A stretch of 64,000 bases of DNA from an uncultured Actinomycetes bacterium (GTDB lineage: Bacteria; Actinomycetota; UBA4738; HRBIN12), in contig CAVPIB010000019.1 in assembly GCA_963704885.1 (NCBI GenBank), positions 15,588 through 79,587 of the forward strand, written 5' to 3'. The position numbers and the translations under genes were made by a program. Position 1 is the first letter of the stretch. Each line of letters begins with the position of its first letter. Shown piece by piece: positions 1 through 64,000 of the stretch. The notes under the pieces were generated by a model, which worked only from the letters and a program-made list of their open reading frames with translations, made no database searches and was not told the DNA's origin.

Positions 1-360
1 ACCGAGGTGCTGACCAAGGACGCTTACGCGCACTTCGATGCACTCAACGCGGTGTTTACGGAGGGCGTGAACGGCGTGATCACCGAGTACCGGTTGCCCG
101 CCGATCTGGAGACGTTGGGCGCCAAGGGATCGATCACCTGGCGGAGCGAGCCGCTGCATGACTACCGCGACGGACTCGAGGTAGCCGACCAGCCCAGCTA
201 CCTCTCGTACCTCTGGCAGCTGAACCGCGGGGTGTTCAAGTCGCCGTGGGCCAAGTGGGAGAGTTGGACGACATCCGTGGCGCACACCGAAGAAGACGCT
301 CGGCGCTACGTGGAGAACTTCGCGAGCTTCGCCGAAGCGATAACGACAAACCTGAGGTAG
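1..360 (+). CDS. C-terminal part of a class III aminotransferase (glutamate-1-semialdehyde aminomutase-like); truncated by window start
   Basis: Open frame from window edge; GAKGSITW...LNRGVF...SVAHTEED resembles the small domain of GSA-AT-like enzymes. Confidence 0.55.
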   Translation, partial: TEVLTKDAYAHFDALNAVFTEGVNGVITEYRLPADLETLGAKGSITWRSEPLHDYRDGLEVADQPSYLSYLWQLNRGVFKSPWAKWESWTTSVAHTEEDARRYVENFASFAEAITTNLR

Positions 361-432
361 CGGGCCGCGTGCAAACGGGCATCCCATGCGTCAGCATGTC
401 CGCCTGACGTCCCGAGGCGCGGAAGGAGACAG

Positions 433-1683
433 GTGCCCGACCATCCCGAGCCCACGCCGGGCGACGCGCCGAACGCGGAGCTCCCGACCTGGATGAAGCC
501 GCTCCTGCGGCAGCTGACGGTCCGTGGGATCTTGGTGATCGTCGTCGGCTCCTTGGGTGTGCTCCTCATCTCGGCGCTGCTCGGCCAGCTGACCGACTTC
601 TTCGCGATCGTGCTCACGGCGTTCTTCCTGTCGTTCGCGCTGGAGCCCGGCGTCAATTGGTTCGCGTCGAGAGGCTGGAGACGAGGCTCGGCGACCGGCG
701 TGATCTTCTTGATCGTGTTCTTAGCAGGGATCGGGCTTGTCGCCCTGATCATCCCCGCGGTGGTGAGCGGAGCGAAACAGCTGATCACGGCGGCTCCCGA
801 GCTGGTCAGCAAACTCGTGAAGTGGGCCAACGACCTGGGATGGCACATCTCCGCCGAGAACCTCACGGAGCAGATCCAGCGGAACGCCAACGACCTGGTG
901 TCATCCGCGACGGATCTGGCCGGCAACATGTTCGGGATCGCCGCGTCGATCCTGGGAGGCATCTTCCGGTGGGCCACCGTCGCCCTGTTCACTTTCTACA
1001 TCGTGGCCGAGGGTCCCAAGCTTCGGCGGATCGTCTGCGGCGCTCTGCCTCCCAAGCGCCAGCAGCACGTGCTGTTCGTGTGGGACCAGGCCATCGAGAA
1101 GACCGGGGGGTACTTCTACTCCCGGCTCCTCCTTTCGGTCATCAACGGCGCGGGGATGTACATCACCCTTCGGGCGTTCCAGGTTCCGTTCGCGGCGCCT
1201 CTCGCCATCTTCGAAGGTGTGGTAGCGGCGTTCGTCCCGATCGTGGGCACGTACATAGCCGGCGCCGTCCCGACCCTGGTCGCCGTGTTGACCTCGTGGC
1301 CCGCGGGTATCGCGTCGATCGCTTACGTCGTCATCTACCAGCAGCTCGAGAACTACTTCCTCAGTCCGCGCCTGACGGCCAAGACCATGTCGCTGCACCC
1401 GGCCGTGGCCTTCGCGGCGGCGTTGATCGGCGGCGCGGTCGGCGGACTGTTGGCGGCGTTCCTGGCCCTGCCTGTGGCGGCGGTGATCCAGGCAGCCGTG
1501 CAGGAGTGGGGCAAGAGCTACGCGGTCGTGCAATCCGAACTGACCAGCGATGACCCCTCCGCCCAGGGAAGAAAAGCAGGGCCGGGCAGCAAGGGTACGC
1601 GACAGTCTCAACCGTCACGACAAGGACGTCGGTACCGACGCGTGAACCGATGGCCCTTCGCACCTGACCTCAGGTCACTGTGA
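433..1683 (+). CDS. AI-2E family (PerM/UPF0118) transporter
   Basis: Multiple TM segments, VPIVG and YQQLENYFLSPRL..MSLHP motifs; the basic tail may be a frameshifted extension. Confidence 0.9.
   Translation: MPDHPEPTPGDAPNAELPTWMKPLLRQLTVRGILVIVVGSLGVLLISALLGQLTDFFAIVLTAFFLSFALEPGVNWFASRGWRRGSATGVIFLIVFLAGIGLVALIIPAVVSGAKQLITAAPELVSKLVKWANDLGWHISAENLTEQIQRNANDLVSSATDLAGNMFGIAASILGGIFRWATVALFTFYIVAEGPKLRRIVCGALPPKRQQHVLFVWDQAIEKTGGYFYSRLLLSVINGAGMYITLRAFQVPFAAPLAIFEGVVAAFVPIVGTYIAGAVPTLVAVLTSWPAGIASIAYVVIYQQLENYFLSPRLTAKTMSLHPAVAFAAALIGGAVGGLLAAFLALPVAAVIQAAVQEWGKSYAVVQSELTSDDPSAQGRKAGPGSKGTRQSQPSRQGRRYRRVNRWPFAPDLRSL
1665..1677. promoter_or_regulatory. Palindrome TGACCTcAGGTCA upstream of methyltransferase operon (candidate operator)
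   Basis: Perfect 6-bp arms, about 35 nt upstream of a TACACT -10-like hexamer (1713-1718). Confidence 0.45.
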
Positions 1684-1759
1684 TCTCCAAGGCTCTCTAC
1701 GTGCGCCGTTACTACACTCGGTGACCACTGCTCACATGCGGAAGGGACGGTGCACCAAC

Positions 1760-2755
1760 ATGTCGAAAGGCATCCTGGAACGGCTGGCGGAGGGCCCCGT
1801 CCTGGGCGACGGGGGCTACCTCCTGGAACTCGAGAAGCGTGGATACGTACAGGCGGGGCCGTTCACACCCGAGGTGGTGATCGAACATCCGGACGCGCTC
1901 GCTCAGCTGCACCGCGAGTTCCTGCGCGCGGGGGTGGACGTGCTGCAGACCATGACGTTCTATGCGAGCGACGACAAGCTGGCCACCGTCGGATTGGCGG
2001 GCAAGGTCGACGACATCAACCGCAACGCTGTGCAGATCGCCCGCCAAGTAGCGAGTGAGGGAGATGCCCTGGTCGCCGGCAACCTCAGTCTCACTTGGGC
2101 CTACGACCCGGATGATCCCGCCTCCGCCGGTCGTGTCCGCGAGTTGTTCGACCGGCAGTTGCAGGATCAGATCGATGCGGGTGGCGTCGACTTCTGGATC
2201 GGAGAGACCTTCTCCTATATAGGCGAGGCTTTGCTCTACATCGAACGCGCGAAGCTGACCGGGCTTCCTGTCATGGCCACCATGTCCTTCGAACAATCGA
2301 TCCCGCGCTCCTACGAGGGCGACACGCCGGCGGAGTGCGCGCGCAAGCTGGCCGACGCCGGAGCCGACATCGTGGGCGTCAACTGCCTGAACGCCCCCGA
2401 GCAGCAGTTGCCGATCGCGATCGAGATGCGCGGCGCGGTTCCTGGATACGTTGCGGCGCAACCCGTTGGGTTCCGCACCTCCGCTGAGAAGCCGGACTTC
2501 ACCGCCACGGATCATTTCCCTTACACGTTGGATCCGCTGCAGCTCTCGCGCCACGAGATGGCCGAGTACGCTCGCGCGGCCGACCAGGCCGGCATCAACT
2601 ACATCGGGTCATGCTGCGGTTCGGTCCAGGGGCACGTGCGCGCGATGGCCAAGGTGCTCGGCAAGCTTCCGACCGAAGAGCGGGAGTGGAAGTCCACGAG
2701 CGGCAAGGCGATGTCGGCGTACGAGTATCGCGAGCACGCCGAGACCGAGGTCTGA
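1760..2755 (+). CDS. Homocysteine S-methyltransferase family (betaine-homocysteine methyltransferase-like)
   Basis: LGDGGY, HREFLRAG, Zn ligands GVNC and GSCCG; start taken at ATG 1760. Confidence 0.88.
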   Translation: MSKGILERLAEGPVLGDGGYLLELEKRGYVQAGPFTPEVVIEHPDALAQLHREFLRAGVDVLQTMTFYASDDKLATVGLAGKVDDINRNAVQIARQVASEGDALVAGNLSLTWAYDPDDPASAGRVRELFDRQLQDQIDAGGVDFWIGETFSYIGEALLYIERAKLTGLPVMATMSFEQSIPRSYEGDTPAECARKLADAGADIVGVNCLNAPEQQLPIAIEMRGAVPGYVAAQPVGFRTSAEKPDFTATDHFPYTLDPLQLSRHEMAEYARAADQAGINYIGSCCGSVQGHVRAMAKVLGKLPTEEREWKSTSGKAMSAYEYREHAETEV

Positions 2756-2802
2756 TTCGGCAGGAAGCCTTTCACCCTCAGGTCGTCCAGAAGGAGCTCC
2801 GC

Positions 2803-5214
2803 GTGAAGGATCGGTATCACGTCGTCGTCATCGGTGGCGGGATCGTGGGTTGCAGCGTCCTGTATCACCTCGCGCTTCGCGGCGTGACGGAACTAGCGTT
2901 GATCGAGCGCGAGGAGCTCACCGCCGGCTCGACCTGGCACGCCGCCGGCGGGTTCCACGCGATGAACAGCGACACCCGGATCGCCGAGCTCCAGAAGTAC
3001 ACGATCGGCCTCTACCCTCAGGTCGAGCGGGAGAGCGGTCAGAACATCGGGCTGCATATGAGTGGCGGGATGGAGCTCGCCGGCACGCCGGAGCGGTGGC
3101 AGTGGTTGAAGTCGGAGCTCGACTGGCTCCGCACCCAGGACACAGACGCCTACCTGCTGACGCCCGCCGAGGCGGCCGAGATGGTCCCCCTCATCGATCC
3201 GAAGGGTCTCTACGGCGGGCTCTTCGACCCGCTCGAAGGGACCCTCGATCCGAACGGTGCCACGCAGGCATATGCCGGGGCCGCGCGCAAGCGGGGTGCC
3301 GAGGTGATCCTGCACAACCGGGTGCTCTCACTCGCGACGCTTCCCGGCGGTGGCTGGAGGGTCGAGACCGAGCAGGGTGTGATCACCGCCGAACACATCG
3401 TGAACGCGGCCGGACTGTGGGCGCGCAAGGTCGGCAACATGGTGGGCGTCGACCATCCGCTCGTGCCGATGCTTCACCACTACCTCGTCACCGAGGACGT
3501 GCCGCAGGTCGCTGCGATCGCGGGCGACATGCCAGCGGTCACCGACCTGGAAGGCTTCACGTACCTCCAGCGGGAGGGCAACGGTGTGCTCTTGGGGGTC
3601 TACGAGCAGAACCCGCGCCATTGGAAGGTCGAGGGGGCCGACTGGGAATTCGGCCGGGAGCTCTTCCCCGAAGAGCTGGATCGCATCATGCCCGAGCTCT
3701 CGATCGGTTTCGAACGCTTCCCCATCCTGCAACAGGTCGGGATCAAGCGGTGGGTGAACGGAGCTTTCACGTTCACTCCCGACGGCAACCCGTTGGTCGG
3801 ACCTGTGTCGGGCATCCCGAACTACTGGGCGGCCTGCGGATGCATGGCCGGCTTCTCCCAGTGCGGAGGGATCGGGCTCGCTTTGGCCAACTGGATCGTC
3901 GACGGCGACCCGGGCTTCGACATGTTCGGGATGGACGTCGCCCGCTTCGGTCCCTATGCCTCGAACGAGCGCTACCTGCGCGAGACGACGGCGCAGTTCT
4001 ACGCGCGTCGCTTCGTCATGGCGTTCCCGAACGAGGAGCTCCCAGCGGCGAGGCCGCTCAAGACAACGCCTTGCTACGACACCTTCGTGGCGCAGGGCGC
4101 GCGCTTCACCGTGAACTGGGGCCTCGAGGTCCCGATGTACTTCGCGCCCTCGCCCGACTTCGAGGAGGATTTCACGCTCGGACGATCCAACGCCGAGCTC
4201 ATCGTCGCCGAAGAGGTCGAGGCCGTCCGTACCGCCGCCGGCGCTTACGAGATCGCCCAGTACGCGCGCTACGAGGTAACCGGAGCCGAGGCCGAGGCAT
4301 GGCTCGACCGCCTCCTCTCATCCCGCATCCCCGCCGTTGGCAGCATCCGGCTCGCCCCGATGCTGAACGAGGCCGGACGGCTGATGGGTGACCTTTCCGT
4401 CACAAGGCTCGACGAGGATCGCTTCTGGCTGACGGGCTCGTACTACCTGCAGGACTGGCACCAGCGCTGGTTCCATCAGCACCTCCCCGCGGCCGGGGTG
4501 GATCTCAGGAACATCACGGACGGCTGGATGGGCTTCTCGCTCTCCGGTCCGGAGTCCCGCCGCATCCTCGAACGGCTCACCCTGGAGGACGTGTCGAACG
4601 AGGGGTTCGGGTTCTTGACCTGCCGCCCGATGGACGTCGGAACGGCGAGGGCCGTCGTCGGCCGGATCTCGTTGACCGGTGAGCTGGGTTACGAGATCAC
4701 GGTCGCGGCCGAACAACACCGCACGCTGCTCTATGAGTTGCTCGAGGCGGGCTTCACGAGCGGCCTGAGGCTCATCGGTGACCGGGCGATAGACAGCCTC
4801 CGACTGGAGAAGGGATACGGCATCTGGTCCACGGAGTTCACCCAGGCGTACACGCCGGGCATGTCCGGCCTCGACCGCTTCGTCGCGTACGAGAAGGGTG
4901 CCTTCATCGGCCGTGAGGCGGCGCTACGCGAGCGCGACACGGGCCCCCCGCGGTTGCTCGTGCTCCTGGAGGTCGATGCCGAGGATGCGGACGCATCGGG
5001 CGATGAGGGGGTCTGGCTCGGGAGTCGCAGGGTCGGTCTCGTGACCTCCGGTTCCTACGGCCATCACGTTCGCAAGAGCCTTGCGTTCGCCTACGTCGAT
5101 CGCGAGATCGCGCAGGCGAAGCCCGAGCTCACGGTCCACGTCGTCGGTGAGGAGCGAACCGCGCGGATCCTCCCCGAACCTCCATACGATCCGAAGGGCG
5201 GCAGGCTTCGCTGA
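2803..5214 (+). CDS. Dimethylglycine/sarcosine dehydrogenase-like FAD oxidoreductase with GcvT-type folate domains
   Basis: GGGIVG FAD motif, TAGSTWHAAG, FTPDGNP, TGELGYEI, SLRLEKG; RBS AAGGAG before GTG 2803. Confidence 0.9.
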   Translation: MKDRYHVVVIGGGIVGCSVLYHLALRGVTELALIEREELTAGSTWHAAGGFHAMNSDTRIAELQKYTIGLYPQVERESGQNIGLHMSGGMELAGTPERWQWLKSELDWLRTQDTDAYLLTPAEAAEMVPLIDPKGLYGGLFDPLEGTLDPNGATQAYAGAARKRGAEVILHNRVLSLATLPGGGWRVETEQGVITAEHIVNAAGLWARKVGNMVGVDHPLVPMLHHYLVTEDVPQVAAIAGDMPAVTDLEGFTYLQREGNGVLLGVYEQNPRHWKVEGADWEFGRELFPEELDRIMPELSIGFERFPILQQVGIKRWVNGAFTFTPDGNPLVGPVSGIPNYWAACGCMAGFSQCGGIGLALANWIVDGDPGFDMFGMDVARFGPYASNERYLRETTAQFYARRFVMAFPNEELPAARPLKTTPCYDTFVAQGARFTVNWGLEVPMYFAPSPDFEEDFTLGRSNAELIVAEEVEAVRTAAGAYEIAQYARYEVTGAEAEAWLDRLLSSRIPAVGSIRLAPMLNEAGRLMGDLSVTRLDEDRFWLTGSYYLQDWHQRWFHQHLPAAGVDLRNITDGWMGFSLSGPESRRILERLTLEDVSNEGFGFLTCRPMDVGTARAVVGRISLTGELGYEITVAAEQHRTLLYELLEAGFTSGLRLIGDRAIDSLRLEKGYGIWSTEFTQAYTPGMSGLDRFVAYEKGAFIGREAALRERDTGPPRLLVLLEVDAEDADASGDEGVWLGSRRVGLVTSGSYGHHVRKSLAFAYVDREIAQAKPELTVHVVGEERTARILPEPPYDPKGGRLR

Positions 5215-5269
5215 ACCAACGCGTTGTCGGGCCTCCCGACGCCGTGGCCCGCGCGACTAGACTCAGGGC

Positions 5270-5764
5270 GTGGGGGAGCCGCAGGTTGGCGTGATCATGG
5301 GGTCGCGGTCGGACTGGGAGACCATGAGGGTCACGGCCGAGACGCTCGAAGATCTGGGCGTACGCTACGAGACGCGTGTGGTCTCGGCCCATCGCACCCC
5401 CGACCTGTTGTTCGAGTACGCCGCGACGGCCGCCGAGCGTGGGCTCAAGGTGATCGTGGCGGGGGCCGGTGGCGCCGCGCACCTACCCGGTATGACGGCG
5501 GCCAAGACGCATCTCCCGGTGCTCGGTGTTCCCATCGAGTCGAAAGCTCTGAAGGGCATGGACTCGCTGCTCTCGATGGTGCAGATGCCGGCGGGTGTGC
5601 CCGTGGGAACGCTCGCGATCGGCAAGGCCGGCGCCGTCAACGCCGGGCTGATGGCGGCGGCGATAGTCGCGCTCGAGGACGAGGGCATCCGCGAACGTCT
5701 CCGCCACTTCAGGGCAACGCAGACCGAGATCGTGCTCTCGCACCCCGACCCCGACCAGGGTTAG
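5270..5764 (+). CDS. purE: N5-carboxyaminoimidazole ribonucleotide mutase
   Basis: [28 protein letters not shown] motifs. Confidence 0.98.
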
Positions 5765-5770
5765 CCGCTC

Positions 5771-6862
5771 GTGCACGTCGGGATCGTGGGCGGTGGCCAG
5801 CTCGGTCGCATGCTCTCGCTGGCGGGCTCCTCGCTCGGGATCGAGTGCACCACGCTAGACCCCGCTAGCGATTCGTCCGCGTCCCAGGTCGGTGCGTCGA
5901 TCGTCGGCGGATTCGATGACCGACAGGCGCTGGCGCGGCTGGCAGATGGGGCCGACGTTGTCACCTACGAGTTCGAGAACGTCCCGGTCGCGTCTGCGCG
6001 ATCCCTGGCGGAGCTCGTTCCCGTCCTACCGCCGCCGGAGGCCCTGGAGGTGGCGCAGGACAGGCTGGCGGAGAAGGCGCTCTTCAACAAGATCGGACTA
6101 CTCACGGCCGAACATCGAGCGGCCGAGACCCTCGAAGAGATCCATTCAGCGCTGGAGACGATCGGCACGCCGGCTCTGTTGAAGACCCGGCGGCTGGGGT
6201 ACGACGGCAAGGGACAGGCGGTGATCCAGGATCCGCTGTTGGCGGAGGACGCTTGGCGCTCGATCGGAGAGATGCCCGCGATAGTCGAGCGGCTTGTGGA
6301 GTTCGAACGCGAGCTATCGATCATCGCCGTCCGCGGCCGTGACGGCTCCATCGGCTGCTATCCGCTGGTGGAGAACCACCATCGGGACGGGATCCTCCGA
6401 GTGTCGATCGCGCCTGCACCCGACGTCAGCGCGGAACTCCAGACTGAAGCGGAGACCTACATCCGCGCTGTGATGGATCGGCTCGCCTACGTGGGCGTCA
6501 TGGCGATGGAGCTCTTCCAGGTCGGCGAGTCGCTCCTCGGGAACGAGATAGCCCCTCGCGTGCACAACTCAGGCCACTGGACGATCGAGGGGGCGGAGAC
6601 CAGTCAGTTCGAGAACCACCTCCGAGCCGTGTGCGGGATGCCCCTCGGATCCTGCTCGCCGCGCGGAGGCAGCGTGATGGTCAACTTGATCGGCTCGCTT
6701 CCCGATGCGGCAAAGGTCATGCGGGTTCCGGGTTCGCACCTGCACCTGTACGGGAAGGAGCCGCGGCCGGGCCGCAAGGTCGGTCATGTGACGCTCACGT
6801 CGGTGCTGGGCGACACCCCGGACCTTGGGGCTCTCGTGGCCGCGGGCGTGGAAGTTCCCTAG
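5771..6862 (+). CDS. purK: N5-carboxyaminoimidazole ribonucleotide synthase
   Basis: GGGQLGRM, YEFENV, GYDGKGQ, NEIAPRVHNSGHWT, HLYGK motifs. Confidence 0.98.
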   Translation: MHVGIVGGGQLGRMLSLAGSSLGIECTTLDPASDSSASQVGASIVGGFDDRQALARLADGADVVTYEFENVPVASARSLAELVPVLPPPEALEVAQDRLAEKALFNKIGLLTAEHRAAETLEEIHSALETIGTPALLKTRRLGYDGKGQAVIQDPLLAEDAWRSIGEMPAIVERLVEFERELSIIAVRGRDGSIGCYPLVENHHRDGILRVSIAPAPDVSAELQTEAETYIRAVMDRLAYVGVMAMELFQVGESLLGNEIAPRVHNSGHWTIEGAETSQFENHLRAVCGMPLGSCSPRGGSVMVNLIGSLPDAAKVMRVPGSHLHLYGKEPRPGRKVGHVTLTSVLGDTPDLGALVAAGVEVP

Positions 6863-6909
6863 AGCCGGGTATCAAGGTCGGGCGCTTCGGTGACGACCAT
6901 ATGGGGGAC

Positions 6910-7179
6910 ATGGCGTACCTCACTTGTCCCGACTGCCGGATGCCCAACCCCGTTGGTGACGATGCAGTGAAGTACGCCTGTTTCACTTGCTTCGCGGAGA
7001 TCATCTTCGAGGCGTGCCCCGCATGCACCTTCATGCAGGCCATCCCGACCCGGTGGCAGCGTGCCTTCACCTGTGGCGCCTGCGGAGGAAGGGTCGAGAT
7101 CCCGCGTGAGCGCTTCTTCGCGACATCGACCAGGGCGAAGCAGGTCGAGGGCTTCGGCTACACCTTCCCTCGGACTTAG
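6910..7179 (+). CDS. Small double zinc-ribbon-like protein (four CxxC pairs), unknown function
   Basis: CPDC, CFTC, CPAC, CGAC in about 89 aa; start at ATG 6910 or 6901. Confidence 0.7.
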   Translation: MAYLTCPDCRMPNPVGDDAVKYACFTCFAEIIFEACPACTFMQAIPTRWQRAFTCGACGGRVEIPRERFFATSTRAKQVEGFGYTFPRT

Positions 7180-7192
7180 CCCGAGCCCGGGA

Positions 7193-7702
7193 TCAAGTCC
7201 ACAGCTTGTTCGGCGTGCGGACCGCGGCCGAAGCGTACGTTCCGGTGCAGGTCACCAGGCTCTGGCCGTACCAAGTCCCCACCAGCGTGGGGGGCGCCCC
7301 GTTGGCCACGTCGCGGATCCCGTAGCACACGCCGGAGAGCGACATCCGGGCAGCCGACCACGTGAGCGCAGTAGGGGCCGACCACACGCTCACGCGAGGG
7401 TTGGCGGCGGTGGAGGCGGCGGTCGTGTAGACGAGCGCCGGCTCAAGTTGGGGCAGGGCGGTAGGACACGCGACCGTGGCCGCCGCGCGGGCGCAAGCGT
7501 AGGTCGCGCTGGTGGTGTAGCTAGCTTTGGCCGCGACGAGTGCGGCGCGTAGGTTGGCCTGTGCAGCCCGGTTGTGTGACCGGTTCCTAGATCCCAGATA
7601 CGTAGGTAGCGCGATGGCTACTAACAGGCCTATCACGAGCACCACGATCATGGTCTCGACGAGCGTCCATCCGTCATCGCAGTGCTTCCGGATGATCCTC
7701 AC
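7193..7702 (-). CDS. Type IV pilin-like protein
   Basis: Prepilin-like G|WTLVETMIVVLVIGLLVAIALP with E at +5; C-terminal Cys residues. Confidence 0.85.
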   Translation of the reverse strand: MRIIRKHCDDGWTLVETMIVVLVIGLLVAIALPTYLGSRNRSHNRAAQANLRAALVAAKASYTTSATYACARAAATVACPTALPQLEPALVYTTAASTAANPRVSVWSAPTALTWSAARMSLSGVCYGIRDVANGAPPTLVGTWYGQSLVTCTGTYASAAVRTPNKLWT

Positions 7703-7748
7703 GAGCGGTTAACCCCCCAAGCGATCAGAGATGTGTGTTCCCTGATGC

Positions 7749-7776
7749 TGTCGGAAGCAACCGGGATCCACTTGAG
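7749..7776 (-). promoter_or_regulatory. Candidate sigma28/FliA-WhiG type promoter for the pilin
   Basis: Minus strand CTCA-N17-TCCGACA, close to the actinobacterial FliA-type CTCA-N15-17-GCCGAA pattern. Confidence 0.4.
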
Positions 7777-7870
7777 TGGTAGCCCTTGGGTTGACCTCTG
7801 TGGGACATGGGTGTTTCCTTCGCCGAGGGGTTCGAACAGGCGATAGGACCGCGAGGGGGGAGGGGTTCAG

Positions 7871-9703
7871 GTGCGTCGATCCACGCTCATGCTGATCTCG
7901 TTGGCGTCATCCGTAGCTTTGCTCTCGACCACGCCGAGCGCGGGCTCGCCGGCCGGGTCTGGCTGGGATCGGTTGCCGAAGAAGGGCGGATCCTCTGCGG
8001 CCCCGCTCAAGGCGACAGTGGCGGCTCGACCTTTGGCCCGGGCCGGGACGCCGTCGCAGCCTGTTCTGGACAACTTCCAACTCGTGGGGCACACGGATCT
8101 CGGGGCAACCGATACGAACGGGGACGTGTGGGTGCACGGCGACTATGCCTACGTCGGAACGTGGGGCGATCCGTGCAACGGCCTTGGCGTGAAGATCATC
8201 GACGTCTCGGATCTGTCCGCCCCGGTGATGATCGGCCGCCTGGGCGCCCGCCACGGAACGAGCGCCGAGGACATGGTCGTGCGCAGCGTCTCGACAGCGT
8301 CCTTCACGGGCGACCTACTCGCCGTGGGGCTGCAGCGCTGTGGGGGTGGCGCTGCGCTGGACGACGCCAAGTTCGGGACTCAGTTCTGGGACGTCACCGA
8401 TCCAACCGATCCCGTGAAGCTCGGATTCCACGGCGGCAATACGGGTGGTGGTGGGACCCACGAGCTGGATCTCTTCCAGCGCGGAACCCACGTGTACGCG
8501 CTGGAGGCCACGCCGTTCAGCGAGTACTTCGACCCGGATCATGGCGGCGACTTCCGGATCGTGGACGCCACCGATCCTCGCGACCCTGTCCAGGTTGGGG
8601 AGTGGGGGGCGATCGCGAACGGAGAGACTGCGAGCCCGTACGACGGGTTGGGTAGCTGGGGATCGATGTTCGATCACGGCGCTCGAGCGAGCTCGGACGG
8701 AACGAAGGCTTACGTCTCGTACTGGGACGCGGGGGTGCTCGTTTTCGACATCAGCGACCCCACGGATCCGGTCTTGGTGGGTCGCACCCAGTACCCGGCA
8801 GGCTCAGACGGCGAGGCCCACTCCGTGGCCGAGTACGCCGGCAGCCGCGACTTCTTGCTGCAGAACGACGAGGACACCGACCCCCGGTCGCCTCTTTCGA
8901 TCCTCTACGGCGCAGGGAGCGAGGGGATCGCCAGCGAATCCCCTGGAGCCCGTGCCCTTTGGAGGTCACCAGAGCATCAGATCACGGCACCTGTCGTTCG
9001 GGCTCGTAAGCAAGGCTGCGAGCCCGGTAACTATCCGGCTGCCGCGAGCGGCGCCATCGTGGTTGTGAAGACCGTGCTAACCCTGTTCGATCCGGCGCCG
9101 GAGTCGCGGCGCCAGTGTCGCCAGGCCAAGCAGGAGGAAGCGGCCGTCAAGTCGGGCGCCGTCGCGGTGGTGCACGACTGGGTATCCGACTACACAAGCC
9201 CACAATGGTGGACCGTCTCGTTCGGACTCCGGATCCCCGCCGTGTTCACCGACCACGACACAGCCCTAGGGATGGTGGAAGCGGGCGAGGCGACGCTTCA
9301 GGCAGGACGGCCGTCCCAGGGGTTCCTTCGCGTCTTCGACGCTGCGACCGGACAGCAAGTGGCGGTCTTCGACGATCTGCCGAACGTCCATCGGCTCGCG
9401 CCCCCTCCGGGCGTGTGGACCATCCACAACAACGAGGTCGCTGGCGATCGCAGTTACATCGCGTGGTATTCGAACGGGATCGTGGCTATCGACCTGTCGC
9501 CGTTGAACGGGGCGGTGCCGGCTGACCCCGTGATGGTCGGCCAATTCATCCCGACGGGCCTGCCGTCGCAGACTTCCTCGTTCCCCGGCGGGGTTCCGGC
9601 TGTTTGGGGGGTGTACTACCGAGAGTCGGATGGCTTGATCTTCGCGAGCGACCTTTCATCGGGGCTCTGGATCGTCCGGCCGACGGGGCCGGCCGTTCCT
9701 TAG
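7871..9703 (+). CDS. Secreted LVIVD-repeat beta-propeller protein with inserted PA-like domain
   Basis: Signal peptide; repeats such as VKIIDVSD, FWDVTDPTDP, FRIVDATDP, LVFDISDPTDP; PA-like GC..GAIVVV..GAVAVVH segment. Confidence 0.8.
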   Translation: MRRSTLMLISLASSVALLSTTPSAGSPAGSGWDRLPKKGGSSAAPLKATVAARPLARAGTPSQPVLDNFQLVGHTDLGATDTNGDVWVHGDYAYVGTWGDPCNGLGVKIIDVSDLSAPVMIGRLGARHGTSAEDMVVRSVSTASFTGDLLAVGLQRCGGGAALDDAKFGTQFWDVTDPTDPVKLGFHGGNTGGGGTHELDLFQRGTHVYALEATPFSEYFDPDHGGDFRIVDATDPRDPVQVGEWGAIANGETASPYDGLGSWGSMFDHGARASSDGTKAYVSYWDAGVLVFDISDPTDPVLVGRTQYPAGSDGEAHSVAEYAGSRDFLLQNDEDTDPRSPLSILYGAGSEGIASESPGARALWRSPEHQITAPVVRARKQGCEPGNYPAAASGAIVVVKTVLTLFDPAPESRRQCRQAKQEEAAVKSGAVAVVHDWVSDYTSPQWWTVSFGLRIPAVFTDHDTALGMVEAGEATLQAGRPSQGFLRVFDAATGQQVAVFDDLPNVHRLAPPPGVWTIHNNEVAGDRSYIAWYSNGIVAIDLSPLNGAVPADPVMVGQFIPTGLPSQTSSFPGGVPAVWGVYYRESDGLIFASDLSSGLWIVRPTGPAVP

Positions 9704-9716
9704 CGTCCCTGCTCGG

Positions 9717-10193
9717 ATGGGGTCACGGCGTTACGGGCGGGCGACCGTGGCGGCTCTGCTCGGAGCCGCCTCGGTCCTCGCCCTGGTCTCGTCGGCCAAC
9801 GCCCATGTCGTGACCGCGTCGATCTTCGCCCGGGAGGCCACCTGCCGACCCACATGCTCGGATGCCGCATCGATCAGGTTCCGAACGAGCGTGCGGTTGG
9901 ACGCCTGTGTTCCTGCCGCCGGAGGCGGTCGGAACTGCGACGTACGGATACGGGCGATCGTGTGGGCGCAGGTCCAACTCGACGGGGTCTGGACCACGAT
10001 CGGCGGGCCGAGGTCGATGTTACGGAGGCTGGAGGCCGGGAAGCGGATGAACGTAGCCATCGGCGTCGACTGTCGGCCTGGGCAAGGGTCGAGGTACCGG
10101 ACCATGTCGGTAGCGCGCGTAAGCGGAGGTCACACCTTCTACACGAACACGCCGAACCCCGACTACTCCCGGCCGGTGTCGGTCACCTGTTGA
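9717..10193 (+). CDS. Secreted hypothetical protein, Cys-rich
   Basis: Signal peptide ending ANA; follows the LVIVD gene by 13 nt. Confidence 0.55.
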   Translation: MGSRRYGRATVAALLGAASVLALVSSANAHVVTASIFAREATCRPTCSDAASIRFRTSVRLDACVPAAGGGRNCDVRIRAIVWAQVQLDGVWTTIGGPRSMLRRLEAGKRMNVAIGVDCRPGQGSRYRTMSVARVSGGHTFYTNTPNPDYSRPVSVTC

Positions 10194-10242
10194 AGGATCC
10201 GACAGCTCGAAACGAGCACATCGAGAACGCACGCAGAGAACG

Positions 10243-10315
10243 CGCGCCGGGGAGGATTCGAACCTCCGACCCGCGGATTAGAAGTCCGCCGCTCTGTCCC
10301 CTGAGCTACCGGCGC
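10243..10315 (-). tRNA. tRNA-Arg(UCU), copy 1
   Basis: Cloverleaf GCGCCGG..., anticodon loop CTTCTAA, GTTCGAATCC T-arm; no encoded CCA. Confidence 0.96.
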
Positions 10316-10361
10316 GAAGGACAAGAGCCTAGCCGGTGTGCTCTGGCTCGCGCCTCATCAG

Positions 10362-10434
10362 CGCGCCGGGGAGGATTCGAACCTCCGACCCGCGGATTAG
10401 AAGTCCGCCGCTCTGTCCCCTGAGCTACCGGCGC
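10362..10434 (-). tRNA. tRNA-Arg(UCU), copy 2 (identical to copy 1)
   Basis: 73-nt exact duplicate offset by 119 nt. Confidence 0.95.
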
Positions 10435-10638
10435 TCTTATGCATCTCCGCTGGTAGACGGCTTTCATTCCGATGTCGTCAACCTCCGCGGCCCGTTCATG
10501 CTACCTGCGTGCTACCCCGCACCTGTAGATGAGTGCCCGACTTCACCGGTCCTGCTATCCCGTTTGAGCTGACAGCGGTGTGACAACGACTTCCGTTGGA
10601 GATCGACACTCGTTTCGGGTCTTGCGGATCCAGCGCAG

Positions 10639-11760
10639 CTAGGAGCCCAGGAACCGCCGGGCAAACCCGGCGGGATCCAACGTTTCGTTGTTCGTGACGA
10701 TGACGAGCACGTCGCCGGTCTCAGGATCCACTGCCATGATCGAGTGGTAGCCGATGATGGATCCGCCGTGGCCAAGCCAGGTTGTCGCCCCACCTATGTC
10801 CAGGGTCTCGATCCCAAGCCCGTAGTCACCGCGTTGTGGCGCGATCATCTCGTCGAGGCTCTCTGGCGAGACCAACTCGCCACCGAGCAACGCTCCGAGG
10901 AACATGCTCAGGTCGGTCGGTGTGGAGACGAGGGCACCGGCTGCGAATCCGCTGGAGACGGTCGACTCATACTGCATGCCTGCGATGCCCGAATCGGCGA
11001 CGATCGACTCGAATATCGTGCCCGCGATCCCCGGTTCGGCTGGATCCCCGATGTACGGGGCAGCGAGGGCGGGCGGTGTCGCCACACCGTGGCCGGCGAA
11101 CACCGTGTGGTCGAGTCCCAGCGGACCTGAGATCTCAGTTTGGAGAACGGTATCGAGATCCGTGCCGTGGGTCTGTTCGATGAGCATGCCCAGAAGCAGA
11201 TAGTTGGTGTTGGAGTAGCTGAACGGTTCGTTGACACCCCCGCTACTCGCGTCGCTGCTTGCGTCGACGTACAGGAGGATCTCGGCAGGGGTCCACGACC
11301 GCGTCCGGTCGGCGAGTACGTCGGGCACGAAGCTTTCGTGATCGGTGTAGTTCGGGAGGCCGCTGCGATGGCTGAGCAGCGAGCGGATCGTCGCGTTGGC
11401 CCCCACCTTGATGTCTGGCAGGTAGGCGGACAGTGGCTGATCGAGATCGATGCGGCCCTCATCTGCCAGCCTCATCACCAGGGTCGCTGTGAACACCTTC
11501 GAGATGCTGCCCACATAGAACGCGGTGTCGACGGTGATCGGGTCTTCATCCGAGTTGGCGACGCCGATGGTCACCGCTTCCACGACCCCGTCTCGTTCGA
11601 GGACCGCGCTCACCCCGCCAGCGCGACCCCCCAAGTACTGGATCAGCCCGGTCCTGAGTGCGGGGTCGGCCGGGAGCGCCACCGGAGTCGTCGTGGCGAC
11701 TGGCTGTCCGACAGTCAGGTCAGGCTGCGCCTCCTGTACACAGGCTGAAAGCACGAGCAA
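10639..11760 (-). CDS. Serine hydrolase (beta-lactamase/D-Ala-D-Ala peptidase family) lipoprotein
   Basis: Lipobox LSAC, SxxK (GSISK), YSN, HGG motifs; true start uncertain. Confidence 0.88.
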   Translation of the reverse strand: MLVLSACVQEAQPDLTVGQPVATTTPVALPADPALRTGLIQYLGGRAGGVSAVLERDGVVEAVTIGVANSDEDPITVDTAFYVGSISKVFTATLVMRLADEGRIDLDQPLSAYLPDIKVGANATIRSLLSHRSGLPNYTDHESFVPDVLADRTRSWTPAEILLYVDASSDASSGGVNEPFSYSNTNYLLLGMLIEQTHGTDLDTVLQTEISGPLGLDHTVFAGHGVATPPALAAPYIGDPAEPGIAGTIFESIVADSGIAGMQYESTVSSGFAAGALVSTPTDLSMFLGALLGGELVSPESLDEMIAPQRGDYGLGIETLDIGGATTWLGHGGSIIGYHSIMAVDPETGDVLVIVTNNETLDPAGFARRFLGS

Positions 11761-11910
11761 TGCGGCGACGATGAGTTCGGGACGATGGCTGATTCCTGCT
11801 TCTCCCCTCGAACGAACGACTGTATCCTGCTCCAGGCCTCCACAGCCCCGGGGTTGGCTCCTTTCGCGCGCGGTGCGTCAGAGTGCAGGGCTCATGTCAA
11901 CCCCGTTCAT

Positions 11911-11928
11911 CATCCTCTGCCGAGGATG
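11911..11928. promoter_or_regulatory. Inverted repeat CATCCTC-N4-GAGGATG in divergent intergenic region
   Basis: Perfect 7-bp arms between divergent genes. Confidence 0.4.
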
Positions 11929-11989
11929 GGGTGTGGGCAGTCGGAGGGATCCGGACATCCAGATAAGTAACGCAACGAAGGGACAGTTG

Positions 11990-12631
11990 ATGAGTGCCTC
12001 CAGATACGAAACCGTTCTTCGGATCGGCACAGGTGTGGCGTCCCTCATAGCCGGACTCGCCTGGGTGATGAGGAATGTCGCTGACCGGATGTCGTCCCAG
12101 GACTACATGGCATGCGGTTCGCTCTACGGCTATACCGTGAGCGCCATCGAGACCGTCGCATTCCTGGCGATGGTCCCTGCCCTGATCGGGTTGTTCGTGT
12201 GGTACAGAAGATCTGGTCGGGGTTGGTTAGGGGTGACAGCCATCATCGCCGCGGTCGGGTTTGCGATGGCCGGGATCGTCAACGTCCTGGAGCACTGTTT
12301 CGTCGGTACGATCACCTTCCCCTTTCCGCTTTTCACCGGTTTCGCAGAACCCTCGCCCTACGTCTTGGGGATGCTGCTGGCGTTCTTCGTGATCCCCTTC
12401 GCGCTGGCTCTGACCCGAGTGTCGTTCGTTCCCACATGGTCCGCATGGTTGCTGGTCATCGGGACGATCTCGTTCTTCGCGGTGAATCAGCAGGGCGGCT
12501 CGGTCTTACTTGGCGGTTCCTTGGCCATCTTGGGGACCTACTTGCTCACCCACGATGTGCCGCCACTGGAGAACGATGGCGGCGTGGGAGGCGACGTCGT
12601 TCCGAACGAGGCCGCCAGCATGGTGAACTGA
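11990..12631 (+). CDS. Hypothetical integral membrane protein
   Basis: About 6 hydrophobic segments; RBS AAGGGA before ATG 11990. Confidence 0.7.
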   Translation: MSASRYETVLRIGTGVASLIAGLAWVMRNVADRMSSQDYMACGSLYGYTVSAIETVAFLAMVPALIGLFVWYRRSGRGWLGVTAIIAAVGFAMAGIVNVLEHCFVGTITFPFPLFTGFAEPSPYVLGMLLAFFVIPFALALTRVSFVPTWSAWLLVIGTISFFAVNQQGGSVLLGGSLAILGTYLLTHDVPPLENDGGVGGDVVPNEAASMVN

Positions 12632-12738
12632 GGGGGGTGTGAGGTCGTAGGCAAGGCTACCCGGCCGCTCCGTTCGCGCCAGGCGACATCTCAGCTCAGG
12701 CGCCTGCGACGTGCTCTTCCGAGACAAGTGTCCGGACG

Positions 12739-13230
12739 CTACCCCTTCTGAAGGTGCGCCTCCAGGAACCAGAGGTCGGTGTCGACCTGGCGGGAGACCT
12801 CCGTGAACAGGTCACTCGTGTCGGTGTCACCCAGCTTCTCCGACGAGTCGATCGCGCTCCTCGAGCTCTCCGCGTAAGCGGCGAACCGGTCGGCGAGCGC
12901 CGTCACGGCGTCCATGCCGTTCAGTGCCTCAGCCGGGTACTCGCTCAAAGCGGATGCCGCCGCCGCCATGCGCGCCGTGCCGAGCGCCGTACCTCCGAGC
13001 GTGGTCGCGCGCTCCGCGATCAGGTCGACGAACCCGATCAGGTGACCCGCCAGCTGATCGAACAAAAGGTGCAGCTGGATGAAGTCGCTCCCCTTCACGT
13101 TCCAGTGCGCGAACTTCGCCTGCGAGTACAGGTCGAGCGTGTCGGCCAGCTGCCCGTTGAGCAACGCCACCAACGCTTCCCGCTGCTCGGCGGGGATGTC
13201 GTGGCGTGTCGTGTGCATCGTGACGGTCAT
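12739..13230 (-). CDS. dps: DNA protection during starvation protein Dps
   Basis: HWNVKG, LHLLFD, DLIAER ferroxidase motifs; RBS GGAGG. Confidence 0.96.
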   Translation of the reverse strand: MTVTMHTTRHDIPAEQREALVALLNGQLADTLDLYSQAKFAHWNVKGSDFIQLHLLFDQLAGHLIGFVDLIAERATTLGGTALGTARMAAAASALSEYPAEALNGMDAVTALADRFAAYAESSRSAIDSSEKLGDTDTSDLFTEVSRQVDTDLWFLEAHLQKG

Positions 13231-13312
13231 CGTGTCCTCCTTCCGTGCATGATCTTCCACCCCCAGCGTACGCCTTGACGCGCCGTCATCGAAGTCCGCA
13301 CACTCGGGCGGG

Positions 13313-13719
13313 ATGCGCGATCGACCTGGACTTCGCTCCGTGTGCGTGGACTGCGCGCACCCTGCTCCGTTGGCACGCTTCTGGGCCGACGCTCTGGGTT
13401 GGACCCTCCGTCCGTACGACACCGACGACCTGGAATGGCTGGCCTCCCAAGGTCTCACTCCCGAGACCGACACCAGCGTCTGCGTCAGATCCCCCGGATG
13501 CCGCCTTCCCAACGCTCTGGTTCAACGAGGTCCCCGAGCCGAAGATCGGTAAGGTCCGGATCCACCTGGACGTCAACGTGGCGGATGCCTCAGGCCTGGA
13601 GCGGCTCATCGAGAACGGCGCCACGAGCGTGGAGCCACACGGGCGGCAACGACTGGACCATCATGGCCGATCCCGAGGGCAACGAGTTCTGCGTGTTCAT
13701 CTTGGATCAAGCCGGCTAG
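13313..13719 (+). pseudogene. VOC/glyoxalase family protein split by two frameshifts
   Basis: LARFWADALGW (frame 1), EPKIGKVRIHLDV (frame 2), WTIMADPEGNEFC (frame 3); shifts near 13487 and 13640; may be sequencing errors. Confidence 0.8.
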
Positions 13720-13738
13720 CGCGGGCCCGAGCTTGGGG

Positions 13739-13809
<71 letters not shown>

Positions 13810-13847
13810 GGAACGCCACCAGCCTAGCAACTGCGATACTCGCCGCC

Positions 13848-14717
13848 GTGGAGATCGGGTTCCGGCTGGTCGATGTGTTCACCGAGGTGCCGTTCGCGGG
13901 GAACCAGCTCTGCGTGGTGCCCGAGCCGCGCGCCGAACTGGACACCGCCATCATGGCGATGATCGCTCAGGAGATCGGGTTCTCGGAGACGGCTTTCGTC
14001 ACAGGGATCCGCCCCCGCGGATACGACGTCCGTATCTTCACGCCGAACGACGAGCTCCCGTTCGCGGGCCATCCCACGCTCGGAACCGCATACACGCTCG
14101 TATCCGAGAGGCGGCTGGAGGCCAGGGCCGTGCAGACGACGGCGGCCGGAGACGTGCCGGTCGACGTGGATCTTGAGGAGGGCACCGCGTGGATGCGGCA
14201 GCTTCCACCCGTCTTCGGGGAGCCGGTGGCCGACCGCGACGCCGTGGCGCACGCCGCCGGCCTGGAACCCAGCGACCTGATCGATGGATCGCCGATCCTC
14301 TCCGTATCGGTGGGTATCCCGCATCTGATGGTGCCCGTGCGGGACGAGGCGGCGCTCCGGCGCGCGGCCCGGGACGAGGCGGGCTGCTCGGCCGTATGTG
14401 TCGCAACCAGCACGGAATCGCTCTATCTCTTCGCGGTCCGCGCCGCGGGCGATGTGATGGCCCGGATGTTCGACCGGTGGCTAGCGATCGGAGAGGACCC
14501 CGGCACGGGCTCTGCTGCGGGCCCGCTAGGTGCGTATCTCGCCGTCCACGGGCTGGCGGGTATGCCCGGACGAGTGGTGGTCGCGCAGGGCGAGCTGGTC
14601 GGCCGACCGAGCTTCCTGCACGTCGACGTGCGATCCGACGGCGACACGTTCGTGATCAGGGTTGGCGGCGGAGTGCGGATCGTGGGCGGAGGTTCGTTCC
14701 TGATCGATCCGGCCTAG
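13848..14717 (+). CDS. PhzF family isomerase/epimerase
   Basis: VDVFT..FAGNQL, SETAF, ELPFAGHPT, EDPGTGSA, QGELVGRPS. Confidence 0.92.
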   Translation: MEIGFRLVDVFTEVPFAGNQLCVVPEPRAELDTAIMAMIAQEIGFSETAFVTGIRPRGYDVRIFTPNDELPFAGHPTLGTAYTLVSERRLEARAVQTTAAGDVPVDVDLEEGTAWMRQLPPVFGEPVADRDAVAHAAGLEPSDLIDGSPILSVSVGIPHLMVPVRDEAALRRAARDEAGCSAVCVATSTESLYLFAVRAAGDVMARMFDRWLAIGEDPGTGSAAGPLGAYLAVHGLAGMPGRVVVAQGELVGRPSFLHVDVRSDGDTFVIRVGGGVRIVGGGSFLIDPA

Positions 14718-15127
14718 AGCGGAGCGCACGACACGCTGGGGGAGACCACGGTGTCGTTGGTGCCTGTGACGTTAACCTGCACCATTAGAGGAAGGGTCTG
14801 CCCCACTTCCACGACCCCGCCGCTAACATACGTCGGCCCCCCCGACAGGAACTCTGCGATCGTGCCCTCCGCTGGCAACAGCTCGCAGCGGACGTTGCCC
14901 GCCTCGGTGCCCGAGTTATCCACGCTGACGCGGAAGCACGCAGGCGCGCCCTGATCCGCGGGACACGTCGTGGCGGCGACCTCGGCGATGGTGAAGGCCG
15001 GTCCCGAACCGGGGGGCGCGACCGCTCGGAACAGCAGTAGCGCGAACAGCCCGAGGGCCACGATCAGGAGCATCACGAACACGTTCGTGGCGTTCAGTGT
15101 CCGGTGAGCGGGGGAAGCGGTCTCCAT
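14714..15127 (-). CDS. Hypothetical membrane-anchored protein
   Basis: One N-terminal TM, four Cys; TAGGGT 6 nt before ATG. Confidence 0.65.
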   Translation of the reverse strand: METASPAHRTLNATNVFVMLLIVALGLFALLLFRAVAPPGSGPAFTIAEVAATTCPADQGAPACFRVSVDNSGTEAGNVRCELLPAEGTIAEFLSGGPTYVSGGVVEVGQTLPLMVQVNVTGTNDTVVSPSVSCAPL

Positions 15128-15219
15128 GCCGCGACCCTACCCCCCTCCTTCGACCGCCAGCAACGGCCGAACGGCTCCCGGCCGAACGGCTCGGGCCCGG
15201 TGTCGTAGCATCGACGCTG

Positions 15220-15294
15220 CGGGACGTAGCGCAGCCTGGTTAGCGCACCTGGTTTGGGACCAGGAGGTCGGCGGTTCGAATCCGCCCGTCCCGA
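15220..15294 (+). tRNA. tRNA-Pro(UGG)
   Basis: CGGGACG acceptor, anticodon loop TTTGGGA, GTTCGAATCC. Confidence 0.96.
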
Positions 15295-15297
15295 CAG

Positions 15298-16077
15298 GTG
15301 AAGAGATCGCTGTTCTTCTCGCTGGCGTTGATGTTGTTCTTCGCTGCGCAGGCAGCTCACGTGACCGCGGCGCCGCTCGGTCCGACGGCTCAGGTCTTGC
15401 GCCCGAACCTGGTTACGCTCCCGATCGGAGATCTGTCCATCGTGCGAAAGGGAGGCGCGAGACTCCTTCGCTTCGCGAATGCCGTCGGTAATCGTGGGCC
15501 CGGCGTGCTTGAGCTGTTCCCCGTCGCAGACGACTGCGACGGGAACGGCGACCCGCAGGATGATCGCTCCGTCTTCCAGCGGCTGTACGCCGACACGAAC
15601 GGCAACGGCGTCTTCGACCGCGGTGTGGACGAGGCGGCCGCCGAGGGCTTCGCGGGCTGCGTGTTCTTCCACCCACAACACGACCACTGGCATCTTGAAG
15701 ACTTCGCACGCTACGTCCTCAGCAAACCGAAGAACGGCCGCGTGGTGGCGCTTTCGGACAAGGTGTCGTTCTGTATGCGCGACAGCATCGCCCGTTGGCG
15801 CAGGCTGCCCGGCGCTCCGAGGGCGCCCTACTACGGGGAGTGCACGCAGGACGGCACGACGGGGATGTCGGTCGGCTGGGCGGACGTCTACAGCGCGGAC
15901 CTGTACGGGCAATCGATAGCGCTGAGAGGCGTCCCCGACGGACGTTACTGCCTGACGTCGATCGCCGATCCATCGGGGCGTATCGACGAGACCGTCGACG
16001 GCGACAACGACCGATCCTTGCTCATCCGTGTGCGAGGACGAGAGGTGCGCCAGATCGGTACGGAGTGCCCCAGCTAG
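15298..16077 (+). CDS. Secreted lysyl oxidase-like protein
   Basis: Signal peptide; Cu motif HPQHDHWH, KVSFCMRD, GWADVY (LTQ Lys/Tyr positions). Confidence 0.85.
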   Translation: MKRSLFFSLALMLFFAAQAAHVTAAPLGPTAQVLRPNLVTLPIGDLSIVRKGGARLLRFANAVGNRGPGVLELFPVADDCDGNGDPQDDRSVFQRLYADTNGNGVFDRGVDEAAAEGFAGCVFFHPQHDHWHLEDFARYVLSKPKNGRVVALSDKVSFCMRDSIARWRRLPGAPRAPYYGECTQDGTTGMSVGWADVYSADLYGQSIALRGVPDGRYCLTSIADPSGRIDETVDGDNDRSLLIRVRGREVRQIGTECPS

Positions 16078-17210
16078 GTGTTCGGGCCGCGCCCGTAGCG
16101 GGACATCGTCTCCACCAGCAGCGCGTGATCGAGCGCATGGGCGGTGATGCCGTCGCGACCGACCATGGTCTCCGCTCCGACGAGGGCGTTGAGGATGGCC
16201 TCCTCGGTCGCCTCGATCGCGGCCCAGAACAGCGCCGAGATCGCGGTGTCGGGCAGCATGGCCACGTCGAACGGCTCGGGAACGCCGGCCGACTTGTAGG
16301 ACGATATCCGGCCGCGGTTGCCGGTGGAGAACGCGATGAACAGGTCTCCGCTGGAGTTCTCTCCACCGCCTCCCACGCGCGCGACACCCAGGCCGGCTCG
16401 CTGGGCCAGCCGCTCGCACTGGTGGGGCAGGAGCGGGGCGTCGGTGGCGAGCACCACGATGATCGACCCGGAGCCCGCTTCGGCCAGCGCATGTGCCTGG
16501 TCCCACGCGGAAGGCACGCTGGCGACCGGGATCTCACGTCCGACCGGAACCCCGTCCACCATGAGGCGTTCGCGGGAACCGTAGTTGGCCTGCACTAGCG
16601 CGCCGACGGTCCACCCGCCGTCCTCATCGGTCAGCCGGCGCGAGGCGGTACCCGTCCCGCCCTTGAAGTCGTGGCAGATCATGCCGGTGCCGCCGCCAAC
16701 GTTGCCTTCGGCGACCTGACCGCTCGTGGCGCCATCCAACGCCGAACGGACGTGATCGGACGTGACGTGGAAACCGTTGATGTCGTTAAGCGCGCCGTCG
16801 TAGGTCTCACCAACGACCGGAAGACTCCAGAAGACCTCGCTCCGCAGGTTCTTCTGACGGACGTCGGCCGCGACCAGGGCGTCGCGGACCACACCGACGC
16901 TGTGCGTGTTCGTGATGGCGATCGGTGTAGTCAGCTGACCGGACTCGCGCACCCACTCCAGCCCGGTCAGCTCGCCGTTGCCGTTCAGACGGTGACACCC
17001 TGCGAACAAGGGCTGAGACCCGATGCCGTCGTGCGGGACGATCATCGTGACCCCCGTGCGCACCGGCCCGCTTCCGACCTCGAGGGAACCGTCGCCTTGG
17101 ATCAGTGTCGTGAAGCCGACGCGTACGCCCTCGACGTCCGTGATGGCGTTGAGCGGCCCGGTAGGCAGAAGGCCGACGGTGAGCCCCAGGTCTCGATAGC
17201 GGGTCGTCAC
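16074..17210 (-). CDS. DmpA/P1 family aminopeptidase (peptidase S58)
   Basis: NAITDVEGVRVG, NGNGELTG, VVGETYD, GGGTGM, G|SIIVV self-cleavage site, SSGD. Confidence 0.92.
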   Translation of the reverse strand: MTTRYRDLGLTVGLLPTGPLNAITDVEGVRVGFTTLIQGDGSLEVGSGPVRTGVTMIVPHDGIGSQPLFAGCHRLNGNGELTGLEWVRESGQLTTPIAITNTHSVGVVRDALVAADVRQKNLRSEVFWSLPVVGETYDGALNDINGFHVTSDHVRSALDGATSGQVAEGNVGGGTGMICHDFKGGTGTASRRLTDEDGGWTVGALVQANYGSRERLMVDGVPVGREIPVASVPSAWDQAHALAEAGSGSIIVVLATDAPLLPHQCERLAQRAGLGVARVGGGGENSSGDLFIAFSTGNRGRISSYKSAGVPEPFDVAMLPDTAISALFWAAIEATEEAILNALVGAETMVGRDGITAHALDHALLVETMSRYGRGPNT

Positions 17211-17221
17211 GGCGCGACAGT

Positions 17222-17530
17222 CTAGAGCAGCGCTCTTGCGGTGGCGGTCACGCCCGCGGCGATCACCACGACCAGCAGTATCGGCGCCTTGCGCCAGATG
17301 GCGACACCCGCCGCGGCCACGCCCAGAACGCGCTCGTCCAGGACCAGGGACTGACCGGAGCCGAACGTGTTGATCGCCACCAGCGCGGCCAGTAGCGCTG
17401 GTGCGAGCAGACCGATGAGGCTCGCAACCCGTGGAGGGAGCGCCCGCCCGCCGAGCAGGATCGGCCCGATCGCCTTGATGACCATGGTCGCTCCGCCCAC
17501 CAACCCAACCACCAGCCACGCGTCGGTCAC
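17222..17530 (-). CDS. AzlD-like branched-chain amino acid export subunit
   Basis: Small 4-TM protein, LAPALLAALV; overlaps the AzlC stop. Confidence 0.8.
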   Translation of the reverse strand: MTDAWLVVGLVGGATMVIKAIGPILLGGRALPPRVASLIGLLAPALLAALVAINTFGSGQSLVLDERVLGVAAAGVAIWRKAPILLVVVIAAGVTATARALL

Positions 17531-18192
17531 CGGCGCCACCCGAGCAAGCAGGCGGCGCTCGCCGCGATGATGGGCACGCCGGGCGGCGCGATAGGCGTCA
17601 GGGCGAGCGCGATCACGGCCCCGAGCACTGCCGCCTGTTTGGCTTTCTTGCTCGCTAGCTGCGGGACGAGCAAACCGAGGAAAAGCGCCGGGAACGCGGC
17701 ATCCAGGCCCAGCTTGCCGGGATCGCCGATCACATCGCCGAAGAGCACGCCGAGCGTCGTCCCGCTCACCCACGCCACGTACAGCATCAAGCCCGCGCCG
17801 ACCAGGACGCGAGGGTTGTAGCGTCCATCGCCCTCCGCCGCGATAGCCCATGATTCGTCCACGACGAGCTGTGCGTGAAGGAACCGGGACCACCACGGTC
17901 CCTTGAGATAGGGCGCCACGCTCACACCGATCGGGGCGTACCGGGCGTTCAGCAGGATCGCGGCCACGACGGCGGTCGCCACGCTCCCGCCGGTGGAGAG
18001 CACGGACGTGGCGGCGAACTGCGCCGATCCGGCGAACGTGGTCCCGGACATCACGATCGGTGCCAGGGTCCCCATTCCGGCGGCGCGCGCGAGGACGCCG
18101 AACGACACCCCGAAACCCAGTACCGCGATCGAGAGTGGAAGGGTGGCGCGCACGCCGTCCCGATGTCCGCGCTCCTGCGCCCCGTCAGCCAT
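17527..18192 (-). CDS. AzlC family permease
   Basis: FAGSAQF, LNARY, VDESWA, GLDAAFPALF. Confidence 0.9.
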   Translation of the reverse strand: MADGAQERGHRDGVRATLPLSIAVLGFGVSFGVLARAAGMGTLAPIVMSGTTFAGSAQFAATSVLSTGGSVATAVVAAILLNARYAPIGVSVAPYLKGPWWSRFLHAQLVVDESWAIAAEGDGRYNPRVLVGAGLMLYVAWVSGTTLGVLFGDVIGDPGKLGLDAAFPALFLGLLVPQLASKKAKQAAVLGAVIALALTPIAPPGVPIIAASAACLLGWRR

Positions 18193-18236
18193 GGCCCGGC
18201 ACTCTATCGAGCGGCCGCCCGTACCCTCTTGGCGAC

Positions 18237-18695
18237 ATGCGGATAACGTCTGCGCTCGACGACCTTCCGGCCGAACGCGTCCGCCGGATCCTGGCTGGGC
18301 TGCCCGAGGCTCGGGGCTATGTCGTCCACGTGAAGCCTCTCCGATACCGGGAGCGGCCCCATCTCTCGGCGTGGACCGACTTCGCCGCACGGACGATCAC
18401 GCTTCAGGTACCCGAGCCGTTCTTCCCGTTCGGTGAGGTCGTGCCCTACGGCGCCAAGCGGCGGCCGGGACCACGGCTGCGGTTCATCTGGCTCACCGAG
18501 GGCGTCACGTTCCGGACCCGTCGCGAGGTGCTGCGCTTCCTGTACTGCCATGAGTGGATGCACTGGTACCTGAGAGAGCGACTGGGCAAGAAGTCCTCGG
18601 CCGAGACCACGTGCGATCGGTTCGCGTTGCGCAACTACCGCAGGCGTCTCGTCACGACCCAAGACGCGGATGCCTCGCTCCGGCGCGAACCTTAG
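18237..18695 (+). CDS. Hypothetical basic protein with HExxH motif (minimal zincin-like)
   Basis: FLYCHEWMHW followed by E..CDRFA. Confidence 0.7.
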   Translation: MRITSALDDLPAERVRRILAGLPEARGYVVHVKPLRYRERPHLSAWTDFAARTITLQVPEPFFPFGEVVPYGAKRRPGPRLRFIWLTEGVTFRTRREVLRFLYCHEWMHWYLRERLGKKSSAETTCDRFALRNYRRRLVTTQDADASLRREP

Positions 18696-19399
18696 GGAAC
18701 GCGCTCGACCCAGATGAGCCGTGCGGTCGCCGTGCCAAGCGCCATCGCGTGGTCCTCGACCTCCACCGTGACGGCGTCGTCGCTCGAACCGTCGTCGGCG
18801 ATCGTGACCGCGGCTCCGGTCACCAGGCCGTTGCGATCCAAGAGCTCCAGCAGGTCGGGCGCGTCGTGCTCCGCGACCTCAGATATCCGCCTGACGCGCG
18901 CGGGTTCTCCGCGCGGCAGATCGGCGAGCGCGACGAGCCGCCCGTACGGCGCCGCTCGTCCGGGGATGACGTTGCCGTGAGGGCAGGTGACCGGCATCCC
19001 TAGGTGTTCATCCAGGTGGTCCGCGACCTCATCGGATACGCCCGGCGCGATCTCCTGAGCGAACGTGTCTGCCGCTGCCCAATCGAAACCGAGCACGTCG
19101 GTGAGCCATCGCTCGAGCAGCCGGTGGACGCGAACCACGGTGTTCGCCAGTCGGGTTCCCTCTGCGGTGAGCGACACGGTCCGGTCGGATCCAACTTCGA
19201 TCCAACCGTCACGCTCCAACCGCTGAAGGGTCACGCTGACCGTCGGGGGGCGAACGCCAAGCCATTCGGCTATGCGTCCGGGGCGCACGCGATCCTCTTC
19301 GTGCTGGATGTAGAAGATCGTCTCAACGTAGTGCTTCACGGTCTCGGGTCGGAGCGCTCCCTGGAGAGCCGCTGGTTTGCCCGAACGCGTGGTGGTCAC
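18692..19399 (-). CDS. DtxR/MntR family metal-dependent regulator
   Basis: wHTH, HRLLERWL, CPHGNVIP, C-terminal FeoA-like domain. Confidence 0.92.
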   Translation of the reverse strand: MTTTRSGKPAALQGALRPETVKHYVETIFYIQHEEDRVRPGRIAEWLGVRPPTVSVTLQRLERDGWIEVGSDRTVSLTAEGTRLANTVVRVHRLLERWLTDVLGFDWAAADTFAQEIAPGVSDEVADHLDEHLGMPVTCPHGNVIPGRAAPYGRLVALADLPRGEPARVRRISEVAEHDAPDLLELLDRNGLVTGAAVTIADDGSSDDAVTVEVEDHAMALGTATARLIWVERVP

Positions 19400-19421
19400 T
19401 CCTGCATCGTAGCCGCCCGCC

Positions 19422-20081
19422 CTACCCCGTCACGGCCGGTGATCCGATGGCGCTCCTCAGCACCTCGACGAACTGCTCCACCCGGGCCTTCTGGCGTTCG
19501 GGCTGCTGCTGCCATCTGTGAAACAGACCTGGATCGAGCTCCTCGGTGACCAAGGCGTCCTGCAGCGAGCCGGCCAACCAATCCAGCATGGAGACGATCA
19601 TCTCTAGGTCGATGTCGGTGCGGACGTCCCCGCGTGCGATGCCGTACTCCACGAACTCGAGCGTGCCGTACGGGTCCTCCGAGACCAGGAACCGGTTGAT
19701 ATCACGCTTCAGCGACAGGTCGGTGCCGAAGTTGCCGATCAACGTGACTCGATAGGGAACCAGGTCTTCATGGACCAGGTGCTCGGTGCGCTCCAGCCAG
19801 TACACGACGGTTGTGAAGAACCCTTGATCCAGCACGTCCTTGGGCGCGTCCAGCCATGCTGGGAGCGACGACACCGCCCGCTTGTAGGCCTCCAGGAACA
19901 GGGTCGCCTTCGATCCGAAGTGCTGGAAGATCGAGCCCTTGGCTATCGAGAGTTCCTTCGCGATGTCCTCGACCCTCGCCCCCTGATAGCCGTGCTGAGC
20001 GAAGTGATGCATCGCGGTCTCCACGATGAGCGAACGCTTCTCCGCGCTCCGGCGATTCCGCGGTGACTTCAGGTCACTCAA
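19422..20081 (-). CDS. TetR/AcrR family regulator
   Basis: FAQHGYQGARVEDIA...KGSIFQHFGSK HTH; start uncertain (TTG 20081). Confidence 0.9.
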   Translation of the reverse strand: MSDLKSPRNRRSAEKRSLIVETAMHHFAQHGYQGARVEDIAKELSIAKGSIFQHFGSKATLFLEAYKRAVSSLPAWLDAPKDVLDQGFFTTVVYWLERTEHLVHEDLVPYRVTLIGNFGTDLSLKRDINRFLVSEDPYGTLEFVEYGIARGDVRTDIDLEMIVSMLDWLAGSLQDALVTEELDPGLFHRWQQQPERQKARVEQFVEVLRSAIGSPAVTG

Positions 20082-20142
20082 GCTTGGTCTCCGTGGGTTC
20101 GATGGTGTGGTACACAGCGGCGGAGCGGTCGAGCCCGTGAGA

Positions 20143-20156
20143 CTGACCTGGGTCAG
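20143..20156. promoter_or_regulatory. Palindrome CTGACC-TG-GGTCAG, candidate TetR operator
   Basis: Perfect 6-bp arms between divergent tetR and Rieske genes, 11 nt before ATG. Confidence 0.6.
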
Positions 20157-20167
20157 GATAGGACTCG

Positions 20168-21322
20168 ATGGCCATCGAGACAACCCGCGGTACCGAAGCG
20201 GCGACGGAGATGCTGCGGACCCTCCCGGGCTCGGCGTACCTGAGTCATGACCACTTCGCGCGCGAGGCCGAAGCCATCTTCCACCGCGAGTGGTTCCAGG
20301 TAGGTAGAGAGGAGTCGATCCCTGCCACCGGCGACTACCTGCACGTGGAGGTGGCGGGGGAGAGCGTGATCTTGGTCCGCTCGCGAGACGGCGAGCTGCG
20401 CGGCTTCTACAACGTGTGTCGCCATCGCGGGTCGCAGCTGGTGACGAAGGACGCGCTGAACGGCGGCGACCTGCCGGCGGCGTCCGGACGCTTCAAGGGC
20501 TCCATCCGGTGCCCGTACCACGCCTGGACCTACGGCCTCGACGGGGAGCTGCGGAACGCCCCGTTCCTGAGCGAGAGCGACGGTCTTCGTCGCGAACAGC
20601 TGAGCCTTCATCCCGTGGGCGTCGACACGTGGGGCGGCTTCGTGTTCGTGAACCTGACCCCCTCGGCGATCACGCCCGACCGCTCGCTCCGGGCTCGGCT
20701 GGGATCGGCGGTAGAGCGAACCGCTCGCTACCCGCTGGCGGAGCTGCGGACCGGGCGCCGCATCACCTACGAGGTGGCCGCGAACTGGAAGACGATCGTG
20801 GAGAACTACAACGAGTGCTACCACTGCGGGCCTGTCCATCCTGAGCTCTGCGAGGTGGTGCCGGCGTTCAAGCAGGCCGGTGGCGGCGAGCTGGACTGGG
20901 AGGCGGGGATCCCGCATCGCGACGGAGCAACGACGTTCACGTTCACCGGCACCACCGATCGTGCGCCGTTCCCGGGGTTGTCCGAGGACGAGCGCATCAG
21001 GCACAAGGGCGAGTTGCTCTACCCGAACCTGATGCTCAGTCTCTCGCCCGACCACGTGGCGGCATTCACGCTCTGGCCGCTCGACGCAGGACACACGCGG
21101 GTCGTATGCGACTTCCTGTTCCACCCCGATGAGGTCACGAAGGCCGGATTCGATCCGTCCGACGCGGTCGAGTTCTGGGATCTGGTCAACCGTCAGGACT
21201 GGCAGATCTGCGAGTCGGTGCAGAAGGGCATGTCGTCTCGGGTGTTCGAGTCCGGCTACTACGCCCCCATGGAGGATCAGAGCCTGGACATCCGCCGCTA
21301 CATCGCCGAGATGCTCGCCTAG
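20168..21322 (+). CDS. Rieske non-heme iron oxygenase alpha subunit (GbcA/CntA/choline monooxygenase-like)
   Basis: CRHRG...CPYHAW Rieske motif; NWK..ENYNECYHC..VH and QD..ICE iron site. Confidence 0.92.
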   Translation: MAIETTRGTEAATEMLRTLPGSAYLSHDHFAREAEAIFHREWFQVGREESIPATGDYLHVEVAGESVILVRSRDGELRGFYNVCRHRGSQLVTKDALNGGDLPAASGRFKGSIRCPYHAWTYGLDGELRNAPFLSESDGLRREQLSLHPVGVDTWGGFVFVNLTPSAITPDRSLRARLGSAVERTARYPLAELRTGRRITYEVAANWKTIVENYNECYHCGPVHPELCEVVPAFKQAGGGELDWEAGIPHRDGATTFTFTGTTDRAPFPGLSEDERIRHKGELLYPNLMLSLSPDHVAAFTLWPLDAGHTRVVCDFLFHPDEVTKAGFDPSDAVEFWDLVNRQDWQICESVQKGMSSRVFESGYYAPMEDQSLDIRRYIAEMLA

Positions 21323-21337
21323 GGCTGAGCGTCGTGG

Positions 21338-23090
21338 TCAGTGGCAGGGAACCGGTCCCCCGGAATCGAGCATGGTCCCGAACTCGTCGGTGAACCTCCA
21401 GGAGTACGACGTGGGAGTCCAGAGTCAAGATCAGGATCCCGTGATCCAGGATGTGTGCTTCGCTGGTCGGTAAGATCGTCGCGAAGGGATAGAGCCCCGC
21501 TCCGCCGGTCCCGACGACGAACTGCCGGGTCCCGACCGGATCCCCGGCGCCGCCGCCGTCCATCGGCGCGAACCGCTCGTAGTCGTGGTCATGTCCGGAG
21601 ATGTAGAGATCCACCCCTTGGTCGACCAGGATCTGCCATGCCGCCTGCATGTTCCCCTGTGATCCGTGGCGACTGGTCGCACCCGTCCCACTCGGGGACG
21701 ACCAACGAGGATGGTGCCCGTACGCGATCTCGCAGGTGTGCGGGTCGGCAGCGAGATCCGCCTGAAGGAAGGCGAGCTGGACTGAGCCGGCGCCGATCCC
21801 GGGACAGCCCTCGGATGGCGAGCACGCATCGGTGTCAAGAGCTACGAAGTGCCAGTCCCCGTCACCCCAGGAGTAGTAGAGGGGACCGCTCGCTGGCGCG
21901 ACGTCGTCAGGGAAGTACGAGCGGTAACCCTCGGCGCCGTTGCCGTTCGCCGGATCGTCGTACTCGTGGTTCCCGGGAACCGGTCGCGTGATCGAGAGGA
22001 ATGACGGGTCGTTCCCGCCTCCCCACCGCGTGTGGTACCGAGTCGCGAAGTCGTTCGCGGTCCCGGCGGGGTATGCGATGTCGCCCGCGACAAGGACCCA
22101 GTCCGGAGCCTCTGCCGAGACCCGATCCCCGGTCTGGGTGCACTTCGTCAGAGACGAGGTGGAGTTCTGACAGATGTCTCCGGCGACCACAACCCGGAGC
22201 GTTTCCGCGGTCCCCGTCACCGTGAAGTTCGTTGGCCCGACGGCTGAGCCGGCAGGGGTCGTCACCCTGATCGGCCCGGTCGAGGCTCCCGCCGGCACGG
22301 TGGCCGAGAGGCTCGAGTCGGAATCCACGGCGAAGACCGACGGCGTCCCGTTGAACGTCACGGCGCTCGCCCCCGTGAAGTCCGTCCCCGTGACCGTCGC
22401 GACCGTGCCGGGCGCGCCGCTCGTGGGCGCGAATGTCGTGATCGATGGGGGTCCGACTTGCCCACCCCCCACGCGCTCCTCCGCAACCGCTACATCGTCG
22501 AACTCGAGGTCATAGCTCGAGCCGGCCACCGGGTTGCCGAGCTCGAGTTGCCGGATCGGCGCCGTCCCGAGGTTCTGCGTGCCCGACAACCCGGCGACCC
22601 GCACGCCGTCGTACCAAACCTCGATCGCCCCACTCACCCCGTTGACTCCGGCGCGGAGCTCGACCTCGTGCCACTCGCCGGTCGTCACCGTGATCGTGGA
22701 CACGCGGTTGATGCCCGCCACGTCGTTGCGGATGGCCAGCCGGCGGACTGACGTGAGGTAGAGGCGGGCGATCGGTCCCCCCGTCGAGGTCCGGAACCGG
22801 AGGAGGCGGACAGCGGTGGAGCTCGAGTACAACTTGACGAACGCTCTCGCGTACAGATCGGTCTCTGCGGTCGGCCAAACGGCTCGGGCCCATGCGTTCG
22901 AGGTGCCGTTGTTCCCGGCCGCCCGGATGCCCGACCTGGCGTCGCCTGTCTCGATCACGAGGCCCGCGCTCGCCGACCATGCCGCGAAGCTCCCGGACTC
23001 GAACCCGTCCGCGAACAGGGTCGCGGCCCCCGCGTCTACGGGGACGGCGATCATCCCGAGCCCGATCATCGCGACGACGAACCGTTTCAT
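21338..23090 (-). CDS. Secreted calcineurin-like metallophosphoesterase with N-terminal beta-sandwich and IPT/TIG domains; one frameshift near C-terminus
   Basis: AGDI, GDIAY, PGNHEY, GHHP, GHDHDYER; a shifted frame near 21413 gives the typical end YSWRF..DSG..CH* at 21338. Confidence 0.82.
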
Positions 23091-23357
23091 GACGACCCTC
23101 CCCCCGGGGACTATCCGCGTCCCGGGCCTCTCCGGTCAAGCCGGCGCTCGGCTGTTGTCGGCGCTACCGATCACGCGAGCCGAAGCGCGAGGCGCGCCCC
23201 TCCGGATCCTCTGAAAGGGACAGGGCTGTCCGTCCAGACGGCTGCGAGAGTCCCTCGTATCGCAAGCACGAGAACTTGTGATCTTGAACCATCGCCCGTC
23301 GTCTGTAGAGACCCGGAGGCCGATACTGAGTCGAGATGTGCGCGATTCGAGTAGTCG

Positions 23358-23782
23358 ATGGGTAGGCGAGCTAACGGAAAGAACTCGGAATCCGCCCCAG
23401 TAACGGATGGGTCGACCAGGAGACTTCTGACGGTCTGGCGTGCCGTTGTAGTAGGACTGGTTTGTGTGATCCTGTTTGGGGTCGTCTCGTCGTGCTGCAG
23501 CTCGCGCGACTAGGCGATCCGGCGGACCCCGACGGACTGTCTATCGACAACCGAACGGATCAAGAGCTGCTTGTATACGGAGTCGTTCGCGAGGGGGGAA
23601 CCAGTTCCGAGGTGACGGACGAGGTGCTCCGAGCCGACGTCCCACCCGGCACCCTTGTGGTGACGGACATGGTCTGTGGGCATCCCGAGCTCGTGGCAAG
23701 GACTGAGGGCGGAGTAGAAGTCGCAAGGCGGGTATCCACGGGGTGCGATGAAGGTCCCTGGATCATCGAGGACTTGCCCTGA
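23358..23782 (+). CDS. Hypothetical membrane-anchored protein, probably frameshifted near 23490
   Basis: Hydrophobic segment in the frame from ATG 23358 continues into the LSIDNRT...C...C domain in another frame. Confidence 0.4.
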
Positions 23783-23824
23783 CCGGGTGAGCGGACCTTC
23801 CTGTGCCGTGACCTAGGAGCGGTA

Positions 23825-24402
23825 CTACGACACCTCCGCAAGCTTCGCGTATCTGAAGCACGACGCTACGTGATCGTTCACCATGCCGGTGGCCTGCATG
23901 AACGCGTAGCAGACCGTGGGACCGACGAAGCGGAAGCCGCGCTTCTTGAGGTCCTTGCTCATCGCGCGGGATCTATCGGTCTCCGCGGGGATCTCTGAGA
24001 GTCGGCGCCATCGGTTGACGAGAGGCTTGCCGTCGACGAACGACCACAGGTACGCGTCGAGTGAACCCAGCTCCTTCTGCACCGCGAGCGTCGCACGGGC
24101 GTTCGCCACGGTCGACTCGACCTTCAGCCGGTTGCGGACGATCGACGGATCCTGCAACAACCGCTCGATCTTGCGCCGGTCGAACCGTGCCACCTTCGCG
24201 GGGTCGAAGCCGGCGAACGCCTTCCGGTAGCCCTCGCGCTTGTGCAGGATCGTGGACCACGACAGCCCCGCCTGCGCCCCTTCGAGCGTGAGCATCTCGA
24301 ACAGGTGGCGATCGTCGTGCGACGGCACGCCCCATTCCTCGTCGTGATACGCGAGGTAGGCGGGTCGCCCTCAGGCGCCCACTCGCACCGCACGGGGTTC
24401 AC
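23825..24402 (-). CDS. tag: DNA-3-methyladenine glycosylase I (one frameshift near 24361)
   Basis: RCEWA (frame 1) then YHDEEWG, EGAQAGLSW, FVGPT, NDH..C. Confidence 0.9.
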
Positions 24403-25521
24403 AGGCCCGTGCCGGTGAGCAGGTCTTCGGCCCGCTCGATCCCCTTCATGGTGTGCTCGATGTCGAACCCGAACCCGTACCGGATGCCCTTGCCCAGCCC
24501 GAACATGTCGCCGGGCACGAGCAGCACCGATCGCTCCTCGCGTATCCGATCACCAGGGCCGTCGAGCGGATCGGCAGGTCGTACTTCACGTAGGCGATCG
24601 CGCCGGCGACGGGCCTCACGTACGTGAACACGTCGTCGTGTGCGCCTATCCACGTCTCGATGTGCGGCAGGTTCGCGCGGATGATCGCGCGGGTGCGCGC
24701 GAAGATGTTCTCGCGGACCTCCGGCTGCATGGCGAACGCGCACAGCCGGTCCGAGATCGCACCGGGGCGAGCGTGGTGTAGTCGTGCCTGACCCACGTCT
24801 CGGCGATCAGTTCCGGCGGGCCGAGCGTCCATCCGATCCGAAGTCCGGGCATCCCGAACGCCTTCGACAGGCCGCTCGTGACGACGACCTTGTCGTAGCG
24901 ACCCCAGAACGTGGGCGACGCCTGGTCGGCGTCGACCTCGGCGCCGCGGTAGATCTCGTCGGAGACGATCCATGCCCCAGCGCGGTCGGCCGCCGCGATC
25001 ACGGCGTCCATCTCGTCGTCGGTCAGGACATGTCCCGTCGGATTGTTCGGGTTGCAGATCATCACGGCCTTGGTCTTCTTCGTGACGGCGCGATCCAGCT
25101 CGTCCAGGTCGAGCTGCCACCGTCCGTCTCGGAGCTTCAGCCGGAACCTGTCCGACGCCTTCCCGTAGTGGCGGCCCAAGCCCCAGCCCTGCATGTAGTT
25201 CGGGACCATGAACGCCAGGCGATCGTCGCGATCGAGCAGCGTCCAGAGCGTCAGGTGGTTCGCCTCGGAGCCACCGGTCGTGAGCGAGACGTTCTCGATG
25301 GTCGCGCCCGGGTACCAGGCCGCGATGTTGGCCCTGGACTCGTACGAGCCCTCCGAGAGGGGATAGCCGAGCGCGGTTGCCAGGAACTCCTCGGCGTCGG
25401 CGACCGGCCCCAGCAGGTCTCGGATGGTCATGGGGGTGACGCCCGACTCCGAAAGGTCGTGATCGACCAGGTGCCAGTACTGGGACTGCATCCGCTCCAT
25501 CTCGAAGAGATCGATATCCAT
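24399..25521 (-). CDS. Class I/II PLP aminotransferase (two frameshifts near 24770 and 24555)
   Basis: CNPNNPTG, SDEIY, GLSKAFGMPGLRIGW; C-terminal VLLVPG..IRYG lies in shifted frames. Confidence 0.85.
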
Positions 25522-25609
25522 GGGAACCTCCTAGCTCGCGTCTCGCGAACCTAGCACCTCGTCCAGACACCCGGCGACGAACCGTCCGCCTCGGGGTAGG
25601 CTCGCCGGC

Positions 25610-26615
25610 ATGCGATTCCAACGGACCGTGCGGATCCTGCGCGAGGCAGATGTGCGCGCGTCCCTCGACATGGCAGCTTGCATCGAGGCGTGCGATCGAG
25701 CGTTCGCCGCGTACTCCTTGGGCGGAGCCGCGAAGCCCAGCGTTATCCAACTGAACGTCCCCGAGCGCCAAGGCGAGGTCCACGTGAAGGCCGGTCACCT
25801 GCACGGCGAGCCGTTCTACGCGGTGAAGGTGGCATCTGGGTTCCCGCGCAACGTCGAGCTGGGTTTGCCCGCGAGCGACGGGATGCTGATCGTTTTCGAT
25901 GCGGAGAATGGCCAACCTGCGGCGTTCCTGCTGGATAACGGCTACATCACCGACCTGAGAACGGGCGCGGCGGGAGGCGTGGCCGCCAAGCACCTTGCAC
26001 CCGAGAAGGTATGGACGGTGGCGGTGATCGGAACAGGTGTGCAGGCCCGCTACCAGCTCGACGCGCTTTCGCTGGTTAGGCCGGGGTTCACGCAGGTGCG
26101 GGTCTGGGGTCGCGATGAAGCGGAAGGCCACTCTGCTGGTGACGGAGCTTCAACAACGCCCCGGCCTCCCCGAAGGGTGCGGGTTCGAGGTGGCCGCGTC
26201 GGTCGACGCGGCGGTTCACGACGCGGACGTCGTGATCACATGTACGGCGAGTCAGACCGCACTGGTCAGGGGGGAGTGGCTGAAGCTCGGCGCCCACGTA
26301 ACCGCCGTCGGTTCGGACGCAGCCGACAAGCAGGAGCTGGATCCGTCGTTACCCGCCCGTGCCGACCTGCTGGTCGTGGACAGCCGCGAGCAGTGCGCCC
26401 AGATCGGCGAGCTTCATCACGCCCTGGCCTCCGGCCTGATCGATGAGCAGAAGGCAGTGGAGCTGGGCGAGGTCTGCGCGCTCACGCATCCCGGCCGAAC
26501 GTCGCCCAGCCAGCTCACGGTCTGTGACCTGACCGGTGTGGGCGTGCTGGACGTGGCTGCCGCCAACGTCGTGATGGCGAACGCCGGCGATCGCGGTGAC
26601 CTGATCGAGCTGTGA
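25610..26615 (+). CDS. Ornithine cyclodeaminase/mu-crystallin family protein (frameshift near 26120)
   Basis: TDLRTGAAG, IGTGVQA, then AVGSD..KQEL, DLTGVGVLD in second frame. Confidence 0.87.
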
Positions 26616-26622
26616 GGTCGAA

Positions 26623-27390
26623 CTAGACGGACGCGCCTGTCAGCGCCGCCAGCACCTCGTCGTGAACGAGCCCGTTGGACGTGACCAGGCTCCCACCGTG
26701 ACGGGGTGACGAGCCGTCGACCTGGGTCAGGCGGCCGCCGGCCTCCTCCACGATCACGATGAGCGGCGCGAGATCCCACTCCGATAGCTGGGGCTCGATC
26801 ATGGCGACGGCGGCTCCCCGCGCCACCAACATGTGGCCCCAGAAGTCGCCGAACCCCCGGTTGCGCTGGGCGCCGGCCACCAGCCGCATGAACCGGTCGT
26901 GCTGCGGCGTCCCGATCCACGCCTCCACGTCGCCGAACACGACCATGCCGTCCGCGATCCGGTCCGCGGGCGAGACACGCATCGGCTCGCCGTTCCATGT
27001 GGCTCCCATGCCCCGGACCGCCGCGTAGCGCTCGCCGATCGCGGGAGCGTTGACCAGACCCAGGACGTACTCGCCTTCCACCTTCAGCGCTAACAGGTTC
27101 GCCCAGATCTGGATCCCGGCCGCGTAGTTGCGCGTGCCGTCGATCGGATCGACGATCCACATCCTGTCGGACGCGCCCTCTACGCCGCCCTCCTCGCCCC
27201 GGACCGCATCGTCGGGGAACCGGGCACCGATCTCCCCGCGGATCATGGCTTCCACGGCGATATCCGCCTCGGTCACGGGGGAGGAGTCGGGCTTCCAGGT
27301 GACCTTGGGGTCGTTGCGGAAGTACGAGAGCGCCATCTCGCCGGCGCGGTCGGCCAGATCGTTGGCGAACGCGAGTTCCTCCTCGTACAT
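26623..27390 (-). CDS. Inositol monophosphatase family, histidinol-phosphatase HisN-like
   Basis: KPDSSPVTEAD, GEE, DPIDGT, RGFGDFW, WDLA. Confidence 0.88.
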   Translation of the reverse strand: MYEEELAFANDLADRAGEMALSYFRNDPKVTWKPDSSPVTEADIAVEAMIRGEIGARFPDDAVRGEEGGVEGASDRMWIVDPIDGTRNYAAGIQIWANLLALKVEGEYVLGLVNAPAIGERYAAVRGMGATWNGEPMRVSPADRIADGMVVFGDVEAWIGTPQHDRFMRLVAGAQRNRGFGDFWGHMLVARGAAVAMIEPQLSEWDLAPLIVIVEEAGGRLTQVDGSSPRHGGSLVTSNGLVHDEVLAALTGASV

Positions 27391-27452
27391 GCGGCGCAAC
27401 CATACCGAACGGTCCGGGGCGCAACGGCCGTGGTCGGCTAGGCTGGACCGAC

Positions 27453-28817
27453 ATGGAGACGACCGTTGAGAGCACCGCGAAGCATACGGTGAAGCTCACG
27501 ATCGAGGTTCCTGTGGACGAGTTCACGAAGGACCTCGATCGTGCGTACCGGAGCATCGCCAACCAGGTGAAGATCCCCGGGTTCCGCAAGGGAAAGGCCC
27601 CGAAGAAGATCATCGACGCCCAGATCGGGCGCGACGTGGTGCGCGAGGAGTTCCTGTCCAACTCCGTACCCGTGTACTTCCGCGACGCGGTCCGTGGAGA
27701 GGACCTTGCCCCCATCAGCGACCCCGACATCGCGCTCGAGCAGGTGGAGGACGACAAGCCGTTGATCTTCACGGCGACCGTCGAGGTCCGACCTCGCCTG
27801 GAGCTGGCGCCCGATGACTACCGTGGCTTGAAGGTCGAGCGACCGGACACGTCCGTGACCGAACGGGAGATCGACGATTGGATCGAGCGACTACGCGAGC
27901 GCTTCGCGGAGCTCGAGCCCGTGGAGCGGCCTGCACAAGACGGTGACTTCGTCACCATCGATATCCGCGCCACCGTTCACGAGGAGGAGGTCGCCGAGGT
28001 CACGCGCACCGACTACCTCTACTTCGTGAGCTCCGCCGAGTTCGGACCGAAGCTTGATGGGGAGCTGGCTGGCAAGCGCTCGGGAGACATCGTGAAGTTC
28101 AATGATGCGCTCCCGGAGCGGTTCGGTGAGGAGCTGAGCGGCGCCGAGGTGAGCTTCCAGGTCCTGGTGAAGGACGTGAAGGCCCGCAGGCTGCCCGATG
28201 CCGACGACGACTTCGCCAAGACCGCCTCAGAGTTCGACACGCTCGATCAGCTGCGAGACGACCTGCGGGAGCGCCTGGGTGAGCTGAAGGAGAAGGAAGC
28301 CCACGGCGTGCTCCGCGATCGGGCCCTGCAGGCCATGATCGACACGGTCGAGGTCGAGCTGCCGGACTCCCTGATCGAAGAAGAGACCGAGCACCGTGTG
28401 GCGCACGCGAAGGAACGAGCCGAAAGCGCTGGTGTGAGCTTGGAGCAGGTCTTGGAGGCACAAGGCTGGGACGAGGCTCGACTGCGCGAGGATTCGCGTG
28501 ACCACGCGATCCGCGCCATCAAGTCTGACCTGGTACTTGAAGGCATCGCCCGCGCCGAGCACCTGGAGGTGACCGCCGAGGAGATCGGCACAGAGATATC
28601 TGTTCTGGCGCAGACCTACGGGCGCGAACCGAAGGAGGTTGCGAAAGCCCTGGAGCGAAGTGGACAGATGGTGACCCTCGCCGGGGATATCATCAGGGGG
28701 AAAGCACTCGACCTCCTGGTCGAGCATGCCGATATCACAGACGAGAGCCCGACCGAGGAGTCGACCGATCCGGTCGACGAGCCGGACACCGAGACAACGT
28801 CGGAGGAGAGCACATGA
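27453..28817 (+). CDS. tig: Trigger factor
   Basis: [10 protein letters not shown] signature; FKBP-like domain; precedes clpP. Confidence 0.97.
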
Positions 28818-29452
28818 GCGACATGAAGAACTACCTCGTGCCCGTGGTGGTCGAGCAGACCAGCCGCGGGGAGCGTTCGTTCGACATCTACTCGCGCCTG
28901 CTGAAGGAGCGGATCGTGTTCTTGGGGACGCCGATCGACGACCAGGTCGGCAACCTGATCATGGCGCAGCTGCTGCATCTGGAGTCCGACGACCCGGACA
29001 AGGACATCCACCTGTACATCAACTCGCCGGGTGGAGACATCACGACGTTGTTCGCGATCTACGACACCATGCAGTACATCAAGCCCGACGTGTCGACGAT
29101 CGTGATGGGACAGGCGGCCTCTGCCGCCGCCGTGCTTCTTCTCGCCGGCGCCCATGGCAAGCGGTTCGCCCTGCCGCACGCGCGCGTGCTGCTTCACCAG
29201 CCACACGGTGGCGCGCAGGGTCAGGCCGTCGACATCGAGATCCAGGCGAAGGAGATCACCCGGTACCGCAAGCTGCTCGAGCAGTTGATCTCCGAGCACA
29301 CCGGGCAGCCACTCGAGAAGGTCAGCAAGGACACGGACCGCGATTACATCCTCACGGCCGATGAGGCGAAGGACTACGGCGTCATCGACGAGATCATCAC
29401 CAGCAGAGGTATCTCGGTTGAGCTGGCGGCCGCGGCGGCCGGCGGGGCGTAA
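28814..29452 (+). CDS. clpP: ATP-dependent Clp protease proteolytic subunit
   Basis: [26 protein letters not shown]. Confidence 0.98.
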
Positions 29453-29514
29453 GATTCCTCGGTCGGCCGGGCTCGGATGAGCTCGGTCGTTCCGATACAG
29501 GAGGACAGGGGCTG

Positions 29515-30792
29515 ATGGCGAAGTTCGGAGACTCGGACCTGCTGAAGTGCTCCTTCTGCGGGAAGAGCCAGAAGCAGGTGAAGAAGTTGATCGCCGGTCC
29601 CGGCGTGTACATCTGCGACGAGTGCATCGACCTCTGCAACGAGATCATCGAAGAGGAGCTATCCGAGACCTCCGAGCTCAAGCTCGACGACCTCCCCAAG
29701 CCCCAGGAGATCTACGCGTTCCTGGACGAGTACGTGGTCGGCCAAGACACCTCGAAGAAAGTGCTGTCCGTCGCGGTCTACAACCACTACAAGCGGATCC
29801 AGGTCGGACAGAAGGACTCCGAGGTTGAGCTCCAGAAGTCGAACATCATGATCTTGGGTCCAACCGGCTGCGGGAAGACCTACCTGGCGCAGACTCTCGC
29901 CCGCATGCTGAACGTGCCTTTCGCGATCGCCGACGCCACCGCGTTGACCGAGGCCGGATACGTGGGCGAGGACGTCGAGAACATCTTGCTGAAGCTGATC
30001 CAGGCGGCCGATTACGACGTGAAGAAAGCAGAGACCGGCATCATCTACATCGACGAGATCGACAAGATCGCCCGCAAGTCCGAGAACCCGTCGATCACCC
30101 GCGACGTCAGCGGCGAAGGTGTGCAGCAGGCGCTGCTGAAGATCCTGGAGGGCACCACGGCCTCCGTGCCACCCCAGGGTGGTCGCAAGCATCCGCACCA
30201 GGAGTTCATCCAGGTCGACACCACCAACATGCTGTTCATCTGCGGCGGGGCGTTCGCGGGCCTGGACAAGATCATCGAGAGCCGGATCGGCAAGAAGGGC
30301 GTTGGCTTCGGCGCCGACATCCGCCGGGCGGCCGAGAAGGACATGGGCGAGATCTTGGGCAAGGTGCTCCCCGAGGACCTCCTCAAGTACGGGTTGATCC
30401 CCGAGTTCGTGGGGCGCCTGCCGGTGATCACCAGCGTCAACAACCTGGACGAGAGCTCCCTGGTCGACATCCTCACCAAGCCGAAGAACGCACTCGTGAA
30501 GCAGTACCAGCGGTTCTTCGAATTCGATGGCGTGGAGCTCGAGTTCACCGAGGAGTCCCTGCAGGCGATCGCCGAGCAGGCGATCCTGCGCGGGACGGGC
30601 GCGCGCGGCCTGCGCGCGATCATGGAAGAGGTCCTGCTGAACGTGATGTACGAGTTGCCCTCGCGCGAGGACGTAACGAAGTGCCTGGTGGACCGCGACG
30701 TCGTGCTCACTGGGGTGAACCCGACGCTGGTCCCGCGAACGGGTTCGAAGAAGCGCTCTCGCGGCGACGAGCCGCGCGAACGCACCGCGTGA
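29515..30792 (+). CDS. clpX: Clp protease ATP-binding subunit ClpX
   Basis: C4 zinc finger, [24 protein letters not shown] loop. Confidence 0.99.
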
Positions 30793-31586
30793 CCCTCCGC
30801 CGTTCGCTTGGCCTCCTGACGCTGCTGCAGCTCGTACTTGTCGCGTGCGCCAACGATGGCGGGGCATCCGGCGGCGAGAGTCACGACCCGGCCGACCTGA
30901 CCGGCGTCACGTGGCAGCTCGATGGGTCGTCGATCGCGTCGCTGGTGAGCGACCCACCCCAGGCGGTGGTCACGCTCGAGTTCGCGGATGGACAGGCTGG
31001 AGGAAGGGCCGCCTGCAACAGCTATGGGGGCGCTTACCAGGCGGGGGACGATGGATCGCTCTCCTTCGAGATGTTCGCCGTGACCGAGATGGCGTGCGAC
31101 GAGCCGCTGATGGCGTTGGAGAGCGCCTACCTGGCGGCGCTCGGACAGGTGACCGGGTTCGGCGTGGAGGGAAACCTGGCGCTCACCGGCGGGGACGTCG
31201 CGCTGAAGTTCGGCGTGGTGGTGCCGCCCGAGCCTCTTCCGCTCGTGGGCACGACCTGGACGCTCACCACGATCGCCTCGGGCGACGCGGTCTCGAGCAC
31301 GATCGCAGGCACCGAGGTCACCGCGGTGTTCGACGATACCGAATCGTCGGTCTCAGGTTCAGCAGGGTGCAATCGTTACGCGGGCACTTATGCCAACGGG
31401 GGAGGGACACTGGCTTTCTCAGCTCTCGCGATCACCAAGATGATGTGCGCCGAGGATGTGATGGCGCAGGAGTCTGGATTCCTGGCGTCCATGGAGCAGG
31501 TTGCCGCATCCGCGATCGAGGGGACCCAGTTGTCGTTGTTCGACAGCGCCGGCGCCCTCTTACTCGCATTCGATGGCCAGGTGTGA
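30789..31586 (+). CDS. Lipoprotein with two META (HslJ) domains
   Basis: Lipobox LVAC; two G..CN.Y.G.Y...T.M.C repeats. Confidence 0.88.
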
Positions 31587-31627
31587 TCGAGGCTAGGGTT
31601 CCGACCTTCGTTTCGTAGACTCGCGCC

Positions 31628-34279
31628 ATGCCGGACCAGGCCGCGCCAGAGATGTCGACCCAGTACGACCACGCCGAGGTCGAACCGCGCTGGGCCGAGG
31701 CCTGGGTGGAGCGCGGGTACTTCCGCGCTGAGGTGGATGCCACCCGCGAGCCGTACTGCATCGTGATCCCGCCGCCCAACGTCACGGGGCGACTCCACGT
31801 GGGACACGCGCTCGGACGCACGATCGAGGACACGCTGATCCGCCGGGCCCGCATGCAAGGCAAGGCGGTGCTCTGGCTCTTCGGCATGGACCACGCCGGC
31901 ATCGCCACCCAGGTGGTCGTGGAGCGGGCTCTTCGCAAGGAAGGGATCGATCGCCGCGATCTGGGCCGAGAGGCATTCATCGAACGGGTCTGGGAGTGGA
32001 AGGAGCAGTACGGAGGCGAGATCGTCGGCCAGATCAAGCGGATGGGTGCTTCGTGTGATTGGTCCCGCGAGCGGTTCACCATGGACGAGGGGTTGTCGCG
32101 CGCGGTGCGCGAGGCGTTCGTGCGGTGGTACGAGGACGATCTGATCTACCGAGGCGAGCGGCTGGTCAACTGGTGCCCCACCGACCAGACCGGCCTGTCG
32201 GACTCCGAGGTCGAGCACCAGGACGTCGAGGGCGAGCTGGTCACGTTCAGCTATCCGCTCACCGATGGCTCGGGGCATGTCGACGTCGCCACGACACGGG
32301 TCGAGACCATGCTCGGAGACACGGGGATCGCGGTGCACCCGGGGGACGAGCGGTACCGCACGTTGGTCGGGTCGACGGTGCGCCATCCCTTCGACGGGCG
32401 AGACATCCCGATCGTCGCCGATGAGACCGTCGATCCGTCGTTCGGAACCGGGGCCGTCAAGGTGACGCCGGCGCACGACCCGAACGACTTCGAGATCGCA
32501 CAACGCGCCGGGCTCCCGTTGATCAACATCTTCCGCGCGGATGCGACCGTGAACGAGAACGCCGCCGAGGAGTTCTACGGGCTCGGCCGATACGACGCGC
32601 GCCTGGCGGTCCGCGAGGCGTTGGAGAAGCTCGATCTCCTGGTGAAAGAGGAACGGCCCTACGTTCACTCGGTCGGGCACTGCTACCGGTGTCACAGTGA
32701 GATCGAGCCGTGGATCTCCGGCTTGCAGTGGTTCGTGGCGGTCGACCGCCTGAAGGAGCCGGCCAAGCAGGCGGCCCTCGACGGCCGGGTGCGGTTCGCG
32801 CCCGAGCGTTGGCAGAAGGCGTTCGTCTCGTGGTTGGACAACCTCCGAGACTGGAACGTCTCTCGCCAGCTGTGGTGGGGGCATCGCATCCCGGCTTGGT
32901 ATTGCACGGACGGCCACGTCACGGTGGCGAGGGAAGACCCCGACGCGTGCTCCACATGCGGTTCCGCGCAGATCGAGCAGGACCCCGACGTGTTGGACAC
33001 ATGGTTCTCGTCGCAGCTATGGCCGTTCTCAACGCTCGGATGGCCCGACGACACGGAGGACGTCCGGTTCTTCTACCCCAATAGCGTGCTGGTCACAGGC
33101 TACGAGATCCTCTACCTCTGGGTGGCGCGGATGATCATGTCGGGACTCTCGCTGATGGGAGACGTCCCGTTCCGCGACACCGTGATCCACGGACTGGTGC
33201 GCGACGGACACGGGCGCAAGATGTCCAAGTCGTTAGGCAACGTGATCGACCCGATCGAGATGATCGATCTCTACGGTGCCGATGCCCTGAGGTTCTCGCT
33301 CGCCCGGTCGGCCACGGGCGGCCAGCAGGACATCCCGCTTTCGGTCGAGGCGATCGAGGGTGGGCGCAACTTCGCGAACAAGATCTGGAACGCCTCGCGG
33401 CTGGTGCTCGGCGCTTTCTCCGGTGGCGAGCCGGCGCTTCCGCCGAAGGATCGCTTCACGCTCACCGATCGCTGGTTGCTCTCAAGGCACCAGGCCTGCC
33501 TGGTCGAGGTAGATGCCCTTCTGGACCGGTACCAGTTCGCGGATGCGGCTCAAACGATCTATCGATTCTTGTGGTCTGAGTTCTGTGACTGGGGATTGGA
33601 GATGCAGAAGGGCCGGCTGGACGGCTCGGATCAGGACCGGGACGACGCGGCCCAGGTCTTGGCCTGGGTGCTGGAGCGGACGCTCAGGATCCTGCATCCC
33701 ACCATGCCGTTCATCACCGAAGAGATCTGGCAACGCTTCGGTCTGGGGGAGTCGATCGCCATCTCCTCGTGGCCGGCGCCCAGCCCCGAGAACGCCGACG
33801 TCGAGGCCGAGACCTCGTTCGGGGTGGTGCAGGGGATCATCAGCGCGGTGCGGCAGTTCCGGTCGATTCACGGGATATCGCCGAAGGAGCGGTTCGAGGC
33901 GAGGGTGGGCGTTCTGCCCGGCGTCCGCGGCGCAGTCGAGGGGCTGTCGGAGCGTATCGAGAGACTCGCCGGCACCTCGCCCCTGCACGTCGTGGACGTG
34001 GCCGAGGGTAAGCGCGCGGGGTGGATCTCCCTGCCTATCGGTGAGGGGTTCGTCAACCTGCCGCCGGGGTTGTTCGACGCGCAGGCGGAGGTATCGCGAT
34101 TGTCGAAACAGCTCGCCGAGATCAGCACCCAGCTCGCCCGAACGACCTCCAAGTTGGGAAACGCGGGTTTCCTGGCCAAGGCGGCTCCGGAGGTCGTGGC
34201 TCAGGAGCACGAGAAGCGAGCGAGGCTCACCGCGCAGCTCGGCGAGCTCGAGGCGGCGCTCTCCGAGCTGGAGGTTTAG
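31628..34279 (+). CDS. valS: Valine--tRNA ligase
   Basis: PPPNVTGRLHVGH, KMSKS, SRQLWWGHRIP, C-terminal coiled coil. Confidence 0.99.
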   Translation: MPDQAAPEMSTQYDHAEVEPRWAEAWVERGYFRAEVDATREPYCIVIPPPNVTGRLHVGHALGRTIEDTLIRRARMQGKAVLWLFGMDHAGIATQVVVERALRKEGIDRRDLGREAFIERVWEWKEQYGGEIVGQIKRMGASCDWSRERFTMDEGLSRAVREAFVRWYEDDLIYRGERLVNWCPTDQTGLSDSEVEHQDVEGELVTFSYPLTDGSGHVDVATTRVETMLGDTGIAVHPGDERYRTLVGSTVRHPFDGRDIPIVADETVDPSFGTGAVKVTPAHDPNDFEIAQRAGLPLINIFRADATVNENAAEEFYGLGRYDARLAVREALEKLDLLVKEERPYVHSVGHCYRCHSEIEPWISGLQWFVAVDRLKEPAKQAALDGRVRFAPERWQKAFVSWLDNLRDWNVSRQLWWGHRIPAWYCTDGHVTVAREDPDACSTCGSAQIEQDPDVLDTWFSSQLWPFSTLGWPDDTEDVRFFYPNSVLVTGYEILYLWVARMIMSGLSLMGDVPFRDTVIHGLVRDGHGRKMSKSLGNVIDPIEMIDLYGADALRFSLARSATGGQQDIPLSVEAIEGGRNFANKIWNASRLVLGAFSGGEPALPPKDRFTLTDRWLLSRHQACLVEVDALLDRYQFADAAQTIYRFLWSEFCDWGLEMQKGRLDGSDQDRDDAAQVLAWVLERTLRILHPTMPFITEEIWQRFGLGESIAISSWPAPSPENADVEAETSFGVVQGIISAVRQFRSIHGISPKERFEARVGVLPGVRGAVEGLSERIERLAGTSPLHVVDVAEGKRAGWISLPIGEGFVNLPPGLFDAQAEVSRLSKQLAEISTQLARTTSKLGNAGFLAKAAPEVVAQEHEKRARLTAQLGELEAALSELEV

Positions 34280-34282
34280 GCC

Positions 34283-35569
34283 GTGAACTTCGGGGAGGCC
34301 CTGGCCGAGCTGGACGGCCGGCGTGAAAGCCGCATGGTGCCCGACCTCTCACGGATCCTCGCGCTCGCCACGTTGCTCTCCGACCCGCAACTGACCTACC
34401 CCACGATCCATGTCTCGGGCACGAACGGGAAGGGAACCGCGGCGCGGATCGCGACCGAGTTGGCCTGCGCGCACGGTCTCACGACCGGCCTCTACACCTC
34501 GCCTCATCTGCTGAGCGTGTGCGAGCGCCTCTCCGTGTGCGGCGTCGACATCACCGAGGCGGAGTTCGCCGATGAATACGAGCACCTGCTGCCGTTCCTA
34601 CTGATGGTCGACGCTCAGAGCGACGAACAGGTCACGTACTTCGAGGCTCTCACCGCGTTGGCGTACCTGTGGTTCGCCGACAAGCCGGTCGCCCTGGGCG
34701 TCTTCGAGGTCGGTATGGGTGGGACCTGGGACGCGACCAACCTGGTTTCCGGCAACGTGGCCGTCCTCACGCCGATCGCGCTCGATCATCCGGAGCTCGG
34801 CTCGACCGTCACGGAGGTCGCCACCGAGAAGGCTGGCATCATCAAGGAGGGCAACGTCGCCGTTTCGCGCGAACAGGACGACGAGGCGTTGCTGGTTATC
34901 GAGGCGAGGTGCGACGAGGTCGGCGCGAAGCTCATGCTCGAGTATCGCGACTTCGAGATCGAGGAGCGCCTTCAAGCGCTCGGCGGCCAATCGCTTCGGG
35001 TTCGCGGGCTGCGCGCGACCTACGACGACATCTTCCTGCCCATGTTCGGCGAGCACGCCGCGCAGAACGCAGCGGCGGCCATAGCAGCGGTCGAGTCGCT
35101 GTTGGATCAGCCGCTCGACGAGGCCGCCACCCGCCAGGCGCTCGCCAACGTTCGGTGGCCGGGACGGATGGAGCTCGTCGGACGGCACCCTGCGATCCTC
35201 CTCGACGGGGCACACAACCCCGCCGCCGCCGAGGCGCTCGCGATAGCCCTCCGGGAGTCCTTCACCTGGGAGCGGCTCCACATGGTGATCGCGGTGTCGG
35301 GCGGCAAGGACCTGGACGGCATCGTTCGACCGCTGGCACCGCTAGCCGATATCGCCTATGCGGCAAGGAACGCGAGCGATCGGAGCGGCGAAGCGATCCA
35401 GATCGCCGGCCGGTTGAGCGCCGAAGGCAAACCTGTAGAGGCGTTCGGCTCGGTGGCAGAAGCGCTCGAAGCCGCGCGCGCTGCCGCCGCTGCCGACGAC
35501 CTCATCCTGGTGACGGGCTCTCTCTATACTGTCGCGGACGCGCGCCGGGCGCTGGGGGAGAACACCTGA
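34283..35569 (+). CDS. folC: Folylpolyglutamate/dihydrofolate synthase
   Basis: GTNGKG, TSPHL, EVGMGG..DATN, DGAHN, TGSLY. Confidence 0.97.
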
Positions 35570-35571
35570 CG

Positions 35572-35982
35572 ATGGTCACCGAATCGACGCTCTTGATCGT
35601 GAAGCCCGACGGCGTTCGCCGCGGCTTGGTGGGTGAGGTGCTCCGCCGCGTCGAAGCCAAGGGCCTCTCCATCGAGTCGATGCGGCTGATGACGATCGAC
35701 CGTGGGACGGCGGAGCGGCACTACGGCGAGCACGTCGACAAGCCGTTCTTCGGCGAGCTGGTCGACTTCATCACGAGCGGTCCGGTGGTCGTCGCCAAGA
35801 TCACCGGCGAGCAAGCGATCACCGCGTGGCGAACGCTGATGGGGCCGACCGACCCGATCGAGGCGGCCCCGGGGTCCATCCGCGGGGACTTCGCGACCGT
35901 GATCGGCGAGAACATCGCGCACGGCAGCGACTCGCCGGCCTCGGCCGAGCGCGAGCTGGGCTTGTTCTTCCCTGAGGGTTGA
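35572..35982 (+). CDS. ndk: Nucleoside diphosphate kinase
   Basis: [23 protein letters not shown]. Confidence 0.98.
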
Positions 35983-37637
35983 CGAGCACCGTGCCCGGCC
36001 TCGCCGAGGCGTTCGATCGGATCGGCGCAGCGCTCGAGCAGCACCTCCCCGTGTCGCACGCGGCCGGTGCCGCGATCGCCGTCACCGACCGTCATGAGAC
36101 GCTCGGCGTGGTGGTGCGCGGGTTCGCCGACGTCGCGAGCGGAGCACCCGTTCGGCCCGAGACCCGGTTCATGATCGGCTCGATCTCGAAGGGATTCGCG
36201 GCCATGATCGCCATGCAGGAGGTGGAGGCGGGCAACCTCGACCTCCACGTCTCGGTGAACGAGCTGCTCCCTTGGTTGGAGCTGCCGGAGCCGTTCGGCC
36301 CGATCACCATGCACCACCTGCTGACGCATACCGGCGGCCTGGCGACCGGGACGGAGGACGCGCCCACCGGCCTGGGAGCCGCCGTGCGCTTGCGCGATGT
36401 CCCTCCGACGTTCCCTCCGGGGGAGCGCTTCTGGTATTCGAACGACGGATACAAGCTGGTCGGGCTGGTGCTGGAGACGGTCACAGAGACCCGTATCCAT
36501 AGATTGCTGCGTGAACGGATCTTGGGCCCGCTCGAGATGACAGGGACGGTGGCGGCGATCGTCGATGGCATCCGGACCGACCTGGCGACCGGCTACGAGC
36601 CGATGTTTACCGACCGTCCCGCGCAGCTGCGCCACCCCCTCGTCCCGGCGATCTTCACCGTCTCCAACACTGCCGATGGCAGCATCGTCTCGAACGTCGT
36701 GGACATGGCGGCCTACGCGCGTGTGTTGCTGAACAGGGGTCGAGGTCCGCAGGGTGAGATCCTCTCCGAGGCGATGTTCACACGGCTGACATCACCTGTG
36801 GTCGAGCAACCGGAGGATCCGGGGACGTTCTACGCGTACGGCCTGGACATCGGCGAGGACGAACATGGTCCCTGGATAGGTCACGGCGGCGGCATGGTCG
36901 GCTACACGGGATACCTCGCCGTCGAACCCAGCACAGGAGTCGGCATCGTGATCCTTCAGAACGGTGGAGGTTCCAAAGTCGGGATCGTCAGGACAGCGCT
37001 GGACGCCGTCCGCGCGTGCCTCCGCGGTGAGGCGCCGATCTCGTCCTGGTCTCCGCCGCCGGCGACGTCGATCCCCGACGCATCTGCGTTCACCGGCGAC
37101 TACCGATCGGAGAAGGGCGATTCGCTCAGCGTTCGCGAGGAGGGTGACGGGCTCAGCGTGATGTTGGCGGAGGCCCGCGCCCGTCTAGAACGCGATCCGC
37201 TACAGGAACCTGGTGACACGTTCGTGGTGGTGCACGCGGAGCTCGAGCTGTTCGCGCTGCGGTTCGGTCGGGACGCGGAGGGCCGAGTGATGGAGGCCTT
37301 CCACGGGAACACGTGGTTCAGGGGTGATCGGTACACAGGCGACGAGCCGGCGCCTCCGCCGGAGGCGTGGCAGGCCTACAGCGGCCTGTACCGGAACGAC
37401 GATCCATGGTGCCCGACGCTTCGGGTCGTCCTTCGCAAGGGCCGCCTGGCGCTGCAGTGGCCGGTGGAACTCTCGGATGAAGGGGGCGAAGTGGAGCTCC
37501 TGCCGCTCGGAGACGGGTGGTTCGCGGTCGGCGAGGCGTGGCAGCCGCGCCGGGTCCGCTTCGACCGGATCGTGGAAGGCAGGGCCGTGATAGCCGAGTT
37601 CAACGGCGGCCGCTGGTATCGCTCGTTCGAAGACTAG
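35979..37637 (+). CDS. Serine hydrolase (beta-lactamase family) with C-terminal extension
   Basis: GSISK, YSN, HGGG motifs; no signal peptide. Confidence 0.88.
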
Positions 37638-37648
37638 TCTGAGTCAGA

Positions 37649-38473
37649 CTAGATTCGAGCGGGTGGCGTGAAGTAGACGGTTGGTGTTCCCCCTTCGGGG
37701 ATCGCGAACAACCCACGATCGTCGCTCGAGAAAGCGAGCGACTCACCGGGTCCGGCGGGGGCGCGACATGGTGATCGGGACAACGTGGTCGCCACCCGAT
37801 GATCGGAGCTCCACGGGTAGATGTAGCCGCCGCCAGACTTGACGACGATGCCTTCCGGGCCCAGATCGGCGGCCGTGACCCTGTTCAACGGGAGCTGTGC
37901 GATGCGGCGGAGGACCGCGGTATCGCCATCGCGCAGATGGTCGACGGGGGCCTTGAAGACCAGCGAGATCCCCTGGGCCTTGGTGAAGACGAACAGCTTC
38001 TTCCGGGATCCGTCGACGACCATGGCCTCAGCGTTTCGCGAGACGCCGTCGTGGTAGGTGAGCGTCAGTAGGCGAGCCCTGGCGGACGTAGCTGAGAGCT
38101 TGGGCTCCTTGAACCAGTAGACGCGGATCGACGAGCGCACCGCAGCGTTGTCACCTATGTCGGCGAGCCACAGCCGGCGCCGGGTGAGTGCGATGTCCTC
38201 CCAGTCGCGGTTGTCTGCGTTCGCGATGTGCACCTGCGCACGCATCGCCCCTGAGCTGTCGATCGCGTAGATGGTCTCGGGATTGCCCGAATCCTCCTCG
38301 ATCCACAGCACGGGATCCCTTCGACTGGCCACGACGCCGGAAACCTCGTTGATGCCGTCTATCGCCACGCTCCCGACGGAATCGACCGCGCCGTAGCCGA
38401 GGCAGGGCTCGATGCCTCGGGCGCGAGCCGGCGTATCGGCGATAGCCAAGGCCGTCAGCAACGCGACGATCAT
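37649..38473 (-). CDS. Secreted hypothetical protein (beta-propeller-like)
   Basis: Signal peptide; EVSG, DSGN, DWEDI, DIGDN, NAEA, GES motifs. Confidence 0.7.
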   Translation of the reverse strand: MIVALLTALAIADTPARARGIEPCLGYGAVDSVGSVAIDGINEVSGVVASRRDPVLWIEEDSGNPETIYAIDSSGAMRAQVHIANADNRDWEDIALTRRRLWLADIGDNAAVRSSIRVYWFKEPKLSATSARARLLTLTYHDGVSRNAEAMVVDGSRKKLFVFTKAQGISLVFKAPVDHLRDGDTAVLRRIAQLPLNRVTAADLGPEGIVVKSGGGYIYPWSSDHRVATTLSRSPCRAPAGPGESLAFSSDDRGLFAIPEGGTPTVYFTPPARI

Positions 38474-38515
38474 GCAGCCAGTCTTGATCGCTACCTCCTG
38501 GTGGTTCCCCGCCCC

Positions 38516-39754
38516 TCAGGCGGTCTTGCGGAACGCGACGCAGGTGTTGTGTCCACCGAAGCCGAACGAGTTGGATAGTGCGAGCGTCACGTCCAGCTCG
38601 CGCGCATGGTTCGGCGTGACGTCGAGCTCGATCTCGGGGTCGGGTTCCGTGTGGTGGATCGTCGGCGGGATGACCCCGTGCGCGATAGCTAGGGCGCACA
38701 CCGCGCCCTCGACCGCCCCGGCCGCCCCCATCTGATGTCCGGTCATCGACTTGGTGGATGAGACAGCCACGGTCCGGGCATGTTCGCCGAGAACGGCCGA
38801 GATCGCGGCGGATTCGGACGCGTCGTTCAACGGCGTCGACGTCCCGTGCGCGTTGATGTAGGTGACCTCGCCGGGCTCGGCGCCCGCGTCTGCCAACGCC
38901 CACTTCATCGCGAGCGCCGCGCCCGAGCCCTTGGGGTCCGGAGCCGTGATGTGGAAGGCGTCGTCGCTGGCGCCGGCTCCGGCGACCTCGCAGTAGATCC
39001 GCGCGCCACGCGCCAAGGCATGCTCCTCGGTCTCCATGATCAACGCGCACGCGCCCTCCGACAGGACGAAGCCGTCGCGCTTGGCATCGAACGGCCGGGA
39101 GGCCGACTCGGGATCCGGATTCTTCGTGAGCGCAGTCATCTGCGCGAACGCCGCCACGGTGAGCGGCATGGTGGCCGACTCAGAACCGCCGGCGATGCAC
39201 AGGTCCAGCACGCCGTCCCGCAACAGTCTCATCGCCTCGAAGATGGCGTGGTTGCTGGACGAGCAAGCCGAGATCGTGGCGAAGTTCGCGCCGGTCAGGC
39301 CGAACACCATGGCGATATGTCCCGCAGGAGCGTTCGCCATGAGCATGGGAACCATGAACGGCGAGACGCGGCCGGGACCTCTGTTCAACAACACGTCGTA
39401 CTGGGTGAGCAGGGTCTCGATGCCCCCGATACCGGTCCCGAAGATCACCCCACCGCGCTCGGAGACGACATCGGGATCGCCGGCGTCCTCCCAGGCTAGT
39501 TTGGCCGCGGCCACGCCGAACTGCGTGAACCGATCCGTGCGGCGGGCTTGCTTCAGATCCAGGAAGTCGAGGGGGTCGAAGCCATCGACCTCGCCGGCTA
39601 CGGTGACGGACAGATCGTCGATCGGGAAGCGCGTTATCGTGCGGACCCCGTTGCGACCAGAGGTCATCCCCGTCCAGAAGTCGTCCAGACCGATGCCGAC
39701 CGGTGTGACGGGGCCGATCCCGGTGATGACGATCTTGCTGCGGGGTTCGGTCAC
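38516..39754 (-). CDS. fabF: 3-oxoacyl-ACP synthase II
   Basis: SAC, HGTST, GH catalytic triad; NSFGFGG. Confidence 0.96.
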   Translation of the reverse strand: MTEPRSKIVITGIGPVTPVGIGLDDFWTGMTSGRNGVRTITRFPIDDLSVTVAGEVDGFDPLDFLDLKQARRTDRFTQFGVAAAKLAWEDAGDPDVVSERGGVIFGTGIGGIETLLTQYDVLLNRGPGRVSPFMVPMLMANAPAGHIAMVFGLTGANFATISACSSSNHAIFEAMRLLRDGVLDLCIAGGSESATMPLTVAAFAQMTALTKNPDPESASRPFDAKRDGFVLSEGACALIMETEEHALARGARIYCEVAGAGASDDAFHITAPDPKGSGAALAMKWALADAGAEPGEVTYINAHGTSTPLNDASESAAISAVLGEHARTVAVSSTKSMTGHQMGAAGAVEGAVCALAIAHGVIPPTIHHTEPDPEIELDVTPNHARELDVTLALSNSFGFGGHNTCVAFRKTA

Positions 39755-39761
39755 GGGACTC

Positions 39762-40010
39762 CTAGGACATCCCCAGCTTGGACGCCACCATGTCGACGGC
39801 TTGGCCGACGGTCTTAACGCTCTCCATCTCGTCTTCGGGGATCTCGATGCTCCACTCTTCCTCGAGCGCGAGCACGGCCTCCACCAGGTCGAGCGAGTCG
39901 GCGTTCAGGTCCTCGGCGAACCGGGCATCAGGGACCACCTGTGCCTCGTCGACCGCCAGCTGCTCAGCGAGCACCTTCTTGACCCGCGCCTCGATCTCCG
40001 AACGATCCAT
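39762..40010 (-). CDS. acpP: Acyl carrier protein
   Basis: DLNADSLD phosphopantetheine site. Confidence 0.96.
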   Translation of the reverse strand: MDRSEIEARVKKVLAEQLAVDEAQVVPDARFAEDLNADSLDLVEAVLALEEEWSIEIPEDEMESVKTVGQAVDMVASKLGMS

Positions 40011-40071
40011 CCAAGCCCTCCTTGGTTCCCGTTGTCGTCGCAGGAGACTAGTCTGCCGACCCCCGCCCCGA

Positions 40072-40809
40072 CTACGCCGATAGGCCGCCGTCCACAGGGA
40101 TCACCGCGCCGTTCACGTAAGAAGCCTCGTCCGACAGCAGGAAGCGCACGACCGACGACACCTCCTGGTGCGTGGCGGTGCGGCCGACGGGGGTGCGATC
40201 CACGTAGTACGCAACGGCGTCGTCGTTGAGGTGTGAGGTCATCTCGGTGTCTACGAGCCCCGGGCACACCGCGTTCACCGTGATCCCCCGCGCACCCACC
40301 TCGCGGGCGAGCGACTTGGTGAGGCCGACCAGCGCCGTCTTGGAGGCGGCGTACACGGTCTGGCCGGCGTTGCCGCGGAGCGCCACGGCCGACGACATGT
40401 TCACGATGCGGCCGAACCTAGCTCGGAGCATGCCGCGGAGCGCCGCCTGGGTGCACAGGAAGGATCCCCGGACGTTGGTATCCATGACGCGGTCGTAGGT
40501 CTCCATGGAGTACTTGATGAGCAGACCGTCCTGGGAGAACCCCGCGTTGTTGACCAGCCCGGTGACGGCGCCGAGCTCCTCCGATACCCGGCGGAACGCC
40601 TCTTGTACGCTCGATCCGTCGGTGGTGTCCAGGAAGACGGCGAGCCCTGGTCTCCCCGCGGCTTCGAGCGCCTCGACGGTCTCCTTGGCGTCAGCCTCGT
40701 TCGATCTGTAGCCCACCGCGACGGTCCAGCCGCCCTCAGCCAGAGCGATGGCGCACGCCCGACCTAATCCGCGCGAGGCTCCGGTCACGACCGCCACGTG
40801 GCGCGTCAT
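40072..40809 (-). CDS. fabG: 3-oxoacyl-ACP reductase
   Basis: TGASRGLG, NNAG, YAASK; inside fab operon. Confidence 0.93.
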   Translation of the reverse strand: MTRHVAVVTGASRGLGRACAIALAEGGWTVAVGYRSNEADAKETVEALEAAGRPGLAVFLDTTDGSSVQEAFRRVSEELGAVTGLVNNAGFSQDGLLIKYSMETYDRVMDTNVRGSFLCTQAALRGMLRARFGRIVNMSSAVALRGNAGQTVYAASKTALVGLTKSLAREVGARGITVNAVCPGLVDTEMTSHLNDDAVAYYVDRTPVGRTATHQEVSSVVRFLLSDEASYVNGAVIPVDGGLSA

Positions 40810-41804
40810 GCCGGCCCTCTCATGGTCCACCGCATGACGGTGGCTCCCCACGTGAGCCCCGCGCCGAACGATGTGAAGAGCACCAGGTCCCCCTCTTGGA
40901 TCCGTCCGGCGCGCCAGGCGCGGTCCAAGGCGATCGGGATCGATGCCGCGCTGGTGTTCCCGACCTCGGCCACGTCGATCACGGCCTTCTCCTCGGGGAT
41001 CTGGAGGCGGGATGCCACGGCGGTCATGATGCGAGCGTTCGCCTGGTGGGGGATCAGCACGTCCACGTCCTCGGGGGTGTGGCCGTTCTTCTCAAGGACC
41101 TCCTGGCACGCCGCCGCCATCTCGGTGACGGCCCGCTTGAACACCTCACGGCCGTTGGGCATGAAGATGCGATGACGGCTGGCGGCGAGGGTCTCGGCGG
41201 AGGCAGGCTCGCGGGATCCCCCGCCCGGCATGATCAAGATCTCTGCTGCGCTCCCGTCGGCTCCCAGGATCGTCTCTTCGATCCCGGGCTCGTCACAGGC
41301 CCGCAGGATGGCCGCGCCGGCGCCGTCCCCGAAGAGCACGCACGTGCTGCGATCCGTGAAGTCCAGGATCTTGCTGAAGGCCTCTGCCCCGAGCAGCAGG
41401 ATCGTATCGGCCATGCCCGCCACGATCATGGAGGTCCCCGTTGCGAGCGCATACGAGAACCCAGCGCACGCTGCATTCACGTCGAAGGCCGGACACGACA
41501 GGCCGAGCTTCTGCTGCACCCATACGGCTGTGGCGGGGAACGGGGTGTCCCCCGTGACGCTGGCGCACACGATCAGGTCGATCTGTTCCGCCGGGATGCC
41601 TGCGGTCCGCAGGGCCATCTCGGTCGCCTTGACCGCCAGGTCCGACGTCAGCACACCATCGTCCACGAAATGACGCGCCTCGATCCCGGTCCTTTCGCGG
41701 ATCCACTCGTCGGTGGTCTCGATGCGCGATTCGAACCACTCGTTGGAGACCAGGCGTGGTGGCAGGAAAGAGCCCACGCCAGCGATCGTCGCGTATCGGG
41801 TCAC
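40806..41804 (-). CDS. fabH: 3-oxoacyl-ACP synthase III
   Basis: AACAGF, HQAN, GNTSAAS. Confidence 0.96.
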   Translation of the reverse strand: MTRYATIAGVGSFLPPRLVSNEWFESRIETTDEWIRERTGIEARHFVDDGVLTSDLAVKATEMALRTAGIPAEQIDLIVCASVTGDTPFPATAVWVQQKLGLSCPAFDVNAACAGFSYALATGTSMIVAGMADTILLLGAEAFSKILDFTDRSTCVLFGDGAGAAILRACDEPGIEETILGADGSAAEILIMPGGGSREPASAETLAASRHRIFMPNGREVFKRAVTEMAAACQEVLEKNGHTPEDVDVLIPHQANARIMTAVASRLQIPEEKAVIDVAEVGNTSAASIPIALDRAWRAGRIQEGDLVLFTSFGAGLTWGATVMRWTMRGPA

Positions 41805-41846
41805 GCCCGAGGATATCGCCCCCGCCGCGTACAGGCGACCGGCTCC

Positions 41847-42776
41847 TCATCGCTCCGAGAAGAGGGCTCCGACCGCCTCTGGCGAGCCGATCGCCACCGC
41901 GCGCGCTTGGGGCACCACCCGCTTGGCGAGCTTCGTCAGCACGTCTCCCGGACCGGCCTCGACGAAAGTGGCTGCGCCGGCGGCGGCCAACGTACGCGCG
42001 CACCCCATCCATCGCACCGGCGAAACCACCTGTCGGCCGAGCAGGTCGCGCAGCTCTGCGGGATCCGCTACCAGCAACCCCACGACGTTCTCGGCGATCG
42101 GGAACGTCGGGCCGCGGAACCCGATCTTGGACAACCCCTCCACGATCGGCGCGACGGCCGGCTCCATCAGCGGTGAGTGGAACGCGCCGGCGACCTTCAG
42201 TCGAACAGCGCGGATCTTCCGCTCGGCTGCCAGAGACGAGGCCCGTTCGACCGCGGCAATCGATCCAGATATCACTACCTGAGCCGGCGAGTTCTCGTTG
42301 GCCACGACCAAGACGTCGTCCTCGCGCGCGTCATCGCACAAGGCGATCGCTTGCTCCACGCCCACACCGAGCAGCGCCGCCATCGTCCCGGGGCGCTCCT
42401 GCCCGGCGCGCTGCATCGCGCGACCGCGGACCACCACCACCCTGAGCGCGTCGGCCAGTTCCAGGACGTCCGCCGCCACCAGCGCGGCGAACTCGCCTAG
42501 CGAATGCCCCGCGGCGCCCATGAACGTGGCGCCCTCGGCCCTCAGGACGCGGAACGCGGCCACCCCGCAGGCGAGCAGCGCCGGCTGGACGAACTCCGTC
42601 GTCGCCAGGAGCTCCTCGTCGTGACAACCCGCCACGACGTCTCGTCCCATCGCGTCAGAGGCCTCATCCAGCACCGCTCGCCCGACTGGATGCAGCATCC
42701 AAGGATCGGCCATGCCTGCGAACTGTGAACCCTGCCCCGGGAAGACGACCGCGTATGCCTTTGAGGTGTTGTCCAT
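41847..42776 (-). CDS. fabD: Malonyl-CoA:ACP transacylase
   Basis: FPGQGSQ, GHSLG, GAFHS. Confidence 0.96.
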   Translation of the reverse strand: MDNTSKAYAVVFPGQGSQFAGMADPWMLHPVGRAVLDEASDAMGRDVVAGCHDEELLATTEFVQPALLACGVAAFRVLRAEGATFMGAAGHSLGEFAALVAADVLELADALRVVVVRGRAMQRAGQERPGTMAALLGVGVEQAIALCDDAREDDVLVVANENSPAQVVISGSIAAVERASSLAAERKIRAVRLKVAGAFHSPLMEPAVAPIVEGLSKIGFRGPTFPIAENVVGLLVADPAELRDLLGRQVVSPVRWMGCARTLAAAGAATFVEAGPGDVLTKLAKRVVPQARAVAIGSPEAVGALFSER

Positions 42777-42886
42777 CCACACAGGTTGCCACGACGGGGG
42801 CGGTCCTGTTGAATGACGGGGAGCCCATGGCCGATGGTCTCCAACGATCCTCTTCCTCCACGTCCCGGCATCAAGGGACGGAGGGG

Positions 42887-43909
42887 GTGCTCGGGTTCCT
42901 TGGTCGCGACATGGCGGTTGACCTCGGAACGGCGAACACGCTCGTGTACGTGCGAGGTCGTGGCGTCGTTCTGAACGAACCGTCCGTGGTGGCGATCAAC
43001 ACCCTTAGCGGAGCCATACTCGCCGTCGGCTCCGAGGCCAAGCGCATGATCGGCCGCACGCCCAGCCATATCCAGGCGGTCCGCCCTCTCAAGGACGGCG
43101 TCATCGCCGACTTCGACGTCACGGAGAAGATGCTGCGGTACTTCATACAGCGGGTGCACAAGCGTCGCCTGCTCGCTAAGCCCCGGGTGGTCGTATGCGT
43201 CCCCTCGGGCATCACCGGGGTGGAGCAGCGCGCGGTCGAGGAAGCCACCATCGCGGCGGGCTCGCGGCGCGCCTACATCATCGAGGAGCCCATGGCGGCC
43301 GCGATCGGCGCCGGACTGCCGATCCACGAGCCGACCGGAAACATGATCGTCGACATCGGCGGTGGCACCACCGAGGTCGCGGTGATCTCGCTCGGCGGCA
43401 TCGTGACGTCGACCAGTATCCGGATCGGCGGCGACGAACTAGACGAAGCGATCATCCAGCACGTCAAGAAGGAGTACTCGCTGCTGCTGGGCGAGCGGAC
43501 GTCCGAGGCCATCAAGCTCGCGATCGCGTCGGTGTTCCCCATGCCGGAGGAACTCGTCGCTGAGATCAAGGGGCGGGACCTGGTGAGCGGTCTGCCCAAG
43601 ACCATCACGATCAGTGCCGAGGAGATCCGCCGCGCGATCGAGGAACCGGTGAACGCCATCATCGACGCCATCAAGACCACGCTCGATCGAACACCACCTG
43701 AGCTGTCCGCCGACATCATGGATAGCGGCATCGTCCTCACGGGCGGCGGCGCGCTCCTTCGCGGTCTGGACAAGCGGTTGCGACACGAGACCGGCATGCC
43801 GGTCCGGATCGCCGACGCGCCGTTGCAGGCCGTCGTGCTCGGTTCGGGCAAGTGCCTGGAGGAGTTCGAGGTCTTGCAGCGTGTCCTGGTGAGCCCGTCG
43901 CGGCGGTAA
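42887..43909 (+). CDS. mreB: Rod shape-determining protein MreB
   Basis: DLGTANT, DIGGGTTE, LTGGGALL; GTG start after GGAGGG. Confidence 0.98.
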   Translation: MLGFLGRDMAVDLGTANTLVYVRGRGVVLNEPSVVAINTLSGAILAVGSEAKRMIGRTPSHIQAVRPLKDGVIADFDVTEKMLRYFIQRVHKRRLLAKPRVVVCVPSGITGVEQRAVEEATIAAGSRRAYIIEEPMAAAIGAGLPIHEPTGNMIVDIGGGTTEVAVISLGGIVTSTSIRIGGDELDEAIIQHVKKEYSLLLGERTSEAIKLAIASVFPMPEELVAEIKGRDLVSGLPKTITISAEEIRRAIEEPVNAIIDAIKTTLDRTPPELSADIMDSGIVLTGGGALLRGLDKRLRHETGMPVRIADAPLQAVVLGSGKCLEEFEVLQRVLVSPSRR

Positions 43910-43914
43910 CCGCC

Positions 43915-44775
43915 GTGGTCACCCGGCAACGCCCCCGCAGCACGCGGCTCTTGGTGGTTCTCTTGGTGTCTGTTTCGCTCGCGGTTATCACCCTCGACTA
44001 CCGTCAGGGACAGGACGGCCCGCTCGCCGGGCTCGGGCGCACGGCGCTCGCCGCTATGGCGCCGCTGCAGAAGGCGGTCACAACCGTCACGCGCCCGATC
44101 GGTGAATTCTTCAGCGGCCTCGTGCATCTACCTTCGCTCGAGAACGAGAACCGACTGCTCCAGGACGAGAACGCCGCGCTCAGGGGCGTCATCGCGCGAC
44201 AGCCCGACCTGGCGAATCAGGCCCAGGCACTGGCGGACCTGCTCGGCCTGAAGGAGAGCCTTACCCCAACCTCCGTCCCGGCGATCGTGATCGCGAACGG
44301 CCTGTCGAACTTCCGCTACACGATCACGATCGATCAGGGTTCGGCGGCCGGTATCGAGATCGATCAACCGGTGGTCACCGGCTCGCCCGAGGCGCCGATC
44401 CTGGTCGGCAGGGTAGTCGCCGTCAGCTTGGTCTCGGCGGAGGTGCAGCTGATCATCGATCGGAACTCGGCGGTGGCGGGCCGCTTGAGCGTCTCGCACG
44501 AGAGCGGCCTGGTCGAGGGTCAGGGTAGAGGCGATCTTCGGATGAGCTTGGTGGTCCCGGGCACGACCATCGAGGGCAACGAGACCGTCGTGACCCAGGG
44601 ATACGAGGTGAACGGTCAGCGCGGCCTCTACCCGCCGGGACTGGTGATCGGGCAGGTTTCACAGGTGATCCCGGGAGCGAGCGATCTGCAGGAGTTCGTG
44701 ACCGTGCGTCCGGCCGTCGACTTCGCGTCGCTCGAGTTCGTGCTGGTCCTTCAGACCAAACGGACCGGCGGTTAG
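43915..44775 (+). CDS. mreC: Rod shape-determining protein MreC
   Basis: TM, coiled coil, TIDQG..GI, YPPGL.IG; synteny. Confidence 0.93.
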   Translation: MVTRQRPRSTRLLVVLLVSVSLAVITLDYRQGQDGPLAGLGRTALAAMAPLQKAVTTVTRPIGEFFSGLVHLPSLENENRLLQDENAALRGVIARQPDLANQAQALADLLGLKESLTPTSVPAIVIANGLSNFRYTITIDQGSAAGIEIDQPVVTGSPEAPILVGRVVAVSLVSAEVQLIIDRNSAVAGRLSVSHESGLVEGQGRGDLRMSLVVPGTTIEGNETVVTQGYEVNGQRGLYPPGLVIGQVSQVIPGASDLQEFVTVRPAVDFASLEFVLVLQTKRTGG

Positions 44776-44778
44776 CGC

Positions 44779-45288
44779 GTGCTCAGGCGGACCTTGGCCC
44801 TCACCGGCGTGATCGTTACATGCTTGTTGCTGCAATCGACCGTGTTCTCGCAGATCAAGTTCCTGGGGGTCCGGCCGGAACTCCTTTACATCGTCACGAT
44901 CTGCCTGGCCATCCTGGAGGGTCCCGGCGAGGGAGCGGTGGTCGGGTTCGCGGGTGGCATGGCGCAAGACTTCCTGCTCGACCAACCGAAAGGGATCACG
45001 GCGCTCACGCTCACGTTGCTCGGCTACACGGTTGGGTTGGCGCGCCAGTACATCGTGTCGCCTTCGCCGATCCTGCCGACCGCGCTCGTGGGCGTTGGTA
45101 CCTTCGCAGGCGTGATCTTCTACGAGACCGTTTCGTTCCTGCTCGGGCAGTTGGACGACTCGTTGATGTACCTACTCCGGGTGGCGTTCCTGACGGCCGT
45201 GTACAGCGCCGTCTTGACGCCGCTCATCTATCCGATCCTGCGCAGGATCTTCGAGGGATCTCGACCCCGCAGGGTGGTGCGCTTCTAG
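44779..45288 (+). CDS. mreD: Rod shape-determining protein MreD
   Basis: Hydrophobic, RPELL, GFAGG.AQD; synteny. Confidence 0.9.
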   Translation: MLRRTLALTGVIVTCLLLQSTVFSQIKFLGVRPELLYIVTICLAILEGPGEGAVVGFAGGMAQDFLLDQPKGITALTLTLLGYTVGLARQYIVSPSPILPTALVGVGTFAGVIFYETVSFLLGQLDDSLMYLLRVAFLTAVYSAVLTPLIYPILRRIFEGSRPRRVVRF

Positions 45289-45290
45289 CC

Positions 45291-47219
45291 ATGGACAAGT
45301 CGACCTCGCGCCTGAAGATCCTGGCGATCCTGGTTGCCTTCATGTTCGCGGCTCTCAGCACGCGCCTGTGGTTCCTGCAGGTCTTGTCGTCCGCCAGCGC
45401 CGACGACGCCATCGAGCAGCAGAGCACCCGGATCGTGAAGGTCGACGCGGTGCGCGGTGACATCTTCGACTTCCAAGGTCGCAAGATCGTGGACAACCGC
45501 ATCTCGCTGGAGGTCCGGGTCAACGAGCAGGAACTGGGCGAAGACGCCGAAAGCGAGCTGCTCCGTTTGTCCAACGTCCTGGACATCCCCGTCAGCGACA
45601 TCCGCCTCGCCTTGGACGACAAGGCCTACTTCGACTATCAGCCCAAGCCGGTCGCGATCGAGGTGAGCAAGGAGGTGGCGTTCTACCTGAAGGAGCACAG
45701 CCTTGACTTCCCGGGGGTAGAGGTGGTCGAGGCGTCCGTCCGGAACTACCCCGAGGGCTCGATGGCGGCGCACATCCTTGGCTACGTCGGGCAGATCAAC
45801 GCCGAGGAGATCGCGGATGTTTCGTTCAAGGGTTACGGACCGAACGACCTGGTGGGGCGGTCCGGGCTGGAGCAGGAATACGAGCGCTACTTGCACGGGA
45901 AGAAGGGCCTGCAGAAGTTCCTGGTCAACTCGAACCAACAGGTGATCCGCGCGCTGGGCGTGCAGGAGCCGGTGCCGGGGAACAACCTGGTGCTGTCGAT
46001 CGACGTCGACACCCAGCGGATCGCGGAGCGCGCGCTGGTACAAGGCATCGAGCGGACCCGGACGATCTTCGATGACTCGCAGGATCCGCCCGGCTACCTG
46101 AAGGCCAACTCCGGGACGGTGCTAGTGATGGATCCATCGACCGGCGCCGTCAAGGCTCTAGCCTCATGGCCAACCTACGATCCCGCTTGGTTCGTCGGAG
46201 GGCTGACCAGGGGCAGGGTTTCGTACCTGTTCGACAGCCCCGAGGCGCCGACCCTGAACCGGGCGACCCAGCTCACGTACGCCCCGGGTTCGACGTTCAA
46301 ACCGTTCGTCGCGCTGTCGGCGGTGCAGAGCGGTCTCGCCAGCCTGGGCGGCTACTACCCCTGCCCGCCCGAGTACGAGTACCCGGGCGACACATCTGGC
46401 ACGATCTTCCACAACTGGACCTCAGCGAACTTGGGCTCGATCTCGCTCGCTCGGGCATTGGAGGTGTCGTGCGACACCGTGTTCTATCAGTTCGGCGGCG
46501 ACTTCTACGGTCGTTACACGTCCAACCAGCTCGGTGTCGACCCCACACCCCTGCAGAAGGACCTCCGGCAGTTCGGGTTCGGCAGTGTGACGGGGATCGA
46601 TCTACCGACGGAGGCGGACGGCCTGATCCCAACCCCCGATTGGAAAGAGGGCTTCTCAGCGGACAACCCGGAGCTGTTCAACCCCGGTGAGGAGGTCTGG
46701 CTCCCGGGAGACAACATCCTGATGTCGATCGGACAGGGGTACGTGACCGTCACTCCGATGCAGCTCGCCACGGCATACGCGGCTATCTCGAACGGCGGGA
46801 AGGTCTGCACCCCGCATCTCGTGGATCGGATCGAGGATCCAGAGGGCGGTCTGGTGAAGCGCGTCACCGGCCATTGCGGGCGCCGTACGCTCCCGTTCAG
46901 CCAGGCGCAGCTCGACTACATCAACACTGCGCTCGCAAGCGTCACGGTATCCGGCACAGCCGATCAGGCCTTCGCGGGCTTCCCGCTCTCCGAGATCCCG
47001 GTCGCCGGCAAGACCGGCACCGCGCAGCGGCCGCCGTTCCAGGACACGGCGTGGTTCGCCGCCATGGTTCCCGCCGGTGATCCGCAGTACGTGGTGATCG
47101 CCATGGTGGAACAGGGCGGGCACGGGTCGACGTCGGCGGCACCAATCGTTCGGCAGATCATCGAAGGGCTGTTCGGACTCGAGGAGACCGGGGCGGTCGA
47201 CGGAGGGTCCACCGACTGA
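45291..47219 (+). CDS. mrdA: Penicillin-binding protein 2
   Basis: PGSTFK, SCD, KTGT motifs. Confidence 0.95.
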   Translation: MDKSTSRLKILAILVAFMFAALSTRLWFLQVLSSASADDAIEQQSTRIVKVDAVRGDIFDFQGRKIVDNRISLEVRVNEQELGEDAESELLRLSNVLDIPVSDIRLALDDKAYFDYQPKPVAIEVSKEVAFYLKEHSLDFPGVEVVEASVRNYPEGSMAAHILGYVGQINAEEIADVSFKGYGPNDLVGRSGLEQEYERYLHGKKGLQKFLVNSNQQVIRALGVQEPVPGNNLVLSIDVDTQRIAERALVQGIERTRTIFDDSQDPPGYLKANSGTVLVMDPSTGAVKALASWPTYDPAWFVGGLTRGRVSYLFDSPEAPTLNRATQLTYAPGSTFKPFVALSAVQSGLASLGGYYPCPPEYEYPGDTSGTIFHNWTSANLGSISLARALEVSCDTVFYQFGGDFYGRYTSNQLGVDPTPLQKDLRQFGFGSVTGIDLPTEADGLIPTPDWKEGFSADNPELFNPGEEVWLPGDNILMSIGQGYVTVTPMQLATAYAAISNGGKVCTPHLVDRIEDPEGGLVKRVTGHCGRRTLPFSQAQLDYINTALASVTVSGTADQAFAGFPLSEIPVAGKTGTAQRPPFQDTAWFAAMVPAGDPQYVVIAMVEQGGHGSTSAAPIVRQIIEGLFGLEETGAVDGGSTD

Positions 47220-48361
47220 TGGACCTGGTCGCCGGCAGGACCTTCGCGAACGAGCGACGACCGATCCGCCACCTGGACCCGGCCCTGCTCCTGGTCACGG
47301 GGCTCCTGTCGATCATCGGATTGTTGTCGATCTACTCGTCCACGCACCGTTCGTTGGAGGTCTTGGACGAGGACCCGATGGTCTTCGTGAAGAAGCAGGT
47401 CGCCGCATTGGTCCTGGGCATCCTGCTCCTGCTCATCATCGCCACGTTCGACTACCGGTTCTTCAAGGTCTATGCCGGGTTCATGTACGCCGGGACGGTC
47501 ACGATGCTCGTGCTGGTGCGCCTGCCGGGCATCGGCTCCTCGGCGAACGGCGCGCAGCGATGGTTCCAGTTCGCGGGGTTCCAGTTCACGCCGTCCGAGA
47601 TCGCGAAGATCTCCCTCGCTCTCATGTTGGCGGCCATGCTGTCGGAGCTTCGGACCCCCGAGCCGGTGTTGCCCGACGTGTTGCGCGCCTGCATCGTTGC
47701 GATCGTGCCGATGTTCCTCGTCTTCATCCAGCCCGACATAGGCACCACGATCGTGCTGGTGGCGATCGTGGTGGGGATCTTGGTGGTCGCGGGAACGCGT
47801 CCACGACATCTACTTGCGCTGGCGCTCGCGTCGATAGTGCTGGTCGCGCTTGCGTTCCAGCTGAACGTCATCCGCGACTACCAGCTGGCGCGACTGACAG
47901 GGTTCCTGGACCCGCAGGGCTCCGCCGACACCACGCAGTACAACCGGGAGCAGGCGGAGATCGCGGTCGGGGCGGGCGGATTGTTCGGGCGCGGCTACCT
48001 GGCCGGCACGCAGACCAACCTGGACTTCGTGCCCGAGCAGCACACGGACTTCATCTTCACTGTGGTGGGGGAGGAGTTCGGGTTCTTCGGTGCGATCTTC
48101 GTCCTGGCCCTGTTCGCAATCTTGATCTGGCGCGCGATCCGGATCAGCTACTTATCCAAGGACCCGTTCGGCACGTACGTTGCGGCCGGTATCGCCTCGA
48201 TGTTCGCGATCCAGATGTTCGTGAACGTTGGGATGGTGCTGGGGATCATGCCCATCACCGGTATCCCGCTGCCTTTCGTTAGCTACGGGGGAACGGCCAT
48301 GCTCGCGAACTTCATCGCGGCCGGGCTGTTGTTGAACGTGCACATGCGTCGCTTCAAGTGA
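47219..48361 (+). CDS. rodA: SEDS peptidoglycan polymerase RodA
   Basis: GAQRW, PSE.AK, QPDIGT, PEQHTDFIF, PFVSYGG. Confidence 0.96.
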   Translation: MDLVAGRTFANERRPIRHLDPALLLVTGLLSIIGLLSIYSSTHRSLEVLDEDPMVFVKKQVAALVLGILLLLIIATFDYRFFKVYAGFMYAGTVTMLVLVRLPGIGSSANGAQRWFQFAGFQFTPSEIAKISLALMLAAMLSELRTPEPVLPDVLRACIVAIVPMFLVFIQPDIGTTIVLVAIVVGILVVAGTRPRHLLALALASIVLVALAFQLNVIRDYQLARLTGFLDPQGSADTTQYNREQAEIAVGAGGLFGRGYLAGTQTNLDFVPEQHTDFIFTVVGEEFGFFGAIFVLALFAILIWRAIRISYLSKDPFGTYVAAGIASMFAIQMFVNVGMVLGIMPITGIPLPFVSYGGTAMLANFIAAGLLLNVHMRRFK

Positions 48362-49526
48362 GCGACTCGTCCGGACGATCCCCGCTGACGAACCATGTGA
48401 ACGTGGACCCCCCGGGCCCTGTCGCCTCCAGTACCACGTCGCCGCCCATCGCTCGCGCCGACATGCGCGCGATCGCCAGGCCCAATCCCATGCCCTGATG
48501 AGTCCGCGCGTTCAGCGACTCACCCTGCTCGAGTGGCGCGAAGATCCGCGGGAGCGAGCCGGCGTCGATCCCCGGCCCGAGGTCGATGACGCGAACGACG
48601 GGCGCTCCGTCCTCGGTGGTCACGTGGATCTGTACTTCGTCCTCTCCGGAGAAAGCCAGTGCGTTCTCCACCAATTCCTCCAAGATCCGGCAGGCCGCCA
48701 GGCGGTTCAAGCTGGCCATGGCCGGCGCGCCGGCGGCCTCGACGTTCAGCCGGACGCTAGTGCTGGCCACCTCCCTGGCCACCTCGTTCACGTCCGCCCA
48801 TTCCGTGAGCCCTGCCTCGACGGCCGCCTCGAACCGCTGCACCAATCGGGCCAGGCCGTTGGCGCGAACGACGAGTCGCTCCAGGAGCTCGGGACGATCT
48901 TCCTCGGGAGCGGTTCCTTCGGAAAGGGTTTGCGCCATCCCCAGGATCACGGTCACAGGGGTCCTGAGCTCGTGGCCCAGACGCGAGACCAGCTCGTGGC
49001 GACGGGCCGAACGCTCCAGCAGGGCCTCCTGGGCCACCTCCAGCTGCCGCGTGCGGCGGCGCTCGCGCTCGAGCGCCTCGGTGAGCTCCTCGATCACGGT
49101 TGGCGTGAGCTGCGGGGAGATGATGCCGCCGCCGCTGGCGGCCTCGCGCACTGCGTGAAGGATCTCGTCGCCGTCGGAGTCTTTAAGCACGTAGCCGGAG
49201 GCGCCGGCGACCAGCATGTCTCGGACGGCCCTCTGGTCTTCCAGCCCGGTCAGGGCCACGATCCCGATGTTCGGAGCCATAGCCTTCAGGCGTCGGGTCG
49301 TCTCGATCCCGTCCATGGTGGGCATCCTGACGTCCATCAGGACCACGTCAGGCTCGGCGGAGGCGATGAGCAGCAGCGCGTCGGCCCCGTTGCCCGCCTG
49401 CCCGACCACCATGAGCTCGTCCGTGTCCAGCAACGAGACAAGCGAGTCGCGGAACCCCGCATTATCGTCCACGACCAGTACGCGAACACGCTGACGCGCG
49501 GACGAGGCCGCCCTTTCCACCAACAT
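48354..49526 (-). CDS. Cytoplasmic hybrid response regulator/histidine kinase (REC-HisKA-HATPase)
   Basis: VVDD, MDVRMP, YVLK receiver; HELRTP, ENA, DLGPG, GMGLGL. Confidence 0.9.
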   Translation of the reverse strand: MLVERAASSARQRVRVLVVDDNAGFRDSLVSLLDTDELMVVGQAGNGADALLLIASAEPDVVLMDVRMPTMDGIETTRRLKAMAPNIGIVALTGLEDQRAVRDMLVAGASGYVLKDSDGDEILHAVREAASGGGIISPQLTPTVIEELTEALERERRRTRQLEVAQEALLERSARRHELVSRLGHELRTPVTVILGMAQTLSEGTAPEEDRPELLERLVVRANGLARLVQRFEAAVEAGLTEWADVNEVAREVASTSVRLNVEAAGAPAMASLNRLAACRILEELVENALAFSGEDEVQIHVTTEDGAPVVRVIDLGPGIDAGSLPRIFAPLEQGESLNARTHQGMGLGLAIARMSARAMGGDVVLEATGPGGSTFTWFVSGDRPDESLT

Positions 49527-49556
49527 GTATCAAGTGTCGGGGTCTGGGACATGCGG

Positions 49557-49598
49557 CCCCATCCGGCGGACGTAGGGTTTCCTGGCCCCCGGATGGGG
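49557..49598. promoter_or_regulatory. Inverted repeat CCCCATCCGG-N22-CCGGATGGGG upstream of hybrid kinase
   Basis: Perfect 10-bp arms in divergent intergenic region. Confidence 0.4.
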
Positions 49599-49674
49599 GA
49601 CAACGTACGTGATCTGCCCTCGGCCAGATCCCAGGCATCCCGGCCACAGGCGGCCTCGCTGCTATGCTGCGCGA

Positions 49675-49985
49675 TAGACCTGCTCGCCGGGCGCGGCCAT
49701 AAACACCGCGCCCCAGCGAGATCCACATCGTCGAGGAGCGCGCGAACCGCCCCCGCCGGGCCCCGGAATCGCCGGAGAGCCCCGAGGCGGAACGCGAGCG
49801 CCGGAGAAGGACGTTACGGGTGCGCGATGACGCGCGCGGCCCAGTGTGCAGCGGCGAAGGCCGCGCGCGCTTAGGTTCGCAGAACCTGCACCGCAGCGGC
49901 TCCGCCTATCGGGGCTGCGCCCACCGTCCGACCCCACGTTCGCGTTCGCGGAGCCTCCTCGCGTCGAGCGAAGGGAGCTCACCGC
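49675..49985 (+). ncRNA. Putative structured 5' leader of rne
   Basis: TATGCT -10 at 49663-49668 followed by about 310 nt with several strong hairpins. Confidence 0.5.
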
Positions 49986-52187
49986 ATGAACCATGAACCA
50001 CCGGTTACGACGGATGCCGCCGTGACCCGAACCACCGCCCGTCCGTCAACGACGGGCGACTCCGGGTCGGACCCCGGATCCGGCTCTTCCACTCCGGCCT
50101 CGGCTACCGGGGCCACGGGAACCGGCGCCCCGAAGCGCCGCCGCAGCCGCGGAGGACGTGGCCGCGGCGGCCGCGGCGGCGGCGGCGCAGCGTCCTCGTC
50201 GACGAAGGCCGCTTCGACGACCGATACCGACGCTGCACCCTCCGAAACGCCTTCCCAGAAGTCCTCCGGTCGGCGGCCCGCGGGCGAGACGTCCGGGGAC
50301 CAAGGATCCTCAGCAGCGAAGTCCACCGCCGCCAGAACCAGGTCCAGGTCGTCGACCCCTAAGTCCACGGCGCCCACCAAGAAGTCCACCGCAACGGCGA
50401 AGAGCGCCGCCGCCAAGGCTCCAGCTCGGTCGCGACCCAGGGCCGAGGAGCAAGAGGGACCGCTCGCCACCACGGCGACCGACGGCGAAGCCGTCACCGC
50501 CGCGCCCGCCAAGCGCCGACGCAGCCGAGGAGGCCGCGGACGCTCGCGAGCCGGGTCGGGATCCAAGCCCACGGGCACCAAGGCGGCGAGCGACCCTGGT
50601 TCTCAGGCCGCCGCCGACGAAGCTCCGCGAGACTCGACCCCCGACACCCAGCGTGAAGACGCCCTGCCCGATGTCGGACAGGCCGAGACCGGTAGCACCG
50701 GTACGCGTCCGCGCAGTCGTCGTGGCCGCCGGGGATCCGGCGCCACGAAGAAGGCCGCGGCCGACACCGACACCGCAACCGCAACCGTCGAGGCGCCCGC
50801 TGAGAAGTCTCGCGGTCGGTCCCGCACGGCTGAGGAGCGGGTCGCCGCAGGCGGGCCCACCCGCGGCCTGCGGTCCAGCCGTTCCCGGACCGGGCGCGTA
50901 GGCGGTCGCCGGCGTCGTGAAGACACCGTCCTCCCGCCGCGCATCACCGACAAGATCATGGTCATCACCGAGCACGGCGATCGCGATCAGATCGCGGTGC
51001 TCGAGGAGGATGCCCTGGTCCAGCACTACGTGACCCGAACCGGCGCCACGTCGATGGTGGGCAACGTGTACATGGCCCGTGTGCAGAACGTCCTGCCCGG
51101 TATGGAGGCGGCGTTCCTAGACATCGGCCGAGGTCGCAACGGGGTCCTTTACGCCGGCGAGGTGAACTACTCGCCCGAGGACCTGGAGGGTCCGGCGCCT
51201 CGCATCGAGCACGTGCTCAAGAACGGTCAGGCGGTCATGGTTCAGGTCACCAAAGACCCCATGGGGGGCAAGGGCGCGCGCCTGACGGCGCAGATCTCCA
51301 TGCCCGGGCGCTACCTGGTATTCGTGCCTAACGCCAACGTGTCGGGCATCAGCCGTCGCCTCCCCGACGAAGAGCGCAAACGTCTGAAGGCCATCATGAA
51401 GAAGGTCCGTCCCGACGGCCACGGCGTGATCGTTCGCACGGCGGCGGAGGGCGCGAGCGAGGAGAACCTCACAGCCGACCTGCAACGTCTGGTGCACGAG
51501 TGGGACGACATCCAGAAGCGTTCGAAGAAGGTGAAGGCGCCCGCGGGCCTGTACGAGGAGCCCGAGCTCACGGTTCGCGTGGTGCGAGACCTGTTCACCG
51601 ACGAAGAGTTCAAGGAGCTCGTGACCGACTCGCCGCGAGTCCACGAGAAAGTCATGGCATACGTGCGCGACATCGCGCCCGACCTGGAGCCCAAGGTCCA
51701 CCTGCACCAGGGGAAGCTGCCGGTCTTCGAGGAGTACCGCGTGGTCGAGCAGATCCACAAGGCGCTCGACAAGAAGGTCTGGCTGCCCTCGGGTGGCTAC
51801 CTGTTCATCGAACGCACGGAGGCCATGACGATCGTCGACGTCAACACCGGCAAGAGCGTCGGCAAGACCAACCTGGAGGCGACCGTCGCCAACACCAACC
51901 TCGAGGCCGCCAAGGAAACCGCGCGCCAGCTGCGCCTGCGCGACATCGGCGGCATCATCGTGATCGACTTCATCGATATGCTGCTCGAGAAGAACAAGAA
52001 GCAGGTCGAGGACACCATGAAGGAGGCCCTGGCCATAGACAAGACCAGGTCCCAGGTCTTCGAGATCGGACCGCTCGGGCTGATGCAGGTAACACGTAAG
52101 CGAGTGTCGGGCGGTCTTGTTGAGTCCTTCTCGGAGACTTGCCCCACGTGCGAAGGCCGGGGCATCCTCGTCAACTACGACGCATGA
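49986..52187 (+). CDS. rne: Ribonuclease E/G family with long disordered N-terminus
   Basis: VGNVY, PGMEAAF S1 domain, DVNTG, RLRDIGG, CPTCEG. Confidence 0.96.
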   Translation: MNHEPPVTTDAAVTRTTARPSTTGDSGSDPGSGSSTPASATGATGTGAPKRRRSRGGRGRGGRGGGGAASSSTKAASTTDTDAAPSETPSQKSSGRRPAGETSGDQGSSAAKSTAARTRSRSSTPKSTAPTKKSTATAKSAAAKAPARSRPRAEEQEGPLATTATDGEAVTAAPAKRRRSRGGRGRSRAGSGSKPTGTKAASDPGSQAAADEAPRDSTPDTQREDALPDVGQAETGSTGTRPRSRRGRRGSGATKKAAADTDTATATVEAPAEKSRGRSRTAEERVAAGGPTRGLRSSRSRTGRVGGRRRREDTVLPPRITDKIMVITEHGDRDQIAVLEEDALVQHYVTRTGATSMVGNVYMARVQNVLPGMEAAFLDIGRGRNGVLYAGEVNYSPEDLEGPAPRIEHVLKNGQAVMVQVTKDPMGGKGARLTAQISMPGRYLVFVPNANVSGISRRLPDEERKRLKAIMKKVRPDGHGVIVRTAAEGASEENLTADLQRLVHEWDDIQKRSKKVKAPAGLYEEPELTVRVVRDLFTDEEFKELVTDSPRVHEKVMAYVRDIAPDLEPKVHLHQGKLPVFEEYRVVEQIHKALDKKVWLPSGGYLFIERTEAMTIVDVNTGKSVGKTNLEATVANTNLEAAKETARQLRLRDIGGIIVIDFIDMLLEKNKKQVEDTMKEALAIDKTRSQVFEIGPLGLMQVTRKRVSGGLVESFSETCPTCEGRGILVNYDA

Positions 52188-52203
52188 GCTTGGAGGCAGG
52201 ACC

Positions 52204-52617
52204 ATGTATGCGGTGATCAAGACGGGTGGCAAGCAGCAGAAGGTTAAGACAGGCGACGTCATCGAGGTCGAGAAGATCGTCCACGACGGTGAGACCGTGA
52301 CCTTCCATCCCATCCTTGTGGTGGATGACGACGGCAAGACCCATGTGGGCGCCGAGGCCGCCAAGGCGGTCGTGACCGCGAAGCCCCTCGGCGAGAAGAA
52401 GGGCGAGAAGATCAAGATCTTCAAGTACCGACCCAAGAGCGGGTACGCCAGGCGCAGCGGACACCGTCAACTGCTGACCATGCTGGAGATCTCAGATGTG
52501 AAGCTGGGCGCTGCACCCAAGCGGACGACGAAGGCGAAGGCCGAAGTGGAGGCCCCCGCCGAGGCTCCCGAAGCGTCCGTCGAGGTCGCGGCGGAAGCCG
52601 AGACGCCTGCCGAGTAG
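52204..52617 (+). CDS. rplU: 50S ribosomal protein L21
   Basis: MYAVIKTGGKQ, GHRQ. Confidence 0.98.
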   Translation: MYAVIKTGGKQQKVKTGDVIEVEKIVHDGETVTFHPILVVDDDGKTHVGAEAAKAVVTAKPLGEKKGEKIKIFKYRPKSGYARRSGHRQLLTMLEISDVKLGAAPKRTTKAKAEVEAPAEAPEASVEVAAEAETPAE

Positions 52618-52639
52618 CGGCTGGTAGCCTTGAGTACCT

Positions 52640-52894
52640 ATGGCACACAAGAAGGGCGGCGGCTCGTCCCGAAACGGCCGCGACTCCAACTCCCATCGCC
52701 TCGGCGTGAAGGTGTACGGCGGGCAGAACGTGCCCGCCGGCTCCATCATCGTCCGTCAGCGCGGAACTCGGATCCACCCGGGCGACGGCGTCGGCAAGGG
52801 GAGCGACGACACGCTCTTCGCCCTGCGGCCCGGCGTCGTGGAGTTCCACGATTCGCGCGGCCGCAAGTTCGCTCGAGTTCTGGCGGCTGAGTAG
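52640..52894 (+). CDS. rpmA: 50S ribosomal protein L27
   Basis: [16 protein letters not shown]. Confidence 0.99.
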
Positions 52895-52898
52895 CCCA

Positions 52899-53357
52899 CT
52901 ACCCGGTGTCGAGCCGGGCGCCGATCTCCGCCACCCACGAGTCGATCACCGTCTTCTGACTCGCGTTCATCGTGGTCAGGTAGCCGATGTTCGTTCGCAT
53001 GTGCCGCCGCTTTGACGTCCGGCGGAGGGCCCCCAACGTTCCCATCGGCCGCGAGCCGAGTCCGGAGCCGGGAAGCGATGCGGTCCCGGGTTCGGGCGTA
53101 CGCAGCGGTGGCGGTTGGGAGAAGTAGAACGCCGTGCGCCGAGGGCCCGAATCCGTCCGATCGACCAGCATCAGGATCGGCGACCCGCGGACCCGCTTGG
53201 GCTTACGCAGTTCGGCGAGCGGGAAGCTGGTCTGGGCGCTCGAACGGGAGTCGGTGAACACGACGGCCTCGTCACCAAGCATCAGCGTTCCGGGGATCTC
53301 TGTGCTGCCCTGTCCGCGGTCCAGGCGAACCATCCATACGGTCACCTCATCCGGCAT
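52899..53357 (-). CDS. Hypothetical protein (PH-like N-terminus possible)
   Basis: Fills the rpmA-obgE gap on the opposite strand; CAAGAT 6 nt before ATG. Confidence 0.6.
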   Translation of the reverse strand: MPDEVTVWMVRLDRGQGSTEIPGTLMLGDEAVVFTDSRSSAQTSFPLAELRKPKRVRGSPILMLVDRTDSGPRRTAFYFSQPPPLRTPEPGTASLPGSGLGSRPMGTLGALRRTSKRRHMRTNIGYLTTMNASQKTVIDSWVAEIGARLDTG

Positions 53358-53408
53358 GCGCACATCTTGCCCCGACGGCTCCCGAACGACCACCTAAGCT
53401 GAGGCGCG

Positions 53409-54662
53409 ATGGCGTTCGTGGATGAAACGACGGTGTACGTGCGGGCGGGCCGGGGAGGAGACGGCGCGGCGTCGCTTCACAGTGAGCCCTACAAGCCGCA
53501 CGGAGGGCCCGATGGCGGGAACGGCGGCCCCGGCGGGTCGGTCGTCTTCGAGGTGTCGCGCGGGACACACGACCTCTCGTGGCTGGCGGACCACCCTCAT
53601 CAGCGAGCCGATGCCGGCGGATCTGGGCGGAGCGCGAACCGCGGCGGAGCCACCGGCAAGGACCTGGTCGTTCCGGTCCCCGACGGGACGGTGGTCTCAG
53701 ATGACGACGGGCCCTTGGCGGACCTCGTCGGCGAGGGCGCCCGTGCCGTGGTGGCCCTTGGCGGCCGGGGAGGACGGGGCAACGCGTCACTCGCGAGCAC
53801 ACGCAACCGCGTGCCCCGAGTCGCGGAGCCCGGCGAGGACGGCGAGGAGAGGCGCCTCGCGGTCGAGCTTCGCACGGTGGCCGACGTGGGCCTCGTTGGC
53901 CTGCCGAACGCAGGTAAGTCCACCCTGCTCTCCCGCCTATCGGCCGCCAAGCCTAAGATCGCGAACTACCCGTTCACCACCCTCACTCCCAACCTCGGCG
54001 TGGCCGGCTCGGACTCCGATCGGTTCGTGGTTGCGGACATCCCCGGTCTGGTGGAGGGGGCGAGCGAGGGTCGCGGACTCGGGCACCGGTTCCTGCGACA
54101 CATATTGCGCTGCCGCGCGTTGGTGCTCGTCGTTGACCTGGCCGCTGAAGATCCGATCGGCGATCTGTCCACGCTTCGCGATGAGCTGGCCGCCTACGAC
54201 CCCGATCTTGTCGTTCGGCCCTCGATCGTGGTCGGGACCAAGGCGGACCTGGTGGATGATGCGTCAACCCTCGAGCCCGGCGCCCTGGTCGTATCCGGCG
54301 AGACCGGACAGGGTTTGGACGATCTTCTGGGTCGGCTCGCAGTTCTCACCAAGGAGGCCGAGGAGGCGGAGCCGGAGCGGACGCCGTTCGTTGTCCTTCG
54401 GCCCGGCCGCCCCCGATTCACGGTCGAGCGTGATGGCAGACGTTGGCGTGTGAAGGGGCAGGCGGTTGAGCGCTGGATCCTTGAGACCGACATGGATGAT
54501 GAAAGCCAGTTGGTCAAACTCCAGAAGCGCCTGGTGAAGGAGGGCATCGAGCGTCGGCTCATCGAGCTCGGCGCCCGGCGGGGCGAGGAGGTCACGATCC
54601 GGGACAAGGTCTTCGAGTTCCTGCCTGGTGACCAGATCCAGGAGGGTGACCATGGACGCTGA
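53409..54662 (+). CDS. obgE: GTPase ObgE/CgtA
   Basis: Gly-rich Obg fold, GLPNAGKST, YPFTT, DIPG, C-terminal OCT domain. Confidence 0.97.
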   Translation: MAFVDETTVYVRAGRGGDGAASLHSEPYKPHGGPDGGNGGPGGSVVFEVSRGTHDLSWLADHPHQRADAGGSGRSANRGGATGKDLVVPVPDGTVVSDDDGPLADLVGEGARAVVALGGRGGRGNASLASTRNRVPRVAEPGEDGEERRLAVELRTVADVGLVGLPNAGKSTLLSRLSAAKPKIANYPFTTLTPNLGVAGSDSDRFVVADIPGLVEGASEGRGLGHRFLRHILRCRALVLVVDLAAEDPIGDLSTLRDELAAYDPDLVVRPSIVVGTKADLVDDASTLEPGALVVSGETGQGLDDLLGRLAVLTKEAEEAEPERTPFVVLRPGRPRFTVERDGRRWRVKGQAVERWILETDMDDESQLVKLQKRLVKEGIERRLIELGARRGEEVTIRDKVFEFLPGDQIQEGDHGR

Positions 54663-55104
54663 ACGACTGGTGGCCGAAGAAGAAGCGGGGTGGAGTGAGC
54701 TCCACGACGTCTTCGGGTCTGTGTCGCCCGAGCGCTTCGAAGAGCCGACCTTGACCGAGGAGGGTTGGTCTGCCAAGGACGCGATGTTCCACGTGAGCGG
54801 GTGGCTTTCCGAGGCCGGACTCCGCCTGGAGCAGATGCGCGCCGGCACGTTCGATCCGGATTCCGATCCTGATCGCGACGCCATCGAGGCGATCAACCGC
54901 GTGTGGTTCGAGTCGTCGCGCCGGATGGATGGCACCGACGTGCGTGAGGCGATCGAGTCCGCGCGCGCCCGCATGCTGCACGCGTGGTCCGAGCTAACCG
55001 AGAAGACCCCGGATGCGTGGACGTGGTTCGACGAGTCCGGGCCGCGACACTATGCCGAGCACGTGAAGGACCTGCGTGCATGGATCGGGCAGGGTGGGCC
55101 GTAG
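54652..55104 (+). CDS. DinB/ClbS-DfsB-like four-helix bundle protein
   Basis: WSAKD..FH, HYAEH motifs. Confidence 0.75.
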
Positions 55105-55114
55105 GATAGGCGGC

Positions 55115-55711
55115 GTGGGAACACGCCTTGGGGTCATGGGCGGCACCTTCGACCCCATCCACTACGGTCACCTGGTCACCGCCGAGGAGGCTCTCGTGCA
55201 GTTCGAGCTGGACTCGGTGTTGTTCGTGCCTACCGGCGTGCCGTGGATGAAAGAGCACGAGGTCGTCTCGCCGGCCGAGGATCGCTACCTCATGACCGTG
55301 ATCGCCACGGCCAGCAACCCGCTGTTCGAGGTATCACGGATGGAGATAGACCGCGATGGCCCGACGTACACGGTGGACACGCTCCGAGGTTTGAAGGAGA
55401 TCCACGGCGCCCAGACCGACCTCTTCTTCATCACCGGTGCGGATGCGATCGTGGAGCTGCTGGCCTGGAAGGACCACCAGGAGCTGTTCGGTCTGGCGCA
55501 TTTCATCGCGGCCACGCGGCCGGGATACGACATCGTTGCGTTCGAGGGACAGGAGCCGGATAGCCGTCCGGAGATCACCGTCATGAACATCCCGGCGCTC
55601 GCGATCAGCTCCACCGACATCCGCGCGCGCGTAGCCGCCGGACGCCCGATCCGCTACCTGGTCCCCGAGGGCGTGAAGAGCTACGTGGAGAAGGCGGGGA
55701 TCTACCGGTGA
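55115..55711 (+). CDS. nadD: Nicotinate-nucleotide adenylyltransferase
   Basis: [30 protein letters not shown]. Confidence 0.98.
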
Positions 55712-56805
55712 GCTCCGAGGATCCGCAGGCGCCGCGGCCGCGCGCGTCGCGCCTGCGACGTCACAGGCATGTCCGTCGCCGCCGCTCGATCGAGCTCCTG
55801 GTCGCCGTCATCGTCGTGATGCTCGGCGTCGGGTACGCATACACGCAGATCAGCGATGAGGATCGAGCAGGTGCCGCCGACGACGGCTCCCCATCCCCGA
55901 CGCAGAAGGCTCCGTCGTTGCTCGCGATCGGGGTCACGGGGGCGCCCAAGCCACTCCTGGCCGTCATAGGAACGGCCGGGAGCCCTCCCGCGGCGATGGG
56001 GTTCCCCCAAGGATTGACCCTGGAGGTTCCCGGTGCCGGCGAGTTGTCGACACGACAGGTAGCCGCGTTGCCGGGTCCCGGTCTGCAGGTCGCGCTCTCC
56101 AACGTGGTGGGGGCTTGGGCCGAGCACTACGCGCTCATTGACCTGGAACACCTGGCACCGCTGATCGATCGCGCCGGGGGTTTGCGTGTGCAACTGCCAG
56201 ATCCGGTCACGATCGACGACGCGGTGTTGGGGCCGGGCGCGGTCACCATGACGGGCGCGCAGGTGGCCGCCTTCTTGGGTGCAGAGGGCCAGAACACCTA
56301 CACGCGCTGGGAGATCGTGCTGACCGCGCTGCTGCGGACGCCGCCGACGTTCGAGGCGGGCGACCTGACCGATACCGACGATCTGGCGGGGGTGCAGGCG
56401 ACGTTCGACGGAGCTCAAGGGGGCCGACTGGAGACGCTCCCGGTGAAGGTGGCCGCGGCCACGATCCGCGTCCCCGATTACGAGGAGCTGGACGTACTGA
56501 TGGCGGATCGTTTCGGCGTCAAGCGGACGCCTGTGCCCGTGATCGTTCAGAACGCGGTGGGCGCCGCGGGGATCGGCGAGGAGGTCGGGCGCCTGTTGAT
56601 CCCTCGCGGGTTCCGCGTGACGCTATCGCAAAACGCTGTGGAGTTCGGGGACAAGCTCACGCAGATCATCGCGCTGGGCGAGGATCACCTGAACGAGGCG
56701 CGCCGGGTGCGCGCGGCGTTGGGTGTGGGCCGCATCGCGGTGTCCCAGGTAGCATCGGGCATCGGAGACGTACAGATAGTGGTGGGGAAGGACTTCACGG
56801 GTTGA
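55708..56805 (+). CDS. LCP/LytR-like membrane protein with LytR C-terminal domain (degenerate)
   Basis: TM anchor, [11 protein letters not shown]-terminal VIVQNA.G...[10 protein letters not shown]. Confidence 0.75.
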
Positions 56806-57215
56806 CGGGAAGCGAGAGGGCGGCGACCGGACGCGCGCACCGAGGCGTGCCCACGGGCCGCGAGATGGCCATCACGGCCGCCCGAGCCGCAGCCGCCAAG
56901 CAGGCCACCGACATCGTCGTCCTGGATGTGCACGAGGTCATCGTGATCACGGACGTCTTCTTGATCTGCTCGACGTCGACGCATCGGCAGGTGAAGACGG
57001 TTATCGAGGCTGTAGAGGACGCGCTCCGCGCGTTGGGAGAGAAACCGGTCCGTCGTGAGGGCGAGCCCGAGGGTGGCTGGTGGCTCTTGGACTACATCGA
57101 TCTGGTGGTGCACGTCTTCGGCCAAGAAGAGCGTGAGTACTACGACCTGGAGCGCCTATGGAAGGACGCTCCGAGGGTTGAGTGGCAAGACGCCGAGACA
57201 GTGTCCTCCGGGTAG
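56802..57215 (+). CDS. rsfS: Ribosome silencing factor
   Basis: KQATDIVVLDV, RREG, WWLLDY, REYYDLERLW. Confidence 0.96.
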   Translation: MTGSERAATGRAHRGVPTGREMAITAARAAAAKQATDIVVLDVHEVIVITDVFLICSTSTHRQVKTVIEAVEDALRALGEKPVRREGEPEGGWWLLDYIDLVVHVFGQEEREYYDLERLWKDAPRVEWQDAETVSSG

Positions 57216-57230
57216 ACTCGGTCACCCTGA

Positions 57231-57303
57231 GGGCCCATAGCTCAGCTGGTAGAGCGCTTGGCTGGCAGCCAAGAGGTCCGGGGTTCGAATCCCCGTGGGT
57301 CCA
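57231..57303 (+). tRNA. tRNA-Ala(GGC)
   Basis: GGGCCCA acceptor with G3:U70, anticodon loop CTGGCAG; TAGACT upstream. Confidence 0.96.
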
Positions 57304-57613
57304 CCGCAACACCGCAGGTCAGAGGCGGTACAGGCACCGAGCACGCGCGACGGTCCGCGAAGAAGGGCACGAAACGGGCAAGAGAGAGCCGCAGAGCTCT
57401 CCGACGCCCCCCAGGCAAGCTCAACCCTGAGAACGGCTCCTGAGCCCTCTCAGCGCCCCGGAACGCGCAACCTCGTCGCGTGGAGCCTCAGCCCATTCTC
57501 AGGGCGCTCCGCCGATCCATCAGGCCGGATTCAACTCCCCCCGTCGTTCGCCCGATACTGTTTGCGCAGGTCAGTATCCGAATAGGCATATAGGAGTGGG
57601 TGCCTTACGCTGG

Positions 57614-57647
57614 TTGACACGGGGTTTGGCGCCGTGCCTAACTAGGC
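57614..57647 (+). promoter_or_regulatory. Candidate promoter/operator of TA-like operon
   Basis: TTGACA at 57614-57619; palindrome GCCTA-AC-TAGGC at 57636-57647 over the -10 region. Confidence 0.5.
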
Positions 57648-57675
57648 GGGGCCCCGGGCAACGAGGAGGACAGGA

Positions 57676-57912
57676 ATGCGAACCCATACGTACGAGCGGA
57701 ACCGTGACGGCGTCATCGAGCCGAGCGGCAGCGTGCGTTGGGAAGGCCCCCGCGTGACGAGTGGCGCCTCGCGGCACTTCGGTTGGGAACTCGCCTCGCG
57801 GATCGAAATCGTCCAGAGCGCGGAGGCAACTGGCACGCCATTGGAGCCTGGCCGTGCGGGTCGCGAGGCGATCCACGACTTCGGCGAGGCCCTCGATAGG
57901 CTCGCCGAGTAG
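57676..57912 (+). CDS. Putative antitoxin for Doc-family toxin
   Basis: RBS GAGGAGG; 78 aa; C-terminal helix EAIHDFGEALDRLAE resembles Doc-neutralising tails; directly upstream of Fic gene. Confidence 0.6.
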   Translation: MRTHTYERNRDGVIEPSGSVRWEGPRVTSGASRHFGWELASRIEIVQSAEATGTPLEPGRAGREAIHDFGEALDRLAE

Positions 57913-57913
57913 C

Positions 57914-58360
57914 GCGACCAACTACCTCGACTTCCAACGGGCCGCGCTTGAGATCGGCGAAGCACGTCTGGAGGCTGAGCGGATTGGTCAGCCGCGACGT
58001 GCGCCGCCGGTCCCTCTAGAAGACTGCGAACGCTCGACCATCGAATCCGCCCTCGCAGCTCCCAGGCACACCGCCGGTGGTCTGGACCTCCACGAGACTC
58101 TCCCCGCCAAGGCTGCCGCGCTGACCTACGCCTTGGCCCGAAGCCAGGCGTGTATCGACGGGAACAAACGCATCGCGCTGATCCTGCTGACGGTGTTCGC
58201 CAGGATGAACGGCCACAAGCTCGTGGCAACCAACGCCGAGGCGGAGGAGATCATCAGGAGGGTGGCCGCAGCCGATCCGTCTAGGCGGGTGCATGACCAG
58301 CGCATGCTGACCGCGTGGCTCGACGAACACCTCGAAAGGGAGGGGATCGATGAACCTTGA
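57914..58360 (+). CDS. Fic/Doc family protein with variant motif SQACIDGNKR
   Basis: IESALAAP, KAAAL, DGNKR, F..MNG Doc features; start codon unclear. Confidence 0.82.
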   Translation, partial: ATNYLDFQRAALEIGEARLEAERIGQPRRAPPVPLEDCERSTIESALAAPRHTAGGLDLHETLPAKAAALTYALARSQACIDGNKRIALILLTVFARMNGHKLVATNAEAEEIIRRVAAADPSRRVHDQRMLTAWLDEHLEREGIDEP

Positions 58361-58775
58361 GTGGATGCTCCTCGCCAACCATGCCGAGGACCAGGGGGGG
58401 CTGCTCTACCTGTCGGGAGCCACCTGGGACACAGTGACCGTCGGGGCGCCGACGCCGGCAGAGCTCCCAGACATTGTCGCCCTGTTCCAGGGTTACCTCG
58501 TGATTAGGTTGCTCTTCCACCCCACCGAGACTGGTCGGGAGCACACCTTCCAGGTCACCGTTATCGACGAGGACGGCCACGAGCTACAGACGTTTCGGGG
58601 GTCATTGCCGGTCGAGCGAAACGACAAGCTACTCCCCGGTTGGGATCAAGGCGTCCACATCATCCTTGGGCTCAACGGCATGCCGCTACCGCACTTCGGC
58701 AACTACGAGTTCAGCCTTCAGGTGGACGGTCAACACCTGGGGGATCGTCCGTTCCGGGTCGTGCGAGGTTACTAG
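58350..58775 (+). CDS. DUF6941-like protein
   Basis: MLLANHAE..GLLYLSGATWD...PLPHFGNYEF.L.VDG pattern; overlaps Doc stop by 11 nt. Confidence 0.72.
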   Translation: MNLEWMLLANHAEDQGGLLYLSGATWDTVTVGAPTPAELPDIVALFQGYLVIRLLFHPTETGREHTFQVTVIDEDGHELQTFRGSLPVERNDKLLPGWDQGVHIILGLNGMPLPHFGNYEFSLQVDGQHLGDRPFRVVRGY

Positions 58776-58802
58776 GGCTCACCCGCACGCGGGTCGGCGC
58801 CG

Positions 58803-59012
58803 TCACCCGTCCGGCTCCGGCCACTCGTGGAAGTACAAGGCCAGATAGCCGGCGAGCGCGCGATCGCCCTTCGCGACCACGGCCGCATCGGGGTTGCACG
58901 CCGCGAGCGGGAGACCCGCCCTCTTTTCGACGGTCGCCATCCCGGGTGGCACCCCAATCGGAATCTTCAACGCGAAAGTGTGCGGTGCGCTTGCCCGTAC
59001 TCGTCTTTCCAT
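58803..59012 (-). CDS. Small hypothetical protein (69 aa)
   Basis: Strong RBS AAGGAGGAGGGAG before ATG. Confidence 0.45.
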   Translation of the reverse strand: MERRVRASAPHTFALKIPIGVPPGMATVEKRAGLPLAACNPDAAVVAKGDRALAGYLALYFHEWPEPDG

Positions 59013-59099
59013 CCGGGACTCCCTCCTCCTTAGCCCAGCCTGTTCACAACCAACCGCAAGAGGCTTAGCGTTGGGCGATTCATTGCGCGAGGGGGCAGA

Positions 59100-59543
59100 G
59101 TGGAACGGACGACGAGAATCGTCGCTGGACTTGTTGTCGTAGCGGTGACGGGTTCGCTCGTTGCCGGATTCCTCCAGTTTCAGGACCTGCGTGGCCAAGT
59201 CGTGACACTCCGGAAGGAACTGGATGACGCGCGGGGTGATGAGGCGCTGGAGGCGCGTGTATCCCTGGTCGAGTCGGTGACAGGGGATGTGAGCGAGCGA
59301 CAGGATCAGCTGGTGACAGGCTTGGAGAGTATCCGGTCGCAGCTCCGGCAGATCGTCGGGACAGAGACAGGTTTCATGCCCTTAGGTTTCTCGTCAATCG
59401 TCCATCTCGGACGCCGAGCTTCATCAATCGAACAGCGCCTGAACCTGGTGGAGGGGGATGTTGCCGATCTGGAAAGCTGCATCCGGGACCTCGAGACGGC
59501 CATAGAAACGGGGTTCCCGGTCGTTGGCTGCTTCTTCTTCTAG
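59100..59543 (+). CDS. Membrane-anchored coiled-coil protein
   Basis: N-terminal TM, heptad repeats, two C-terminal Cys. Confidence 0.65.
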   Translation: MERTTRIVAGLVVVAVTGSLVAGFLQFQDLRGQVVTLRKELDDARGDEALEARVSLVESVTGDVSERQDQLVTGLESIRSQLRQIVGTETGFMPLGFSSIVHLGRRASSIEQRLNLVEGDVADLESCIRDLETAIETGFPVVGCFFF

Positions 59544-59569
59544 CCTTCACCGCCCCTCTCCGCGCTAGC

Positions 59570-59595
59570 GAAGGCTCGGTCGCAATCGGGCCTTC
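59570..59595. terminator. Hairpin downstream of coiled-coil gene
   Basis: GAAGGCTCGGT-CGCA-ATCGGGCCTTC, 11-bp stem with G:U pairs, no U-tract. Confidence 0.4.
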
Positions 59596-59765
59596 ATCAT
59601 CGTCGGGCAAGGGCACCTGGTGGCAGCGGTGGTCGCGGTTGACCTACATATTCGTGGCGGTCCATGCTCACCGCACGCACTCCAGGGAGGGGCCACCATG
59701 CGCCGCGCCGCGCCGCTGCTCGCGATCGTGCACGGGATCCCAACAACGCGAACCATCCTCGCGGC

Positions 59766-60768
59766 GTGACACCTGACACCGCCGTCCTGAACGACGATGC
59801 CTTGTTCGCGGTTGTCGATGTCGAGACGACGGGCTTCTCGCCCTTGGTTGGAGACCAGATAGTCGAGATCGCGATCCTCCGCCTGGCAGCGGATGGGACG
59901 GTTGTCGACGAGTTCACGACCCTCGTGAACCCGCGGCGCGACGTCGGCCCCACGCACATCCACGGGATCAGCCAGGACGACGTCGCGGCGGCTCCGACCT
60001 TCCACGAGATCGTGGGAGACGTGCTGGCTCGGCTCCGTGATGTGGTCCTCGTAGCGCACAACGCGAAGTACGACCGCGACTTCCTGGCCACCGAACTGTC
60101 CGCCGAGGGCATCTTCCTGCCGGCCCTTCCCGGCCATCTGCACGCTGCGGCTCTCCTATCGGCTTCACCCGGACCTCGGCAGCCACAAGCTCGCGACGTG
60201 TTGCGAGTGTGCGGGGATCGCCGAAGCCCCGTTCCATTCCGCTCTCGAGGATGCGCGAGTCACATCTCGCCTCCTCATGGCTTACGTGGCCGAGGCGGGG
60301 AGCGGTGGGATGGGCGTCAACGATCTGCTCGAAGGAGGAAGCCTTACGTTCCCGAGCACGTGGCCGGAGTTCCCGCTCACCGGACGGACCGTGGCGAGGT
60401 CGTCGCGCAGCACCGCCCGCCTAGACCCACCGTATGTCGCGCGACTCGTCGCCGCCCTCCCGCCGATCGAATCTGACCTAACCGTCGCCCCGTACCTCGA
60501 TCTGCTGGATCGGGCGCTCGAAGACCGTCGTGTGACGCTTGAGGAAGCTCATGCCCTTGAGATCACGGCTTCCGCCTGGGGCCTGACCAGGGAACAGGTA
60601 GTGGGGTCGCACCTGAGCTACATGGAGGCGCTCGTCGCTGTCGCGTTGGACGACGACGTCATCACGTCGGCCGAGCGGAGCGATCTCGATGATGTTGCCC
60701 GCTTGCTAGGCGTCCCGATGGGAACGCTTGACGGGCTCATCGTCGCTCGGACCACTATGGCTACATGA
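59766..60768 (+). CDS. DEDDh (DnaQ-like) exonuclease fused to TerB-like helical domain; frameshift near 60135
   Basis: DVETTG, AHNAKYD, then ICTL...HSALEDA in second frame; DRALEDRRVT..E and DDVITSAERSDL TerB-like repeats. Confidence 0.82.
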
Positions 60769-60798
60769 GTGAGGCTCCCGGGAGGGGTTGACCCTGAA

Positions 60799-61155
60799 AT
60801 GCGACCTGCGACGATCGGTCTATTGCTCGTCGGGACTCTGGCTGTCGGCTGCAGCCAAGCAGACACTGATCCTTCCAAGACCAGCGACGTCGGTTCAAGC
60901 GTGGCCGGCCGCTGCGTCACGGCGCTGTCTGGGAACAGGTTCTGCGACGAAGGGTATAGCGGCTTCGATACGGCCTCGGCCTACGACAATGCTCGGTGGG
61001 TGTGCGGATCACTCTCCGTGAAAGCAATTGCCAAGGAATGGAAGACCGCTAAGGACCCTGTTTCGGCTGCGAGAGGGTACGCATCGGATTACGAGGGCAC
61101 ATCCGTTCAGGCCGCCTTCGAAGGCTGTCTCGACGGGTTCGCCGATTCAGGCTAG
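60799..61155 (+). CDS. Small lipoprotein
   Basis: Lipobox LAVGC, four further Cys; RBS GGAGG. Confidence 0.7.
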   Translation: MRPATIGLLLVGTLAVGCSQADTDPSKTSDVGSSVAGRCVTALSGNRFCDEGYSGFDTASAYDNARWVCGSLSVKAIAKEWKTAKDPVSAARGYASDYEGTSVQAAFEGCLDGFADSG

Positions 61156-61308
61156 ACGTGCGTTGGGCGCGGAAGAATCCCTGGGGCTTCGCTATGCGTT
61201 AGGACTGCTCGACGTCCTCATGCCTCCCGACTTCGACCGTGCTCGCCGGATCGGCGAGGACATCGAGGAGTGGCAGCAGGCAAGGCGATTGTGATCGGTG
61301 GTTGCGAC

Positions 61309-61759
61309 CTACCTTCCATACACGGCCCTGGGCACGTCACACACATTCGAGTTGACCGCGTTCTGCAAAGCTCGTCCTGTGGCGTCATAGCTGAACAAGG
61401 TGGTGTTGTACCAAGCGTTGAACATTCGAACAATGCACTTCGAAGACCACGTTGAAGTTGGATTCGCTGTCCTTCAGGTCGGTCTTCGCCCGCGCCAACT
61501 GCTGTTGGATCGTGCCGAGCTTCTCCTTGGTCGAGGCCACTTCAGCTTGCGACGTTTCGAGCTGGCTCCGAAGTACGCGAATCTCGTCCTTGGCTGTGGC
61601 AAGGTCGCCCCGAGCGGACACGTACAAGAGAGTTCCGACAATCATGATTGCGACAGCTATCCCGGCGACGACGAATACTCCAAGGGAGGAAGACTGACTC
61701 TGAGGAGGGGCTGTGGGCGGCTGTGCGGGCGGCAAATAGGGGGGAGGTGGATTCTCCAT
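61309..61759 (-). CDS. Membrane-anchored coiled-coil protein, probably frameshifted near 61440
   Basis: RBS AAGGAGG, Pro-rich N-terminus, TM, coiled coil; an alternative frame gives KCIVRMF...VCDVPRAVYGR*. Confidence 0.55.
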
Positions 61760-61838
61760 CAGACTGTCCTCCTTGTGCGGATCGGTCAGAGCATATGCCG
61801 TCTTGGCCTGCTCAAGCCCTGGAACGGGCCAGCTCGGT

Positions 61839-62720
61839 TCAGCGAGGGGTTGGACCCTGGGGGTTCTCGTGCCCTTGGCTAGAATCGCGAGTCGCTACGT
61901 CTGCTCGGGGAGGTAACGACGCGGGAGAATCGGCGATCGCTTTCCCGGCAGGTTCAAGCTTTCGGAACTTGGTCGCTGCCTGCTTCTTGCCTCGCTCGGT
62001 GTACGGGAAGGAGAAACTCGGACGGCCTGGTCGATCTCGATTCCAGATACAGTACGCCGCCGGGCTTGTTGAGTAGCCAAGGATGTAGTGAACCCCAGTG
62101 TGGGTCCAGACGAGTCCAGGTGGGGCGCTGACCAGCGGCTCTACGGGCTTGTCGCAGCGAGCGGCGAACGCCCTTGTCGCATCCTGTTCGGATGGCCACT
62201 TCTCCAGAACGCCAGTCCGAGTGTTGAGGATTCCGTAGCCCCCATCTGCCAAGGACCCAAGCGCCCAGCCCGGACACTCCTGGCTCACGGTGAATCCTGA
62301 CGAGGGCGCGGGGTTTGCGCGAATCGAGAGGGGATGCGGAGTGCTTGCGGCCTGGATTGACGAAGATCCGGGTGCGAGAGCAAGTGAGGCTGCGGGAGGC
62401 TCCTCTCCAGACCGAAATGCAGCAACCGCCTCCAAGTAAGGCTCGTCGCTCATTAGGTCGGACGTCCAGAGGTAGGTCAGGCGAATCATCTGCTTAGCTC
62501 GCCGAGCGTCGTCAGCGCCGAGTTGCTTCCCACCCGTGCACACCGGACAGATCAAGAAGTGCTTCGTCTCGTAGGGGATGACCGGAATGAAGAACAACGT
62601 GAACCACTTCCTGGCGATTACGTACCTGAACACCGTGTCGTTATTGCAGTTCGGGCAACTCATTGGCACGACGGCGCCTTGATCCTTCGGCCGTCCGCCG
62701 CCCCATCCAAAGATAATCAC
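61839..62720 (-). CDS. Zinc-ribbon domain protein (zinc_ribbon_15-like)
   Basis: IIFGW...CPNC...KWFTLFFIPVIP...CPVC. Confidence 0.75.
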   Translation of the reverse strand: MIIFGWGGGRPKDQGAVVPMSCPNCNNDTVFRYVIARKWFTLFFIPVIPYETKHFLICPVCTGGKQLGADDARRAKQMIRLTYLWTSDLMSDEPYLEAVAAFRSGEEPPAASLALAPGSSSIQAASTPHPLSIRANPAPSSGFTVSQECPGWALGSLADGGYGILNTRTGVLEKWPSEQDATRAFAARCDKPVEPLVSAPPGLVWTHTGVHYILGYSTSPAAYCIWNRDRPGRPSFSFPYTERGKKQAATKFRKLEPAGKAIADSPASLPPRADVATRDSSQGHENPQGPTPR

Positions 62721-62796
62721 AGACCCAGCCCGTCGCACTTTCGCGCGCACGCCCGAGCGAACGCGGGGGAACGGAGTCCGGCACATACGCCTTGTA

Positions 62797-63378
62797 TCAA
62801 AGGTCTCTACAATCACTGTTCGACCAAGCCTCATCGATCTGAGGCGGTGCCTCGCCTAACGCCAGTTCGATGGCGTCAAGGGACCCACGTGCCTCGTCGC
62901 GGACACTCTCCACTAGGGTCTGAAACTCGACCGGGTCCCTGATCGAGCTCGCCTTCACGCGATCACGTGCGTCCTCGAGCGCAATTCTCGCCCGGTCCAA
63001 GCCGAAACGGAAGTCCTCGCTAAACTGCCGGCCCGACTCCGTGTCGGGCACCCCTGCGGCCTCGAGGTCTTTGGTCAGCTGATTGCCTGCGAGGACAAAG
63101 TCATCAAGGAACTGAACCAACCTTCTTCTCCACGGCGGAACACTGACTATCGAGGCGACGTCCGAAACGTAGGCCGACCCGAGCCTATCGACCTCCATAT
63201 TGAAGGCCAAGAGACTGCTGCACACGTCAGCTACATAGACGTCGAGATCGACTGCTGTGTCCGAGGGAGCAGTTCGGGAGCACGCGGGGAGGAGAACAAG
63301 AACCGAGACGGACACCCAACGTCTCCAGCGAATGCCTTCCTTCCGGCTCACAACACGTTCTGCTTGGAACGTCATCAT
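62797..63378 (-). CDS. Hypothetical helical lipoprotein
   Basis: Lipobox LPAC, YVADVC, AGVPD..G, C-terminal Cys; start uncertain. Confidence 0.65.
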   Translation of the reverse strand: MMTFQAERVVSRKEGIRWRRWVSVSVLVLLPACSRTAPSDTAVDLDVYVADVCSSLLAFNMEVDRLGSAYVSDVASIVSVPPWRRRLVQFLDDFVLAGNQLTKDLEAAGVPDTESGRQFSEDFRFGLDRARIALEDARDRVKASSIRDPVEFQTLVESVRDEARGSLDAIELALGEAPPQIDEAWSNSDCRDL

Positions 63379-63599
63379 GTCGCATTGTGCTGCAGTGGGG
63401 GCTGAGGGCACAAGCGGGACACGACCGGTGGTGTCGTACCCACACGACGCACCGCGAGACTCGTTAGTCGGCCTCGCCGCCGGTTTCGGTTCTGAACCCG
63501 CGCACGTGGGCGGTGTGATGCAACAGGAGGAACGTAGGGGGGTCTCAGGAGACTTGGCGTCCGCGCTGACGCTCCAGTTGTGCCAACATCGGGACCGCC

Positions 63600-63765
63600 G
63601 TGATAGGCGGGCTGGATTCGATCCGTAGCGGTAGAGGTAACGTCGTGGTCCTCGCGGGTACCGTGGCGGCCGAGCCGGTCGAGCGCCGGATGCCGTCGGG
63701 CGATGAGGTAACCGAGCTCCGGCTATCCGTTCCGAGGTGGGCAAGCGCCTCCGCTGCTCGTCGGG
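63600..63765 (+). pseudogene. Truncated single-stranded DNA-binding protein remnant
   Basis: NVVVLAGTVAAEPVERRMPSGDEVTELRLSVP matches an SSB N-terminal OB fold, then frameshifts and degenerates. Confidence 0.65.
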
Positions 63766-63814
63766 AGACAGAAGCGGTAGACAGGCAATCGATCACTCGC
63801 GACGTCGACGGGAC

Positions 63815-64000
63815 TCATACCGGGACCTCTCGGCGCTGGCGGAGGAGGTAGGGGGGGAGCTTCAGGTCTTCGAGGCTGTCGTCCATCGGAGGACGCCCGT
63901 GCGCGAGGATCCGCGCGATGTTCCACTCGCCGAACCAGTCGGCCATGACGAGGTCTGACGTCGCGCCATCCGGGTACTGCGTGAGCTCCTTACGGAAGTC
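63815..64000 (-). CDS. C-terminus of probable phage terminase large subunit (runs off window)
   Basis: Manual translation DFRKELTQYPDGATSDLVMADWFGEWN...EVPV*, resembling the EL..FP....DD.VMA.W end of terminase nuclease domains; absent from the supplied ORF track. Confidence 0.55.
   Translation of the reverse strand, partial: DFRKELTQYPDGATSDLVMADWFGEWNIARILAHGRPPMDDSLEDLKLPPYLLRQRREVPV

Follow-up and report, generated by a model that had tools for sequence, protein, structure and literature searches.

Doc is the textbook case of a Fic-fold enzyme that became a kinase, with a His considered indispensable. The window analysed here, a stretch of 64,000 nucleotides from a contig of an uncultured Actinomycetes bacterium (CAVPIB010000019.1, positions 15,588 to 79,587), contains a Doc-family gene in which Gln occupies the place of that His, located between a small upstream ORF and a gene of the DUF6941 family (Table 1). 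This raises the question of whether the locus is a chance assembly around a damaged Doc gene or a conserved module, and, if it is a module, what a Doc-like protein could do in it without its His. We believe that the best explanation, to which we give a probability of roughly one half, is a horizontally acquired operon at the tRNA-Ala end of an island, composed of a toxin-antitoxin-like module of the Phd/Doc type and an obligate third gene, DUF6941.

Table 1. Features of the locus, with positions counted from the first letter of the window.
Feature	Position	Strand	Description	Evidence or associated signal
tRNA-Ala(GGC)	57231..57305	+	Integration site	ARAGORN
Small upstream ORF	57676..57912	+	78 aa, ATG start; antitoxin candidate	GAGGAGG Shine-Dalgarno at 57663-57669
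Doc-family gene, Q-x-C clade	57854..58360	+	168 aa from GTG 57854	Pfam Fic, PHROG, PDB profile, AF2, Foldseek
Second clade-specific Cys (E-D-C-E-R)	58025..58027	+	Replaces Arg/Lys of canonical (I/L/V)-(R/K)-D	Aligned to Lys of 9vzc
Motif R-S-Q-A-C-I-D-G-N-K-R	58139..58171	+	Gln CAG (58145-58147) at catalytic His position; Cys (58151-58153) at canonical Phe position	
DUF6941 gene	58350..58775	+	141 aa	PF22091, E 4.3e-23, 82.5 bits against 27; GGAGG upstream

The locus and its genomic setting

The three genes are the first genes of a strain-specific island at tRNA-Ala, which agrees with their earlier description, made from the sequence alone, as lying at an island edge. Synteny with three genomes of the same genus (G157, G354 and G170), traced by DNA and tblastx comparison, ends at 57317, and the 3′ part of the tRNA-Ala gene recurs as a 92% repeat on a different contig of this genome (C8:4005-4064). 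Searches of 50,697 phage records, 72,556 plasmid records and IMG/VR turned up no Q-x-C Doc and neither the module nor anything closely related; the four relatives present in IMG/VR (27-34% identity) all had the canonical His and were without DUF6941. A scan of the locus for promoters, terminators and upstream inverted repeats gave nothing exceeding the shuffled background, and a search of sequencing runs listed no RNA run and one DNA run with a small share of words. At locus L035, a terminase fragment adjoins the module.

Tight coupling of the three genes had been proposed on the basis of an 11-nt overlap between Doc and DUF6941 and a 1-nt gap between the small ORF and Doc. The overlap was found as described, but the gap was not, because codon 57914 is GCG, and the Doc frame contains no ATG, GTG or TTG between GTG 57854 and GTG 58192. 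GTG 57854, which is the start in the stored gene call (P0002), has GGAG 7 nt upstream (57843-57846), and a start at this codon makes Doc overlap the small ORF by 59 nt in a different frame. The conserved Doc body begins at about 57914-57923 (..NYLDF). Between the in-frame stop upstream and +60 codons, 4 of 11 loci offered no ATG, GTG or TTG for Doc, and CTG was located at -2 or -4 in 8 of the 11. This stretch still showed coding-type divergence, with synonymous to non-synonymous changes of 9:2 and 15:9, and forms a confident helix in the AF2 model. Translation of Doc would be coupled to that of the upstream ORF; at several loci, none of ATG, GTG and TTG precedes the conserved N-terminus. Fusion of the two by stop-codon read-through was also considered, as they share a frame with one stop between them in 6 of 11 loci; they are in different frames in 4, and one locus is cut at the contig start. 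We rejected this candidate because no consistent recoding signal was seen and several of the in-frame loci are close kin.

A Doc-like protein with an altered motif

The Doc frame scores 33.2 bits against Pfam Fic (PF02661; E 9.9e-8), above the cut-off of 24, and matches the Doc-like toxins of PHROG 577 (2.3e-14), and the profile of its clade finds Doc of 9vzc in the PDB (8.6e-15). Its score against NCBIfam TIGR01550 (DOC_P1) is 35.3 bits, under the cut-off of 38.65. The AF2 model (pLDDT 93.9, its N-terminal helix beginning at residue 7) has P1 Doc as its best PDB match in Foldseek (3kh2, 3dd7 and 3k33); P1 Doc fills the top five rows, with TM of 0.63-0.77 by target length and E of 0.04-0.08, and Fic proteins fill the remaining top rows. 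The rest of the Doc fold is thus predicted to be intact, as the sequence-only reading had supposed.

The motif reads in the Doc frame exactly as first reported, including the position of its Gln codon. The catalytic His of the Fic/Doc consensus, H-x-F-x-(D/E/N)-(G/A)-N-(G/K)-R, is absent, and the Gln aligns to the His of canonical Docs and of 9vzc. The remainder, D-G-N-K-R, whose K marks the Doc type, is preserved: in an alignment of 21 rows, consisting of the window and its 20 closest homologues, G, K and R are invariant (21/21), and D and N are each conserved in at least 90%. Cys is present at the third motif position in all 21 rows and Gln at the first in 20, with the one exception being P0015, which has His. 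The search for Fic proteins with a QAC motif, which had been suggested as a check, therefore returned a conserved subfamily (Gln in 19 and Cys in all 20 of the closest homologues), and not the canonical His in every close homologue, as would be the case for a decayed copy.

A profile search of 1.84 billion representatives gave 9460 matches at E<=1e-3, 20 of them at E<=1e-30. Among the best 150 of these 9460, about 32 were Q-x-C (QAC 25, QRC 4, QSC 1, QPC 1 and one off-register QAC), 18 were H-x-C (HAC 12, HPC 4, HCC 1 and one off-register HPC), 29 were HPF and 22 were HAF. In a quick tree of 133 rows, 34 of 35 Q..C rows fell in one 36-row group beside the H..C rows, and a few Q..F rows were placed in the other main branch, apart from the Q..C group; SH-aLRT values for the key groups of this tree were 86-89, under the mark of 95. 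The 14 Q-x-C loci use both codons for each of the two residues (CAG in 12 and CAA in 2 for Gln, TGC in 12 and TGT in 2 for Cys), and in each of the three genes there are more synonymous than non-synonymous changes. In this conserved clade, which is under purifying selection, Gln takes the place of the catalytic His throughout. None of the 29 best non-self Doc loci in 400 other Actinomycetota genomes was Q-x-C; 25 had His, one (L018) had Pro, and three had no match to the motif.

The clade has a second, nearly invariant Cys in the 21-row alignment. Among rows with the N-terminal anchor, this residue was found in 37 of 40 with Cys at the third motif position, compared to 4 of 95 with F, L, M or W there. 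Such co-variation is the pattern of a contact pair, and because the motif Cys co-varies with the second Cys and predates the change from His to Gln, a lone catalytic Cys is unlikely.

The small upstream ORF and the DUF6941 gene

In the small ORF, the C-terminal 25 residues or so are conserved (G.R.A(V/I)..(F/Y)(G/S).AL.RLAE), while the N-terminal part is variable. A small ORF with the conserved C-terminal ...AL.RLA(E/D) helix was found at every locus with upstream DNA, namely at 11 loci by script, including fragments in L039 and L044, plus L042; L037 and L040 begin without upstream DNA and are outside this count. Three comparisons gave synonymous to non-synonymous changes of 15:8, 24:11 and 13:4. 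The ORF of the window had no match in Pfam, NCBIfam, PADLOC or the PDB, in which no Phd chain appeared at E<=10, so that membership in Phd/YefM was not seen, and a search with 9 members gave no relevant family at E<=1; scores in the Protein Atlas were below 0.8. An antitoxin-like C-terminal helix on an unfamiliar N-terminus, as proposed from the sequence alone, is consistent with these results, in that a helix-like C-terminal segment is conserved in an ORF that falls in no known family.

A comparable arrangement appears in the passages of Ernits et al. (2023, PMC10440598) that concern Phd-C, a short C-terminal helical element that occurs on unrelated N-terminal scaffolds and is enough to neutralise Doc. 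The small ORF resembles what those passages describe in having its conserved C-terminal residues on a poorly conserved N-terminal part; unlike Phd-C, it has no detectable sequence similarity to Phd, and its neutralising role here is putative.

The third gene is a member of DUF6941, and its neighbours in the Protein Atlas are all DUF6941 and nothing further. As the earlier suggestion of a beta-sandwich anticipated, its AF2 model (pLDDT 95.8) is an all-beta Ig-like sandwich of ten strands. No fold search went beyond generic Ig-like sandwiches (Foldseek TM<=0.53; VIA-align Z<=10.2, in a range that the tool calls common). The predicted complex of the small ORF, Doc and DUF6941 scored 0.00 for DUF6941 as the partner against a mark of 0.32, in a prediction made without controls, and is given no weight here for or against a complex.

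DUF6941 was located directly downstream of Doc in 12 of 14 Q-x-C loci, a count that includes near-copies from the same studies (L041 = L042, close to L038) and thus represents fewer independent observations. The two exceptions are L046, which is cut by the contig end, and L044, in which Doc is truncated after about 100 residues. The spacing between Doc and DUF6941 ranges from -19 to +9 nt across loci. Co-occurrence of the three genes, which had been named as a check, was therefore observed, and the genes are small, adjacent and co-oriented with conserved pairing, as in a type II toxin-antitoxin module. The recurrence of gene order and motif in 13 further loci indicates more than chance.

DUF6941 is not specific to toxin-antitoxin systems and occurs mostly in housekeeping neighbourhoods. 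It was present in 108 of 401 Actinomycetota genomes and in none of 14 control genomes, and among 24 loci elsewhere the gene directly upstream encoded pterin-4a-carbinolamine dehydratase in 9 and purA in one, with mixed enzymes in the others. Given these contexts, and since its conserved polar residues are the same across them, the function of DUF6941 may be independent of Doc. The Doc-linked copies are 45-67% identical to each other and at most 36% identical to the other 24 Actinomycetota copies compared. A fused, longer form of DUF6941 was suggested by a single match (P0281, 315 aa), but its N-terminal 170 residues or so are unlike Doc or the small ORF, and it is probably an over-extended ORF call.

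Known systems and competing explanations

The module shares with Phd/Doc, as known from phage P1 and from E. faecalis (PDB 9vzc), the Doc fold, the D-G-N-K-R sequence, tight coupling, location on mobile DNA and a small partner gene upstream whose product has a conserved C-terminal helix. It differs from Phd/Doc in having Gln for His, Cys for the motif Phe and a second clade-specific Cys, an upstream protein outside Phd/YefM, DUF6941 as a third gene, and several loci without a canonical Doc start. Toxin-antitoxin-chaperone (TAC) systems are reportedly tripartite, with a SecB-like chaperone. The present module is like TAC in that the third of its three genes is downstream and encodes an accessory protein of a type II pair, and unlike TAC in that DUF6941 is an Ig-like beta-sandwich, the toxin is of a different class, and no chaperone-addiction extension was identified. 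By sequence, the third gene matches only DUF6941 and, weakly, DUF3859, and SecB was absent among the fold rows listed. In PADLOC 2.0, the Doc frame weakly matches the Fic-containing candidates PDC-S23 (1.3e-7), PDC-M59B and PDC-S04, with no match for the small ORF or DUF6941.

With regard to the altered motif, a Doc clade with Gln has precedent. The passages of Khater and Mohanty (2015, PMC4454073) on clade D2 define it, in silico only and from 45 sequences, by the motif Qx[F|Y]x[D|E][G|V]NKR, and the Doc of the window is like D2, as presented there, in being a bacterial Doc of a single domain in which selection has maintained Gln where the catalytic His would be. The D2 motif is matched at Q, D, G, N, K and R but not at its third position, which is Cys in 21 of 21 rows and not Phe or Tyr. 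Those same passages mention neither DUF6941 nor a three-gene context, and the term DUF6941 was not found in the literature searched. The novelty claimed for the locus must therefore be narrowed, since a Gln-for-His clade had already been reported in silico, while the Q-x-C clade and its link to DUF6941 appear undescribed.

That the locus is a degraded Doc gene, or one with sequencing errors, whose neighbours are there by chance is hardly credible: it does lack the catalytic His and scores below the DOC_P1 cut-off, but all close homologues have the same substitutions, encoded with synonymous codon differences, no frame is broken and the genes keep their order. The sequence-only reading had raised the possibility of Cys-based chemistry, with the motif Cys acting as nucleophile or redox centre instead of His. 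The invariance of this Cys throughout the clade would suit such chemistry, as would a redox or metal site that the second Cys could form, but we regard it as quite improbable, because the same Cys occurs in the His-bearing sisters noted above and is thus older than the loss of His, because it stands at the buried position of the canonical Phe, and because its partner in co-variation is a Cys replacing Arg/Lys, as in a compensating contact pair. DUF6941 could also be a co-transcribed passenger with an unrelated job, leaving the first two genes as the functional unit. Its wide distribution in varied housekeeping neighbourhoods is in line with this, and every DUF6941 gene has its own Shine-Dalgarno sequence; such a passenger is nevertheless unlikely, given that the gene is downstream in 12 of 12 loci with an intact Doc and downstream DNA, at 43-67% protein identity, that the Doc-linked copies form a close subfamily, and that both genes are jointly missing from the 400 other genomes sampled.

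It is possible, though we lean against it, that the module contains a non-toxic pseudo-enzyme, in which a dead Q-x-C Doc would join the small protein and DUF6941 in a complex that binds nucleotides and serves regulation or sensing, for example a switch responding to ATP, an alarmone or a phage protein. The general base is lost clade-wide, yet purifying selection acts on D-G-N-K-R and the remaining fold, Phd/Doc modules do not usually have an obligate third gene, and Khater and Mohanty argue likewise for the Gln clade in their passages on D2 (PMC4454073). Against this, the small coupled partner kept at every locus, whose C-terminal helix is conserved, looks like a needed neutraliser, and positions on islands at tRNA genes and next to prophage remnants fit selfish or defence cargo.

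Under the preferred explanation, a toxin-antitoxin-like operon with DUF6941 as its third gene, the conserved C-terminal helix of the small protein would neutralise the Doc-like protein, by analogy with the portable Phd-C element. Since the coupled neutraliser is retained, the Doc-like protein would still be growth-inhibitory. Gln in place of the general base should mean that the classical Doc kinase mechanism is lost or strongly weakened, and toxicity is for this reason an assumption. By analogy with Doc and EF-Tu, the Doc-like protein might act through nucleotide-dependent binding, or through phosphotransfer, slowed or altered, to a translation factor. DUF6941, a widespread housekeeping family, would have supplied an accessory partner, for instance an adaptor, a stabiliser or a sensor. 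A more far-reaching combination, in which the genes make up a new obligate tripartite anti-phage or addiction system on actinobacterial islands, the His-less Doc has a different chemistry or is a nucleotide-gated non-catalytic switch, DUF6941 is the effector or sensor, and Doc is made by termination-reinitiation at non-canonical codons, seems rather doubtful as a whole.

A coherent clade has thus exchanged the His of Doc for Gln, kept the phosphate-binding loop and a neutraliser-like partner, and gained a fixed third gene. The Q-x-C clade offers a natural setting in which to ask what Doc does without its His, and the module is a first genomic way into DUF6941, a family that about a quarter of the sampled Actinomycetota genomes contain.

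Gene organization and genomic setting

The module occupies 57676-58775 on the forward strand and consists of three co-oriented reading frames, whose features are collected in the table. As the sequence-only reading had claimed, its Doc carries an altered Fic motif, R-S-Q-A-C-I-D-G-N-K-R, with CAG (Gln) at exactly 58145-58147. The Doc frame matched Pfam Fic/Doc (E 9.9e-8, 33.2 bits, cut-off 24) and the corresponding PHROG family (2.3e-14), and fell just below the cut-off of NCBIfam DOC_P1 (35.3 bits, cut-off 38.65). The 11-nt overlap reported between Doc and the third gene was recovered. The 1-nt gap placed before Doc was not, the start it implies (57914) being GCG. The only canonical starts 5′ of the motif in this frame are GTG 57761 and GTG 57854; the latter has GGAG 7 nt upstream, is the start in the stored gene call P0002 (168 aa), and makes Doc overlap ORF1, the small upstream ORF, by 59 nt.

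Features of the three-gene module in the window
Feature	Position	Strand	Remarks
ORF1, 78 aa	57676-57912	+	ATG start, 6 nt 3′ of GAGGAGG
Doc/Fic-family frame	open 57761 to 58360	+	Pfam Fic/Doc, PHROG 'Doc-like toxin'
Second Cys, E-D-C-E-R	58025-58027	+	Arg or Lys here in canonical Docs
DUF6941 gene, 141 aa	58350-58775	+	clear family member, 4.3e-23

The module had been placed at an island edge, in agreement with synteny to three same-genus genomes, which stops at 57317, just past tRNA-Ala(GGC) (57231-57305); neither DUF6941 nor a Doc with Gln at the catalytic His position and Cys at the canonical Phe position (hereafter Q-x-C) was found in those three genomes. A repeat of the 3′ part of the tRNA (92%) on a different contig of this assembly (G000:C8:4005-4064) shows that the island extends past the contig end. 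Relatives also carry partial repeats of the tRNA 3′ part, three on one contig of G170 (C52) and, in G157 (C10), a single one some 57 kb away from the tRNA, and tRNA-Ala(GGC) is therefore an integration hot spot in the genus. Another copy of the module, in locus L035, resides in a prophage remnant, because a terminase large-subunit fragment (phrog_9, 2.1e-22; L035:54-1163) was found about 1.4 kb upstream of its small ORF.

Some 1.3 kb beyond the 3′ end of the module, the window contains a DEDDh (RNase_T) exonuclease gene (59664-60768) that matches PADLOC defence candidate PDC-S48 and is split into two overlapping frames, 59664-60476 (profile positions 5-114) and 60277-60768 (187-316), which reflects a frameshift in the gene or else an error of assembly. 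A tandem tRNA-Arg(TCT) pair, 45 nt apart, lies at 10242-10434 on the minus strand.

Conservation of the altered Doc motif

When 5.8 billion proteins were searched by word index, 62 of 277 candidates matched at E<=1e-3. The altered motif was common to the best 20 non-self matches (42-59% identity), so the alternative of a decayed copy, with canonical closest homologues, was not borne out. In the 21-row alignment Cys was invariant and Gln was present in 20 rows, with His in the exception, P0015; distant matches showed the canonical N-H-(P/A)-(F/L)-x-D-G-N-K-R. Q-x-C Fic proteins were also recovered when 1.84 billion representatives were searched by profile without a filter, which returned 9460 Doc-like proteins at E<=1e-3 (20 at E<=1e-30): the best 150 of these comprised about 32 Q-x-C and about 18 H-x-C proteins, the rest being mostly canonical H-x-F/L with few other triplets and some rows without a motif match. 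In a quick maximum-likelihood tree of 133 rows, one group of 36, with only modest support (SH-aLRT 86-89), contained 34 of the 35 Q-x-C rows and one H-x-C row, and the other H-x-C rows adjoined it.

Gln and His codons differ in the third base only. Across 14 DNA loci the Gln codon was CAG in 12 and CAA in 2, and the motif Cys codon TGC in 12 and TGT in 2. Persistence of Gln at sequence identities of 50% or below, one third-base change away from His, shows that Gln is selected. Locus L018 (G178:C2) has another Doc that naturally lacks the His and is not related to the Q-x-C clade, a canonical-branch protein with Pro at the His position (R-N-P-A-L-V-D-G-N-K-R).

The proposal of a lone catalytic Cys was weakened by the H-x-C sisters, which bear the same Cys together with His, so that the Cys is older than the His loss. 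A second Cys, aligned to a Lys in the solved structure of E. faecalis Doc (9vzc), was present in 37 of 40 rows with Cys at the Phe position versus 4 of 95 rows with F, L, M or W there, counting rows with a usable N-terminus, which are related and give a pattern rather than a statistic. Replacement of the Arg/Lys-Phe pair by Cys-Cys thus looks like a compensating contact. The Doc fold was otherwise intact, as had been stated: AlphaFold2 with the clade alignment gave pLDDT 93.9, with the N-terminus forming a confident helix that begins at residue 7 of the ..ATNYLDF.. form, and the best five Foldseek PDB rows were P1 Doc (TM 0.63-0.77 by target length, E weak at 0.04-0.08), followed by Fic proteins only.

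Co-occurrence of the three genes and the start of Doc

Fourteen Q-x-C Doc loci were compared, namely the window, L004 (a GTDB genome, uncultured Actinomycetes MAG) and 12 metagenome loci. The three genes proved to co-occur: DUF6941 lies directly 3′ of Doc in 12 of the 14, window included, at a spacing of -19 to +9 nt and with its own GGAGG before the start, and wherever there is upstream DNA, a small ORF with the ending ...AL.RLA(E/D)(S/A)* is present. In one exception, L046, the contig ends within Doc. The other, L044 (1-342), is a decayed remnant, because the Doc frame ends after about 100 residues and an apparent GFA-type gene (by eye) then takes the place of DUF6941.

The upstream ORF is as unfamiliar as had been noted, with no match for ORF1 in Pfam, NCBIfam, PADLOC or PDB. 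Nine small ORFs could be aligned over their last ~25 residues only (G(S/T)P..G.R.AV..y.eAL.RLA), their N-terminal parts being poorly conserved. Synonymous differences outnumber non-synonymous ones in all three genes when related loci are compared, and the small-ORF counts (15:8, 24:11 and 13:4) argue for a real coding gene. In L042 a divergent 230-aa protein just upstream of the module (1907-2599, minus strand) has a ribbon-helix-helix at its N-terminus (weak RHH_1 match; PHROG transcriptional repressor, 8.3e-5) and may be a regulator.

The small ORF ends 8-18 nt before the Tyr codon of Doc's conserved YL(D/T)F. In 4 of 11 loci (L035, L036, L045 and L046) ATG, GTG and TTG are all absent from the Doc frame over the stretch from the in-frame stop upstream to 60 codons past this Tyr, while the N-terminal segment is conserved as protein (synonymous to non-synonymous 9:2 in L038/L042 and 15:9 in L045/L046) and forms the confident helix of the model. 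From this we infer that Doc is translationally coupled to the small ORF, which suggests termination-reinitiation or CTG initiation; a CTG lies 2 or 4 codons 5′ of the Tyr in 8 of 11 loci, and in the window and L043 a canonical upstream start within the small ORF is available instead. A read-through fusion of the two is unlikely, since they share a frame in just 6 of the 11 loci.

DUF6941 and the likely nature of the module

The third gene's description as a DUF6941-like beta sandwich was upheld by a ten-strand model (pLDDT 95.8), whose structure matches were generic Ig-like only. Of the 401 Actinomycetota genomes sampled, 108 have DUF6941, and of 14 control genomes none does; these tallies include four genomes flagged unpublished. 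Thirty DUF6941 loci were fetched, and in 24 of them tblastn matched the window protein at 24-36% identity; in none of these 24 was a Doc or ORF1 relative beside DUF6941. Directly upstream was pterin-4a-carbinolamine dehydratase in nine (L049, L050, L055, L057, L061, L063, L064, L068, L069), often overlapping DUF6941 by 4-7 nt, purA in one, and mixed enzymes in the rest. The nine belong largely to the family coded f15, where 21 of 21 genomes have DUF6941, and the two genes look like a conserved pair. A closer subfamily is made up of the Doc-linked copies, 66 proteins at 45-67% identity. Given this wide distribution, the mixed neighbourhoods and the closer subfamily, DUF6941 would therefore be a general-purpose protein, one branch of which was recruited to the cassette.

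The interpretation best supported by these comparisons is that of a Phd/Doc-like module that has a third gene as a fixed part, and in which the small partner would restrain the Doc-like protein through its conserved C-terminal helix. Such a role would match the portable neutralising element of Phd, Phd-C, which has been shown to suffice on foreign scaffolds (PMC10440598). Its main rival is a nucleotide-binding complex that is not toxic. The conservation of D-G-N-K-R points to a continued need for nucleotide or phosphate binding, and the missing general base to slowed or altered chemistry; the small partner, retained and coupled and with a conserved C-terminal helix, speaks for a Doc-like protein that still has to be held in check.

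In the literature searched, DUF6941 was not mentioned, 'death on curing' and 'pseudoenzyme' were not mentioned together, and the sole relevant report of a Doc/Fic protein with Gln for His was that of Khater and Mohanty (Sci Rep 2015, PMC4454073). It groups 45 Doc sequences with the motif Qx[F|Y]x[D|E][G|V]NKR as clade 'D2' and argues, from in silico analysis only, that D2 is not dead. D2 has Phe or Tyr at the third position whereas the Q-x-C clade has Cys, and the few Q-x-F rows in the quick tree stood apart from that clade. Against this background we regard the module as real, conserved and testable, and as moderately surprising.
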